A stretch of 64,000 bases of DNA from Naegleria gruberi (taxonomy: Eukaryota), in the NCBI GenBank assembly GCA_000004985.1, contig GG738851.1; one strand, written 5' to 3'. A program made the position numbers and the translations under genes. Under the pieces are notes generated by a model. That model saw only the letters and a program-made list of their open reading frames with translations. It searched no databases and was not told where the DNA came from. This document shows, in pieces, positions 1 to 64,000 of the stretch (its first letter is position 1; each line of letters starts with the position of its first letter).

Positions 1-3000
1 ATGATGACAAGAGACTAGGATTCATTTCTGGAACTACAAGTCTTGTTTCCTTTCTTTCACGCATCTTTTCCTTCTGTGATTTAGTCAACTTTAGTTTCTT
101 CTTATTAGATTCTGTCCTTTCTTCTACTTCTTCCTTAAGGGCAATTTGTTCTTCTTCTTGTTTTACCTCTTCAGCCCTCTTTCTCTTATTGTCCTTATTT
201 TCTGTCGTGGCTACAATGGTTGGTGCTTGCATTGCAGGTTTTGGTAAATCTGATTCTTCGAAAGGAAAGTTTGGTAAGTCAGCTTTAGAAATCTCTCCCT
301 TCTGAAGTAAATTGGAGAAAGCTTGTTTCAAGCTTGGAGAGTAATTGAGAGAGGTCTTCGACTGTGAAAAGTATGAAATCCAGAATTGGGTGGTGATACG
401 TTTCACTTTAGAATTTCTCTTAGAGTCCAATCCAATCACCAATACTTTCTCCATTTGATTTAACATGTTTTGATCAAAAACTACACCATCCTGGAGACAC
501 CACTTACTAACTTGATTGAAAACACCTTCCCAAATATTTTCGCAAAGAGTGGCAAATTGTAACATCTCCTCTGTTGAATAGACAACACTTTGATTTTTCC
601 TTGATAGGAATGACCCTTGAAGCTCAAATAAAGTAGTAAAGTCCTTATCAAAGAGAATCTCTTCGGCATATTCTTGAGCAAATTGAATTGCATGTTGTGC
701 ACTTCTGGAGAGAGTTAAAATGTTCTTCAGTTCAGACATTAGTTGAGTTATTAAATCAAAGAACGGATCAGAAAGCTTTGAAAATTGTCTTCTATAATCA
801 AATATCATCCAAACAAAGGTTTTGAGAAGTAATTGAAGATTGTGTATGGTAGATTTTCCTGATGGTATAGAAAGTATAGAAACCTTGAACCTCTGGGATT
901 CATGACAAACAGTGCAAAGTAATGAAAGTATTTTGGTACCAAATAGAATCCAACTTCTCATTAGCACATATGACGTTGATGTTATACCGTTGATATCCTC
1001 TTTTTCAATCTCACTTAATATACAAAGATATTGACAGTTCAATTTCTCCAATAAATCTTCTGATATTTTTTGTAAATGGTGGTGAGAAAGGTTATTCTTC
1101 AAATGTTTGCTAATATAATGGAAAGGTGGCATGTTGGTATTGGATGTTACATTTCCAAACAATACAAGCATTTCTTTAAGAATATGAAGTATCTCACTGT
1201 CATTCGAAAGTATTGTGTTGATTACTTTCTGGTGAGCTTCTATACTAAACTCAGGTTTGATATCATCCGACATAATATTTCCATTAAGGGTAAGCTTGCA
1301 TCCAAAAAGATCAAAAGGATAAAATATCAGCTTCTCCAGTAATGGTAAAAATTCTGGAGTAAGTACCTTGCTGGTAAGCCCTGAATCCGTCTGTTTTTGA
1401 TTTTCTGGGTTTTGCTTACAAAGATAGGCTTTAAGCTCTTGAGCTTGCTTCTTTCTCTTTTGTAGAGTTTCTGTTGATGTATTCGGAAGATTAGCATCAC
1501 CAGTTTTGCTAATCATCAAAGAAAAGCATGTATCCACAGCTCTAATTTCATCCCTTATAGAGCTACAATATTTTTTCCATAAAATCATTTGACACTCTAA
1601 TAATTTAGTTAATCCTATTGTATCTGAGGAAATAGTTTTAGATACAACACATACTTCTTGATGTGTTGTTATTAAATCCTCCAGTAAAACAATCATCAAA
1701 TGAACCTTTCAAAAATATAACAAAAAATACTAAAGTTACTCACAATTGAATCGTTATACAGATTTGGAATAGTCAGTAAATCAACCAATACTCTATTACA
1801 TAACATTGTAACACTATTATTAATCATTTCACAAATCTTATCTCCATATTGTTTTGTTGGTGAATTATTGAAAGCCGAGAATGCAAGTCTATAGAGGCAG
1901 TAAATTAGAGCAAAGAAAGGAGATTTTTTCAGTTCAGGTGGCTTCAGTGAATCCTTGATACCACTTGTTATTGCCTTCACATCAATGAAAACCTTGATTG
2001 AATTGCATGTACCAGAAATTAGAAGATTGACTGGGAAGCATTCAACAAAGCTTTTGATAAATGCAGAAGACATTTCTTGAATCCATTCTTCCAACATTGG
2101 AGATGAATCCGAGGTAGAATAGTGTAAAACGTTTTCCACACAAAATGTTAAAAGACCTGTAATAAGTTGCACCAAAAGGGATGAATATTTTTCTGCATCA
2201 CTTTCTTTCATATCTCGTGGGACATTCCTTAAATATGAAACAATAACCTGACAAAGGGATCTAAAATAGAAATTGAGAGTTTTGCTAAAACGTTTAGAGT
2301 TTTCTATGGTTTGATCCGTTGTATCTACATTAAAACTCTGCACTAACCCAGCCACTAATTTGTAGAAAAAGGTATTGAAAAATACTTTGATATTACTAGC
2401 AAAAAATTCCAATCTTTGAAGGGCATCACTTGCTTTAGTATTTGGCTGGCAAATGAATAGGCCATCTTGCTTCAAACAACTCGCAGAAAATAGATAAGCA
2501 AAGTCCTTGCGAACAAGGAATGAAATGTCATTAACAAATGTAGAACCAGTTAAGAAATGTCTGTAAACCACATCCTCATCTAGATCGTCTTGTGAAAGTG
2601 CCTCGACCCTCTTTTTTCTAGCTTTGAAATTGTCTCGTTGGTCATTATATAACCATTGTCCCAAAAAGAGAACGAGCTGTTCTTGTAAAGCATAGTCTGC
2701 TGTTTCCTTGCTAGCTACAGCAGTAAATAGAGGTTTCAATAAATGTTCAAAGAATAAAGAAATTTCCTTATCTGCCTCAGGCAATAAATGAAGAATTATC
2801 TTTTGATAGCATATTTCTCTTAATTTTCTATCTGAAGGATTCGAATAGCCTTGAGCTGCTGTTTTTAGTGGTGCCAGTAAAGGCTTTAGCAATAATGCAA
2901 GCCTTCCTTTAGCATGTATTTTGCTATGTGAGCTCATTAACTGTATGAGCATGGTCCAACTATACTCGATACACTCACATACAAGCATATTATTTACAAT

Positions 3001-4108
3001 TTCCATAGTTTTAGAGGATTGGGAAGAACTTGCTTGAGAATCCTCAGATCTTAGTGCTAACTTAGGTTTGATAATTTCATTAAGGTTTGAAAGTACATTT
3101 TCTTTTGAAATATTTTTCTGTAAAAAGTAAAGAATATATCCCCAGGCTTTGAATCCTATAATTTGTTGTCTATTTGTTATTTCAGGCAGAATCTGGTTCC
3201 AATTCAACGTAGCTCCATTATTATTTGTGATGGCCTTTAGCTGTATTTGAGTAGTTTCATAGACTGGAACAGTTAGATTTTGTTTAAGCATTTTTTGATA
3301 ATCCTCAATTGAAGCTAATAAACTTTTAGATATTTCCGCTAAATCTCTTTCTGATATTTTGAATTTAGTATTATTACTGAAAGGTAGCATGTTTTTAAAG
3401 ACAGTTAACTCTGTAATCCTCTCAGCTGCTACACAAACACTACAAAAATGAGATAAAACGATAGATATCTTACTTACGTTTTGTGAGGTGACACAAGACA
3501 TTCGATTACATCAACAAACCATATCGATACAAATTTTGCTGAAATCTCTTGCAATTGATTCAAAAGTACTAACAGAGTATTCAAAGCTTCTGCAGTTGTG
3601 ATGTAATTTTGGTATGGATTCTTTATACCAACATGAATTGAGTTGAAAATATCATTTGAATGAGGCTCAATCACATTATATCCAACTTGTGACGAGAATC
3701 TCTGAACACCCAAACACCACACTGCTAGTGACAAGGACTTTTTCGATAAATTTGTTTGTTTTACCACAATTCTGAAAAATCTTTCTACATGAACCGAGGA
3801 GTACTGTTTAGAAATGGTTTCGTGATGAGCCAAAAATCCGTAGCAAGTAAATACTGTTGGGTTACTATCATGATAAATTAGTATACATCATACAATTAAA
3901 TCAAAACATACGTTTCTCCAACTTCAATTTCACTCTCCAGAATGTCTAAAAACCTATCCAAATTATCCGAAACAAATTGAAGTATTATTTTCGAATTCTT
4001 CTTCAATAGAGTTAATAATTCTTGAAATAAATCTGCATTTTCTCCTGAACGATTCTCCAAGTTGGTGAGCAACTCTTGAATAATTTGTTTTTCCGATTTT
4101 GTTGCCAT
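1..4108 (-). CDS. Large multi-exon gene encoding a >1300-aa alpha-helical (HEAT/ARM-like) protein with a K/E-rich C-terminal tail, possibly a nucleolar or ribosome-biogenesis factor. The 3' end runs off the window. Exons: 4108..3912, 3864..3478, 3439..1744, 1705..<1. Introns: 3865-3911, 3440-3477, 1706-1743.
   Basis: Track ORFs 3896-4108, 3474-3833 and 1696-3501 are all on the minus strand. They join through GTATGT/GTAAGT...TAG or AAAG introns with consistent phase. After a GTGAGT...AAAG intron at 1706-1743, the reading frame stays open for about 570 codons down to position 1. The tail 'FERFI*' in the track ORF is intron read-through. Function is inferred from composition only. Confidence 0.55.
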
Positions 4109-4429
4109 TGGATTTAGTTATTGTGTACACAATAGTGATGATGATAATATGATCACAATGGTAAAAATAAAGCCTTCGGCAAATGATCTTGCTATGGTTG
4201 CCTATCGTTAATATTAAAGGCTTTAACGTTAATTTTTTTAAATTTGTTTGGAATGGCGCCAAACTATTCATTTTCTAATGTTTTGTGGAAAAATCCACAT
4301 TGACCAACATTAAAGAGAAAACATGTTGGTTTTCACTTCAAATATTTGCTGATGAACACATCCTATTTGTTGCATTACATCAAGAAGTAATTTCCTTTGA
4401 ATTAAGAATGAAATAATATTTGCAATTTT

Positions 4430-4781
4430 TTAAAAAATGTTTTCCAAGAGATTCTGTTCTGGACTTGTTAAGAGCAATTTGTTCACTTCATCGGTGAAGA
4501 GAGGAGGTGCCGTGATGCAAAAATCACAATTTTCATCAGCTATGATTTCTATGAGTGCTACTAATAGGTATGTTTTGGAGTTATTTGTACGGAGGATATC
4601 AATGTGTGGTGGATTAATTATGTGTAGTATTTTGAATTTGGAATCCAATGTTACATCACTTACAAGTGTAAGAAAGGCTTCATCTTCATCATCATCTTCT
4701 CTTCGTGTTATTAGAATTGGTACTAGCGGAGTGACCACATCTATTTCTTGCCTTCTCAACTCGGATGATGATGGTGTATAA
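4430..4781 (-). other. Protein-like open frame of about 115 codons with no ATG (…EDDDEDEAFLTLVSDVTLDSKFKILHIINPPH…). It overlaps an antisense ATG-initiated ORF at 4437..4781 on the plus strand. Coding status is unresolved.
   Basis: The minus-strand frame has hydrophobic/charged patterning typical of a real protein but is open stop-to-stop without an ATG. The plus-strand ORF starts with ATG in an A-rich context but is low-complexity S-rich, as expected for the antisense of an acidic stretch. Confidence 0.2.
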
Positions 4782-4970
4782 TGAAACGCAATATATTCAA
4801 TTCAATAATAATTAATAGATTCAATGAATCACTAGTTTTCTTCCGATTTTTATTTCCCATCTCCTTTATTTCCTTCTTTTTCATCATTAATAAAACTATT
4901 TGGTTATCAATTAATTTAATAAGGATTTTAGAATGATGATAATATATAATTTAAATAATAGTTTTATGAT

Positions 4971-7900
4971 TTATTCAACAAGCTTTCTTAAATTAATTAT
5001 TTGCATTCCGATACCCACAACAATAATTCTGTAAAAGTTCTCTTCTTCCACTACGTGCATATTGGAAATATCACAAACCTCACTCATGCAACTGGCAACA
5101 ATCTCAAAAGCATCTTCTGTTGAGGAAATTTTGTACATATTCAATCTTTGATCGATACTAATGGAAATGATTGAATTCTTTCCATTCGTATAGATACCAC
5201 TCACAGCAGAGCTGTGTACTGATTCAATATGCATGTTTCTAAGAATTTCTAAAGAATCATTTTCATATTTCAATACTGCCAAATTGACCGATTGGTCGTC
5301 TCCTCCTGTGGCAATATGAATGGTGTTTGGATTTTCACTTAATGCAATGCTTATGCAATTTACACCAGATTGGTGAACTTCACATTCAAAGAATGGTTGA
5401 ATGACAGTCAAATCGCTGCTGGAAAATTCTGGAATTCTAAAGCAGTAAATCTTTCCATTTGTTGATCCAGAAAATAATAATCTAGTATTGCCGATGACAA
5501 TAGAAGACAATGACATGACTGGACCAGTGTGAGGTGAGCTACATCCAAGAGGTTTGAGTTGAGTCAATTGATTTTCTGTTTTGAAAATCTTAATTAAGCC
5601 ATCACTACTTCCTGTGAAAATTATCAATTCCTTATCGTCTGTAGAAAATGTTTCCAAAGCTAAAATTCTAAAGTTAATAACATCCATTCTAGTCTTATTC
5701 TTTACCAAGTAGCTTTTCGAAGTGTCAATTTCTGTAGTTTCCTTTCTGAGAATGTGATCATTATAAATTTGAGGATGGAAGAGTGGGAGATATTGCTTTG
5801 TCAGTCCAATATTTAATAGCGTACCAGAAGTTATTGTAGAGTACCCTTCACTATCGACGTGTTCTTCAAGTCTCCAAATAATTAATTGTTCCTTTCCACC
5901 ACCTGAAATAAGAATATTGGAATTGTCTTTTGATAAAAGTTAGCCAAATAATCTTAATATTTTACAACTTACTATTTCCAGAAATATTGGCCAAAACAAG
6001 TTCCTTGACACTACTTTCGTGACCATTAAGAATGGACATGGTATTCAAAGACAATGAAAGTGATTCATCTTCTTTAGGATAGGAAAGTAATCTAATTTTT
6101 GTATCTTCGCTGGAAGTGAGTATTCTGAGACTTCCATCATTCGATTTCCAATGAATAGCATTCAAAACTTCTCTACCATGGAATTGAGTGAATGGAGTTT
6201 GATTCTTGAAGAGTGTGAGGGAAGATTCTTGCTTTTCTCTGAAATGCTGAATTTGAGAGTCTCTGAAGAATGAAGCAGAAAAACATAATTGATTAGTTCC
6301 ATAAATATCTGAATAATCCAAGTTGTAAATTCCCCTGGAGGCTCCACATTGGCAAGAAGCAACTCTAAACCTCTTGGAGTAGTTATATACAATAAAGTGG
6401 GCTCCATAGAAACCTAGTAAAATAATTTCTGTTTCCTTCTTGTTGAATGATGAGGCTGGAATAGTATCAACAAAATCAGCACATCCAACAAGTAATTTGT
6501 AATCTCCTGTTGTTTCAACCTTCTCGATCACGTACACTTTATCCATTATTGGTATGATACTCTTCATCTTTTCTTGACCGTGCTTTACAAGTGAAAGCAA
6601 GCCATTTTCATCCTCAACCATATCATAAAAGCAAATAGTTCCGTCCCTTCCAACAGAGTAAATATTATTCCTATTAATAAACTTAATGTCACAAACTTGG
6701 TCTGTGTGTGATTTTACCAAAAATTCAGGGGAATATTCTTGGATAGTATCATTCACTCTCAAAATGTGAACAAATCCATTATCATCTCCTGTTAAGATAA
6801 TTTTCTCATCTCTTACAGCACACATTGTTTGGACTTTACCTTTCATAGTATATTGTGCACCTTCCTCGATTGTAAGAATATGTTCAATTGGTACCATTCT
6901 CATACACTTTACAATACCCATAGGTGACGTAAAATAGAGACTGAATGTAGAGTCTAAGTTGGTTACCCAAAAGATGGAGAGAATTCTTGTACCGAAAGGA
7001 GAAAACTTGACCCTTAATTCATTAGTCTTTAAATCAATAATCAAGCAATTACCATCAGAGCTACCTATTGCCAAAAAATTTCCACATGGAGAACATTTGA
7101 TTACTGTAAGCAATGTGTTTTGACTCAGGGTTGAGCTAATATTGAAAACTTCTCTATGTTGTCCTAATAACATATTAATCTCAAAAACTATACCTCGTTT
7201 TGTTCCTACATAAACAAGGTGATTATTTGCATGCATACAACGAACCATATCGGCTTGCTTTTTCAAAACTGCTGTATTCATGTTTGGTAAAGTGAGAGTT
7301 TCATGAACAACAGCAAAGTCCTTAATACGTTTGAGAGACCATAATTTTACAGAGCTGTCTCCTCCACCACTGGCTATTATTTGCTCATCTCTATCGACAT
7401 CAACTCTCCAGACATTTCTTCCAATGTGGCCTTGTAGTGTACTGACACAATTTCCTTCATAATCCCAAATTCTAATTGTGGCATCTTCACTTGCAGAGAC
7501 AATAAAATTTTGAGTGAATTTACAATGCCAAACTCTTGCTGTATGCCCAAAAAATGTTATACTCTTGTAGGAGAATTTTTCTCCAACTTGGCCTGTATTA
7601 CTGAATGGTTTTTCATCAAATTTCCACAGTATCAGAGTTCTATCATCCGATGTTGAGCATAACATTTTGCCATCTTTAGCCCATTCAACATGGAACAAAA
7701 CACCATCGTGACCTTTAAGAGTAATTACTGTATCCTTTGTGTTAAATTTGGCATTCCAAACAATTACTTGATTGAAAACGGTACCAGAAGCAACGTCAAC
7801 TCTATCAATAATATCATTTACAGTTGAAATTGGATTTTCAGATTGTGACATGAATAATGACATGGAGTAGAGCAAACAATTAGGGTAAGATCTGAAAGAT

Positions 7901-8505
7901 GTTAAAATTGTTAATGAAAAATTCTCTTCAATAGTTGTCAAATGTTTCATTTCTCCAAAAGGGTTGAGATTTTTCAAATCAAATGATATAACTTCTACAA
8001 AATTGTGGGCATAACCGAGTGCCAAACATCTAGAAGAATTATCCAGTGATAGAGTAGTATCAATCACGTCCAAAATCCAATCACACATTTCACCATAATT
8101 TGCTACATAGCAAGACACCTCTTCTTTACCATTATTTTCTTCAATTTTCAATTGAACTATTTTCAATCGTTTTTGTCCAAACACAATCAAATTTTCACAC
8201 AAATTATTTCCACTTGTCTCTTGTTGTTCAATTTCCAAAAATTTAATTCCCTTTATACTTCCTCCCTTTTCAAAAAGTTTTACTCTATACAATTCCCTTC
8301 CCGAATATGCGTTGAAAATATGAAGATTAGGTCCTATTCCTGCATATAAAATTGAACTATTCGAACGAGAAAAACAAATACAATGTATTGGACCCATATA
8401 AATTTTCTTATCAAAAATTGACACCTCCGAACGAAGACTATACTCCTTGTACTGGTTATTTTCATCTGAATTGTGCAATAAATTGCCTGATGATGATTGC
8501 GTCAT
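4971..8505 (-). CDS. WD40-repeat protein, WDR6-like, 1141 aa. Two exons: 8505..5973 and 5863..4974 plus stop. Intron 5864-5972.
   Basis: WD40 signatures (GH…WD/WK repeats) occur through the 847-aa ORF and again in the 245-aa ORF (GSSDGLIKIF, SGSTNGKIYCF, TGGDDQSVNL). Donor GTAAGT lies at 5972 and acceptor AG at 5864/5865. The joined length is divisible by 3. The stop in the track at 5962 is read-through into the intron. Size and all-WD architecture resemble WDR6/Rtt10. Confidence 0.6.
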
Positions 8506-8727
8506 TTTTTCAATTTCTTCTTCAAATTACTGAATGCACTTTTCATCATGAATACGTTCATTAAAAATTCAATGAAAATATTATCATCGGAAACATTAAG
8601 AAATAATCATCTGATGGTTTAATAATGGTCAATCCTAATTGATTGTTTGATCCAGAGTCTCCTCTATTAATTAATATCTGAATTTCACTCTCTTCTCTGC
8701 CATAATGATTGAAACTCTGCTTTTAAT

Positions 8728-11379
8728 TTGAATAAAAAAATGTTGAATTTATTCAAGAAGAAGATTACCTATCATGCCACATCTGGTTTGGTTGCATCTT
8801 CTTCATCGCCGACGAGTGCCCTATTGTTTGGCAGTGGTGCTAATACAACAGTAACGAATAATATTCTTCTGCCATCAATAGTCAACAATAACAACAGTGG
8901 GACAACAAGAGGCTTTAAACAAAAGTTTGGTAGAGTTTCATCATCCAACAATACGGAAGATAAACAACAACAACATTCATCTCAACATGGATTTTCTACT
9001 AATAGTGGTGAAACAAGACAACCAACATCTAAAAAACCATTCAAGTCTAATTTCCAACAAAATTCCAACAATCATCACAACAAACCACACCACCAGAAAT
9101 CACAACAAAATTATAAGGAAAAACATTCAAACAATACCACTTCTACCACATCTTTCCTAAAAGACCATCACGAAGAACCATCAAGAAACTTTAAATTCAA
9201 TAATAACCAACAACATTTTGATAAGAGTCAAAGAAAAGGAGGATTTAATAAGAGAGATGATAAAGCTCAATTTCAACATCACAAAAAGCATAATATGGAA
9301 AGGAAACCAAAGAAACAACAGTCAGAAACTCCTTTACCCGATGTTGTTTCTAATGTTGAAGAGCCTATCAAAGAGGAAAAGAAAAGTTTTGTTGCTCTCA
9401 ATTATGACGATATTGATATGAACCTTAAAGGTGAAGATGAAACACACCAAACATCTGCAAGTGATGTCTCTCCTTTCTATGAAGGGAATGAACATTCATC
9501 TGAATTCACACCTTTCACAAAAGAATTGGAAATTAATGTAGACATTTTATTGAAACGAGTTTTAGAAAAGGTCAAAACACAAAATGCTGTAGAAATTGAT
9601 AAGGAGAAAGATGGTCTTTCTTCACTTCTCAGAGCTACTGATTCTGCAATCAAGGAAGAGGATGACGATATTTTCCAACCACGTGATTTTAGTCTTATCG
9701 AGGAAACTGATGAAGCAGAAGAAGAACAAGATTTTGTTGGAAAGAAATATGATACACTTCATAAGAAACCACTAGAATTGAAGAAGAAAGCCTCTCGTGA
9801 AAAGGAAGAATTCAGTGAAAAACAAAGTGCTGAAGTACTGACAAATGCCAAATACATTCCATCTGTGGGTATAAAATATAGAAGTAAGAATAATGATGAA
9901 TCACTTCCAGCTCTTCACAAATACCTAGTTGATTTTGGAGATTCAGAATACTTGCAATTGGCTGAAACTCATCCATCTGAAAAGATGTATGTCGGAGATT
10001 CAGATATTAATCAAGTACCAACTTTGAAAAATGGGCTCAATAGAGTTTTAACTTCACCTGGTGTACACAGAATGTATGATGGTAAAACTAAAACTCATTT
10101 CTTCCATCCATACATGAGACAACTCCACAAACCAGAAGAAATCAACTTTAATAATTTGACACCTTTCATTCCACCATCCCAAGATACTACCCTCCACAAA
10201 TTAATGGATCAAAATCCTTGCAGATATCAATCATCAACAAGTTCCATAACCTCACCTCTGGTTTCCCTCTATCTTGCACTCTCTAACTACAAACCAACAA
10301 GAGCAAGAAATTTGGAAAATTTCAAATATCTTACAAGCTCATTCACTCCTGCTGTTCGTAAGCCAGTCGTTTTTATTCTTCGTCCAAAGCTTTCCAAACT
10401 CGGACATACTTTCTACTCAATAGATTCATACAAATTCCTTTTTGAGCCTCGATCAAATCAAATTTTGATGGACCTTGGTAAAGTAATGGAAAAGCTTTTT
10501 GTTATGGAACCAGAAGATTTTGAAAAGAGATTTGTTAAACAATATTGTGGAGAAGAACAAACAGTAGAAGATGAAGAAGTATACAGATACCTTCGCCACG
10601 GAAGTTTCCTTTTGAGATCACAGTTGGATTGTTACCATCCTCAATATGGTGTTTTTGATATTAAGACAAGAGCAACAAATCCAATCAGAATCAACATGGA
10701 AAAATATCAAAAATTCACAAACATCAAACTGAAGATGATTAAGGGTAACTATAACTCATACGAAAGAGAATTTTATGATATGGTTAGGTCTGTATTCATA
10801 AAGTATAGTATGCAGGGTAGAATTGGTGGCATGGACGGCATGTTCTTGGCCTATCACAATACTGTCGAACTTTTTGGTTTTGAATACATCAAGTTGGGCG
10901 AAATTGACAAACATGTATTCGGTAGTCCACATATGGCAGAAAGATTCTTCAGTCTTTTACTCGATTTATTAGGTGAAGTTTTGGATAGAATTACTGAAAA
11001 ATTTGCTGGTCAAGCTCTCAAAGTAACTTTCCGTCCAGTTAAAGTAGAACCATACTTTATTGACATTTTTGTTGAACCAGTACATGGTGATTTAGGATGG
11101 AATGAAAGAAAGCCAACAGAAGAAGAAAAGATGAAATGGGAGTCTGATCGATTCAATGCTAATCCATTCGCTGACATGATAGAAGATACTGTTTATTGTT
11201 ATCGTTTATCATGCCAACCAATGGTAAATGGAGCTGTTTGCAGAAACTATGTCGAATTCAAGGAAGAAGACAAGGTTGACATTTTGTACTGTTTGGAAGA
11301 AATGGGTGATACCACAACTGACAAATTCTTATTGAATGAGTACATTCTCACTTTAAAGAAGGCCTTCTTTGTTGAATAA
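8728..11379 (+). CDS. Pet127-like putative mitochondrial PD-(D/E)XK nuclease, 883 aa, with a long N/Q/H/S-rich N-terminal region.
   Basis: Single ORF. The N-terminus is basic and MTS-like. The C-terminal roughly 450 aa contain D…(D/E)xK-like elements (LDCYHPQYGVFDIKTRAT) in a conserved-looking globular domain. The assignment to the Pet127 family is from memory of that family, not from a search. Confidence 0.4.
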   Translation: MNKKMLNLFKKKITYHATSGLVASSSSPTSALLFGSGANTTVTNNILLPSIVNNNNSGTTRGFKQKFGRVSSSNNTEDKQQQHSSQHGFSTNSGETRQPTSKKPFKSNFQQNSNNHHNKPHHQKSQQNYKEKHSNNTTSTTSFLKDHHEEPSRNFKFNNNQQHFDKSQRKGGFNKRDDKAQFQHHKKHNMERKPKKQQSETPLPDVVSNVEEPIKEEKKSFVALNYDDIDMNLKGEDETHQTSASDVSPFYEGNEHSSEFTPFTKELEINVDILLKRVLEKVKTQNAVEIDKEKDGLSSLLRATDSAIKEEDDDIFQPRDFSLIEETDEAEEEQDFVGKKYDTLHKKPLELKKKASREKEEFSEKQSAEVLTNAKYIPSVGIKYRSKNNDESLPALHKYLVDFGDSEYLQLAETHPSEKMYVGDSDINQVPTLKNGLNRVLTSPGVHRMYDGKTKTHFFHPYMRQLHKPEEINFNNLTPFIPPSQDTTLHKLMDQNPCRYQSSTSSITSPLVSLYLALSNYKPTRARNLENFKYLTSSFTPAVRKPVVFILRPKLSKLGHTFYSIDSYKFLFEPRSNQILMDLGKVMEKLFVMEPEDFEKRFVKQYCGEEQTVEDEEVYRYLRHGSFLLRSQLDCYHPQYGVFDIKTRATNPIRINMEKYQKFTNIKLKMIKGNYNSYEREFYDMVRSVFIKYSMQGRIGGMDGMFLAYHNTVELFGFEYIKLGEIDKHVFGSPHMAERFFSLLLDLLGEVLDRITEKFAGQALKVTFRPVKVEPYFIDIFVEPVHGDLGWNERKPTEEEKMKWESDRFNANPFADMIEDTVYCYRLSCQPMVNGAVCRNYVEFKEEDKVDILYCLEEMGDTTTDKFLLNEYILTLKKAFFVE

Positions 11380-12030
11380 ATTTCTTCGAATCACCATTAA
11401 TGTAACTCTGCCTTTACTATCCATGCAATTATTTAATTTCATGTTATTGGAGATAGTTATGCTTGATTAGCATGATTCTTAAATGAATGATGTTTCTTTC
11501 CAAATTTATCAAGAGATGATTTTGAAAGAGAATCATTACAAAGAAAACTCTTCACCATAGCTCTAGCAATTTAAAGACATTCGTCATATTCATCAGATTG
11601 CAATCTCTCCACTATACCTCATCACCACTTGTAATTTCAATTGAAAAAAACCAACACTATTCTACAAGCACAACATCTAAACAAAACATTCGTGTTCAGT
11701 CAAAGCACTGCAGTTCAACACCAGAAATTTGCATCGACTACAGCAATCATTTATATTCATCCCTGCAGCGGACTTGTCCCGAATTAACCTTGAACAAAAG
11801 TTGTTGCGAAATCTTCTTGTACTGTTGTGGTGGCATTTTATTGTTTTAAGGACCTTTAAAAAACAAAACAACAACAACACCAATAACATCTTAAAACACA
11901 CCTTATAACGGTTGAAATCTTTGCCTCCTCAAGATTTTGTCCACTCTACAAGTGCGTAGTCTCAACCAATTCTTAATAGCAAAATTCCAATATCATCGTT
12001 TGATCATTTAATTATATATAATTCTTTTGA

Positions 12031-13099
12031 ATGTTATCATCTCCAAGTGCTTCATCTTCACCTAAGGGACTTGAAGTTTATAATTTCAATTCACTGTTGG
12101 AATCTTCAACACTCTCTCCCAGAGGAAGTTGTGTTAGTTCGGATGCAGAGTTTGTTCATCACTTGATTCAACAACATTTGGATATTAGTTCTCCCTCCAC
12201 ACCATCAAGTCACCATCAACAGCAAGCAACAACGAGACAGAGAGCTTCCTCTCTTCAGCCACTCCCTCAGAAACCTTCCTATATTCCACTCTCTCCATCT
12301 CATCAGCATTTTCATCTGCTGATGAGTGGTAGACAACAACAGCCCAATACTCTGCCACCTATTGAGGTAAACTCTCCAACCTCTAAACAATCCTCTTGCT
12401 TTGATAATGGAGGGTTATTCCAGAAGAAACCTCTTCAAATGCACTCTGCTAATCCTCAAACAATGATTAAGGAAAAACTCAAATTTCAATTGCTAGATGT
12501 TCAAAAGGCAAATTGCAACACAACCACAATGAGACAATCACTTTCTGCAGACAATTTCAACGCCAAACAGACAATGCCACTCACTGCAAGAAATAAGAAG
12601 GCTGATAAGGAGTGGGATAATCAAAAACTTGTTTGTTCACCTCCAACTGTTACTAGTAGTTGGGTAGCTCCATTAAAAGATAAACACTCGCCTGATGGAT
12701 CACCAACTACTAATCAAACCAATACATTTCACAGATGGAATCAACGTATGGATAAAAAGTTGAGAGATTTAGAGTTTCACTATTCTGGTGGTCCTACCAG
12801 AGTTTGTCATATGAAATATCTCAATGATCCCAATACAGAAGTGAGACTTCCATTCAAGATTGACACGGAAATGCCTTCTGAGATTGTGGCTGAAGTGAAA
12901 CAACCACAAAAGAAAAAGAAGAAAGATAAGGCTAGGTTGATTGAAAAGTAAGTAGCAGCTTGTTTCAAATTGTATTAATTGAATTATTAGGAAATTAGAA
13001 AAATCCAAAATGGAAACTCAAAAAGCATTGGAAGAGATGGAGAGAAAACGAGAGCAATTGGAATTTTTACATCTTTTAGCCACTAGGTCTGTAGACTAA
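12031..13099 (+). CDS. S/P/Q-rich low-complexity protein with a C-terminal coiled coil. Two exons: 12031..12947 and 12991..13099. Intron 12948-12990.
   Basis: ORF 12031-12951 ends at a GTAAGT donor. A 43-nt intron ends in TTATTAG. The second exon continues in frame (…KKLEKSKMETQKALEEMERKREQLEFLHLLATRSVD*). Confidence 0.5.
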
Positions 13100-13703
13100 A
13101 GTTGAAATTTGCCAGTATTGAACTGGCTTTGAGAAACTCAAAGATACGGTCGGTAATTTGTTCTAAGAGAATATTCATCACTCAAAGAACCATGCACAAA
13201 ATGCTTGCTCATAGTTCGAGCAAAATTAATTTGTACAAATTTGAAAGAAAATTGTCTAAGTCGTAAAAAAAGTCAATTTACTCGCAACAAAATCGATTCA
13301 AAGTTCACTGGTCACGACAATCAACCCACAATCGATTCAAAGTCGATCCAATTCTTGTTTTAATTGCTTGCACAGTGTGGAACTATTATCAAATAGATTT
13401 CTAAAGAACTTGGAGAGAAATAAAGGGGTACACATTAAAAAATTCAAAAGCACCTACAGTTCTGCCGCGTCAAGAATAATTTCCATGCATACGAAATTCA
13501 AATTCTTTTATTTTACCTTAACAAGATACGTTTCCTGAAGGTCATTGCTAACTGGCCAAAGTGCAGTGAACCGAAACTTTATAGACCTCGTATCTCAGGT
13601 GTTTAAAAAATATTGTTACAACATCAGAATTCATGATTAAAGGAAATGGGACCAGCGCAAAACATGTGTTCCCTTAATGATTTTCTTTAAAACTAAAATG
13701 GAA

Positions 13704-13775
13704 GGGGACCAGTGGGAATCGAACCCACGGCCTCTCGCACCCAAAGCGAGAATCATACCACTAGACCATGGTCCC
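13704..13775 (-). tRNA. tRNA-Pro(TGG), 72 nt, intact.
   Basis: The reverse complement reads GGGACCATGGTCTAGTGGTATGATTCTCGCTTTGGGTGCGAGAGGCCGTGGGTTCGATTCCCACTGGTCCCC. The 7-bp acceptor stem, the T-arm GTGGG/CCCAC and the anticodon stem are all perfect. The anticodon loop is TTTGGGT. A T-run follows, consistent with a Pol III terminator. Confidence 0.9.
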
Positions 13776-13959
13776 TTACATGAAAGGTCAATTATTTTAT
13801 AAATTCCTGCCAAAAGGAGGGTGGTGAAAATCCATTTGCCTTTTTCGACCTGTGCATTGGTATGTTCTTTTTTGTGTCATTTGCTATCAGCTAGGGATAT
13901 TCAGTTAAATGCAACCGTTTCACAACTAAACACTGCCCAATAATTGTCAATTGAATTAT

Positions 13960-14700
13960 TTATTCCTCAATAAACCGATGAAGTTTAATGAACTCGACTT
14001 CCTTGCACAATTCATGTTTAAATGGTACCTCATCTCTACCATATTCAACAAGTTGACAATTAGTCATGTAGTGTTTAACCAATGCAGTAGAGACATGAAA
14101 AACAACACAGGAAACTGTTTTACATCCTCCAACTTTACCAATTTTCATCAAAGTTTCAATAATCATTGGAGCAAAACCACGTTCCTCACCATCTTGTCCC
14201 CATTTAAACATTGTTCCTCTTTCAATGTTTTCAGATTTAGCCAACATTCCAAAATATAAAGTTCCAGATCCATCCAAATCATGTGTTGTAAATTCCAAAA
14301 AGATACTTCCAATTAATTCTGTTTCATCTCTATAAAAACAAACAATTCCAGCACACTTTTCTGAATCGTGATGAGTACTTTGAATTAATTGTTGCACCTC
14401 CGAATCAGAAGTTCTCTTTCTCTCTTCTCCCAACTTGAAGGCGTGTCCTTCCTTACGGTAGGCAAGATTTACCATCTCTCTAATTGCACTATATTGTTCA
14501 GGAATGGCCAATCTAAAAGATAATTTACTTGTGGAGGTCTTATCAGGAAGCACCATCAGTGGTTGAAAATCCGAAAGTACTTGTGAGACTTTATTATCAT
14601 CCCAAAATTGTTTAAAACCTAAATATTTTCACATTGATTAGCGTGTTAACTCACAACGGAAAATCAACATACTCTTATTAGTGGTTGATGGTGTAGCCAT
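13960..14700 (-). CDS. GNAT-family N-acetyltransferase-like protein. Two exons: 14700..14673 and 14617..13963 plus stop. Intron 14618-14672.
   Basis: ORF 13960-14556 shows GNAT motif-A-like residues (…ERGFAPMIIETLMKIGKVGGCKTVSCVV…). The frame is open upstream of the first Met back to a TAG acceptor. A 28-nt first exon (MATPSTTNK) is joined by a GTATGT…ATATTTAG intron. Confidence 0.5.
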
Positions 14701-14757
14701 TTTTTTGTAATTGGCGTGCAATATCTGAGGTGAAGTGGAGTTTTTTACTCCTCGGAG

Positions 14758-16413
14758 CTAGTCAGAAAATGTGAATAGTGTTTCAAATAATTCTTGGAGA
14801 TTTCGTTGAATGGAATGAAGAGCATCTCTTGATATGATTGGTTCCATGCAAGAAAGAGAAATAATGAGCTTGGCAGAGTGTTTCTCATTAGGAGGGAGTG
14901 TGAGAGCGCCACATGCTAAGCATCCAGCCAATGCTGATGTGTTTGCAATTGTGTACATGGAGTGAATAGTCAATGGGGTAGAAGAAAGTTGATAACTTCT
15001 TTTCACAGAATCAAGTTGACCATTATTCGTCACTATAAAGTTAACAGGTAGTCCAGCAAGGAAAACATCATTATTTTCTAATGTTTTGGCCATGGCTGTT
15101 TCTCTAGTGAGAGGAGATTGAAGAACATTTGTCAAAATAAATTGGTTTTCAAAATTGGCTGCGTGATTAGAGAGAATTTGTTTTGCATGACTGACGATGG
15201 TTTTCTTCACATCATAACAGGAATCGAATTTTAAATCCTCAATGAAAACACCCACATGTAAGGAAAGAGTGTTTCCATCCAGAACTTGAGAAAGGTGAGG
15301 AATTTTGCTTAATCCAGTTGGATAACCCACTCTAACACAACTATTTGGATGCAATGGATTTTTGTCATGCTCTCTAGCAGCTTTCAAATAGGCGAGTGAA
15401 AGTAATGGAATAAGGCATGAATTAATTGAGACGCCATGTTGTTTGGTAAAATTTCTAAAGTGCTTTAGAGTGTCCCCTTCAAATTCTAACTTCACCATGC
15501 TAACTGTCTTGTGCTCGTGTCTCCTATCGAATTGGATTAAATATTGGTTAGGTTTGTTGAATATCATCTCCTTGATAAATGGAAAGGCATATTTCAAAGA
15601 TTTCCACTTGGCTGAGAATGAGTTTAATCTTGAATCCATTATTATTTCATCAGTAGATGCAAGTAGTTTCTTAATTTCCACTTGTTCTGTTTCTCTTTCC
15701 ATACTCACATTTTCACATTCTCTCAATACTTGTCCTATAAAATTGGAAATTGAAATTCCGTCTCCTATACTATGATTATATCTCACAATCAAATACAAAT
15801 CATTTCCATTCATATAATAATACAATTCCAATTGAAAATCCTTCTCCAAATCGTAACTCTTTTGTGTGAGTACCTGTTCAATATATTCCTGCATTGGATT
15901 TTCATTCTTCTCAAACTCTTTCATTTCTCCCTCTAAATTAACAATTGGAATGAGAGGAAGATATTGATCATCCATCAATTCAAAAGAAAAAGCCAGTTTT
16001 GAACCCTTTGGATTTCTAATAATTCTACTTCTCAATAGAGGCTGTCCCTTTTGAACTCTATCAACAGCCCTTCTCAATACTCCATCAAAATTAAAAGCCT
16101 TTTCAATTTTAATATGCGCAACTCTAAACACCAAACCATTGCCATACTTTTTCAGAGAGGGAGTCAACATGATTTGTTCATTCGGAGACAAATTTCTTCT
16201 ATCCAGAATATGTCGTTCCTTATCACAATTATTGGTTTTGTAGACATGTGAATTTAAAAGTTGATTGGATTGTGTTGAATAGTTGTAATATGATGATCCT
16301 ATTGTTCTAGAAGTAATTTGGACACTGTTCTTCAGGGATGTTGCAAGCAACAAGGAAGATTTGTGTTGCACTTCTTTAATGGAGCGAACGGAATGCTTTG
16401 CCAATTTAAACAT
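14758..16413 (-). CDS. HxxxDG-motif acyltransferase of the condensation / alcohol-acetyltransferase / WS-DGAT superfamily, 551 aa, with a mitochondrial-presequence-like N-terminus.
   Basis: Single ORF. The motif NHSIGDGIS matches the catalytic HxxxDG of this superfamily. The N-terminus MFKLAKHSVRSIKEVQHKSSLLLATSLK is basic and amphipathic. Confidence 0.5.
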   Translation of the reverse strand: MFKLAKHSVRSIKEVQHKSSLLLATSLKNSVQITSRTIGSSYYNYSTQSNQLLNSHVYKTNNCDKERHILDRRNLSPNEQIMLTPSLKKYGNGLVFRVAHIKIEKAFNFDGVLRRAVDRVQKGQPLLRSRIIRNPKGSKLAFSFELMDDQYLPLIPIVNLEGEMKEFEKNENPMQEYIEQVLTQKSYDLEKDFQLELYYYMNGNDLYLIVRYNHSIGDGISISNFIGQVLRECENVSMERETEQVEIKKLLASTDEIIMDSRLNSFSAKWKSLKYAFPFIKEMIFNKPNQYLIQFDRRHEHKTVSMVKLEFEGDTLKHFRNFTKQHGVSINSCLIPLLSLAYLKAAREHDKNPLHPNSCVRVGYPTGLSKIPHLSQVLDGNTLSLHVGVFIEDLKFDSCYDVKKTIVSHAKQILSNHAANFENQFILTNVLQSPLTRETAMAKTLENNDVFLAGLPVNFIVTNNGQLDSVKRSYQLSSTPLTIHSMYTIANTSALAGCLACGALTLPPNEKHSAKLIISLSCMEPIISRDALHSIQRNLQELFETLFTFSD

Positions 16414-16467
16414 TTTTTAATAAGAAATCTGAACAGTAAATTAATTACAAAATTAAATTATCAACAT

Positions 16468-16495
16468 ATAGGGCAAAATATTTCAATTCCGATCA
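16468..16495 (+). repeat. Left terminal inverted repeat of the pogo-like element.
   Basis: The sequence was compared directly with the reverse complement of 18538-18565. Confidence 0.8.
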
Positions 16496-16691
16496 CCCTC
16501 GATTTTCGATCATCTTGAACAATTTTAATAGTAAACTTTCAAAGTTTTTATAATGTATATGTAGTAGTGTGGGTCTTCTCTACCCGTATCGTTTGTTTGT
16601 TTTGGTGAATAAATTGTTTTGCAATAAAATTACCAAAGTTTACAACCATGTTTAATATGAAAAAAATATAATTCCGATCACCTTCATCATC

Positions 16692-18474
16692 ATGGTTAAG
16701 AAGAAATTAACAAAAAAGCAGGAACATGAACAACAGCAACAGGAAGAGGAGGAGAAGAGAGAGAAAGCATTAGAATATTATAATACCACAAATGGTGCAT
16801 CCATCAGAAGCGTAGCCAAAAAATTCGACATTCCATATACAACTTTTAATGATCTAGTAAATGGAAGATCATCAATTAATTCACATGCTGGTAGAAAGAC
16901 CTACTTTACTAAAGAGGAAGAGGATGAATTAAAGGAGTGGATATTTGAAAGGAATGATAATAATTTACCTGTCAATGAATATGATGTGATTAACAAAGCC
17001 AACAAGATGTATGAGTACAAGTACAATAAACCAAAAGATCTCTCTGATGGATGGTATCAAGACTTCAGAAGTAGGAATCATGATATTGCTGTTAGAGAAG
17101 CAGAAAGGCTTGAACAAGTTAGAACTGAAAGTGAAAATTCCCAAGTCGTAGAATTATTCTTTGATCAATTAGAGAAGGAAATTAAAAAGAATAACTTAAT
17201 GCCTGACCATATCTATAATTGTGATGAAACAGGAATCCAAAGGAATGAAACTACAGGATACACTCTTGCCAAAAAAAGGAAGTCATCCATCTATGGTAAC
17301 TTCTTCATCTAGAGAAACATGTTCAATACTTGTTTGTGGAAATGCTGCAGGATCATATGTTCCTCCTCTATTTATTTATAAAGGAAAATCCGTATCAGAT
17401 GATATGTTCAGTGATTTGGATAGTAAAGCAACGGTATTTGCTACTGAGAATGGATTTATTACAACAAATTGCTTTTTGAGTTGGATGAAGAAGAACTTTA
17501 TTGAACACATACCTTCAAGTAGACCAGTATTATTATTGTACGATAATCATTCCACTCACTGTGATTCTGATGTGTTGGAATATGCCAAGCAAAATAATAT
17601 TATTGTTATGTCCATTCCACCACACTTGAGTCACTTATATCAACCACTTGATGTAGGTGTTTTCTCATCCATGAAACAAAGTTTCAAACATTTTAATACT
17701 GAGTTCATGAAAAATAATTTAACCTCCTCACCATCCAAAAAAGACTTTACAAAGATATTACATGAAGCATATGAAAATTCTGCATCCCATCATAATATTG
17801 TTAGTGGATTCAAAGAAGCTTGTATTGTACCACTTGATAAGAAGTCAGCACTTGCCAAAATTCAACATTCCAAAAATAGTAATCAAGATGAAAAACCACC
17901 TTCCAAATTTGGAAATTTATTACATGAACCACCAAAACAAACCAAAGAAAAAACCAGAGTGAAAACTAACTTTGTACTAACACGCAACGACTATATGGTA
18001 ACAGCACTAGAAAAAAAAGCAGAAAAAGAAAAACAGAAAAGAAAGAAAGAGGAAGGAAAGACCCTTAGAGAAGCAAAGAAGAAAGCTAAAATCGAAACTC
18101 GTGCCCAAAACACCCTGTTGAAGAAACAGAAGCAACATGGTGTGGTTTGTTCATGTCATCATGCTTGTGGATCTAATCATACATGTAAATGCAAATTGGC
18201 GGGAAAAATGTGTACTATGTATTGTACTTGCCATGCAAAGTGTGCATATTCTATGGATAGAAATCCAACCTCCTCTCCAAGTGCATCATCATCACAAAAT
18301 ATATGCTGCTACTCTGGATGTAAATTTAAAGACGATCATGATGGTATGGTGACATGTTCGACTTGTAAAAAATTATGCCATTCCAAAACATGTACAATGC
18401 CATCAACAGAAACAATCAATGGAAAAGAGATTACCAACATCTTATGTATTGATTGTGGAGAGAAAGAGCCATGA
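16692..18474 (+). CDS. pogo-type transposase of about 590 aa: CENP-B/psq HTH, Tc5 HTH and a DDE_1 catalytic domain, followed by a Lys-rich linker and a C-terminal Cys-rich (CXC/metallothionein-like) domain. The frame is broken once in an A7 run at 17271-17277.
   Basis: ORF1 (16692-17312) ends …YNCDETGIQRNETTGYTLAKKRKSS…. ORF2 (17221-18474) continues …LLPKKGSHPSMVTSSSRETCSILVCGNAAGSYVPPLFIYKGK…LLLYDNHSTHCD…PPHLSHLYQPLDVG…. Removing one A from the A7 run fuses both into a canonical DDE_1 alignment. The C-terminus reads CSCHHACGSNHTCKCKLAGKMCTMYCTCHAKC…. Confidence 0.8.
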
Positions 18475-18537
18475 CTTCCCAATGACTTTTCAAATAAATC
18501 AACAATTTATTGCTGCACCAGTGATCGGAATTTGAAT

Positions 18538-18565
18538 GTGATCGGAATTAAATTATTTTGCCCTA
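18538..18565 (-). repeat. Right terminal inverted repeat of the pogo-like element.
   Basis: The sequence was compared directly with 16468-16495. Confidence 0.8.
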
Positions 18566-18922
18566 ATAGTTGGAAATTTAAATCCGTAGGTACTTGTATC
18601 CTCTCCAGAACGAAGATACAATTTCATTGGAATTTGTTGATGACGAGTTGAATTTTTGAAAATTTCGGACAATAATTAAAATTGTAATTTTTAAATGTAA
18701 CGGTAAAGATTTTAAAAAAATTAAGAAATTCCATCCTCACTTTATTCATATTATTACATAATGATGAACAAACACTCTAAAAGGTTGCGTTGGGGTATGG
18801 ACATCTTCATTAAAATTGAAGTCCACTCAGTAAGCGAGCACTTTCTCCACTCATCATCATGCTAAGGAATTTAGGCTTCTTGATTGTCATCATTTACAAT
18901 ATCAAAAAAAACACAAGAGAGA

Positions 18923-19794
18923 ATGGTCTTTGAATTAACTTATTTCGGAATTGCTGGTCGTGCTGTAAGTAAAAGAGAGTTTTTATTGGAGAGATTAATG
19001 AAATAATTCGTAATGTGCTTGGAATGGAATATTCAACATGATCAACTTTTTAATTTCGGCTTTTTGTATGTGATCATCAACATGAATGTACATTCCTTGA
19101 TCATCACAATTTATTATTAAATTCCACTATATTTGGATAATGATTGTTATATGAAATTATTAACATACTAATTGTACCTTTTATTACATCATCAATATAT
19201 TGTAGGAAGCAATCAAGCTTATTGCTGAAGTTGGAGGTACCCAATACACCTTTACACCAGTTTCCTTCCAAGATTGGCCTAAAGTAAAGCCAACAACCAA
19301 GTATGGCCAATTGCCAGTATTGAAAAACTCTGAAGATGAAAGCTTTGAGCTATGCCAAAGTATTGCAATTGCTAGATTTTTCGCTCGTGAAGGTAACTTG
19401 TACCCAACATTGAACGTTGATGCTTCCTTCTCTGATGAATATGTCAACACTATCAAGGTATGTTAAATTCTATTCACATTTATTGAACTATACAATAGGA
19501 TTTAAATGATGCCTATTTCAAAGCAATCTTCTCTCCAAATAAGGAAGAAGAATTGAGAAAGTACTATGAAGGACCATTCGTTCAAACATTGGCTGCATTG
19601 GAAAAGGAAGTCAAACCAAGTGGTTTCCTTGTGGGTACTGCCTTGAGTTGGGCTGATTTATTCTTATTCGATTTATTGTCAGGAGTTGGCAAGGACAAGG
19701 AATTGCCAACTAAATTGGCTGCTCTTAAGGAAACTATTGCAGCCAATCCTAAAGTTATTGAATATTATCAGTCAGATAGAAATTTAAGAAAGTA
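18923..19794 (+). CDS. Sigma-class glutathione S-transferase (prostaglandin-D-synthase-like). Three exons: 18923..18964, 19206..19457 and 19499..19794. Introns 18965-19205 (241 nt) and 19458-19498 (41 nt).
   Basis: The spliced product MVFELTYFGIAGRA|EAIKLIAEVGG…YGQLPVLKNSEDESFELCQSIAIARFFA…|DLNDAYFKAIF…LSWADLFLFDLL… aligns with sigma GSTs (compare MPNYKLTYFNGRGRAE…QSLAIARYL). Donors are GTAAGT and GTATGT; acceptors are TGTAG and AATAG. Confidence 0.8.
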
Positions 19795-19892
19795 AATTCT
19801 AGAGTTTATTCTTCAAATACATTTGCTTCAATTTCAAATCCTAATTCAATTTCAAATTTTAAAGCAAAATTACAAAATCAAACTTTAAAAAA

Positions 19893-21512
19893 ATGGTCTT
19901 TAAATCAGCTCTTCATGATGAATACGATATCAAGAATCTCTCTGTTCATTCCTCCGTTAAAGTAGTGAATGGATTTTCCGTAGAGAGAAAGGCAACTTTT
20001 GTTTTCTTGTCGAATCTTGGAGTTTGTTTTAATATTGGTCTTCCGATTGATGTTATTGATCGTGATTCCAAGTTTGTTGTCAATGATAAACAAAATCATG
20101 TGATTAATTATTTGTGTTTGACTGATGTATTGAGTGAAAATATTCAAGGATTAATTTCACTTGTGGAAGACAAGGTAGAATTATTTAGCAGAGGAAAGTT
20201 GACAACCAAGTTGAAGATTTTCATTTCGGAAAAGAAGAGCGAGCTCATCACCAATATTTGTAGAGGAATTGTTGATGGAAGAGGGAATATGAGTGATGTT
20301 GTCGAAGTTATTGGAATTAGTGACTTTTTCAAGAGCTTTGAATTACCAAATTCACTCGAATTGAAAGCTTTCCCTGTCAATGATGAAAATACTGAAGTTG
20401 GTTATTCAATTGTGGAAAAGAAGAAGAAATTGAAAGCTGAATTGGCTGAGCAAGTTAAGAATTTAAAGGCAAACGAAAAGAAATTATTCATGCAAGATGA
20501 AAATAATTTTGAAATTACAGAAAGTATTGTTTTTACCTTTGTCAGACAATTGGATATCTCTTCAAAGGTTATGGAGTGTAATAAGGTCATTCTCTCTAAT
20601 TCTAATACTTTGTGTATTGGTTGTTCAGAGTTGCAACACTATTTGGGTTACAATGAAAGTGATAAGACAGTCAAGCAAAATTCAACTCTTGATATTGTCA
20701 ACTTGAACAAATATGTTCTCGACCATTTTAATGGAAAGAATCTCATTTTGACCTACTTGCCAAAGAATCTGTGTCTAGATGGTGATTGTGACATGTATTG
20801 TTTCATTATTCCACGTATTCCAAAAGATCAAAGAAAGAAACTCAAACTCTTATCTCATCGACCAAAACTTGTCGAATCTACACCTAACCCATATAGTCTT
20901 GAGGAAATTAAGGAAATTCACAACAAGAGACAATGGATTGAATACGAAACCAAGTATTTGGATAAGAGTGAATACATGTATGGACAACGTGGATTCTACA
21001 TGGGAGGTGGTTCACAAAAAGCCAAGAAAGTTGAACAGCTCAAGACTCAATATCCTCGTGGTTATATTGTTGCATATGATTTTGAAGGAAATTACATTGA
21101 TAGATCATCTGCTTTTGCTTTCTATGAGGATTCTTATTATACTTTCTTACAAGAACACCCAGAAATTTTGGATAATATTTGTGAGAATTACATTGATGTC
21201 TATGATACAGAACCAAGTAATATTCTAAGTGGATATGATTACAGCATTCAAGAACAAGGAAAGGCAACTCACTTACAAGATATTGCCCTTAGAAGAGCTA
21301 TCAAACGATTGGGAAGAGAACTCAAAGGAAAGGAGCTCGTTCAAGTTAGAGGTTATCGTACTAAATTATTCTGCCTCAATCCTGCCATGGTTGTTTTCCA
21401 TAAGAGAGCAAGTATTATTCAACCAGAAATCACTGAAGAATTCATGTTGGAAGGAAGTATTGAAAGCTTTTGGCAGAGTAATAAGGTCATTCTCACTCCA
21501 CAAGAAAAATAG
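19893..21512 (+). CDS. Hypothetical protein of 539 aa with no recognisable domain. It contains an exact 17-nt internal DNA repeat.
   Basis: Single long ORF. The 17-mer GTAATAAGGTCATTCTC occurs at 20578-20594 and at 21478-21494, both encoding NKVIL in frame. Confidence 0.45.
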   Translation: MVFKSALHDEYDIKNLSVHSSVKVVNGFSVERKATFVFLSNLGVCFNIGLPIDVIDRDSKFVVNDKQNHVINYLCLTDVLSENIQGLISLVEDKVELFSRGKLTTKLKIFISEKKSELITNICRGIVDGRGNMSDVVEVIGISDFFKSFELPNSLELKAFPVNDENTEVGYSIVEKKKKLKAELAEQVKNLKANEKKLFMQDENNFEITESIVFTFVRQLDISSKVMECNKVILSNSNTLCIGCSELQHYLGYNESDKTVKQNSTLDIVNLNKYVLDHFNGKNLILTYLPKNLCLDGDCDMYCFIIPRIPKDQRKKLKLLSHRPKLVESTPNPYSLEEIKEIHNKRQWIEYETKYLDKSEYMYGQRGFYMGGGSQKAKKVEQLKTQYPRGYIVAYDFEGNYIDRSSAFAFYEDSYYTFLQEHPEILDNICENYIDVYDTEPSNILSGYDYSIQEQGKATHLQDIALRRAIKRLGRELKGKELVQVRGYRTKLFCLNPAMVVFHKRASIIQPEITEEFMLEGSIESFWQSNKVILTPQEK

Positions 21513-21792
21513 CTTGTTCGAATAAAATAATAAATCGAATAAGATAAACGAAATCAAATTGTACACTTCGGTACTCGGTAATCTAACAATTTCCTCAACA
21601 AACAATTGTGCGCCAATTAATAGTGGACATTTGTTTACAATAATCGGTAACGCACAGCCGACTTATTGTAAACTATTCAGATAATACATCCTGAGTAGAA
21701 AGGACTAATTTTTGGTATAAATTCAACTCGAATTACATTGCATTATTTCATATCAAAAACAAACAACCAATTTGAATTAACAACAATCAAAC

Positions 21793-22404
21793 ATGACTCT
21801 CGAAATCTTTTACTTTGAAGGACCTGGAAGAGCTGAAATTCTCAAACTCATTGCTCACGTAGTTAATGTCGATTACAAGTTTACCAGCATTCCACGTGAC
21901 CAATGGCCAGCCCAAAAGGAAAATGCAAGATATGGTCAACTTCCATACTTGAAAATTAATGACAAGTGGACACTTTATCAAACCATTGCAATTGCCAGAT
22001 ATCTTGCTCAACAAGGTGATTTGTATCCATCTAACATTGAAGAAGCAACCAAATCTGAAGAATACGTTGCAGCTTTGGATGAACTCTTGATAAAGTTTAT
22101 TAGAGTTTTCTTCGTTGCTTCAGAAGAAAGTAGGGAACAAGAATTAAAGACCTTCCTTGAAGGACCTGTTAAGACTATCCTTGGTGCCTTGGAAAAGATT
22201 TTGGAAGAGAATGGAGATGGTCATCTCATTAAGGGAAAGCTCACTTGGGCTGATTTTATCTTGTTGGATATTGTCTGTTTTTTCCAATTCAAGAATGTTG
22301 ATGTGAGTCACTTGACACATATTTTGAAATCCAAGGAAGTCATTAAAGCCCTTCCAAGATTCCAAGACTACGTCACCAAAGACTACAATTTTAGACAGTT
22401 TTAA
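21793..22404 (+). CDS. Sigma-class glutathione S-transferase paralog, intronless, 203 aa.
   Basis: MTLEIFYFEGPGRAEILKLIAHV…YGQLPYLKINDKWTLYQTIAIARYLA…LTWADFILLDIV… has the same family signatures as the gene at 18923. Confidence 0.8.
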   Translation: MTLEIFYFEGPGRAEILKLIAHVVNVDYKFTSIPRDQWPAQKENARYGQLPYLKINDKWTLYQTIAIARYLAQQGDLYPSNIEEATKSEEYVAALDELLIKFIRVFFVASEESREQELKTFLEGPVKTILGALEKILEENGDGHLIKGKLTWADFILLDIVCFFQFKNVDVSHLTHILKSKEVIKALPRFQDYVTKDYNFRQF

Positions 22405-22549
22405 AGTTCGATAGTTTAACAATTTTCTTTCATTTCCATCACATTCTTGATTTTTGAATAAAAAATAAAAATTTTAATATTAAATTTTAAAAAAAATACG
22501 AAGAAAAATAACAAACGAGTTGATCGCTAAATTTTACACTTGTGGGAAA

Positions 22550-23373
22550 ATGTCTGATCCGAATGATGACTCGGCTGATGTGAAGAGAAGAGATAAAAAA
22601 TCAGCAAAATGTCCATATTGTATGTAGTTTTGATCATCACGGATTGATAACGTTAAATTTTATAATAATTAATTTGTGGATCAATAATTGTGGATATTGT
22701 TCCGATTAATCTTTATCGGATTGTCATCATCATGCTGTTAATAGGCTATTATCATCAAAAGAAAAATTGTAAAGAAGTAACTGCTCTCAAACCCTTCATA
22801 GAACCAATATTAAATAGTGATAACATGTTTAGTGGACTTAGGAATAGAGAAGTTAAAGCAGTAATTGATACAATGAAGAATAAGAAGAATCCCTCTATTA
22901 AATATATTATTGATGCAGAATTGGAATTTTTTAAGAATGATGCCCGTAAATCAATACCAAACCTTTATTGGTCAACCATAGGAGACATGTATGACAAGAT
23001 TGTAAAAAAATTGAGGGAGCTTGCAGATAAAGAGGAAAAAGATCCATCTGCCTCTAATACAGTGGTGACCACTCCGGGACGTCAGATTTTTCTTGTCACT
23101 CAAGTAAATGGAGATGACTATGTGGCCGAATTGGATATCAATAAGGACTTTGTTAATCTGCAATCCTTTAATGCTGCAATGACTCCTTTTTTTAGTGGAA
23201 TTGATTTTAGCAAGTATGCTACTTGTTTTGACTATTGGAGATGCAGCCCTCCAATACGTATTGCATTAGTGAATGATAGTGCAGTTCACGCACTTAAAGA
23301 ATATTCAGAGCAGTGTGAGAAGGAAGGTCGATTGGAGGTAGCACTGCAATTTGTTAGCTTACCACAATTGTAA
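22550..23373 (+). CDS. Hypothetical protein with an N-terminal Cys/His cluster (KCPYCYYHQKKNC). Two exons: 22550..22619 and 22745..23373. Intron 22620-22744.
   Basis: An ATG exon (MSDPNDDSADVKRRDKKSAKCPY) is joined by a GTATGT…TTAATAG intron in phase to the 227-aa ORF. No family could be assigned. Confidence 0.4.
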
Positions 23374-23526
23374 TTGGCCCTTATGTCAAGAAACCAAATG
23401 GAATCATTTTAGATTAGCCCTTCTACCAATGTTCCATTTTAATTCCAAAACTGTTGGGCTTGAGCGAGAGGCACCAATAGCATCAAACTCTGCAGAAAAA
23501 AAAAAGCACTTCCAATTCCAATAAAT

Positions 23527-26500
23527 ATGTTGCAGAGCTGTGCAAGAAGAGAGAAAAACTGGGTGCTGAGTTTCGCTCTAATTATCCTTTACAACATGCT
23601 GATCACACTTCTCATCCTACAAGAACCAACACATGCAACCATGTGTAGATTTGGATCACCAACATTTAATCAAAGAGATTTGTGTTCATCTGTTACAGAA
23701 GGATCATTCCGTCCTTCATGGTGCAGTGAACATAATCCTTTTGCTGCTGTGCCTCACTTGTTTAGTGACAACAAGTTTCCGAAGTGGTTAAATGTAGAGG
23801 ATGGAGCAATTTGTTCCACATCTCAGCCATACATATTCAGCTATATCAATGGAACACTGATTGATAGACCTCAAAGTGAAGATCCAAACAAATACATCTC
23901 ACCAAGAGATAAATGTAGATATATTTCAAAAATTAACACCATAGAGTTTACTGCCTCAGATGACAAGAATCCACAACGATATGTGGTATTGGGTTTAGTA
24001 TCTGGTCAGATTATTCTTATGAACTTTAACAGTGATGAGACGTACTCAGTGGGAAAGACTGATGATATGACCAATATTAGAACATTGGAAACTTTGACAA
24101 ATGGAACTGATTTATATGTGTCCAGTGTTTCTTTTGGTAATTCTGTTTCGTTATTTTATGGTACATCCAATAAGATAGACAACGTTAGATCATGTGGAAA
24201 TATTTTAGAGGTTGAACCAGACAGCGAATATGCACCTGATGTAAGGTTAATCGTGCATGAGAGAAAAATTTATGCATCAGTTGTTGTTTACAATAGTGTA
24301 GAGCAGAGCTTCTACATTCACTTTTACAGACTCTTTGGTTGTTCCTTTACAAAAGAGTTCCAATACAAGATTAAGGAGAAATGGGATTCAAATCTTGACT
24401 TTAAGGTTTCCTCTCAAGTAGGAGGATTCAAGAATAGTCTTACAACGCAAAGTTACCAAAGTGTTAGAACACTATTACAATTTTACACAACCAAGCATGT
24501 GAAAATTATTGAAATGACAACCAAGAATATTGAAATGGATTTGACTACTGTCGATGATTCTACCTTCTTTGTGGCTAATAGCACTGAAGTGATTACGGGC
24601 GCCACTATTGCTTATGAACAAATTAGAAGAGTTGATTTTAGCCAATCTTCTTGTGTTAAAGTTGTTGCAAATAAGGCTCAAGGAGCCAATTTGCTGGTTA
24701 CTCTTAATAGAAATGGTCAGACCATTTTAAGAGCAAGAAACCTGTTAGAGTTTGCAAATTATGCATTCTTTGAAAACCCTGACAGATCTTACTCTAATCC
24801 AGTAGGTAGAACTGTTCAGTGCAATATTTTGAATGGAACATTCTACGATACTAGAACTAGTAGCTGTGTACCATGTTATGAAACAGAGACAGTAATTACA
24901 GAAATTGGTTCTGGAGAGGAAATTCAAGAAATAAGGTAGGTAGTGGATTAATTTTTTCTTTCTAATGTTTTTGCAAAAAAAGAACGAGATTCCATAATGT
25001 ACCGATGGATTATGCTCAATTCTTTGATATTGACTTGGCTGAAAAGCTTGATATTAACGCACTCTGCTATGATATTATGCAAACACCTGCTCTTGCTAGC
25101 TTGTGTCAACAAAACCTCAATCAATCCAATTGTGCTCTAGAGGTCTTTTCCACTTTTGGTCAAACGTTTCTTCCAAACTTGTTGAGTGATTTTTGGGTTA
25201 ATCAAGTATTCATTTCCAAGACAGGTAAAGAAGTTCTAGTTTATGGCCTCCAACAAGAGATGTGTTCTCTTAATGGATTATATCTTGATACTTACAACAA
25301 GATTAGTTTATTGGGAGAGAGTGATTTTATGGATATTACCAGAAATGCACAACACATGTTCGTAACAATTTCAAGAGAACGTTGGGAGCTTCAATCTATT
25401 AATCGATTCTATAGCATTTGTAAGCAATTAGAAATTAATCCTGATGACCCATTCTTGAAACCATTTGCTGAACAATGTAAAGCCAATACACCAACTCCCG
25501 TCACACTCAATCAATTTGGACAATATACATCTAGCTGCTTTAGTGGAATGTCATGCCCATCACTTAAAGAGGTAGAAATAGTCAAAGTTCCTGATGGATA
25601 TTACACATCAAGACCTAACGCTGTGAAGGAATGTGAAAGTACCTATTTCTGTTACCAAGGCATCAGACAAAAATGTCCTCAAGGGTTTAAATGTCCTTAC
25701 AATAAGATGAACAAACCAATTGCTTGTAAATTTTCAAATCAAAATGGAAGGAGAAGAGATGTCAATTCTTGGGATACACCAAAGGGATCAGATACATGTT
25801 TCTCACCAGGAAACAGTGTTGCTCAACCATGCCTTAACGGAACAATTTGTGTTACTCCTTATTTCCCACCACTTCCTATTTCACCTGGGTTATATCTAGA
25901 AGGAAACAAGATTAGAAAATGTAATGTTGGTGATTATTGTAATTTGGGTCGTTTTGTTGGCTCGAACGAAAATAGTTCAGTATTACAATGCCCTGAAAAC
26001 ACTTATTGTCCTGAGCCAGCGATAATGGAACCATCTCTGTGTATTCCAAATGAAACTATGGCATTGTACTGCCCTTCTGGAACAACAACAAGAATGCCCT
26101 GCAATAGGGGATACTATTGTCCAAGACCTAGTATCCAAACACCTTGTAAATTGACTCAATATTGCGATGTTGGATCCTACGTCCCATCTCCTTGCCCAGC
26201 TGGCTATTACTGTCCATCACCTTCAGAGAAATTGATTTGTCCAAAGGGTTATTATTGTGTTGTGGGTAGTGTGTACCCAACTGGTTGTCCAACCTTCTCA
26301 ATCTGTCCAGAAGGAACCAAGGCCTATGAGGATTATGCATTGGGTGTTTTAATTGATATTTTAATTGCTGCAGCTGTTTTCTTGACTTACAAAATTTACG
26401 TATGGACCAAAGCATGTTGGAATAAATTCCAAGAAAAGAGAAGAAATAAGAAGAAGGAAGAAAGAGCTCAAAAAGTACTTAGCACTGCTCAGTTGGATCC

Positions 26501-28591
26501 TTTAGTTTCATTCTCTCAATATATCCCTAAGTTGACTGTTTCAGAAGTTATGGAAGGTTTATATAAGGAGGTTAGAGTTGAAATTGCATTCGAAAATTTG
26601 TCCCTCGATTTGAAAACCAACAATAAGAGAATTTTACATAATTTAAATGGTAAATTCAGAGCTGGTAGATTGACCTGTATTATGGGCCCTAGTGGTAGTG
26701 GTAAGACCACCTTGTTATCAGCTATTAGTGGTAAGGCACCTTATGCCAATGTGGTTGGTGATATCAAGATTAATGGTGTCAAGAGTTCCATGAAGAAATT
26801 CAAAAACGTTTGTGCATTTGTTCAACAAGAAGATTGTATGCATAGAGAGTTGACTGTTGAAGAATGTATTTATTTCTCTGCCAGAACTAGACTGAATGCA
26901 AAAGTGAGTCAAAAAACAATTGATTCCATTGTAGATGGTGTTATTCAAATTTTGGATTTGAATCACGTAAGACACTCAATTATTGGCGATGAAACAAAGA
27001 GAGGTATTTCAGGTGGTCAAAGAAAGAGAGTCAGTATTGCTATGGAATTGGTTGCTTGTCCATATGTTTTATTCCGTAAGTTTCAATTTTATATATAATG
27101 TTAACACTTCTCATAGTTGATGAACCTACTAGCTCCTTGGATGCCTACAGTAGTTTTGAAGTATCGAAAGCAATGAAGGATATTGCCTCTAGTGGTATAA
27201 CAGTAGTGGCAGTGTTGCATCAACCTAGATTTGAGATATTTGAAATGTTTGATGATGTTGTCTTGCTTGGTAATGGAGGTAGAATTGTTTACATGGGACC
27301 TTCTAAGGATGCTCTGAACTATTTCTCTGAGAAACTTCAATTGGAACCTCCTCCATTTGTTAATCCAAGTGATTTCTTCCTGGATGCTATTTACGATCCA
27401 AGTTTCACTTATCAAAATCAATCTAAGAGAACTGGAAAATATGTTAAATCTATGACCTGCCAAGAAATGTTTGATTTGTGGGAAGAAAATTCCAAGCAGA
27501 TTCAGGCCACTCCAATTGAAGCCAATATTTCATATGAATCTCTTAGAAAAGAGGAGAAATCCAGAGGACAAAATCCACTCATTCATTTGTATATGTGTAT
27601 TAGAAGATCATTCATATTGAGAATCAGAGACATTATGGGATTCTTTGTTGATTGTCTGTTAGTTTATATTGCAGGATTGGCACTTGGTATGATTTTCTTA
27701 AAGGATGCCTATGTTGGACCACTTCCTGAAGATATTATAGATACATGTCCTGCTGCTATTAGAAAGATTTGTGAATATCCATTGAATAATCCAATTATCA
27801 ATGTTGCCAGTACAATCCCTCTTGCCTTGGGATTGTGTGCAGGTATGTCTTCACTTGGAACATTTGGTACAAGACAAGAACAAGTAATTTTCAAGAAGGA
27901 ACAAGCTGCTGGATTATCTGTCATGTCCTATTTCTTGTCGAAAATGTTAGAACAAATTCCAAATATTGTTCTGGGTCCAGTTGTGTTCCTTTCCATTTTC
28001 TTCTCACTCTATTCACCACGAGCTACTTTCTGGGAATATTATTTGGTACTTTTGATGATGCACTTTACAACATTTGGATTAGGAACATTGATAAGTGTTT
28101 GTGTCAAGTTGGATTTGATTCAATTGGCCACAGCTGTCTTGATTCTCGTTTCACAACTTGTTGGAGGTAGTAAGCCAACTATTCCACAAATGAAAGAAAT
28201 TATTCCGCCACTCTTTTGGATCAGTTGCGTCTCCTATGTCAGATATGCACAAGAAGCATTATATTTAATGGAAATCAAGTACTATAAGGATATATTCGAT
28301 ATCAGGTCCTCTTTGGAAGTATTTGATTATGATTTGAGTAATATTGATTTCTGTATTGGAATGATCCCAGTTTTTGGTGTTGCCTTTAGAATTTTAACCT
28401 TGATAGCTCTTTATCAGAAGAGTGATGATTCATTGTGGAGCACTCTTTGGATGTATTTTACTTATTATTCAAATGTTGATAATTTGAAACTAACTGCTAA
28501 ATCATTCTTGAAGAAGTTTAAGAGAACTAAGAAAAAGAATGAAAACGAAGAATTATTACTCAGCACCAACGGTGATACAATAGTGCAATAA
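23527..28591 (+). CDS. ABCG-type (White-like) half transporter of 1657 aa with a large N-terminal extracellular domain. Layout: signal peptide, about 900-aa ectodomain with GCC2/GCC3-like Cys repeats, a TM helix, the NBD, then a 6-TM domain. Exons: 23527..24935, 24983..27075, 27117..28591. Introns 24936-24982 and 27076-27116.
   Basis: NBD motifs are present: Walker A GPSGSGKTT, Q-loop, ABC signature ISGGQRKRVSIAME, Walker B VLF|LDEPTSSLD (split by the 41-nt intron GTAAGT…CTCATAG), and an HQP H-loop, followed by six hydrophobic helices. The N-terminal region carries repeated CPxGYYCP / YCP…C units and a TM helix (ALGVLIDILIAAAVFLTYKIYVW) just before the NBD. The first junction uses donor AG|GTAGGT and acceptor AAAAAAAG|A. 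The total length is divisible by 3. Confidence 0.7.
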
Positions 28592-28829
28592 AGTTAAGTA
28601 AAAAAATTCACTTTTAGTTGCAACGAAGCTCTTGGGTAAACCAAATTGTACGCTCAAAAAATCATTTCCGTAATTATCATCGAGTTTTGAAACAACGGTT
28701 GGCTTGCTAGTAAGATTGTTTTAATTATTTTAGAATTTCAATTTATTTAGATATATTCAGCGAATTTGACGTCTTCAAACACCCAAATTCAATTCACTAT
28801 TTACAATTTTTCACATTTTTCAATTAATC

Positions 28830-29771
28830 TTAACGCAATTCAATCAAGCCAGACCTATGCTTATCAGACATGTCGTGATTGTAATCTCTGTGCATACATT
28901 CATCGGCACGTACTACTACCACTACGTCTCTCATAGTTGATTCTGGTTTAAGATTCCAATACTTGATTGCAATCTCTGGAGCTTTACAATTTGGAATATC
29001 ACCCTTATCAATAGCTTCTAAGAATTCAGAATAGGCAGCAACAGCTTCTTCCTCCAAATAACCAACAAGACGATGGCAAAATCTTGGATTCAACAAGTAA
29101 GCCATCGTATAGAAGGAAGTAAAACCAACTTGAGCACCAACAACCAACATTCTTTCCAAAAAGGTTGGCTTTGTCATTTCCATCCATGTCAACAAGTGCA
29201 TTCTTTCATTTTCAGCTTCTTCCATCAGTTCTCCAATATGTCCATGATCTCTTCTCATTAATCTCAATGAGTTGAAATGTCTCCAACCTCCTGCAACTAT
29301 ACCCGGAACAGCAGCAACTGTTTCTAATACAACAGCATGGTGAAGATAACGATTTCCAAAGAATCCATGAACGAAAACTCTTAAAAACTTCATAATACCT
29401 AGAGCCAACTTATCAGTCAAGTCAACTGGTGAATAGGAACGTAAAACTTGATACTTTTCCAATTCTTGAGTGTTGGTGTGTGCATTGTCTCCATATGGAC
29501 GGAATTTAGCTTGTGCCAATGGAGTATGATTAGTTTCATAGTGTTTATAGACCATATCCTTAGTAAACATTGGTTTGTTGGATTCTTCTTGAATGGTAGA
29601 CTTCTTGATGGATTGTTGTTGAGTTTCAAATTGACCAAAAGCTGCAGCAGTAGAGTAGGATCTAGTCATATTGAAACAGTTCATTTGATTCTTGACATTC
29701 AAGCTTTTCAAAATGTTGAGAGAAGTTGAACTGCCACGAGCAACACAATTTCTATTCATCATCATTTTCAA
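28830..29771 (-). CDS. AOX: Alternative oxidase (mitochondrial, di-iron), 313 aa.
   Basis: Diagnostic motifs LETVAAVPG, NERMHLLTW, LEEEA and RADECMHRD are present, with a presequence-like N-terminus. Confidence 0.9.
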   Translation of the reverse strand: MKMMMNRNCVARGSSTSLNILKSLNVKNQMNCFNMTRSYSTAAAFGQFETQQQSIKKSTIQEESNKPMFTKDMVYKHYETNHTPLAQAKFRPYGDNAHTNTQELEKYQVLRSYSPVDLTDKLALGIMKFLRVFVHGFFGNRYLHHAVVLETVAAVPGIVAGGWRHFNSLRLMRRDHGHIGELMEEAENERMHLLTWMEMTKPTFLERMLVVGAQVGFTSFYTMAYLLNPRFCHRLVGYLEEEAVAAYSEFLEAIDKGDIPNCKAPEIAIKYWNLKPESTMRDVVVVVRADECMHRDYNHDMSDKHRSGLIELR

Positions 29772-30269
29772 ATAGTTAATATTAAATAGTTAATATCAGT
29801 AAGTAGTATGAGTGGACAATTATTGTTATTGTTTTTGTTTTGAATTTCATCTATTGCGTCCATCATCTCTGTATTTATATCAACTGTGAAAGTGTACGTT
29901 GCGTCCGCCAATAAAGTGTTCAACCATTACAAAAAAGGAAATTATACGAAGCGGTTGTTCAAATGGTGAGTTGATATGGAGAATCATGTAGTAACAAGTG
30001 GCTATTTAAACCATGATTCTTTGAAAATGGGCGAGTATGTTACAAAAGATTCTCAAATTGATTGAATTAAATATGATTTTCATTGTAATTGGTTCAATTC
30101 AATCATTTTGAGTGGTGTTTTTCAAATTCATGTTTGAGTATGAGGTGATGGGGAAAAGGAATATTGCAATCAATTAATGAATGGTGGGGAAGGGAAAACT
30201 TTACTCAGTATTATGTGCGCCATATTAATGTTTTAACAATGTGTGTGAACAGTGCATGCGGTTATGTTT

Positions 30270-31742
30270 CTAATAGAGGAGTTGAGATATTTTGGCCTCA
30301 ATTTCTCTGCCAACTCTCGTAAACCATGTTAAAGCAAAAAATGGCTCCAAATCTCTATTCTCAATTCCATTAGAAAAGTCCTCATCTGGATAAATGAATA
30401 ATTCCTCAGCATCTCCTGCATGAACGAAAAAGTCAATCTGGGCACACATTATTAATTTAGAGAAGGGAATCATGGCCTTCTTTTCATCTTGTGTGATTGG
30501 TTCTCCTCTTGCATTTTCATAACTTGTCCTATATGCTTGAGTGAGAGTATCATCAAATACTTCAAATGGTTTGTATTCATCCTCAGGCGTAACAATCTTT
30601 GCAATACACCAAAAGAAGAATCCCTTGATGAAATCCAAAATTTGTGGTCCCCAAAAACTATCATCCCAATCCACCACTCCAGCAATGAATTCCTTGTTTT
30701 CATATTTAGAAAATAGAACATTATTCTCATGAATGTCGGCATGTAAGATTGCTTGAGGAAGAGAATCTTCGAGTCTTTGCTGTTCTTCCTTGCTTATTGT
30801 TGATATCAGACTGTTTGCCTCTTCTACAATTTTAATCAATTCATCCAACAAGGTAATTACTTTAGCGTTGTATCTATTGGCTTTTTCAATGTGTTCTTCC
30901 TTGAATGTACAATTGGTCTTGTCAAATATGACAACTCTAGATTTCATAGCTTGAATAGTATTACTCACACTTTCAAGTGCTTCTGCCAAGTATGAAAAGG
31001 TCAACTTTTTCTCACTGATTTTCATTTCTATCATGTCTTGTGGAGTGACCTTTCTATCAAGAATTGAAAAGCCATTTTCCCTGGTCATCTTGTGTAAGCT
31101 ACCCAAAAACACAGCTAATTGATTGACTTGGTCAATTGTCTTCTTTCCCTTATCAACATGGTAGCCACTCACACAACTAAACATGGCACAAAATCTTCCA
31201 TCAACAAAATCAACAATCACTCTATTCATATCAGGAAATTTGGAATAAGAAGATTGAACAAATTCAACCAGCACACATGTTGGTAAAATAACAAACGGAA
31301 CTGGAAATCTATTTTGACAAAGGAAAAACAGTGTAGACAATTCAAATCCAATGAATTCTTTAGATTTGTCACGATCATTGTAAATTCTGAAAATATAGCA
31401 TACTTTTGGAGTGCTGAAAACAGTTCCATTCTTCAATTTACCACTAAACGAAATTGTTATTTTAACACTATCATTTTCAACTCCTCCTGTCAATTCTTCC
31501 GAATCAACACTACAATCCCATAAGGAATTCTCTTCAAGAATATATTGCGAACAAACAGCATCAGGTTGCAGAAGATGAGGATAATGCTGTTTCAAAATTT
31601 CTAATATAATCTCCGCATTCCATCTTTCATTCAGGGCAGAATCCGATGATGAGTTAATATCCTCCGATTCACTACAACTATTGCCATCAAATATATTATT
31701 TGATGAAAGAGAGGGCACAGGAGTCACGTCGTCGAGGAACAT
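30270..31742 (-). CDS. Aminoglycoside-phosphotransferase / choline-kinase-fold (APH family) kinase-like protein, 490 aa.
   Basis: The catalytic-loop-like LHADIHENNVLF (HxDxxxxN) and a downstream VVDWDDS (metal-binding Asp) match the APH/ChoK fold. Confidence 0.5.
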   Translation of the reverse strand: MFLDDVTPVPSLSSNNIFDGNSCSESEDINSSSDSALNERWNAEIILEILKQHYPHLLQPDAVCSQYILEENSLWDCSVDSEELTGGVENDSVKITISFSGKLKNGTVFSTPKVCYIFRIYNDRDKSKEFIGFELSTLFFLCQNRFPVPFVILPTCVLVEFVQSSYSKFPDMNRVIVDFVDGRFCAMFSCVSGYHVDKGKKTIDQVNQLAVFLGSLHKMTRENGFSILDRKVTPQDMIEMKISEKKLTFSYLAEALESVSNTIQAMKSRVVIFDKTNCTFKEEHIEKANRYNAKVITLLDELIKIVEEANSLISTISKEEQQRLEDSLPQAILHADIHENNVLFSKYENKEFIAGVVDWDDSFWGPQILDFIKGFFFWCIAKIVTPEDEYKPFEVFDDTLTQAYRTSYENARGEPITQDEKKAMIPFSKLIMCAQIDFFVHAGDAEELFIYPDEDFSNGIENRDLEPFFALTWFTRVGREIEAKISQLLY

Positions 31743-31764
31743 TTTTTTTGATTATTTCTAAATA

Positions 31765-33177
31765 TTACCTTCGCTGCTTTTTGGTTGTGTGAAGAAGTTT
31801 GCTCAAGGTTTGTTCGACTTCAGCGTGGATACTTTTGGTTGGTTGTGGTTGGTGATCTGCTCCAGCAAACTTTCTCTTATTTTCATTCTCGATACGTTCC
31901 TTGAGAGCTTGTTCAATCTTGACTTTGGTCTTTTCCAAATATTGAATTGGAATGGGATGATTGGGATCTAGTTGGTGAGCTTTTTGGAAATTATCACTGG
32001 CCAATTGGTAGGATTTCTGATTGTAGAGAGCACTGCCAATTCCAATGAATGCATCAATGTTCTTATCATCATAATCGAGAGCTTCCTTGTAGAGATCGAG
32101 AGCTTTGGTATAATTCTTTTGCTTGGAGAATTCTACTCCTTTCTGAACACAAGTTGTTGAGTATTTTCTATCTTGAGATTCTCTGAGAGCATTATATTTA
32201 GGAAGACGTTCGAGGGTTGGGTCTAGCCATGATTTACTGTCATCTTGGAGAAGTTGAGCCAGATTCTTCTCTGCCTCTGTTTGGGTTTCTGTGATTTCTA
32301 TTGGTTTGAAATATCTCTGTAAAATTATGTGAGAATGTAAATTATCCTTGAACCAATCCTCTTTTTCAATTAGGCAATTGAATTGATCTCCCATTAATGA
32401 ATTACGTTCCCTTAAGCTTTCATAAACTGGTGGAAAATTAGTATATAATGAGTGAATTGGGAATGAGAAACATTGAGAAAGGATAGTCTCAAATTTACCA
32501 CTCAATTTCACACAATTCTTCTCCCTATCACCTTCATTCACCACAAAAAACATGTACTCATTATCTCTAGCATCCACTCGTTCCACAAACTCAACATCAA
32601 TACTCTCCAAATTAAATCTAGTAAATTTAGGGCAAGGAACAAGTTTCGAATCCCAAATAGATAACCAAAATACTTCATCCATAAAGAATTTACTTGATTT
32701 CCTCTCCTTAACCTGATGTCTTCCGCCAACAATGATAAAACTCTGTTGTAATTTAGCTCTTGAATGTAACAAGTAGAAATTATCCAATATTTGTGAAGTG
32801 GGAGTGTGTTGATTTTTAATTGGATGAACGAAAAAGAGACCATTATTATTCGTGTATCGATAGTGTTGTTCTGGAATGACACCAATATAATTATCATTAA
32901 TTTCTCCACCTTGTTGAATCCTCTCCGATGATTCCATCAGAAGAGAAGGTTTACATCTATTGACTGATTCCGATGAATAAATAGTGAAAGGTAAATCACT
33001 CCAATTTACGCTACCATCATCACTCAAATTCTTCCTGTATTCTAATTCTTGAGTATTGTTTTCTTCCTTCAATTTAGAAAAAGATGTACCAGAAGAAAAA
33101 TCGTTTACTACTTCATTCGATGATGATGTTATTGTTGTTGTGTTTGGTTGTAACGGTAAGTTCCCTTCCGCGCTCAT
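31765..33177 (-). CDS. TPR-repeat protein of 470 aa with an unassigned N-terminal domain.
   Basis: The C-terminal region has TPR-like repeats (…YTKALDLYKEALDYDDKNIDAFIGIGSALYNQKSYQLASDNFQKAHQLDPNHP…). Confidence 0.45.
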   Translation of the reverse strand: MSAEGNLPLQPNTTTITSSSNEVVNDFSSGTSFSKLKEENNTQELEYRKNLSDDGSVNWSDLPFTIYSSESVNRCKPSLLMESSERIQQGGEINDNYIGVIPEQHYRYTNNNGLFFVHPIKNQHTPTSQILDNFYLLHSRAKLQQSFIIVGGRHQVKERKSSKFFMDEVFWLSIWDSKLVPCPKFTRFNLESIDVEFVERVDARDNEYMFFVVNEGDREKNCVKLSGKFETILSQCFSFPIHSLYTNFPPVYESLRERNSLMGDQFNCLIEKEDWFKDNLHSHIILQRYFKPIEITETQTEAEKNLAQLLQDDSKSWLDPTLERLPKYNALRESQDRKYSTTCVQKGVEFSKQKNYTKALDLYKEALDYDDKNIDAFIGIGSALYNQKSYQLASDNFQKAHQLDPNHPIPIQYLEKTKVKIEQALKERIENENKRKFAGADHQPQPTKSIHAEVEQTLSKLLHTTKKQRR

Positions 33178-33376
33178 TTTTATTATGAAATTAAAATCAT
33201 CAGTTCAAAGTTTTGAATTATTAACCAAGCCTATGTTTAAATTCTTATAAGAACAGCATTGATATCTAGGGTGTGAACAGTGCACCAAGATCGTGTAATG
33301 TTTTTATAAATTAATTCAAACCAACAATAACCTTATTATAACGTTGAAATTTATAACCACTAAAAAAAGAGGCAAA

Positions 33377-34169
33377 ATGAAAACCACCAAAAATACATCC
33401 TCCTTACAGAGTATCATCACCTTACTTGTAGTTTTGGTGTGCCTGAGTTGTATTTTAATAGACAATGTATCGGGATTCATCATTAAATTACATCCAAATA
33501 CAGTACCAATGTGTTTCACTGAATACTTCTCAGAGAATACTCATGTGAGCATTGCCTTAACAGTGCCACAGGGTGATTTTGCAAAGCCTTCCGATCTGTA
33601 TGCAGTAAGAGGAATTGTGAAGGATTCATATGGACTCCAAGTGGCCTCTGTCAATATGTTTAAACCAATCGGAACACAACATATCAAATTCATAACCTCA
33701 ACATTTCCAAGAGATTTCCATTGTAAGTAAATGCATTATTCAAAATCCTCATCACCTCAATTTAATGACTTATAGCTATTTGCTTTTATTGGGATCATCC
33801 TTCACAGGAAACAAATGTTGATATCAAAGTAGAGGATGAATTCCGAGTTGCTCAAGGTCAAGAAAAGAAAGATATCGTAGAAGTGTTATCAGCTGTTTTG
33901 CAGGAAATTGGAAAGAGACTTGACTCAATCACTGATCAACAAGCCTACTTTAAGGAAAGAGAGGAAAGATTCAGATACACCTCTGAAAGTACACTGGAAA
34001 GAACCTTCTTCTTTGGACTTGGTAAATTCATTGCCATTGTTGGTGCTAGTAAGTATTCATATTTGACTTGTAATCAAAGATTGAATTCGAATAATATGTT
34101 TTTCAAACAACAGCTGCCTACCAAATTATTGCTTTGAGATTATTCTTCAAGAAAGCCAAAGTTATATAG
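33377..34169 (+). CDS. p24/emp24/gp25L (GOLD-domain) cargo receptor. Three exons: 33377..33722, 33776..34048 and 34114..34169. Introns 33723-33775 and 34049-34113.
   Basis: A signal peptide is followed by a GOLD region with PMCF…ICFYWD cysteines. The exons give …VDIKVEDEF… …EREERFRYTSESTLERTFFFGLGKFIAIVGA|TAYQIIALRLFFKKAKVI*, which shows the family hallmark and C-terminal tail. Phases check out. The first acceptor is TATAG, not the more obvious CACAG, which would create a stop. Confidence 0.7.
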
Positions 34170-34296
34170 GTTATCTCAATCGTCATCATCTCTAAATAAA
34201 TTTATACCTCTTTTTCATAATCACTTTCATACAATAAATTCAAATGCAATTTATTATCATACAACCTCAATAACCAATCGAGAATCTACAAAAAAA

Positions 34297-35814
34297 ATGA
34301 CGCGAATACTCTTATCCTATCAACCCAAAAATCCATTCTTTACTCTCATCATGATGGTTAATAAGTAAGTGGACACTTATAGGTCAAAATACAAAAGACC
34401 AAAATTTATTAAAACTACTTACTCTGAATCTATTTCATGATATAGGAATAACTATACGGATGAGCCCTGTACGGAACCTTATTTTCTAGCTGTAGATCCT
34501 CAGAAAATCACTCCTAATCATTTGGATTTTAGTAATGGATTGTTTGTGAGTGAGATTAAGGAACAATTATATTTACATAGTGAGGAACCTTGTTGGTTTG
34601 GATTGACAGCAAAGGGGAAAATTGCAATCATGATCGATGTTCATAAGAGTGCTGATTTTAATAGGACATTTCTTGATAAATGTAAGAGAATTAGTTTGGC
34701 ATCGTTTGAAACAGTTGAGGAGACTCTTGGAGTTGATGATTCCGTTGATTTGAGGTCGGAATCTGCTGCCTCTCCTGGAGCTCTCTCAACAACAGATTCT
34801 GTAACAACTGATAGACCTAAAAAATATGAGAGGAGAAAGGAATTAAAAGTGGACCATTTAACCAAAATGAAAAATGATGTCAAGCTGCTAATTGTGAAGG
34901 ATTACTTACATTCAAATTTGAATCCTATTGAGTATCTTCAAAAAGTTGCAATCAAGATTCGTCACTTGGATGGATTCAATTTATTAATTGGAGATTTTTC
35001 GAAGGGAATGTATTTCTATTCAAATAAGGATAAGGAAAAATGTATTTACGAATTGGTGCAAGGAGAGTATGCTCTGGGGCCTGTTCCAGGTCTTGACACC
35101 TGTACAGAAGTGTTTGAATGTGTAGATAGAGCAAAGAGAGAGTTTTTAAAAATTGTAAATTCTATTGGAGGCCATGAACTGGAGGAAGTTCCAACAGATC
35201 CAGATTTATTGAACTTTTGGATTGATGAGAAAAAGGCCACTGTCAAGGAAAAACGAAAACAACTCTCCGAGACATCAACCATAAGGTCACTCTTTCAAAT
35301 TTGTGAGAGAGAGGATAAGCTCATCATTGATGACAATGACATGGATCAGTATCTTGCATTAACCCCAACTTTGAAAGATCTATTGAGCTCAATGTTTATT
35401 AATCACCCTGTTTTTGGAACTGAACTTAACATGCTAATGATTTTGCATGATAACAATCAATTCCCAACAGATGATGAAATCATCAAGTCGTTTGGTAAGA
35501 AAGTTGCAACCTTCACCAAAAAGAAGAAAGGCAGTTTGCTAAGAACTAGCTCTGGTAACATTGTACCAACAAGACCAATTTCTATTGAAACTCCTGAAAA
35601 GCCTCCTCCACCAATGTTTAGTATTGATAGAAAGAAGTACTTGTGCAATTTATACATTAGAAAATACGATCAAGAATTGTTGACCCAAGTCAGGGAAGGT
35701 CATTTCGATAAAGATGACTTTTGGGAAACAATCATTCCAAAGAGAGGGCAGATTGAAGATACATTCTACAAATCAATTATGCAATATTTTTATGTGGATA
35801 CAAATGTCGACTAA
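34297..35814 (+). CDS. TANGO2 / NRDE-family-like protein with a C-terminal extension. Two exons: 34297..34364 and 34446..35814. Intron 34365-34445.
   Basis: The spliced N-terminus MTRILLSYQPKNPFFTLIMMVNK|NNYTDEPCTEPYF…EEPCWFGLTAKGKIAIMIDV resembles TANGO2 (MCIIFFKFDP…ANRDEFY…GGTWLGISTRGKLAALTN). Donor AA|GTAAGT, acceptor GATATAG|G. Confidence 0.45.
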
Positions 35815-36154
35815 GATATTAATTCATTTTGTAAGATCATCATAGATCCACTTGATCATTCTTCTCTGATTTCATGCATTCCAAATTGATGGGCGTATGT
35901 CAATTCTACAATACTCAAACTTCCCAACTGGGTCAAGGTAAGCAATACCAGAGTCAAATGACTGATTTTTCCATTTCAACCATGGTATTATAGCTTGTAT
36001 TTCCCAACTAGTAATTCAATAAATATAGAATAGTATTTATTGAAGAGATTAATTGTTTCGAAAAGTAACTCCTTTAATCCATAATTCAACCTTATTGGAA
36101 ACCTTACTTGATAAATACTAAAATGAGCAAATATTAAAGTACATTTCAAAAAAA

Positions 36155-38048
36155 ATGAATAAGCCACAAAAGAGAAACAAATTGCAAGAAATTTTAAAAG
36201 CGTGCGAAATACTTCAAGACGACTCGGATAAGATCCAATTGGTGGTCGAATACATCACCAAACAATTAAATATCAATGTGAAGAAAACACAATATCCGTG
36301 GATTGAAAAAGAGGAAACCCTAAAGTTCTTATTTGCTCTAAACATTACACCAAAAGAAACTCATCCACTTCCCATATGTGAATCCACCTTAGATATTCTT
36401 GTGGATTGCTACTACCAATTTATAGATACCGATAGCATCAAAGATTTATCAGAGTCATTCGAAAAGGCAGCAAAGCTCCTTTCCGAGAGTACGAAACAAA
36501 GAGTTCGGGCTCACCACATATTTTCATTAGTATCAAGTTTGCAAAGATTAGATTCAATGCAAAGAAAAGATCTGGGTGAAATAGTCGTTTCCAGTGCCAT
36601 TTCTTCTTTATTGGATGTCATTTGTTGCATTAAGGGCCATGTCCAAAATGGGTAAGTTGGAGTTGATTTTTGATTGTTATTGGAATTTAGTTTTAGTGAT
36701 CAACGAATAGATATACACTTGGATGATAGTGACTTGCCAATCTTTCATGTTCAAAGTGATGGCACTATTTCAACTGATTTTTCAACAATTCCTTATTTGT
36801 TGAGAGAAGATAAAAGTTTTGATAAACCTGAGCACTGGGAAAATGATTTTACCGATGCTTTCAAATTGATATTATCCATGAAAAGCACTTTAAGGTTTGT
36901 TGTTTTTCCTTAGATAGTAAGTTACATTGTTATTCGAAAGAGAACAATTATTTAAAGAAAAAGCAAAGAAGGAGGACAGATTGAAATACAACAAAGTATT
37001 AGGATTGAATTTCCTCAAAAGCAGGGCACATTTATTCTTGTTGGAAGTTGATTTGATTGAGGAAAATCAAGAAATCCTTCCACAATACTTCATTTCTCAT
37101 CGCCCATATTCCGTGGATATAGCCAATCTCATTGCAATGTGGCTCGCAATACTCAGATTTGCCAATGAGTATGCACCAAACAGGCCATTATATGCCAATG
37201 AAAATTATGGACCTATCCAGAGAACACCTTATACTAACTTGTCTCAAATTGAAGAGATAGTTTCCAATAGTTCTAGCTCAAGAGAAACTAAATTGCATAG
37301 TTCAACAATGAAGGTTTGTAAAAAGGTTATCAATTGTCACGAGAGCAAGGAAGAGCAACGATTTACATACAAAGTATTGAGTTCAACATTTTTAAAGAAA
37401 GTTACCAAAGATGAAATGAGCATTATTGTCAAATTGGTTGAGTTGGACAATTTCTCTCCGTATCTTCCAAGAATTCTCAATGTCTATTCGAATATAGTTG
37501 AATTTGAAGAATTAGAATGTTTGCCAAATCTCACCGAAGAGACCCTCATTGATTTAGTGATCGATATTTCTAAAGCTTTACACTTTTTGCATGAAAATCA
37601 AATAATACACAGAGATGTTAAACCTGCTAATATTATGACACGAAATTTTAATCACCACTGCAGAGAACAATATGTTTTAATCGATTTTGGTTTGAGTTTT
37701 TCCTATTCCAAGAAGGATGATCATTACATTGACAACAAAACTGGTAAGATTGTAACTGCCAATCTTGGAACTAGTTATTATAAGGCTCCAGAAGTGAATG
37801 AAGAAAGAAACTATCATGAAAAGATTGATATTTATTCGTTAGGTACTTCAATTATTCATTTATTAATGAATTCACAAAAAGTGCAAGTGACAGCAAACTG
37901 GAAACAAGAAGCTAAAGATTTGATATGGCAATTTTTAGAGTTTCAACAGTTGGTTTTACGAATGGTAGATGTTGATCCTAACAATAGACCAAGTGCTTTG
38001 AAAGTTACCGAATGTATGACAGATATTAGACATAATCTTTCAAATTGA
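36155..38048 (+). CDS. Protein kinase with an N-terminal non-kinase region. Three exons: 36155..36651, 36691..36894 and 36941..38048. Introns 36652-36690 and 36895-36940. The first two ORFs could instead be a separate upstream gene.
   Basis: The C-terminal ORF has HRDVKPANIMT, DFGLS, GTSYYKAPE and DIYSLGTS in kinase subdomains VIb to IX. It lacks a canonical GxGxxG loop. Junctions are GTAAGT…AATTTAG and GTTTGT…CGAAAG, and the phases match. The second donor is weak. Confidence 0.45.
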
Positions 38049-38131
38049 TACAACTCTGTTTCAAGAATTGAAAATGGAACATCACTTCCATCAAGAATGC
38101 ATATATTTGACAAATGTGTCTACCAAGATAT

Positions 38132-39898
38132 TTATTCATTTTGTAAGATAATTCTGGAATTTTCATAGATCCACTTGATCCATTCTTCTCTAACTTCATA
38201 ACTTTCAGTTCTACAACTCAGAACTCTGCCCATAGTTTTGATATGGAAAACAAAACCTTTCTTGTTTTCTTCCTCTTCACGATCAATTTCACATTCTTCA
38301 ATACGAAGGAATCCTTTCAAGGCTCCTCCCTTCTCTTTAGTGAAATAAAAGATGTAATTGTTGAGAAGAATAAAGTATCTCTTCTTCCAATTCTTCTTCA
38401 ATCTACCTCTCTTTTCGACCATACCAACAAATGTTGGTTTGAATTCGGTTGTTAATCTTTCAGCTGTTAATTGACCAAATCTAAATTCAGCAAGTTTAGT
38501 TTCGGCATCTGCAGAGCTCAAAGTCATACCATAGTTAAGATCCTTTCTTGTTTGAATAAGAGTTTCCTTGAGAACTTTGACACGCTTAACCAATTCTTCA
38601 ATCTTTTGACTTGTCTTCTTTCTAATTTCTTCAGCTGTGATATTTTCACTGTTGAGGAAATCTTCAGCACCTAAAACCTTCAAATCATCCTTTCTAGAAT
38701 CATTAACACGTCTGAGTTCTTCTTCCAATTCCTTGATACGATCAGCTTGTTCTTGATTCTTCTTGTCTTTCTCGGAAATGATTTCGTTTTTATCAGCAAT
38801 GATCTTTTCCTTTTCTTGAATGGTGACTTTTTGGTCAGCAATGATCTTTTCCAATTCCTCAATTCTCCTCTTGTATTGCTCAGAGAGATTGTATTGAACG
38901 TAAGCTTGTTTCTTGAGCTTTCTGGCTTCAACCTTGTATTTGTGAACTTTTTGTTCGACAATCTTTTCTTCAATTTCCTTAATATTGACATCTGATAGTT
39001 TTTTAACCAATTCCAAAAAGACCTTCATTTCTGGCTTGTTAATTTCTGGCATATCATCCTTCATCATGATCAAAAAGTTGTCAAGAATTTCTCTTCTCAA
39101 TTGAGTCATCTTTTCTGCATCTTCAGTCAAATCACTTTGCAAACCATTCAAATTGGTAGCATTGAACAAACTACTGACCATGGTCATGATCAATGTATTG
39201 ACACCAGTGTGAATATCTTCAGCTTCAATATGAACCATATTTGGATTCAAACCAAGCTCATTAACGGTAGCAATAATTCTCTTTGATCTTTCTTCCTTAT
39301 CTTCAATGGCCAAAATTTCTTCAATTTGTTCATCGGTGAATTGTTTTTGTGAATCATTTTCCTTTGCTTCATCTTCGTCGTCGTCTTCACCATTAGATGA
39401 AACTCTCTTTCCATTGAATCTATTATTAATATCAACAATGTTCTTAATGAGATAACAGAATGCTTCACCATCTTTCCAATCCTCTGAAAAGTTTACAACA
39501 ACCTTCTTTGATTTGGTTTGTTTCAAATTGTAATTCACAAAACGTGTTAATAATTGTTGAGCTGGTAATTTCATAAAGTCAACTACACTTTCGTGCTCTT
39601 CCTTGAGAGCAATTAATCTGAGAGAATGCATAACATTCAAACGTTTGGTGACATCTTGTCTAATAAGTTGCCATAATAAAGCCAATAATGGTTGTGGTGA
39701 TTTTTCTGCCAATTCACTTGGACCAATTCCAACAATTTGACAACCAACAGATCCAGATAGATCAATAACTATTGCTTGATTTTCAATCTTTTGGAATTTT
39801 GAAATTTCGTCCAAAGGTGCAATAATACTTCTCTTATTAACCTTATTCCAGTCAATCAAACCACTTTGAATCTTTTCAATCAAGTGCCTAATCATCAT
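38132..39898 (-). CDS. Protein with a calponin-homology-like domain, a coiled coil and a C-terminal PH domain, about 588 aa.
   Basis: The N-terminal region has …PLLALLWQLIRQDV…. The centre has long heptad-rich K/E segments. The C-terminus GMVEKRGRLKKNWKKRYFILLNNYIFYF…REEWIKWI is PH-like. The first ATG is at 39898; the track's start at 39907 is TTG. Confidence 0.5.
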   Translation of the reverse strand: MMIRHLIEKIQSGLIDWNKVNKRSIIAPLDEISKFQKIENQAIVIDLSGSVGCQIVGIGPSELAEKSPQPLLALLWQLIRQDVTKRLNVMHSLRLIALKEEHESVVDFMKLPAQQLLTRFVNYNLKQTKSKKVVVNFSEDWKDGEAFCYLIKNIVDINNRFNGKRVSSNGEDDDEDEAKENDSQKQFTDEQIEEILAIEDKEERSKRIIATVNELGLNPNMVHIEAEDIHTGVNTLIMTMVSSLFNATNLNGLQSDLTEDAEKMTQLRREILDNFLIMMKDDMPEINKPEMKVFLELVKKLSDVNIKEIEEKIVEQKVHKYKVEARKLKKQAYVQYNLSEQYKRRIEELEKIIADQKVTIQEKEKIIADKNEIISEKDKKNQEQADRIKELEEELRRVNDSRKDDLKVLGAEDFLNSENITAEEIRKKTSQKIEELVKRVKVLKETLIQTRKDLNYGMTLSSADAETKLAEFRFGQLTAERLTTEFKPTFVGMVEKRGRLKKNWKKRYFILLNNYIFYFTKEKGGALKGFLRIEECEIDREEEENKKGFVFHIKTMGRVLSCRTESYEVREEWIKWIYENSRIILQNE

Positions 39899-39963
39899 TT
39901 CATTCAATTCATTTCAATTCATTGAAATCCAAGTCAATTAACTTGTCTATTCATCAAAAAAAC

Positions 39964-40413
39964 TTACAAAAACACCAAACCATCTTGCAAACGATCAAAA
40001 ATCTCAACATTTTGTTCCAATTCTTCCGCACCAACCACTTCCAATGGTTTCCAATATTCAATCACAGCCAAATCTCCCAAATTTGCCAAAACATTTCGTT
40101 GTCTTCTACCACCACCACCAGCACCACCACTTCTAGGAGATAAAATTTCACCATTCTCACCATTTCTTTCCTCTGCTTGTTGTTGTAAAGTGCTCGTTAT
40201 GAAATTCCAAGAACCATTTTCAATCATCTTGTTCTTTTCTTCGGTGAATTTTTGAATTGCTTGTGACATGACAGTATTCACGTATCGAATAAAACAACGT
40301 TTCTCTGAACGGGTGATGGTCATGGTGCTACCATGAGCAGTGTGGGATTTAATGACGGATTGTCTTGGACGATGGCCTCCGTTGATTAAATGATTAGGTG
40401 ATCCATTAATCAT
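39964..40413 (-). CDS. Small hypothetical protein of 149 aa with a Gly/Arg-rich segment.
   Basis: ATG-initiated ORF. Its stop lies only 66 nt upstream of the next gene's ATG on the same strand. Confidence 0.35.
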   Translation of the reverse strand: MINGSPNHLINGGHRPRQSVIKSHTAHGSTMTITRSEKRCFIRYVNTVMSQAIQKFTEEKNKMIENGSWNFITSTLQQQAEERNGENGEILSPRSGGAGGGGRRQRNVLANLGDLAVIEYWKPLEVVGAEELEQNVEIFDRLQDGLVFL

Positions 40414-41477
40414 CTATTATTGAGTTTAGTATAGTTTGATGGTTTCGTATAAAATTATATAATAGGTGGAGATGAGGAAATTCATATGAATACATATCGA
40501 GGATCGTGGTCACAACATTGGTTGCAAGACAAGGATTTTCAGGTTCCACAAAATAATTGATGACGAGAATACTATTCGAAAGTGGGTGAAATAGACGAAC
40601 GTACCTTGTTAGGCGATTAAATCTTGTCAATTTTTTTGAAATGTTTGACCGTTCGTAATCGACGTCTTTCACATCTTGACAGGCAACCGATTTGACTCGG
40701 CTTTAGCCATCACAAGCTATTCGAAAGCAGAAACGAAACTCTAATTCAGCAAATTCAACAATTTTTTAATTTCAGTCCATACGGAGTTGTTTTCTTACAT
40801 TTGATATTTATTAGAAATCTTCATATTAATTTCATAGCAATATTCAATTCAAAGGTATTCGAAAGCTTTTTACACAACATTGAATATTGGAAAATCAAGT
40901 TTCGATTACAAGCGAGTCATTAAATAGTGTACTATTCATCTTTGGTAATAAGCATGATAGGAGTAACTGCGAGCATTCACTGTAGTTTACACACTTTACA
41001 AAAATACTATTATGGATTTGTGAGGAGGCTGAATGCAACATGCAACAAGCTACTAGAAGTGAGGAAGAACTTGATAAATTATTGAAACCTTCTTAAAGTT
41101 ATGTTACTTACTTCAGTGAACAAATTTAATTGAAAAGCTATCCTATAGAAAGCACACATTCTGTGACTTCATTCAACATTGTGGACGATCGTTGAAATGT
41201 TACGGCCTTAACCATGTCCAATGCAACAACAGTCTTGTTTTTTAACAATATGTGTGTGTAATGAATTCGATGATGTTTATTGGTGTGGTGTAAATTTCTC
41301 TTTCACACTGTGTGAATTGTAATTTAAGCGGTTTGATCCACGTTCAGTTTTGGTAATTGTGGACAATAAAAGACAAATATCTAGATATCTTGCCTTAATT
41401 AGAACTACCAAGCAAGAATTTTTGTTTTTGTTAAAAAATTATTTTTTGACATTTAGCTTTGTGGCAAGATGCAAAAA

Positions 41478-41890
41478 TTAAGGGTTACTTGCAAAATAAT
41501 ATCCAAAAACCAATTTGAAAGTAGAATAATCTCCCTTTTTAAGGCCCATCATACAATTCTTATACATTTTTCCTCTTTCTTCTGGTGAATTTTGCAAGAA
41601 TGAAATTAAAACTTGAAAAGTATCAGCATTAAAATCTTTCAAAACTTTTTCTCCTTCCTCTGATATCAACAATTTCTCCTCATTTTCTTCAAATAACATC
41701 TCAATAGGAGAAGTTTGATATTGTTGAATGAAATTGTCGAGATCCCTGCAGAAATAAGAAGAATAATTGATAAAATGTTGAGCAAGATACAGTTGGTTCT
41801 GATTATTTGGATCGATTGCTAAACCTAAGAAATGATGAAACTCAAGAAGTGTTGAGCAGTGAAGGAAAACATTTTGTGATTTTTGTGTCA
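41478..41890 (-). CDS. Hypothetical protein, about 137 aa from the first ATG.
   Basis: The ORF in the track starts at a TTG. The first ATG (MTQKSQNVFLHC…) is at 41890. Confidence 0.3.
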
Positions 41891-42229
41891 TTTGTTTTTT
41901 TTTCTTTAGAATTGAGTGGATTGTAGGCTGATTAGTTAAATAATAGAGGTCATTCCACAATATATTTATTAATAGAAGAGGGCTTGGAAAAAAAATTTGG
42001 TGTTTATTGAAGGGTCCATTTCAATTAACGGGACAAAAAAAATTGTTTTTATTTTTGGAAAGCTTAAAAGTTCAATAAAAAAATGATGATCAATCGGAGG
42101 CTAACATCTTCATAAATACAATGAATTAATGAATGAAAATTGGACCATACAGAGAAATATACGTCTGCTATCTACTATAAAAACTGGAACATTTTTAAAA
42201 AGAAAATAGTGTCTAAAAATTATGATTTG

Positions 42230-42684
42230 ATGCGTCGACCGGGAATTGAAATTTCCTTTTTTGGAACTCATTTAACTTTTAATTTTATGATGAAATTATG
42301 AATGTTTTATTTTATTATTATTCATGATGTGAAACATCATGTTGAATTCTGTTCATTATTTTTAATTCATGATGTGAAACATCATGTTGAATTATTAACA
42401 AATGTTGTTCTTCAATTTTTCATTGAATGTTGGAAATATTGGAAAGTTGGAAATAAAAGTTGGAAGTTAGGTAACGGGTTATGGAATTACCTAATGTGAA
42501 ATACATTGTAACAGAATTAACAAGAATAAAAGCAAAATCCTACATAGAGTTGGAGAACGGGAAATGAAATTCCCAAATTGAAATTGAGAAACAACTATTC
42601 ATTTCACAATAATTCATACTATCAAAATGAATTGAACCCGGGTCACGGCGATGGCAACGCCGTATTCTACCACTAAACCATCGA
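42230..42684 (-). pseudogene. tRNA-Gly(GCC) gene split in its T-loop by a 378-bp insertion. The 5' part is 42684..42629 and the 3' part is 42250..42230.
   Basis: The 5' fragment reads GCGTCGATGGTTTAGTGGTAGAATACGGCGTTGCCATCGCCGTGACCCGGGTTCAATTC and the 3' fragment reads TTCAATTCCCGGTCGACGCA plus T5. Joined they make a perfect 71-nt cloverleaf with acceptor GCGTCGA/TCGACGC, T-stem CCGGG/CCCGG and anticodon GCC. TTCAATTC is present at both junctions. Confidence 0.8.
42251..42628 (-). mobile_element. 378-bp non-coding MITE-like insertion inside tRNA-Gly, flanked by an 8-bp direct duplication, TTCAATTC.
   Basis: It contains two perfect 29-nt direct repeats (ATTCATGATGTGAAACATCATGTTGAATT at about 42316 and 42365), each an imperfect palindrome. 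It also has a (GTTGGAA)n microrepeat at 42425-42465, an 8-bp inverted repeat TTAGGTAA…TTACCTAA at 42467-42494, and an A-rich end. There is no ORF and no clear TIR. Confidence 0.6.
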
Positions 42685-42878
42685 CGCTTCTTATTAGTCT
42701 ATCAAATATTATAATAATAGATAGTGTGATTTAATAAACTGTCATCAATGAAGTGTGAACAAATGAATGGAGCGCCACATTACCAAAAAAAAATATCAAC
42801 CCTAAACGGTTTATCGTTTCAACATGTAGCCAAATTTTTCAAGAACAAAAAGCAATAATTTATCACCAACAAGAATAC

Positions 42879-44076
42879 TTGAGAATGATAAATCAAGTTA
42901 ATAGTAATAATGAAAATAACTCTTCTGATGATCACAAAAAGCCAAGAAAAACCAAGTTTCAAGAAATTCTAGAAGCACCGAAAGGATGTACAGAATACAA
43001 TCCTCATCAATCTTTTGCTTTGCAAGTATATTGGATTGTACGTTCCCCACGCTGCTTCTGAGATGATACAACATGGCTTTACTCCATGCGCATCGGCTAC
43101 ATCAAGGGATACACCAACAACAATAACCTACTTGTTCAGAGTTTCCAAAGATCAGAGATTAGCCGAACAGATGAAACAAGAGGTTCTCTCTATTGGACAA
43201 CACCCACACTATCAACCATCCTTTAAAAGTTTATCGATGGGAGTGCCACAGACAAGTGTAGAATTAAAATTGAGACATGGTGGTATTGATACAAAACCAC
43301 TCTCATGGGCACAAGATGAATCTATTGAAGCACATAGAGAAGAATTGGATTTTGATCCTGTTGTGTTGGAGTGCACTGAAATTTACTTGGACAATAGAAG
43401 TTTTTATGAACATGGAGCTTCTCGTGAGTGGATGACTTTCTCTGCTGAAATTCTAAAGCCAGCCAGATCATTAAAGCCAAAGACTTATTGTGTTGGTACT
43501 CCTTCTCAAGAAATTTGGGAGAAAACTCTCGAATCCTATTTAAAGGCAATTCGAATGGATGATGAAACTGTTGGAAAGGATATTAATCCTGGTCTATTTG
43601 TGCTACCTGAAAACTTTGTGGAGAATGTTGATTCAACTAGGTTTTTCCTAGAGTTGGATTTACAAGTAGAAAGAGACTGTATTGAAGTTGTTCGTCCATT
43701 ACTTGGTCAACTACAAAAAGATCTCAAAGCATCCTATATGATTATTCTTCCAATCAATATGGATAATGATAAGCCAACTGTTATTGAATTAAGAATCATG
43801 CTCTCATTTTCTCATTCCTCCAATATCGACCCATCTCAACTAAAAGCAATTTCCAACCAATGCAAGAATTTAGATGGAAGATTAATTGTTTTTGGAACTA
43901 GTGAAGAGGAAGATATCAACAAGGCCAATCATTTCGTAGAATTGACCTCTATCACTGATTCAAAACTTTCCATTCTTCACTCCAAACAAGCTGAAAACTC
44001 TATTCTTGCAGGCTATCCTCTTCATCCATTGATTAATACTTTGACTCAGAATGATCAATTACAATATCAAGTGTAA
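42879..44076 (+). CDS. Hypothetical protein of about 385 aa. Either two exons (42879..43025 and 43063..44076, intron 43026-43062) or a single exon starting at ATG 43063.
   Basis: A GTATAT…TCTGAG 37-nt intron joins the 60-aa ORF in phase to the 353-aa ORF. Alternatively the upstream ORF is a uORF. Confidence 0.35.
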
Positions 44077-44134
44077 TTCAATAAATTAATTTTTCACTAA
44101 GGCGGGAAATTGAAAAAAGTAAACGTTAAAAAAA

Positions 44135-45682
44135 ATGTCCCAATCTTCATCTTCACTCTTTCCCAAGAAGAATTCAACACCTTCTTCGTCCTCTCTGACG
44201 CCTCGATCCTTTAGTAAGCAACAGCAACAACAAAAGGAACCAACAACTCCATCCCGAATACAAAAAGATGGTGGATTCTCCTATCAAACACCAAATAATA
44301 ATGTAAATAATTCAAACAAATCTTTGGATGAGGAAATTGAATACTTTTCATCACCAGAGACTAGTATTGATATGGCTCCTAGTCCGATCAAGAATGATTA
44401 TCGGAAAGATCCAGAATATTCTCCATCATTATTTACCAAATATCCTTCACCAACACCTGTACAAAATTTTGATTTGGATTGTAATAATATTGATAATAAT
44501 CATAATAATAATTTGATGACATCAAAAAGAAAGGAAGAGGAGATTTATGATAATTTATTCGATGATGATGAAGAAAAACCAATTTTAAAATCTAACAGTT
44601 CATCAGCACCATCACTAATTCAATCAAGTACATCATCTTTGAATCGACAAACAGAACAATCATTTATACAAGAAACATTTCCATCAACTCCTAAACGATC
44701 GTCTCCTTTTCCTAAACGGTCAAATGTTGAAAATTTCTCAACACCTAATGCATCCAAGTTGGAGAAGAAATCTTCCTCGAGGAGAAGTCTTGAATCCTTA
44801 ATGGATACATCCACAATGGATTTGGAACAATACGAGCAATTTAATGTAGATAATATTATAATACCAATTCGAGAATCAACATCTAAACAATTATCAAGTT
44901 TGAGGAATGATACAAATGGAAATTTGGAAACTCCAGCTGTAACTAAAGTTGAGAAGAGACATCAGGAATTATTTCATCATTATCTAGAGGAAAAAGGGGA
45001 TTTGAGGAATGCAATGCTATTACTGAATCAATTCCATATGAAACAACACAAAATGAATGTTTTGAATTTTAAACTTAATTCGATCAACTTGGTAGCTAAC
45101 TTTGCCAATGCTGTGAATTCACAAAAACTTCAACTAGAACTCCATAAGAGTAAAAAGGTTGTGGCTAATTTAAATGGAAAAGTGGAATATCTCAATGATA
45201 CTGTAGAGGGTTTAAATCAGGAAGTTGAACAACACAAATCTTCTCTCTCCTCTTTCATGCAAAAATATTACAAAACGGTGGAAGAGCTCCAACAAAATCA
45301 ACTAGTTCAGAGGATGCAACTAGATGATATAATGAAGTTGAAGAGCAGAGAGGGAGTCACTGTAGACCTACTCATCCTTTTTGCAATGAGTTATTTGGTA
45401 CGAAAAAGTAGAATATTCCACAGATTTTTAAAGTTTATTTTCATGTTTCTTCCTTTCAATGGAATAGTCATTATCATTTCGAAAATTCTGGCAACGATTG
45501 GTTTAATGTTGTTATCGAGGAAAGCTGCCATTAAAGTAGGTGTTCATGCTGGGGCAACGAGTGTAGCATATGGACTCATCCAAACTCTACAATTTTCATT
45601 CAATACTGTAAAATCAATTTTCCAATTGTTGAAAATTGTTCCATCCTTAAAACCCCAAAATGATGATGAGAAGAATAAATAG
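44135..45682 (+). CDS. S/N-rich protein with a coiled coil and C-terminal transmembrane helices, 515 aa.
   Basis: Single ORF with a low-complexity N-terminus. Hydrophobic helices lie near the C-terminus (…VDLLILFAMSYLV…, …IVIIISKILATIGLMLL…). Confidence 0.45.
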   Translation: MSQSSSSLFPKKNSTPSSSSLTPRSFSKQQQQQKEPTTPSRIQKDGGFSYQTPNNNVNNSNKSLDEEIEYFSSPETSIDMAPSPIKNDYRKDPEYSPSLFTKYPSPTPVQNFDLDCNNIDNNHNNNLMTSKRKEEEIYDNLFDDDEEKPILKSNSSSAPSLIQSSTSSLNRQTEQSFIQETFPSTPKRSSPFPKRSNVENFSTPNASKLEKKSSSRRSLESLMDTSTMDLEQYEQFNVDNIIIPIRESTSKQLSSLRNDTNGNLETPAVTKVEKRHQELFHHYLEEKGDLRNAMLLLNQFHMKQHKMNVLNFKLNSINLVANFANAVNSQKLQLELHKSKKVVANLNGKVEYLNDTVEGLNQEVEQHKSSLSSFMQKYYKTVEELQQNQLVQRMQLDDIMKLKSREGVTVDLLILFAMSYLVRKSRIFHRFLKFIFMFLPFNGIVIIISKILATIGLMLLSRKAAIKVGVHAGATSVAYGLIQTLQFSFNTVKSIFQLLKIVPSLKPQNDDEKNK

Positions 45683-45686
45683 TTTA

Positions 45687-46607
45687 TTATTTCTTTGAAA
45701 TGTCGAGCATGAATTTGAAAATCGCAATTGGTGGAATATATTGGGTGACACCCAAAATTTCAAATCCAAGTTTCTGGTACAGTCTTCTAGCACCATATTG
45801 AAGTGAGCTAGTCTTGAGAATGATTCTATTCATTTGTAATTCTTGAGCATACTTGAAGACATATCTCAATAGAACAGTAGCCACACCTCCACCACGATAT
45901 GAGCTCTTTACACTCATTCTTCTAATTTCAATCATTTTCAATGGATTGATTTGATACTTTTCATATTCTTCAATGAATTCAGCATCTTCAACCTTATCAC
46001 CTGGATAAATCCACTTATCGAGAGCAACATGACCAACAATTTCATCACCATCCATAGCCAAAAAGAAATTATTCTCTGGTTTGCTCTTATTATTTGCATA
46101 ATAATTATTGATATCTCCCAACTCGTTTGATTTTCTATTCTTCATAATGTACTTTCCCATATCCTTAGCAATAATTGGCAATAGCACAAATTTAAAAACA
46201 GCATACAACATTCCACTCAATAACACCAAAAATCCAACATAAACCATCAGTTTCAATCTTGTCACTTCCACAACTTCAACACCCAACAATTTTCCAATCA
46301 AAAACCACGAAATATAAAACGTAGACCAAATGAAAAATTGCAACTTGTATCCATAATATTCCTGAAACAAGGCCACCAATGAAGTACTTCCATTTCCTTG
46401 ATCCACACCAAACAATAGACCAACAATCTTTCCATAATCATTGAACAAATCTTTCGGAACACCATCCATCATTCCGTTCGTAAAAATGTCGTGTACTTGA
46501 TTTTGTATTTCCGAACGTATCTTTTCCTCATCACCACCATCATGATTGAGCCTTCGCTGGACCAACTCATTGAACGATAAAACTTCGAGTTTGTTGTTTT
46601 GTTTCAT
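45687..46607 (-). CDS. Membrane-anchored GNAT N-acetyltransferase (NAT8/camello-like), 306 aa.
   Basis: Two or three N-terminal TM helices are followed by a GNAT core (…IVGHVAL…IRRMSVKSSYRGGGVATVLLRYVFKYAQ…LYQKLGFE). Confidence 0.55.
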   Translation of the reverse strand: MKQNNKLEVLSFNELVQRRLNHDGGDEEKIRSEIQNQVHDIFTNGMMDGVPKDLFNDYGKIVGLLFGVDQGNGSTSLVALFQEYYGYKLQFFIWSTFYISWFLIGKLLGVEVVEVTRLKLMVYVGFLVLLSGMLYAVFKFVLLPIIAKDMGKYIMKNRKSNELGDINNYYANNKSKPENNFFLAMDGDEIVGHVALDKWIYPGDKVEDAEFIEEYEKYQINPLKMIEIRRMSVKSSYRGGGVATVLLRYVFKYAQELQMNRIILKTSSLQYGARRLYQKLGFEILGVTQYIPPIAIFKFMLDISKK

Positions 46608-47176
46608 TTTTTTGTGTTACTTTTAAAAACTTTGTCATCTTTACAAGCAAACCAACAAACTTGAGGTTTTATCGTTGAAAATATCAGACAGATATATCTA
46701 TTGAATAACATTGAATTTCCATAGTTGAAATTTTCACACGAATTGGTAAAAGGAAAAAGACTACAGCACCACAGGTTCCCAAGTTGTCTCCAACCTCAGT
46801 ACTGATGTGGCTCGACGATGCTTAACTTCTCAAATCGGACGGGATGAGGTGCATTCATCGTGATATGGCCGTAGCCATTCATGGTATGAAATCATTCCTT
46901 ATTAATTGAAATACTTTCTTTATGTGTGAAATATACATATGTTTTTCTTTTCAAGACCGGACTTGAAAATTAGGTAATGAGCCTTGAATATCCAATTTAT
47001 GAATCAGACCGTGTATACCTCCTATTGAACATGTTGAATCGAAACGTTGTATGTAGGAAAGTAATTAAGCTAATTTATAGAGCTAAAAGAAATTCCAATC
47101 CGATCATACTTTTTTCCGAAACCACTATCCCAAATCATATTAGAGTTGAAGAACCTTTCAGAGCTTTGTCAAAGGG

Positions 47177-49248
47177 TTAATATTTTTTCTCATTGGAATG
47201 GAGTATGGCATTGGTACTGCCATTAGATTGCATCTTTGAGTTTGGAATAAATCTTCCTTCTCTAGTTTTTAAACTATTTGGAAGCATCATGAATAATTCT
47301 CTTTTTTCCTTGATACCCTGAAGTGAATGATATCCATAGGAATTAAGAAAGAGTTTTCCACATTCTTCCTCGATATTTGAATTATTTTCCAACATGTCAT
47401 ATAGTTCCTTACTAATAAACGTGGATCCTCCCAATGCAATATCTGCTATTCTCGCAGCTAAATTCACTCCAGGTCCAAAGTAATCTGTTCTTTTTGTAGT
47501 TGGATCAAGTTGTGCAGAGTATTCACCTTCACTCAAGAAATGTAATCCCATTCTAACTCTAAAACCATTGAATATTATTTGACCATCGTCGTCCACTGTT
47601 TCTACATTTGTTGGGAATGATAATAGTGATGGAGGCCAATCTTCTTTCATCATACGTGTATGTATCAAATTTACACATTTGACAGCATCTACAACTGATC
47701 CAAAAGCAACCATAAAGGAATCACCTTCTGTTTTAACTTCATATCCATTAAATGCTGTAAGAAGCGACCTCACAATTTCATGATGCCTCTTTATACAATG
47801 ATCCATATCCTCTTTTGGGACATGCTCCCATATTTTGGTTGAGTTTTGAATGTCTGAAAACATTATCAAAATGGGTTTACCAGAAGGTCCTTCTTCAATA
47901 TAACTCATAATCTTGTGCAATTCCCTGTGTTTTCTCACGTAATAACATCTCACACCACCAACCAATGCCAACGTAAAACACAAAGACAATGCAACAGAAC
48001 CCACAGCAATCATTGCATATCCAAACTGTTCCAAATGTGGTAAAGAACTCAGAGTGAGTGTCCCACAGGATATCTGGTTAACAATGCTGTTAACCAAGTG
48101 CTCCTTATATGAGTTTGGAATGGGGGCAAAATAATTAGTCTCAAATATCAGGTCAGATGTTGATGGAGTTGAAATTGTATAAATCCATGATAGAAAGTTG
48201 AATATGAATTTCTTCTTATCGCAACTTGAAAGGGTTTTTCTAAAAAGAAAATAGCTCACACCTGCACAAGGATAGCTTTCTGCGTCTCCATCAACAATTT
48301 CCACAAAATAATTGTCAACAGTTAGAAAATTCTGAGCAGCAGCTTTGAATGAGCTAATGCTTGGAGCTACAGGATTTCCTGCCTTATTAAGTATTTTCGC
48401 AACTGGAATTGACATGAAAGCTGCATCAGCAGGGCTGCCATATCCAATAGAATACTCCAATTTAATAACACTTTCAGTTACAGCAAGACTTGTTAAAACT
48501 GAAACAAAATTGGTACTTGTTATATTCGGAAACATTGTAACTTTACCATATTTCCATAAGGTAGGACTGAAATGTGACAGAGAAGAAGTAAATATACTTG
48601 TAGAACCTGAAGATGTAGATCTTACTATAGGCTGAATAGGATGATTTGGTAATGTTTCACTATTGGTCTGCTGTATTCTGTTGTCATTCCAATACTGAAT
48701 TTCACCAGAGAATATACCAGCAACAGCACTTCTACTCAATATAAGTTGTGACTTAAAGTTGGGAATATTGTACAACAAAGCTACCCCAGAAATAAAGAGA
48801 GGAACCATTTCCAAGTTTTGATCTTCTAGTTCGGTTTTTGTTAAAGAGGTTTCAGAAACTGCAAAATCATAATCTCCTTGTTTTAGTTTGTTAAGCCCTT
48901 CACCAGATCCTAACAGAGTTAACAATCAATAGTTCAAACAAACTTACCCACACTGTCATATAATATTGAGTAAATGGGACTATCTTGAATACTATTGAAT
49001 AACGAAAGCAAAGAATTCATTACTTGCTTTGCGAGAGAACTTCCTCCTCCTCCGACTATTAAACTTGGGATATCATCATTATGATTTTCATTATTTACAG
49101 TAGTGTACAATAGTGATAGTGTTGGGGTTTTGGAACATAAATATACAAATAATAGGGGAATGAGTATAGTGGTCATCAATAGTGCAAGAGTAATAAGTAT
49201 TATTGGTCTCAGTGTGTGAGAATCAGATTCTTTGTGAAATCCTAGCAT
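47177..49248 (-). CDS. Receptor-type class III adenylate/guanylate cyclase, about 677 aa. Layout: N-terminal TM anchor, extracellular PstS-like phosphate-binding (PBP) domain, a TM helix, then the cyclase catalytic domain. Two exons: 49248..48948 and 48909..47177. Intron 48910-48947.
   Basis: The catalytic domain reads ILIMFSDIQNSTKIWEH…VKTEGDSFMVAF…FRVRMGLHFLSEGEY…GPGVNLAARI. The ectodomain matches PstS motifs: GSGEGLNKLKQGDYDFAVSETSL…EMVPLFISGVALLYNIP…SAVAGIFSGEIQYWND…LPNHPIQPIVRSTSSGSTSIFTSSL…IGYGS. Donor G|GTAAGT, acceptor TGTTAG|GA, and the phase matches. The first exon encodes the TM segment ILITLALLMTTILIPLLFVYL. Confidence 0.7.
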
Positions 49249-49441
49249 TGATTAAGGTTTGTTTTTTCTAACGTTGTTGATTCATGGTTTATGAAAGGAG
49301 TAACCACATTAAAATCACTGTGTTATTAGAGATAAATTCTCTTTTTTTGTGTTGCTGCTACTGTTTTTGAAACAATCATTTAAGTGATGCATATTTTGAG
49401 CGAGATACCTCTGTAATAATATGCGAGAAGCTTCTTCACTA

Positions 49442-51877
49442 CTACTTTTTGCTTCTTACCTTTTGTAAATAGTTCATTCTCACATTCCTTGTTGCTAAAT
49501 TGTATAGTAAAACTTCATTATAAGAATGAGAAATTGATTTGATATACTCAAAGTCGTTCTTGAGCTCCTCTGCAGCATATGCAAAACTCTCTGGCTGTAG
49601 TCTCACTGCCAAAGCAACAAGATCTCTATTGCTTTTCAAAGTAGCAGATGCATACTGGAGATTGGTTGGATCGCAACGTATTGCTTGTGCCATTAAATTC
49701 GAATCATTCCTTAATCCTTCTGATGCATATTTAATAAGCTTTGTAAACTGACTACTGTAATAAATTTCAAATATCTTCTTAAAGAAATCTATATTGTTGG
49801 AATATTTCAAAATATGTACTAAGATCTTGTCTTCACATGACAAATATTTTGGTAACAGGGAGCAGAGATTATCTGTTGTGACCATCAGATTCGGTACAAA
49901 CTCTAAGATGGGAACCTTATGTGCAATCAATGTAGAAGCACAATAATACCTCAAATATTCTGAAAGAATACCAAATAATGGCACAGGAATTGCTTTTGAA
50001 ATAAAAAGGTCGCTAACAATAGGTGCATGGTCTTCCCCTAAATAATAAAGAATAGAAGGAGCTAAATCCTTTGGGAATGAATGGCAGACAAAACTGTAAG
50101 CATGTTCATAGAGAGTGGGATCTAACAGAATTATTGCAGCCGCAACAATGTATTCATATTCAGAAACTGCTCTTTTGAATAGTTTTAGAAAGTCCCATGC
50201 ATCGTTGGTTAATTTACTTGCCTCCTTCAGAACAAAGTCTTCATTGAAGAGTAAAACTGGACTTGCAAAGTAGAGTAGCAGAAACTTCTCATTCTCATAA
50301 TTATTGGAACACATTCTGTATAGGTCAATCAGGGAGGTTTCGTTATCTTTTGCAAGGATGTGAACTATAATATTAGACCGTAATTGCTTTGCAGAAACCT
50401 TATTAGTGATTGCTGTTTCAATGGCCAAACGAATAATTTCAATATTTCCTCTCAGGTTTGAAGATAAATGTGAAAACAGAAGTGGATTCTTTTCAATACA
50501 CAAGCTCATGAAATCAAAATCATTTCGTAATTCTTCAGAGCCGTATTGTAATATTGATTCATTGTAAGAAAATATTTTCCAAACAAAATCTCTACTATTC
50601 TTCAATTCTTCAGATACATACTGGAACATACCAATATCCAATTTGATAAAATTTTCTGAAAGATTAGCATTATTCCTAATACAATATGGAGCATTCTTAA
50701 AAACAGTCATATTTTCCAAATCACCAGTCAGTGAATAATATTTTGGATTTTGTTTGATATTGTCTTCCAAGTATAAAATTATGCGTGGGTAGAGGGTTAT
50801 TAACATTGAGGTTGTCTCATCACTCGATCTGATTCTATTTGATGCATACCTGATATTCTTAATATCATGAGAGACTGCAATCTTTACCAACTCAAAGTCA
50901 TCTCTAATCTCATCAGAACACAATTCCAATAGAGAAGGATCTCGTTCCAATACAATGCGCATTAAATTGTTGTCATTGTAAATATTTGTTGGAAGGAGAG
51001 TTGAAGGCAACATTCGTTTTTGAATTGCAATTGACCAAAATTCCTCACCTTGGCTCTTATAATAAGTTTCGAAAATCCACCTACTTCCTTGAGTGTCAGC
51101 AACATTTATGCTAAAATCTAAGGTGTTACGAACTAGTGGTGAAACATCCCATAACCGATTGGGACTTGTATTCAGAGCAATTAATGCTATTTCTTGGTCA
51201 AGCTTGAACTTGTTGTCTAAATAGGCCAAAATGGCCCCATGATAACTGACAGCCTGCTTGACTAATTCTCTATTACTTTTAAATTGGGTAGCTGTAAAAA
51301 TCAATTCCTTATCTTCCCTCAATTTTTCATCAGTACAATATTTGAGAACTCTTTTTGGATACCTGAATAATTGAACTAAACCATCATGAATACAGTCTGA
51401 ATGAGAAAGCTTTTTCCACACTTTGTGAATATCATTTCCACAATCACCTATATCCAATGCAATTTCTATTAACTCTCTATCAGATCTCAATAATTCAGAA
51501 GCATATCTAAAGAATACTTGCTTCTCTCTTATTAGCTCCTTCATCAATTCCCTATCATTTTTCATTGTATCAGAGGCAAATATTTCAAAAAAGTACCATC
51601 TCAACTTTGCTAATCTCTTCACAAACGTGTAATCTTCCAAATATTGTGGAGGGATAGGATTTTTTCTTACAAATCTTCTCATTGATCTATCAGACCATTT
51701 TTTTTTCTCTAATTTCTTCAATTTATCTAGATAATCTAATTTTCCAATATTTTGTTTAATACTATCATGCCTAAATTCTTTAAATTTTTGAAAAATAGAA
51801 TTATTGGAGTAAAAATCGGAATCTAGTTGTGAATTATTGGGCAGATAATCTAGGACGAGGACATGTTGTTTCTCCAT
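49442..51877 (-). CDS. DUF4116-repeat protein, 811 aa.
   Basis: There are many tandem repeats of about 45-50 aa with the pattern …LQYAS(E/A)ELK(N/S)DR(E/D)(L/F)V…A(I/V)…, as in the DUF4116 family. Family recall is from memory. Confidence 0.55.
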   Translation of the reverse strand: MEKQHVLVLDYLPNNSQLDSDFYSNNSIFQKFKEFRHDSIKQNIGKLDYLDKLKKLEKKKWSDRSMRRFVRKNPIPPQYLEDYTFVKRLAKLRWYFFEIFASDTMKNDRELMKELIREKQVFFRYASELLRSDRELIEIALDIGDCGNDIHKVWKKLSHSDCIHDGLVQLFRYPKRVLKYCTDEKLREDKELIFTATQFKSNRELVKQAVSYHGAILAYLDNKFKLDQEIALIALNTSPNRLWDVSPLVRNTLDFSINVADTQGSRWIFETYYKSQGEEFWSIAIQKRMLPSTLLPTNIYNDNNLMRIVLERDPSLLELCSDEIRDDFELVKIAVSHDIKNIRYASNRIRSSDETTSMLITLYPRIILYLEDNIKQNPKYYSLTGDLENMTVFKNAPYCIRNNANLSENFIKLDIGMFQYVSEELKNSRDFVWKIFSYNESILQYGSEELRNDFDFMSLCIEKNPLLFSHLSSNLRGNIEIIRLAIETAITNKVSAKQLRSNIIVHILAKDNETSLIDLYRMCSNNYENEKFLLLYFASPVLLFNEDFVLKEASKLTNDAWDFLKLFKRAVSEYEYIVAAAIILLDPTLYEHAYSFVCHSFPKDLAPSILYYLGEDHAPIVSDLFISKAIPVPLFGILSEYLRYYCASTLIAHKVPILEFVPNLMVTTDNLCSLLPKYLSCEDKILVHILKYSNNIDFFKKIFEIYYSSQFTKLIKYASEGLRNDSNLMAQAIRCDPTNLQYASATLKSNRDLVALAVRLQPESFAYAAEELKNDFEYIKSISHSYNEVLLYNLATRNVRMNYLQKVRSKK

Positions 51878-52012
51878 TTTTTTTAATTTTCACTTTTGAA
51901 AATGCACAATTTTCTAATACCATTTTTGAGCATTATTTTCGCGCCAAATGTAATTGACCATTACATAATGTCTATACCTGTCATCAATGTCTATTGACAA
52001 ACAAGAATAAAA

Positions 52013-52549
52013 ATGAGAAAAAGAGGTGGTACAAGTGCTAGTGGAATTGCTCCAGGAACATCCCATCAATTTGGAGAATTTACTGTCACAATGCTTTCTC
52101 AAACAGTAACTCATCCTTTGCAAAGTAATATTGCTGATTATTTCAATAGAACTAGTGGTGGAAATTCATGTTGTAGATCTTGTGGCGAATTATCCAAACC
52201 TAACCTATTCCTGTTTGGAGAAAATATCTATTGTGCAAGATGTTCCAATGAAATGAAACGATTCTACATGGAAAGTTACAAGCAGAAAGAAGATATGAGA
52301 GAAAAAGCTTTGGCATGTCAAAGAGAATTGGACAAACCTCAATCGGCATTTGCTAGGACCATAGTAATCCGTTCACCTGTTTCTTCACCACAAGCTAGTG
52401 AAACCTCAACAGTGAGAACAAGAGCCAGAGGATTTTCCTCAGTCCTGGCAATATCCCCTCATTCTCGATTGACCACTGCTCTACCAAGTAGTGCAGGAAG
52501 TGGTGGAGCTGAATTTTCATCACCTCTATGCTCTCCAGTTCTAAAATAA
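52013..52549 (+). CDS. Hypothetical protein of 178 aa with a CxxC…CxxC zinc-ribbon-like segment.
   Basis: ATG-initiated ORF containing CCRSCGELSKPNLFLFGENIYCARCS. Confidence 0.35.
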   Translation: MRKRGGTSASGIAPGTSHQFGEFTVTMLSQTVTHPLQSNIADYFNRTSGGNSCCRSCGELSKPNLFLFGENIYCARCSNEMKRFYMESYKQKEDMREKALACQRELDKPQSAFARTIVIRSPVSSPQASETSTVRTRARGFSSVLAISPHSRLTTALPSSAGSGGAEFSSPLCSPVLK

Positions 52550-53052
52550 TTTCCTTTTCCTCCTCTTTTCTATTTCAAACAATTCTATTGTTCTTATTGG
52601 CTTTACCCGATATTCATTCTTTTGCCTTTTCAATCTCCTAGATATATTGTACCATATCATTCTCCCCTAATATAATCATTTAATAAAACCTCTCAAAACC
52701 TGTAGATTTAATCTTTTTCCGTGATGATGGCATGAAGCCTTGAAAGAGAAATTGAAGTATTTTTGTTTTGCTTGATTTTCTTCGCGCCAGTGGAATTTCC
52801 ATTCAAAAAATAATCATCAAAGCCTGTTGTTATTTTTCATCATCACAAAAACCAATTCTCTACAACATTTCAAGTTGAGGTTGGCCAATTGTACAAGCAT
52901 CTATTTCTGAGGAAGATTTAGATACGTGGCTGAAAAGATTTGTTGTTCTTGTTGATTTATGAAAATAATTATTTCGGAATCTTTTTGAATAGAAATAATA
53001 ATATTATAATACGAGAGTGATAGTAAATATTTGATAATAATTAAATTACAAT

Positions 53053-55323
53053 ATGGGAATTCAAGGACTGTTGCCACTTTTTAAAAACCATTGCAAAAAG
53101 GGCCACGTTTCCGAATTAAAAGGACAAAAAGTTGCCATTGATGCCTATGTTTGGTTGCACAGAGGAGCCTACAGTTGTAGTGCAGAATTGTGTCAAAACA
53201 AACCAACAGATAAATATTTGGGTTATTGTATGCATATGGTGAATATGTTAAAACATAACAAGGTGATACCTGTACTTGTTTTTGATGGAGCTAGACTTCC
53301 TTCAAAAGCAGACACTGAAAGTGATAGAAGATCTAGAAGAAAAGAAGCTCTAGAACAAGCACAAATTCACTTACAAAATCACAGATACGAGCAAGCTAAC
53401 GAATGTTTTAGAAAGGCTGTTGATATCAAACCTTCAATGGCATATCAGTTAATATCACAATGTAAAAAAGAGGGTGTGGAAATAGTAGTAGCTCCGTATG
53501 AGGCTGATGCACAATTGGCTCATTTGGCTAGAACTGGGTATGTCTCATGTGTGATCACAGAGGATAGTGATCTGATACCTTATGGAGCTCCAAAAATATT
53601 TTTCAAAATGGATAAATACGGCCATGGAACATTACTCAATCTTGCCGATATCAATCATACACCAACAGCGAATGGAAGTACGGATTTTTCAAAATTTACT
53701 CACGATATGATGATGAGGATGTGTATTCTTTCAGGATGTGATTATTTGAGCTCGCTTTCTGGAATTGGACCGAAAACAGCCTACAAGATCATTAAGGAAA
53801 ACAGGACAGTTCCTAAAATTATGGAGGCATTGAGAAAATTGGGAAAGTTCAAGAGGCAAGAGAATACTCAGCCAAGTAGTCAAGAGATATCATCCTCTCC
53901 TTCGCTTTCCTTACCTCAACCCAGCTCAAGTCAAGATATTTCCGTTTCTGAAGAAGAGTATAGAGAAGCATTTGTTAGAGCCGAGTTGACATTTAAACAT
54001 CAACGAGTATTTGACATCCTTTCACAGGAAATGAGATGTTTAACAGATCCGCCTTCCTGTCTTACGGAAGAGGATATTTACTTTTGTGGACCAACAAAAC
54101 CAACAGATATAGTAGTTCAGATATGCACAGGTATGATAGATCCCATGTCTCACAAACCATTCGTTTCTGCTCCGTCATACGCCTCGAAAAGCTCTGTAAG
54201 TTTTAATAGTTTTTCATATCTTACCTGTATATTAGAATTTAACACCACTAAAAACAAACACAATTCAAACCTATTTCAGTAAGTAGTATGGCTGTAGACA
54301 TTTTCTAAAACTGTAACAGCACCAGTAGCGACAACTCCAAAACAAAAATTCATTCCACCACCTTTTAAAGTTCCATTCAAAACACCATCTCAAGAAACTC
54401 CTTCAAAATCACAAGAAACTCCAACATCTTCATCTACTCCAACAACAGCTAAAAAGATTACAAGCAAGTTTTTCACACCCAAAGAAGCATCAAGTTCTCA
54501 AAGTTCTTCTTCGACGCCTGTTAAACCAGGAAGTTTGACAGTAATAATTCCTTCTCAGGAAGAAAACTCAAAAGAAGCTACTGGCAGTGCAAGCAAAAAA
54601 TCATTGTTTAGTGCTTTGTTCACCAGTTTATCCCAGGAGGTGTCAAACTCACAAGAGGTATCGAATGGATTTTCTACAACCATATTTTCAGACGATCTTA
54701 CTACTGCCCTGATTAGAAATGAGAAGAAACAACAGGCAATGAAGAAAGTGGAAGAGGAGGAAGACATTGATTTGGATGATTTTGAATTGGATCCTCCTTC
54801 TCCTGTTTTATTGAAAACACCTTCCAGATCGGCTGAACCTTTAATTGAACAGACGGCATCATCATCAAATTCCAGCATCAAAAGGCCACTTTCTGCATCA
54901 ATATTATCTTCATCATCCACCAAGAAAGCTAGCCCTCCTCTAACCTTGACAACTTCTGCATCAGAAAGTTCATTAAAGAGAAAAAGCTCCTTCTTAGATA
55001 GATTCAAAAAGACACCAAGTAGTTCACAGAAAGAAAGTTCTCAAGGCACTCCATACCTTAGCTCTTCTCAAAATTCAAGCTCTTCTTCTGAACCTGCCCG
55101 ATCAACAATACCTTCTGCAGATGCATTCATGTATGATTTGTCGTCTGACGATGAATTGGAGCCAGTTCCAAAGAAAACCAAACAATCGACCTCTGTTGCT
55201 GCAGTCGTTGAAATTATATCGAGTGAGGATGAGAATGAGGAGGAATCAAGAACTGTTAGTCCTCAAGAGGAAAAGAATGTTTTTGAACTCTTTCTGTCGT
55301 ATGAATCAAAAAAATTTCAATAA
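53053..55323 (+). CDS. EXO1: Exonuclease 1 (XPG/RAD2 family), about 723 aa. Two exons: 53053..54195 and 54298..55323. Intron 54196-54297.
   Basis: The N-terminus MGIQGLLPLFK…VAIDAYVWLHRGA…VLVFDGARLPSK…VVAPYEADAQLAHLA…VITEDSDLIPYG…CILSGCDYLSSLSGIGPKTAYK matches the XPG-N/XPG-I domains and EXO1 closely. Donor TCT|GTAAGT and acceptor GCTGTAG|ACA are both phase 0. The second exon encodes an S/T/P-rich disordered tail. Confidence 0.85.
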
Positions 55324-55336
55324 TAAACTAATTTAT

Positions 55337-58207
55337 TTAAAGATTGGCATAGGTAGCCTTTCTCTTAATACAAGAATAAACACAGAGACCAATATTGACA
55401 GCTACAGAAACGAGTAAAGCAGTAGCCAAAGAGGTAATGATTAAGGCAAATTCCCAATTGAAAAAGTTTACAATATTGGATGGAGAAACATCAGTTACAT
55501 CGAGGGATCTTCTAATTCTTGAGGCCTTAGTAATCTTCTTTCCATTAATAACCAAACTGTATTTTTGTGGACCGTGTGGAACATTATGTCCTTTAACAGT
55601 TACAATCAAATCAGTATTAACTGGTGGGAGTGGAATCAAAATCTTTTCAACATTGTTCAATCTGTCAGGTTGATTATTATTGTACAAGTGGTTACCATAG
55701 ATGGATTGAACTTCACCATTTGTTTCATATTCCAATTTCAAGTCCAAATCATTGACAAGGGCAAGAGAGGCCATTGGAGAAGCAGGATAATCAGTCCAGG
55801 CCAAAGTAATTGCCAATTCTGTGGCATTATCACCAACATTGAAAGTATATGAGTGAATGATATCAGTGGTAATTTCTTGTCTATCAATAACGAACAAATC
55901 TTGTGGAGTTTGTGGGTTATTGGCCAACTTTAAGGTGTTTGACAAATTAATGAGGCCGTGTCCTTCAAAGATAGTTCTGTGCTTCTTATTGAAATGAGTG
56001 AAAGAGTCAGTCTTTCTAGCAAGTCCCTTCATTCCTCTAGCACTTTGAATCAAAATTGCCTTAATAAGTGCAGCAGATGGTTGAGTATATTCAGCATTAA
56101 CTGATGGTTTACCATATGGATAAAAACCATCAGTGAAATACTGTCTTACAAGAGTGGCAGCTGAAGCAACGACAGGTGTTGACATTGATGTACCTCCCAT
56201 TTCTTTCAATTGTAATTTCATATCATTCTTATTGGAGAGAGAACATTTACCTTCTTGAGAACCGAAATGAGATCTGGCAGAAAGCAAGAAATAACCTGGA
56301 GCTACAATATCTGGCTTGATACGACCATCGAGTGTTGGTCCCAATGAACTGAAATCTGCCAAGTTTTGTTCATTGAAGAATGGTTTCAACTTTTCATCTT
56401 CCAAACTCTTCAAGGCACACTTTTGACTGCATGCAAATGAAACATTGAAATTGAGTTTCTTCTTCATAATCTTCAATTTGTGTTTGAATTTACAATTGTC
56501 TCCCATGTATGCATTACATCCTTCTTCGGATTTCAACTTGTCAATGGCTGAACACTTCTTAATATTACAGACGCCACATTTACAATTGTACTTTTTGGTC
56601 AATTTCTTACGTAAAATATTGGCACGTTGTGTGTAATTTCTATATTTGAGAGCTTCTTTCCATGATTCAATTCCACTGACAGAGGCACCAACAATGATAG
56701 AATTCTTGGCTTGCTTTGATGGACCAGTCAATGTCATGTAACCTTTGGCACCAGAATTACCAGCAGACCAAACTACAAGGAAATCATCATGTTCATATTG
56801 GAATTTGTCAATTTCTTGTGTTGATTGAGTGTATCCATTACCAATCTTACCACCCAATGAATTGGATGAAATACGAGCACCCAATTTATATTGAGGTTCG
56901 AATAAACCACTATACAAGTCAATTGGTGTAACCAATTTGTTCTTTCCTGGACATTTTCCTTCTGGATACATGTAACATGGACAAGCATCGAATGAATCAC
57001 ATTGACATCCACCATCCAAATCACAACCAACATCAAAGAAAACCAATTTAGAATCTTGTGCAATACCATTGTGTTTACAAATTGGACTATCTGGATAGAG
57101 ACATTTACCAGCAAGAGTTCCTGAAGTGTGAGATCCATGTCCATGTCCACCATCTTTTCTATCCATAAAAGCAACATAGGCCTTAATCTTACGATGATTA
57201 CTTTCAACAGCTTGAGGAGCATTTAAAACAGTTCTAATTAATGAATCACTACTTTGAATGACTGGAACAGAAGCAGCTGGATCATGGAAGAAACAATGAT
57301 CAACATCCAAACCAGAATCAGTAATGGCAACTGTTTGATTCTTACCAGTAATTCCAACTTGATAGAATGGACCATCACCAATACTTGCCCTTGATGATCC
57401 CTGTTGAACAATTAAACGAGCATTGTAATTTTCTGGAAGGAAACCATCACGTTCCATGTCGAATCTTTCAATCCAGTGAATGGCTGGATGATGAGCCAAA
57501 ATATCAACAACCAGAACTAGATCATGTCTAGAACAGATTTGTAAACTAATCATGACCTTTCTATTGGAAACAACTCTCAAATATTTTACATTGGTGAGAT
57601 TTTCACAGGCACTTCTAATTTGTCCAGCAACATCTCTGGCAGATTGTGAAGAAAGTTCAGGAACTAAACTAACACTCATGTGAACAATAGCTCCACCAAC
57701 CTTTCTTCCAGGAGTATTTACACTACAGCTTTCGAATACTCCAGATTCCATATCACGAATCAAATTTGGATCAACCTTCATCTTTGGAGTGAGTGGAATC
57801 AAATGAGAAACTTGTGGATAAGCTTGAACCTTCTTCACTTGATCATTATTAATATAAACTAAATACGAATGTTCTGGAATGTATTGTAATAATTCACAAC
57901 CAGTTGACTTTTCAAAAGTAATTTGTACCTTTTCAGTCAATTTGATATTTTCCTTGAATTTTACAATATATTGGTGTGGAATTAAATTAGATTTATCCAA
58001 TGGAAGACCATCAGAAAGTTCCAAATAATTTTCCTCATTAGTTTCTTCTCCTTTACTCAAAACATTTGCCTGTTTAATAATTCCCTTATAGTATTGTTTA
58101 AAACGATCCAGATATTCATTGGATGATCCAGATTCACTACCCATGCACAGGGTGATGAAAAGTGCAAAAATTATTAAAACAAGAAAGAGCGTTAAAAATC
58201 TCTTCAT
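55337..58207 (-). CDS. Subtilisin-like serine protease (S8 family) of 956 aa with a signal peptide, a Cys-rich insertion and a C-terminal TM anchor.
   Basis: Catalytic-triad motifs are VAITDSGLDVDHC (Asp), HGHGSHTSGTLAG (His) and GTSMSTPVVASAATL (Ser). The C-terminus has the hydrophobic helix FALIITSLATALLVSVAVNIGL. Confidence 0.8.
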   Translation of the reverse strand: MKRFLTLFLVLIIFALFITLCMGSESGSSNEYLDRFKQYYKGIIKQANVLSKGEETNEENYLELSDGLPLDKSNLIPHQYIVKFKENIKLTEKVQITFEKSTGCELLQYIPEHSYLVYINNDQVKKVQAYPQVSHLIPLTPKMKVDPNLIRDMESGVFESCSVNTPGRKVGGAIVHMSVSLVPELSSQSARDVAGQIRSACENLTNVKYLRVVSNRKVMISLQICSRHDLVLVVDILAHHPAIHWIERFDMERDGFLPENYNARLIVQQGSSRASIGDGPFYQVGITGKNQTVAITDSGLDVDHCFFHDPAASVPVIQSSDSLIRTVLNAPQAVESNHRKIKAYVAFMDRKDGGHGHGSHTSGTLAGKCLYPDSPICKHNGIAQDSKLVFFDVGCDLDGGCQCDSFDACPCYMYPEGKCPGKNKLVTPIDLYSGLFEPQYKLGARISSNSLGGKIGNGYTQSTQEIDKFQYEHDDFLVVWSAGNSGAKGYMTLTGPSKQAKNSIIVGASVSGIESWKEALKYRNYTQRANILRKKLTKKYNCKCGVCNIKKCSAIDKLKSEEGCNAYMGDNCKFKHKLKIMKKKLNFNVSFACSQKCALKSLEDEKLKPFFNEQNLADFSSLGPTLDGRIKPDIVAPGYFLLSARSHFGSQEGKCSLSNKNDMKLQLKEMGGTSMSTPVVASAATLVRQYFTDGFYPYGKPSVNAEYTQPSAALIKAILIQSARGMKGLARKTDSFTHFNKKHRTIFEGHGLINLSNTLKLANNPQTPQDLFVIDRQEITTDIIHSYTFNVGDNATELAITLAWTDYPASPMASLALVNDLDLKLEYETNGEVQSIYGNHLYNNNQPDRLNNVEKILIPLPPVNTDLIVTVKGHNVPHGPQKYSLVINGKKITKASRIRRSLDVTDVSPSNIVNFFNWEFALIITSLATALLVSVAVNIGLCVYSCIKRKATYANL

Positions 58208-58602
58208 CTTGATTAGTTTCGTCTAGTTTCGTAAATACGAAATTATTTTGGTCTACTAGATGAGAATAATATTATAAAAAATTTAGAAGGCTTTTTGATG
58301 ATGTGCCTTCCGTAATTTGTTGTAGGTGCGTTTTTTTTGTGGTAGAAAACCAAGGACTTGACATTTGACGGGTGGTTATAATTTTTCAAAAGCAAAACCT
58401 TAAAAATATAATCCCAGACCTCCAAGTTGCAATGTGTTCAAATAATTGAAATCAAAATATCCCGTCGAAACAGTTCCAAAGAAAAGTTACTTGGTTTTTA
58501 TTAAGAATTCTACCTTAACAGTACTTTAGTCCAATTTCTAATATTGGAAGATATTTAAAGATATTTTGATAGTATCTGTTGTAAAATATTGGAAATTATT
58601 GT

Positions 58603-59499
58603 TCAATCAATGATGGGTCTTTCTCTAAATGATCCTTTAAAGTTTCTAATAAATAATTTATCAAATCGATAATCACTTTTAACAATTCCAATAAATCCCC
58701 TTTTAGAAATCGTAACTGGTGCCATAATTCCATTCAATGATACTCCATTAATAAGAATATCCAAACTATTCTCTGATATAAAATTAAATTCAATATGATT
58801 CCACATTCCAAAAGTAATTGGAGAATAGTCTCTGTAATAATACGATTCATTTTCTTTTGTTTGCTGAAGTAGAGTGCCAGTCATGTCAGATTCACCTGAA
58901 ATTCTAAAAACTAAACTATCATCTTCATCCTTATTTTCTGAAAATGCAATTCTAATTTCTGAATCACCAGTTTCCAAAAAGAAATCTAACGAAACTTGAA
59001 AATTACTATAATTATCAAGATTATACAATTCTCTATTGGACCACAATGTTTCTCTCATATTAAAATTCAATACTCCACCCTCTTGCATCTCATGTTTCGT
59101 TCCCTCCACATTAAATACTTGCACCAATTTTTTACAATACATTTTCCAATCATTAATTTTCAAATTATTTCCTTCATCTCCATTTACCATTTCCGAAACC
59201 ACAACATTATTACATTCATTGTTAGCCTCACTATCATCATCTTCATTTCTGCACCACGATGGAAGCAGAAGGGAATTTAATTGTTTTTTTTTCTTTCCGT
59301 AAATATTAAATTGGCGCTCACAAATTTGGCGCCAAATCAATTCCGAATGATCACTTCCCGTAGAGTTGATCATTTTGAAAAAAAATTGACTCGATTGGCT
59401 TAGGAGGTGAACATCTCGAAGGGAGAGGAAGGAAATTACGTGATGAGAGAGGAGTGGAAGATTTTCCTCTGTGAATAATTGTGTGAATAGTTGTGCCAT
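58603..59499 (-). CDS. F-box protein of 298 aa with an unassigned beta-rich C-terminal domain.
   Basis: The N-terminus LPLLSHHVISFLSLRDVHLLSQSSQFFFKMI…IWRQICERQF has an F-box pattern. Confidence 0.5.
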   Translation of the reverse strand: MAQLFTQLFTEENLPLLSHHVISFLSLRDVHLLSQSSQFFFKMINSTGSDHSELIWRQICERQFNIYGKKKKQLNSLLLPSWCRNEDDDSEANNECNNVVVSEMVNGDEGNNLKINDWKMYCKKLVQVFNVEGTKHEMQEGGVLNFNMRETLWSNRELYNLDNYSNFQVSLDFFLETGDSEIRIAFSENKDEDDSLVFRISGESDMTGTLLQQTKENESYYYRDYSPITFGMWNHIEFNFISENSLDILINGVSLNGIMAPVTISKRGFIGIVKSDYRFDKLFIRNFKGSFRERPIID

Positions 59500-60093
59500 T
59501 TTTTTCTCTTTTGATTGGTGTTGCTGTTAATTAGAAAGGAGGTTACGGAGCAGTTTTTAATACAACTGTATTGCAGTTTTAGAATTGTAATTCAAATTGG
59601 TTAGACAAATTAAAGAGCTATAGGTTAAATGTGCCCTTACTGTTGTTGATATTGGAATATTCATATTTTGGTTGTACTAACCCTTGAAAGCAACAATGAT
59701 TCTTCCAATACAGATTCTTCAAAACAAAGTTTATGTTACACTGGGTTGGGTTACAATTTATTGAATACAACAGGATACATAGCGTTCCAACATTAACTAC
59801 AAGAAATGTTTCAATTTTCCATTTAGAGTTTGTTTCATGAAATTTTCAGGCCTATTTACATTACTTGCCATGAATTATGTTGTTGGTTTGAAAAGGGTTT
59901 TACAACGTTGACAGTAAATTGGTATTAATTCAAAGTGTCAGACATCAACGGTACACGTCTTTTTTAAACAACTAAAGTTTCCTATTAAGGAGCTCATTAA
60001 GTAACAAACCCATTTTATTTATCGGCAATCATGTTCAAATGTCCAAGGACATCATTCACTAATCACTTGTAAATACAAAATTTCAAAAAACAA

Positions 60094-61458
60094 ATGAGTA
60101 ACGTCAAACTTTTGATTGTTTGCTTGCTTACTTCCTTCATTATCAGCACCATTTACTTTACCTTCACTATTACAAAACTAAAATCAACAACCACCTCTTC
60201 AATTTGTCCAAAATGTGAAGTTTCCCTCATGCCAAATGTCTTACAAGTTGTTAGTGTTGTTGAGAAACTGAATTCAAAGACATGCGATATCAACATGTTG
60301 ATTCTATCTTCTCCAAGAGAAATTCCTGGCTCATCAAGATTTGCCTACCTCGAGAAAACACTGAAAAGCATGGCTGAGGACTTGAAAGTGGTTTATCTGA
60401 ATGTTTGTACCTTTGTATTTAATACTGGGGGAGCTATGGGTGAGAAGGAGATTAGGGAGACCATAGAAGCAAGTGGTAATCGAGATGTCAGTATATTGGA
60501 AAGGCTAGAAGAATCGAATATTTATGGCGAAAGTACATTCTATGGAAAGCCAAAGATGAGAAAGCAATCTAATGATTTCTATGATATGCTAAAGACATTT
60601 AACAGCATGCGAACGAATGGGTTAGTATTTCTTATGGAAGATGACTTTGAATTTTGTCCAAATTCATTTGGGCACATTATGAATATTCTTTCCAAGACGA
60701 AAGATAAGAAATGGTCTGCTATTAGATTTTCATTCGGCCTGAATGGAATTATTGTCGACAAGAATGATCTGTCAGGAATCATGAAACATATAGAAATGAA
60801 TGCTTATCGTTCCTATCCAATTGACTCATTACTGGAAGAATTTCTTCATAAGAAAACTAGGTATGGAGAAGAGTATTTTGGTGGGAGAGAGTTTATTACT
60901 TATAGATATCAGTTAATGAAACATATTGGTATTTCGACTTCAGTTGGAAACGAAAGGTCCACAGAATCGAATAGTCTTCAATTTCCACATTGTTATGAAT
61001 TGCAAGTTCATGCAGGATTGTTATACCACTTTAGTTTATCTGCATGTCCTCATTCTCTGTTTCATCCTTGTCCCCCTGAAGAATCGAATAGAGATTCTAA
61101 CAAATTCATTGATGACACCAAATTCGGAGATGGAATTCCAGCCTCCGCTGAACACTCCATTTCAGACCTACACAAACTAAAGCCAACCCTCTGTCAAAAG
61201 GGTGAAGATTGCAACACATGTTGTTCAAAGGAAAATTCCACATGTGAAGGTCAATATTTTCCCTACCTTAATCGTTGTGATGAAATGAGAAAACACATTC
61301 CCGATTGTAAATGCGAAAATGAATCAGTTTTACTCAAGTCATTGGCACCAAATGTTGATTCAGAGAATCGTTGTGTGTTGGGTCATCGAAGATCGAGATT
61401 TAAATGTGAGAATTCACATCCTATGGAGAGGAGATTGTGTCCATGCTTTCCCAAATGA
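60094..61458 (+). CDS. Type II membrane glycosyltransferase-like protein (GnT-I/GT13-like EDD motif) of 454 aa with a Cys-rich C-terminal region.
   Basis: There is an N-terminal signal anchor. The motif LVFLMEDDFEFCPNSF resembles the EDDLEVAPDFF of GlcNAc-transferase I. The C-terminal roughly 100 aa hold 16 Cys. Confidence 0.4.
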   Translation: MSNVKLLIVCLLTSFIISTIYFTFTITKLKSTTTSSICPKCEVSLMPNVLQVVSVVEKLNSKTCDINMLILSSPREIPGSSRFAYLEKTLKSMAEDLKVVYLNVCTFVFNTGGAMGEKEIRETIEASGNRDVSILERLEESNIYGESTFYGKPKMRKQSNDFYDMLKTFNSMRTNGLVFLMEDDFEFCPNSFGHIMNILSKTKDKKWSAIRFSFGLNGIIVDKNDLSGIMKHIEMNAYRSYPIDSLLEEFLHKKTRYGEEYFGGREFITYRYQLMKHIGISTSVGNERSTESNSLQFPHCYELQVHAGLLYHFSLSACPHSLFHPCPPEESNRDSNKFIDDTKFGDGIPASAEHSISDLHKLKPTLCQKGEDCNTCCSKENSTCEGQYFPYLNRCDEMRKHIPDCKCENESVLLKSLAPNVDSENRCVLGHRRSRFKCENSHPMERRLCPCFPK

Positions 61459-61618
61459 ACTTGTAATAAACAATTAAAAAATGAAACAATTGGCTAGTGT
61501 GGTTATTTGAAATAATCAAATAGATCAAGAAGGAGGTACTGTCAAAATTTTACATCAAAGAAATCAGAAAGATGGATAAAAATTTAATCCAATGATTATT
61601 TACAAAGAGTTCAATAAA

Positions 61619-62524
61619 TTATTGTTGTTTACATTCACTTTTCTTTGAACCTCGTCTGTCGTGCTGATGGGCGTTTCCATTATTGTTTCGATTATTTTGA
61701 TTTTGTTGATGGGAATAGTTTGAATTATTATTATAGGATTGATAATTACTACTAAATGGATTGTTTCCCGGATTTGAATTTACATTACTACGATTATTGC
61801 TATAATTCTGATAGTTGGCATTATTATTCTGATAATTATTCTGTTGATGAGAAGATCCTCCAGTTGGACTGGAAAATCTATTTTGTTGTTGTTGCTGTTG
61901 TTGATAACCTGTTCCACTACTAGTATTTTGAGTGGAATTATTTGATGGAGTAGTATGTGAAGGTGTTGGTTGTTTTTGAAGTTGAGCATTCAATTTTCTG
62001 ACCTTATCTTTCAATTCTTCATTATCCAATCCCAACATGGCATTTCTCTGTTCCAGAGTTGATAACTTTGATGTCAATTCAAGTACCTGAAGCTCATACT
62101 TCTCCAAAATATGTCTAACCTTATAATAAGAACATTCCTCATAGTGCTTTTGTAGATCAGTTATTTTTCCACAATACAAACATCCATATTTTGCCATATC
62201 ACAAGGTTTTGAAATATTCTCACAAAGTCTCTCAAGATGATCCTTTAAATTTCCTCTTTTAACCTTCTTTTGAGAACATTGATTAGGACAATCAACTTCC
62301 AAATCATTTACAGTCCTCTCTACAAATCTATTAAACGCAAAACTAGAGGAATCATTTTGATCTTTTATAATAATAGATTTTCTACACTGAGGACAAGATG
62401 GATTTCTCTCCGACCACTCTTTTATACACTCATAACAATACAGTGTTCCACAAGCATTACACTCTCTATTATTTTCTACAAGATTTGTACAGATCGGACA
62501 TGAGAGTGCTTCAACTGATGCCAT
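61619..62524 (-). CDS. RING finger / TRAF-type zinc finger / coiled-coil protein with a Q/N-rich tail, 301 aa.
   Basis: The N-terminus CPICTNLVE…CNACGTLYCYECIKEW…CPQC is RING-like. DCPNQCSQKKVKRGNLKDHLERLCENISKPCDMAKYGCLYCG is a TRAF-type zinc finger. A heptad coiled coil follows, then poly-Q/N. Confidence 0.6.
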   Translation of the reverse strand: MASVEALSCPICTNLVENNRECNACGTLYCYECIKEWSERNPSCPQCRKSIIIKDQNDSSSFAFNRFVERTVNDLEVDCPNQCSQKKVKRGNLKDHLERLCENISKPCDMAKYGCLYCGKITDLQKHYEECSYYKVRHILEKYELQVLELTSKLSTLEQRNAMLGLDNEELKDKVRKLNAQLQKQPTPSHTTPSNNSTQNTSSGTGYQQQQQQQNRFSSPTGGSSHQQNNYQNNNANYQNYSNNRSNVNSNPGNNPFSSNYQSYNNNSNYSHQQNQNNRNNNGNAHQHDRRGSKKSECKQQ

Positions 62525-63172
62525 TTTTTTAATTTTCTAATTTAAATTATTTTGTGATGATGATTTAATTTCTAAAAATAACAATTTCATACTGATTGAA
62601 GAATGAGATTCAAATAATGAACGTGAATTATTAATTTTCGTGATGATTTGATTCAAACTCAAATATCCATATGATAATGATGATAATTTTTCAATCTCTT
62701 CCATATTTATTATCATCAAATATTAAGCAAACATTCATTAAATTGAAACACTTGATGGAATATTAGTATAATTCATAAATCTTAATTCAATAAAGTCAAA
62801 CAATAGAACTCAGGTTGTTATCTCTGATTTGCGGAATATTTTCCAATCTAGAAAGACTTACCTCCTCAAAAAAGCAAATCCCCAGCTGTCCAAATTGAGA
62901 ACCTGCCCTTACTGTTTAATATCATTGATGGCCAAACAAAACCAAGCAATGTCCAATTTATTGTGAAGCTGAAATTCCCGCCCCAATAATAAACCTAAAA
63001 AACCAACAATATCATCATCAACAGGTGTTGCACACTTAGTTTTTTCGCATTGTTAACTATCAACGTTGCTTAGTGCTTATTCCACTTCACGAAATTCATC
63101 ATCATTAACGACAATTATTAATATATTGAAATATATCATACAGTGCTAGTAGTAGGCTATTAGGCAGTTACA

Positions 63173-64000
63173 ATGTCGAGGACAACATCAAGAACATCAT
63201 CTAAGGGAAATATGGTAACACCATTTTCCATTGATACAATTGAAGAACCGGAATCAACTCCCAATTCATCAGACAAGAAATCGAGATGTTGGATGTGCTC
63301 TCCAAAGAAAGTCCTCAGCTTGAGGAATATCATCATTACACTGATTTCATCATCGATCATTATTATTGCCTTCATTGTGTGGATTATTGGATTCACTGCT
63401 TCCAATTCCTCAACAAAGATACTCAGTGATAAATTAAAAGACAGTTCAACCGAGAGAATTGTAGTAATGATTGAGGGAATGTTTACACAGGCACAGGAAT
63501 TGGCTCTCTCCTATCGATATTTCTATGATAAACAAACGAATCATATGAGGAATTTTCTGGAGGATCGATCTTTGTATGAATATTCAGTGAAGAATCTCTT
63601 GTTTTCATCACTGATAACGAGGCAAGGTTTGATTAATTCTGTGAATTTTGTCTTTGAGAGTGGACATGTTGTGGGATGGGAATGTAACCTTAATGCCTGT
63701 GATTATTTCATTTCGAAACAGGATGATTTGAGGCTGATGGCTTATAATTATGATTTTGAATTGGAAACATTGGCCAACTCGACAACATATGAAGTACCAA
63801 ACTTTAATGCCAGTATCATTATTCCAACCTATAGCATTGTAACCAACGCAGCAAAAGTGGATAAATCTCTGAGGAAAACTGGCATGTTTTTTCCAATTAG
63901 TAGACACGTTCTCGTATCCAGCATGTATGTCACAAGTGTTGCCATTCCCTATTATGGATTAGATGGAAACATGTTAGGAACCTCAAATGTTGTCTTTTAC
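63173..64000 (+). CDS. Truncated 5' part (at least 276 aa) of a type II membrane protein with a putative extracellular sensor domain. It continues past the window end.
   Basis: An ATG at 63173 opens a frame that stays open to the last base. A TM helix (IIITLISSSIIIIAFIVWIIGF) is followed by a mixed alpha/beta region. The track misses it because no stop falls in the window. Confidence 0.5.
   Translation, partial: MSRTTSRTSSKGNMVTPFSIDTIEEPESTPNSSDKKSRCWMCSPKKVLSLRNIIITLISSSIIIIAFIVWIIGFTASNSSTKILSDKLKDSSTERIVVMIEGMFTQAQELALSYRYFYDKQTNHMRNFLEDRSLYEYSVKNLLFSSLITRQGLINSVNFVFESGHVVGWECNLNACDYFISKQDDLRLMAYNYDFELETLANSTTYEVPNFNASIIIPTYSIVTNAAKVDKSLRKTGMFFPISRHVLVSSMYVTSVAIPYYGLDGNMLGTSNVVFY

What the first reader, a model, noticed from the sequence alone, without database searches (positions are those of the whole stretch)
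47177..49248. Receptor-type nucleotide cyclase with a PstS-like phosphate-binding ectodomain (candidate phosphate-sensing cyclase)
The predicted two-exon protein has an N-terminal TM anchor and then about 330 aa that match the type II periplasmic phosphate-binding protein PstS motif by motif (GSGxxL…G…DFA.SE…EMVP…GAVA..YNIP…IA.IF.G.I.WND..I…LPN..I..V.R.D.SGTT..FT..L). A second TM helix follows, then a complete class III cyclase catalytic domain. Kinetoplastids and other protists are known to have receptor cyclases with PBP-fold ectodomains. I cannot recall a phosphate-specific PstS module fused directly to a cyclase. If it is functional, it links extracellular phosphate directly to cAMP or cGMP.
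Basis: partly seen in the sequence, partly recalled or inferred. Interest (0 to 1): 0.7.

Follow-up and report, generated by a model that had tools for sequence, protein, structure and literature searches.

The report
Candidate phosphate-sensing receptor adenylate cyclase
A Naegleria gruberi gene encodes a membrane receptor whose outer half is a bacterial-type phosphate-binding protein and whose inner half makes cAMP; many protists share this layout but I found no published study of it, so it may be a direct sensor of external phosphate.

Summary
On the minus strand of this Naegleria gruberi NEG-M window, two exons (49248-48948 and 48909-47177) are joined across a 38-nt GTAAGT...TAG intron. 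They encode a 677-aa protein with an N-terminal hydrophobic segment, a PstS-type domain, a transmembrane helix and a class III cyclase.

The ectodomain matches PstS profiles (TIGR00975, E 7e-47). Its model (pLDDT 88) superposes on solved phosphate-binding proteins at TM-scores up to 0.87. All eight phosphate-contacting positions are kept or conservatively changed.

The cyclase is closest to trypanosome GRESAG4 and keeps all six canonical catalytic residues. Its Lys/Asp specificity pair predicts cAMP, not cGMP.

The fusion is not unique. An exhaustive search found the same layout in Willaertia, Andalucia, Entosiphon and Papus. Elaborated PstS-plus-cyclase layouts occur in Euglena, a diplonemid, Ostreococcus, an amoebozoan and giant viruses. 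The phosphate signature is conserved across the compact subfamily.

No paper in the searchable library describes it. Phosphate binding and its coupling to catalysis are inferred, not shown. I rate it a new variant of receptor-type cyclases and a testable candidate eukaryotic phosphate receptor.

The parts
48948..49248 (-). Exon 1 (residues 1-100 plus the first base of codon 101): start codon, N-terminal hydrophobic segment, and the first strand and first phosphate-binding loop of the PstS domain (GGGGSS, S70-S71-L72)
   Evidence: ORF list and splicing script; aligns to the N-terminal GAGASF/GGGST motif of PstS structures and relatives
48910..48947 (-). 38-nt intron, GTAAGT...TTAG, containing an in-frame TGA
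   Evidence: removal restores the frame and colinearity with homologues; identical in environmental contig L003
47177..48909 (-). Exon 2 (residues 101-677 plus the stop codon): rest of the PstS domain, TM2, helical linker and cyclase
49138..49206 (-). N-terminal hydrophobic segment, residues about 15-37 (signal anchor or long signal peptide)
   Evidence: Kyte-Doolittle scan, maximum 2.73; relatives have short cleavable-type signal peptides at this place
48035..49068 (-). PstS-type type II periplasmic-binding-protein ectodomain, residues about 61-392 (the span includes the intron). Predicted phosphate ligands are S71, L72 (backbone), S102, E120, R197, S201, G202 (backbone) and S203. The family-specific cysteines are C330 and C382.
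   Evidence: Pfam, NCBIfam and PDB sequence hits; family HMM envelope; residue table; AlphaFold2 model pLDDT 87.9; Foldseek TM 0.83-0.87 to PstS
47951..48025 (-). Transmembrane helix TM2, residues about 396-420, followed by a basic stretch (RCYYVRKHRELHK), which indicates a cytosolic C-terminus
   Evidence: Hydropathy scan; part of one continuous predicted helix, residues 393-436
47903..47950 (-). Cytosolic continuation of the TM helix (residues 421-436), a short rigid linker to the catalytic domain
   Evidence: DSSP of model m8a52558ddfcf: helix at exon-2 positions 298-341, which is full-length 393-436
47249..47893 (-). Class III nucleotidyl cyclase catalytic domain plus the conserved post-catalytic motif, residues about 440-654. 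Metal ligands are D453 and D497, the adenine-specifying pair is K493/D576, and the transition-state residues are N583 and R587. Q631 sits where other family members have K or R.
   Evidence: Pfam; alignment to GRESAG4.3 and 4.1, PDB 1FX4 and 1FX2; family alignment; coordinates; model pLDDT mostly above 90

Best explanation
This is an intact, single, two-exon Naegleria gruberi gene for a receptor-type adenylate cyclase. The predicted protein has a signal sequence or anchor, one extracellular PstS-type phosphate-binding 'Venus flytrap' domain, one membrane-spanning helix that continues about 16 residues into the cytosol, and a homodimer-competent class III catalytic domain of the trypanosomatid/fungal type.

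Proposed mechanism:
1. Orthophosphate binds in the cleft between the two PstS lobes, using the canonical Ser/Thr/Arg/carboxylate set, and closes the flytrap.
2. The movement passes through the C-terminal tail of the ectodomain. This tail is probably pinned by a family-specific C330-C382 disulfide 11 residues before the helix. From there it travels down the continuous TM-linker helix.
3. The changed relative position of the two catalytic domains in a dimer alters cAMP synthesis.

Shown here: the gene structure, domain identities, fold, retention of ligand and catalytic residues, conservation across a protist family, and signs of purifying selection.

Inferred: phosphate as the ligand, the disulfide, dimerisation, the coupling and its sign (activation or inhibition), and the downstream physiology.
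For: Gene model.

PstS identity:
- PBP_like_2, E 6e-23.
- TIGR00975, E 7e-47, full-length profile coverage.
- PDB PstS hits at 1e-18 to 1e-22.
- Model pLDDT 87.9, pTM 0.86. The 49 best Foldseek PDB hits are all phosphate-binding proteins, TMq 0.83-0.87, rmsd 2.0-2.5 A.

Ligand set, with E. coli numbering read from the alignments: S38->S102, D56->E120, R135->R197, S139->S201, G140->G202, T141->S203.
- Glu at the Asp56 position also occurs in all six retrieved bacterial PstS-type sequences that have it; two are annotated PstS from Streptomyces.
- Thr at the Asp137 position equals the crystallised, phosphate-bound D137T mutant 1QUL.
- R197 and S201 are invariant, and G202 and T204 nearly so, in a 13-member alignment whose mean column identity is only 26%.
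- The signature holds in most cyclase-fused PstS domains.

Cyclase:
- Best PDB matches are GRESAG4.3 and 4.1, at 4e-22 and 2e-20.
- D453, D497, K493, D576, N583 and R587 are all present and nearly invariant in the family.

Topology and coupling:
- Hydropathy and a positive-inside stretch after TM2.
- A continuous 44-residue helix, 393-436, leads to the first catalytic strand at 447.

Selection:
- An independent environmental allele is intact, with 3 synonymous and 2 conservative non-synonymous differences, pN/pS about 0.19.

Family:
- The same layout occurs in Willaertia, Andalucia (2 copies), Entosiphon, Papus and several metagenomic contigs.
- One of these contigs is eukaryotic and also has a short intron.
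Against: - There is no binding, activity or expression data of any kind.
- TIGR00975 scores 160 bits, below its 205-bit equivalog cut-off, so this is not a transporter-type PstS orthologue.
- The carboxylate is Glu, not Asp. The Asp normally makes the short hydrogen bond credited with phosphate/arsenate selectivity (PMC5381212), so affinity or selectivity could differ.
- The residue equivalent to Asp137 is Thr.
- Q631 replaces the Lys/Arg seen at that position in the non-heterolobosean family members.
- Some family members (P0070 and the giant-virus copies) have lost the ligand set, so the scaffold can persist without phosphate binding.
- One Logan assembly of an environmental relative carries a 4-nt frameshift in the cyclase. 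The ENA assembly of the same run does not.
- The structure tool returns no coordinates, so pocket geometry and the Cys-Cys distance could not be measured.
Confidence: 0.55

Rival explanations
1. The receptor works as proposed, but the ectodomain recognises something other than orthophosphate. Candidates are another tetrahedral oxyanion (arsenate, sulfate, phosphite or phosphonate) or a phosphorylated or condensed species such as pyrophosphate.
For: Asp56 is replaced by Glu and Asp137 by Thr. The Asp hydrogen bond is the main determinant of anion discrimination in PstS proteins (PMC5381212). The TIGR00975 score is below the equivalog cut-off.
Against: All the other ligand positions are canonical. 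A carboxylate is retained, which fits a protonated oxyanion such as phosphate (inference from the PstS literature). Six retrieved bacterial PstS-type sequences, two of them annotated PstS, carry the same Glu. All 49 top structural neighbours are phosphate binders, and no sulfate, molybdate or phosphonate binder appears among them. The PstS pocket is fully buried, which leaves little room for larger ligands.
Confidence: 0.2
2. The PstS-like domain is a ligand-independent scaffold or dimerisation module. Other cues, such as pH, osmotic or membrane stress as reported for trypanosome receptor cyclases, or simply protein abundance, control the cyclase.
For: Trypanosomatid receptor cyclases still have no known ligand and are activated by acid, hypotonic or proteolytic stress through dimerisation (PMC6027212). 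Family members with degenerate binding sites exist (P0070, Moumouvirus and Pandoravirus copies).
Against: The ligand positions are the most conserved columns of the ectodomain, in a family that is only about 26% identical overall. That is hard to explain without selection for binding. In P0070 the degenerate site coincides with a degenerate catalytic site, which suggests the two functions are lost together.
Confidence: 0.15
3. The gene is a decaying or catalytically inert member of Naegleria's large cyclase repertoire.
For: A 4-nt deletion gives a frameshift after ARIADIAL in one environmental contig. Q631 sits at a position that is K or R in other family members. No N. gruberi-labelled protein for this locus was returned by the similarity search, and the exact look-up failed.
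Against: The window copy and the ENA assembly of the environmental relative are both intact over 2034 nt, with pN/pS about 0.19. All six canonical catalytic residues are present. Q631 is shared by all five heterolobosean-type members, so it is a lineage trait and not decay.
Confidence: 0.05
4. Gene-model artefact: exon 1 and exon 2 belong to different genes, or the region is bacterial contamination.
For: Prokaryote-style gene callers split it into 104-aa and 582-aa products. No RNA data are available.
Against: Exon 1 supplies exactly the missing first strand, helix and ligand loop of the PstS fold, and the junction is colinear with unsplit homologues. The intron boundaries are canonical. The neighbours are eukaryotic genes of N. 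gruberi NEG-M. The flanks are conserved at 99% in environmental Naegleria contigs.
Confidence: 0.02

Closest known systems
Trypanosomatid receptor-type adenylate cyclases (ESAG4/GRESAG4; catalytic domains PDB 1FX2, 1FX4)
   Same: They share the overall logic: a large extracellular binding-protein-like domain, a single TM helix and a cytosolic class III catalytic domain that must dimerise. GRESAG4 is the best solved match of the catalytic domain (E 4e-22), including a (shorter) insertion at the place of the trypanosomal delta-subdomain and a conserved post-catalytic P..L..R..F motif (PMC6027212).
   Different: Their ectodomain is about 90 kDa, with two flytrap modules that match Pfam Peripla_BP_A-cyclase (PF25493), PF25495 and Peripla_BP_6. 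These show no detectable relation to the PstS module here (hhalign probability 0.3%; no cross-hits even at E <= 10). Their ligand is unknown, whereas this one has an obvious candidate ligand.
Bacterial PstS, the periplasmic phosphate-binding protein of the PstSCAB transporter (for example E. coli 1IXH, X. citri 8ODS)
   Same: Same type II binding-protein fold (TM 0.83-0.87) and the same eight-position phosphate ligand set, with T->S, D->E and T->S replacements.
   Different: It is not a free transporter subunit. It is fused through a TM helix to a cyclase, sits in a eukaryote, has an intron, and no pstCAB genes are nearby. It carries a conserved Cys pair that the retrieved bacterial PstS sequences lack. 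It scores below the TIGR00975 equivalog cut-off.
PBP_like_2 ectodomains fused to class-C-like 7TM receptors in fungi, Amoebozoa and Plasmodiophora
   Same: A eukaryotic membrane receptor that uses the same Pfam family (PF12849) as its extracellular sensor (PMC3251606, PMC10445921, PMC4815078).
   Different: The output there is a 7TM/G-protein module, not a directly fused cyclase. I did not compare those sequences here.
Acanthamoeba, Physarum and giant-virus receptor cyclases (extracellular receptor domain, TM, then a cyclase flanked by two kinase domains)
   Same: The viral representatives (Moumouvirus P0078, Pandoravirus P0156) match my PstS-family HMM in tandem in their ectodomains and match the cyclase HMM. 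The architecture is described in PMC4053784 and PMC5203793.
   Different: They have kinase domains around the cyclase and two PstS-like modules whose ligand residues are degenerate. The papers do not identify the ectodomain.
Animal natriuretic-peptide receptor guanylyl cyclases
   Same: Flytrap ectodomain, single TM and class III cyclase, acting as a dimer (comparison drawn in PMC6027212).
   Different: They use a type I binding-protein fold, a peptide ligand bound at the dimer interface, a kinase-homology domain and coiled coil between the TM and the cyclase, and they are GTP-specific (established knowledge).
Pseudomonas aeruginosa CtpL-PstS phosphate chemotaxis
   Same: PstS is used as a phosphate sensor for signalling and not only for transport (PMC8050422).
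   Different: There PstS is a separate protein that docks onto a chemoreceptor. Here sensor and output are one polypeptide.

Membership tests
PstS / PBP_like_2 phosphate-binding proteins | Significant match to the family profiles | tested here: met
   Pfam PF12849 at 82.4 bits against a cut-off of 27. TIGR00975 at E 7e-47 over 308 of 315 profile positions.
PstS / PBP_like_2 phosphate-binding proteins | Equivalog-level score (an orthologue of the transporter subunit) | tested here: not met
   TIGR00975 scores 160 bits, below the 205 cut-off. NF008171 scores 89.5, below 339. It is a PstS-family domain, not a PstS equivalog.
PstS / PBP_like_2 phosphate-binding proteins | Two-lobed type II binding-protein fold | tested here: met
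   Model of residues 102-395 has pLDDT 87.9 and pTM 0.86. Top 49 PDB matches are all phosphate-binding proteins, TMq up to 0.87. The first 40 residues of the fold, encoded in exon 1, could not be included in the model.
PstS / PBP_like_2 phosphate-binding proteins | The eight phosphate-contacting positions (E. coli T10, F11, S38, D56, R135, S139, G140, T141) | tested here: met
   They map to S71, L72, S102, E120, R197, S201, G202 and S203. The changes are conservative, and the Glu variant also occurs in retrieved bacterial PstS-type sequences. Pocket geometry was not measurable.
PstS / PBP_like_2 phosphate-binding proteins | Partnership with PstC/PstA/PstB permease genes | tested here: not met
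   No pstCAB-like genes are in the 64-kb window. The only ABC transporter nearby is an ABCG-type gene 20 kb away. The domain is covalently fused to a cyclase.
PstS / PBP_like_2 phosphate-binding proteins | Measured high-affinity orthophosphate binding | not testable with these tools
   This needs ITC or a radioligand assay on the recombinant ectodomain.
Class III nucleotidyl cyclases | Match to the catalytic-domain profile | tested here: met
   PF00211 at 75.8 bits against a cut-off of 21.9. PDB 1FX4 at E 4e-22. Model pLDDT is mostly above 90.
Class III nucleotidyl cyclases | Two metal-binding Asp plus transition-state Asn and Arg in one chain (homodimer-competent) | tested here: met
   D453, D497, N583 and R587 align with the GRESAG4 residues and are nearly invariant in the family. 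That these are the canonical residues rests on established knowledge.
Class III nucleotidyl cyclases | Substrate-specifying pair (Lys/Asp for ATP, Glu/Cys or Ser for GTP) | tested here: met
   K493 (EVKTEGD) and D576 (TDYFG) predict an adenylate cyclase.
Class III nucleotidyl cyclases | Basic residue (Lys/Arg) in the final strand (the L-K/R-G motif) | tested here: inconclusive
   Here it is Q631 (LQG). All five heterolobosean-type members have Q, and the other members have K or R. The consequence is unknown.
Trypanosomatid receptor adenylate cyclases (RACs) | Type I topology: extracellular sensor, one TM, cytosolic catalytic domain of the GRESAG4 type | tested here: met
   Whether the N-terminal segment is cleaved is undetermined.
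Trypanosomatid receptor adenylate cyclases (RACs) | Ectodomain of the Peripla_BP_A-cyclase (PF25493/PF25495) kind | tested here: not met
   There are no such Pfam hits. hhalign against the T. cruzi RAC ectodomain gives probability 0.3%. There are no cross-hits at E <= 10. It works like a RAC but is not a member of that ectodomain family.

The most novel reading that the evidence does not exclude
The compact signal-PstS-TM-cyclase proteins of Discoba, including this Naegleria gene and a kinetoplastid (Papus) version, are genuine cell-surface orthophosphate receptors that convert external phosphate concentration directly into cAMP. That would make them the first one-polypeptide extracellular phosphate receptors known in eukaryotes and the first receptor cyclases of the trypanosome type with an identified ligand. 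The much larger amoebozoan, giant-virus and multi-PstS receptor families would then be descendants of the same phosphate-sensing module.
Probability: 0.4. Interest if true: 0.8.

Novelty: new variant of a known kind. Interest (0 to 1): 0.6.

Why it matters
How eukaryotic cells sense extracellular inorganic phosphate is still poorly resolved. The known routes rely on transporters acting as 'transceptors' or on intracellular inositol-pyrophosphate/SPX sensing (my own background knowledge, not checked here). A receptor that binds phosphate outside and makes cAMP inside would be the simplest such pathway.

It is also directly testable, because both halves belong to families with well-established assays and mutants.

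It further offers a ligand hypothesis for a relative of the trypanosome receptor cyclases, whose ligands have stayed unknown for decades (PMC6027212, PMC7719234).

Finally, a Cys-pair-marked PstS module appears to be a widely reused eukaryotic receptor ectodomain. It turns up fused to cyclases, kinase-cyclases and TRP-like proteins in this work, and PBP_like_2 ectodomains on 7TM receptors are reported in the literature. In the papers I read, that ectodomain was not recognised in the amoebozoan and giant-virus cyclases.

For Naegleria, it points to phosphate as a possible environmental cue acting on cAMP.

Tried and rejected
I used the exon-2 translation instead, so the first 40 residues of the PstS fold, including the S71 loop, are not in the models.
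2. The word-index homology search recovered almost none of the family, whether I queried with one sequence or with the 13-member alignment. Only the exhaustive HMMER search did. I therefore make absence claims only for near-identical sequences.
3. I looked for the public N. gruberi gene model. The exact look-up of my model failed, the neighbour P0014 is not in the contig index, and AFDB50 was unavailable. Whether the reference annotation has this gene remains open.
4. I tested whether classical trypanosomatid RAC ectodomains are diverged PstS modules. I rejected this at the sensitivity available.
5. I tested whether the N-terminal extension of the long, kinetoplastid-like members is a second PstS domain. 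The support is weak (hhalign probability 33.6%, E 4e-4).
6. The frameshift seen in the Logan contig would have suggested a pseudogene. I rejected it as a fixed feature, because the ENA assembly of the same run is intact.
7. Ten literature searches for PstS/PBP_like_2 together with cyclases or Naegleria found no description of the fusion. The library lacks most subscription-journal papers, including the original Naegleria genome paper.
8. I searched the window for paralogues of either domain and found none.
Full report
WHERE AND WHAT

The window is nuclear DNA of Naegleria gruberi strain NEG-M. Two neighbouring ORFs are letter-for-letter identical to EFC48489/XP_002681233 (a GNAT acetyltransferase, 45687-46607, minus strand) and EFC48492/XP_002681236 (55337-58207, minus strand). 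The other ORFs are typical eukaryotic genes: WD40, Pet127, a WASH subunit, a TRAF/RING protein, an XPG nuclease and a DUF4116 repeat protein. GC content is 34%.

The finding's coordinates are exactly the limits of a minus-strand coding sequence, with ATG at 49246-49248 and TAA at 47177-47179.

GENE MODEL

A 104-codon ORF (49248-48934) and a 582-codon ORF (48925-47177) are separated by a 38-nt interval, GTAAGTTTGTTTGAACTATTGATTGTTAACTCTGTTAG (48947-48910). It has canonical GT...AG ends and an in-frame TGA. Removing it gives a continuous 2034-nt ORF of 677 codons.

I had no transcript data, but three results support the splice:
- Exon 1 ends in ...YDSV and exon 2 begins GSGEGL. In the family alignment this junction is gap-free against homologues encoded without an intron there, for example Willaertia ...YNPIGSGEGL.
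- Exon 1 supplies exactly the first strand, helix and ligand loop that a PstS fold needs.
- The 38 nt are identical in an independently assembled environmental relative that differs at five coding positions.

A more distant relative on a 41-kb eukaryotic metagenomic contig also has a short intron (52 nt, GTATGT...TTTAG). It lies about 35 codons further downstream, and the spliced product is again colinear.

THE ECTODOMAIN IS A PstS-TYPE PHOSPHATE-BINDING DOMAIN

Sequence evidence:
- Pfam PBP_like_2 scores 82 bits (E 6e-23).
- The NCBIfam PstS model TIGR00975 gives E 7e-47 over 308 of its 315 positions. At 160 bits it is below the 205-bit equivalog cut-off.
- Seventeen distinct solved PstS sequences match at E below 1e-10.

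Structure evidence:
- An AlphaFold2 model of residues 102-395, with a 26-sequence alignment, has mean pLDDT 87.9 and pTM 0.86.
- Its 49 best Foldseek matches in the PDB are all phosphate-binding proteins (PstS, PhoX, DING). TM-scores reach 0.87 and rmsd is 2.0-2.5 A against phosphate-bound E. coli, Burkholderia, Xanthomonas and Yersinia PstS.

PstS proteins hold phosphate with eight residues and twelve hydrogen bonds, one of them a short bond to an Asp (PMC5381212). Reading E. coli numbering off the HMMER alignments gives these equivalences:
- S38 -> S102
- D56 -> E120
- R135 -> R197
- D137 -> T199
- S139 -> S201
- G140 -> G202
- T141 -> S203
- The N-terminal loop (E. coli T10-F11, numbering from memory; GAGASF in 8ODS and 35YT) -> S71-L72, preceded by S70

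So every ligand position is retained or conservatively replaced. Two of the differences have precedents. Glu at the Asp56 position is present in all six retrieved bacterial PstS-type sequences that have it, two of which are annotated PstS from Streptomyces. Thr at position 137 is the crystallised, phosphate-bound D137T mutant 1QUL, which is among the best hits.

THE CYTOSOLIC HALF IS A COMPLETE ADENYLATE-CYCLASE DOMAIN

Guanylate_cyc scores 76 bits. The closest solved proteins are the Trypanosoma brucei receptor cyclases GRESAG4.3 and 4.1, at E 4e-22 and 2e-20.

By alignment, all the canonical class III residues are present (their assignment is established knowledge):
- the two metal-binding Asp, D453 and D497
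- the adenine-specifying Lys/Asp pair, K493 and D576
- the transition-state Asn and Arg, N583 and R587

All six are present in one chain, as needed for a homodimer with two active sites. The Lys/Asp pair predicts ATP, hence cAMP.

One deviation is Q631 in the last strand (LQG), where other family members have K or R. All five heterolobosean-type sequences share the Gln, so it is a lineage trait of unknown effect.

TOPOLOGY AND COUPLING

Hydropathy finds two segments, at about 15-37 and 396-420. The second is followed by RCYYVRKHRELHK, which places the cyclase in the cytosol and the PstS domain outside. In relatives the N-terminal segment is a short, typical signal peptide a few residues before the first PstS strand. 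In N. gruberi it is longer and lies 28 residues before that strand, so I cannot say whether it is cleaved.

A model of the whole exon-2 product (pLDDT 88.6) predicts one unbroken helix from residue 393 to 436. This is TM2 plus 16 cytosolic residues, and it ends ten residues before the first catalytic strand.

Two cysteines, C330 and C382, are nearly invariant in the family and absent from the retrieved bacterial PstS sequences. C382 lies 11 residues before the helix. A disulfide pinning the tail of the flytrap to its second lobe is a reasonable inference. I could not check it because the tool returns no coordinates.

NOT A ONE-OFF: A PROTIST FAMILY

The exhaustive HMMER search with the exon-2 product gave many proteins that match PstS, TM and cyclase in one stretch. 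Pfam confirmed both domains in nine of ten tested.

Named sources of this compact layout:
- Willaertia magna (Heterolobosea; KAL9656567.1, 'hypothetical protein')
- Andalucia godoyi (Jakobida; two copies labelled 'Phosphate-binding protein PstS')
- Entosiphon sulcatum (Euglenida)
- Papus ankaliazontas (Kinetoplastea)
- metagenome proteins that IMG labels 'phosphate transport system substrate-binding protein/class 3 adenylate cyclase'

With local HMMs, 30 of the retrieved proteins combine a PstS-like domain with a cyclase. A second group has a long spacer or extra domains. It comes from Ostreococcus tauri, Euglena gracilis, the diplonemid Artemidia, the amoebozoan Endostelium, and Moumouvirus and Pandoravirus.

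Across the 13-member core alignment, mean column identity is 26%. Yet R197 and S201 are invariant and G202 and T204 nearly so. The GSG serine and the acidic residue (D or E) are kept in all but one member. That exception, P0070, has also lost the catalytic residues. The viral copies are degenerate too.

This pattern is what selection for ligand binding would produce, and it is the strongest indirect argument for function.

IS THE N. GRUBERI COPY ALIVE?

A metagenome (run ERR1078381) contains a 99%-identical Naegleria. Its ENA assembly has the gene intact, with three synonymous and two conservative (V->I, S->T) differences, giving pN/pS of about 0.19 on very small counts.

The Logan assembly of the same run has a 4-nt deletion (window about 47427-47430) that would truncate the cyclase. 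This is either an assembly error or a minor allele.

RELATION TO KNOWN SYSTEMS

Functionally the protein looks like a trypanosomatid receptor adenylate cyclase, with the same topology, catalytic subtype and post-catalytic motif. Those enzymes carry a different ectodomain (Pfam Peripla_BP_A-cyclase, PF25495, Peripla_BP_6). I could detect no relation between that ectodomain and the PstS module. Their ligands are unknown (PMC6027212, PMC7719234).

Other precedents:
- PBP_like_2 ectodomains are reported on 7TM receptors of fungi, Amoebozoa and Plasmodiophora.
- Free PstS serves as a phosphate co-sensor for a Pseudomonas chemoreceptor.
- The Acanthamoeba, Physarum and giant-virus receptor kinase-cyclases are described, but their 'extracellular receptor domain' is not identified in the papers I read.

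None of ten full-text searches found a paper describing a PstS-cyclase fusion. That library omits most subscription journals.

VERDICT

The most likely mechanism is orthophosphate-induced closure of the extracellular flytrap, transmitted through a rigid TM helix to a dimeric adenylate cyclase. I put this at about 0.55. The main rivals are a different oxyanion ligand (0.2) and a ligand-independent scaffold (0.15).

The gene is not unique, so it is a new variant of receptor-type cyclases and not a new kind of system. The family appears uncharacterised and offers a directly testable candidate for a eukaryotic extracellular phosphate receptor. Interest: 0.6.

Noticed in passing
window 46758-46876 (-): A complete 5S rRNA gene (Rfam 105 bits) lies only about 300 bp downstream of the cyclase stop codon, dispersed among protein-coding genes.
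   Followed up: no
window 13704-13775 (-) and 42617-42688 (-): tRNA-Pro(TGG) and tRNA-Gly(GCC) were found by ARAGORN. Rfam at gathering threshold listed only the first.
   Followed up: no
L001 about 2677 (window about 47427-47430): The Logan assembly of metagenome run ERR1078381 has a 4-nt deletion (GAGG) that frameshifts the cyclase after ARIADIAL. The ENA assembly of the same run (L003) is intact. This is an assembly error or a minor allele.
   Followed up: yes
window 48221-48223 and 48065-48067 (C330, C382); alignment A1: A pair of cysteines is nearly invariant in eukaryotic receptor-type PstS modules, including non-cyclase ones, and absent from the retrieved bacterial PstS sequences. It is a likely extracellular disulfide and a marker of this eukaryotic clade.
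   Followed up: partly
P0041 (Chromosphaera perkinsii), P0042, P0055 (Entosiphon sulcatum): Very large proteins carry three or four tandem PstS-like domains and no detected cyclase. P0041 also has Ephrin_rec_like repeats, P0042 and P0055 have DUF7630, and P0041 and P0042 have a TRP-like membrane domain. The first three PstS domains of P0041 keep the phosphate ligand set.
   Followed up: partly
P0078 (Moumouvirus australiensis), P0156 (Pandoravirus dulcis): Giant-virus 'Ser/Thr kinase receptor' proteins have two tandem PstS-like ectodomain modules with degenerate ligand residues, followed by a cyclase. This suggests that the unidentified 'extracellular receptor domain' of the Acanthamoeba/Physarum cyclase family is PstS-derived.
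   Followed up: partly
P0070 (JGI metagenome protein, 676 aa): This family member has lost both the phosphate ligand set (DQS, AG, SLT) and the catalytic residues (FAEISN, HEQCW). It looks like a pseudo-receptor in which both functions decayed together.
   Followed up: partly
P0079, P0080, P0127, P0143 (residues 1 to about 390): The long, kinetoplastid-like members have an N-terminal extension that aligns weakly and colinearly with the PstS profile (hhalign probability 33.6%, E 4e-4) but lacks the ligand motifs. It may be a degenerate distal second flytrap.
   Followed up: partly
window 55337-58207 (-): The public name of EFC48492, 'abc transporter B family protein', does not fit its only Pfam match, Peptidase_S8 subtilase. 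This is probably a misannotation.
   Followed up: no
window 25005-27098 (+) and 27098-28591 (+): An ORF with an ABC_tran ATPase domain abuts an ORF with ABC2_membrane domains with a one-base overlap. This is probably one ABCG-type gene interrupted by a short intron or a frameshift.
   Followed up: no
window 47177-49248: No N. gruberi-labelled protein for this locus was returned by the similarity search, and my 677-aa model is not in the 15-billion-protein collection, although neighbouring NEG-M proteins are. The reference annotation may lack or mis-model this gene.
   Followed up: partly
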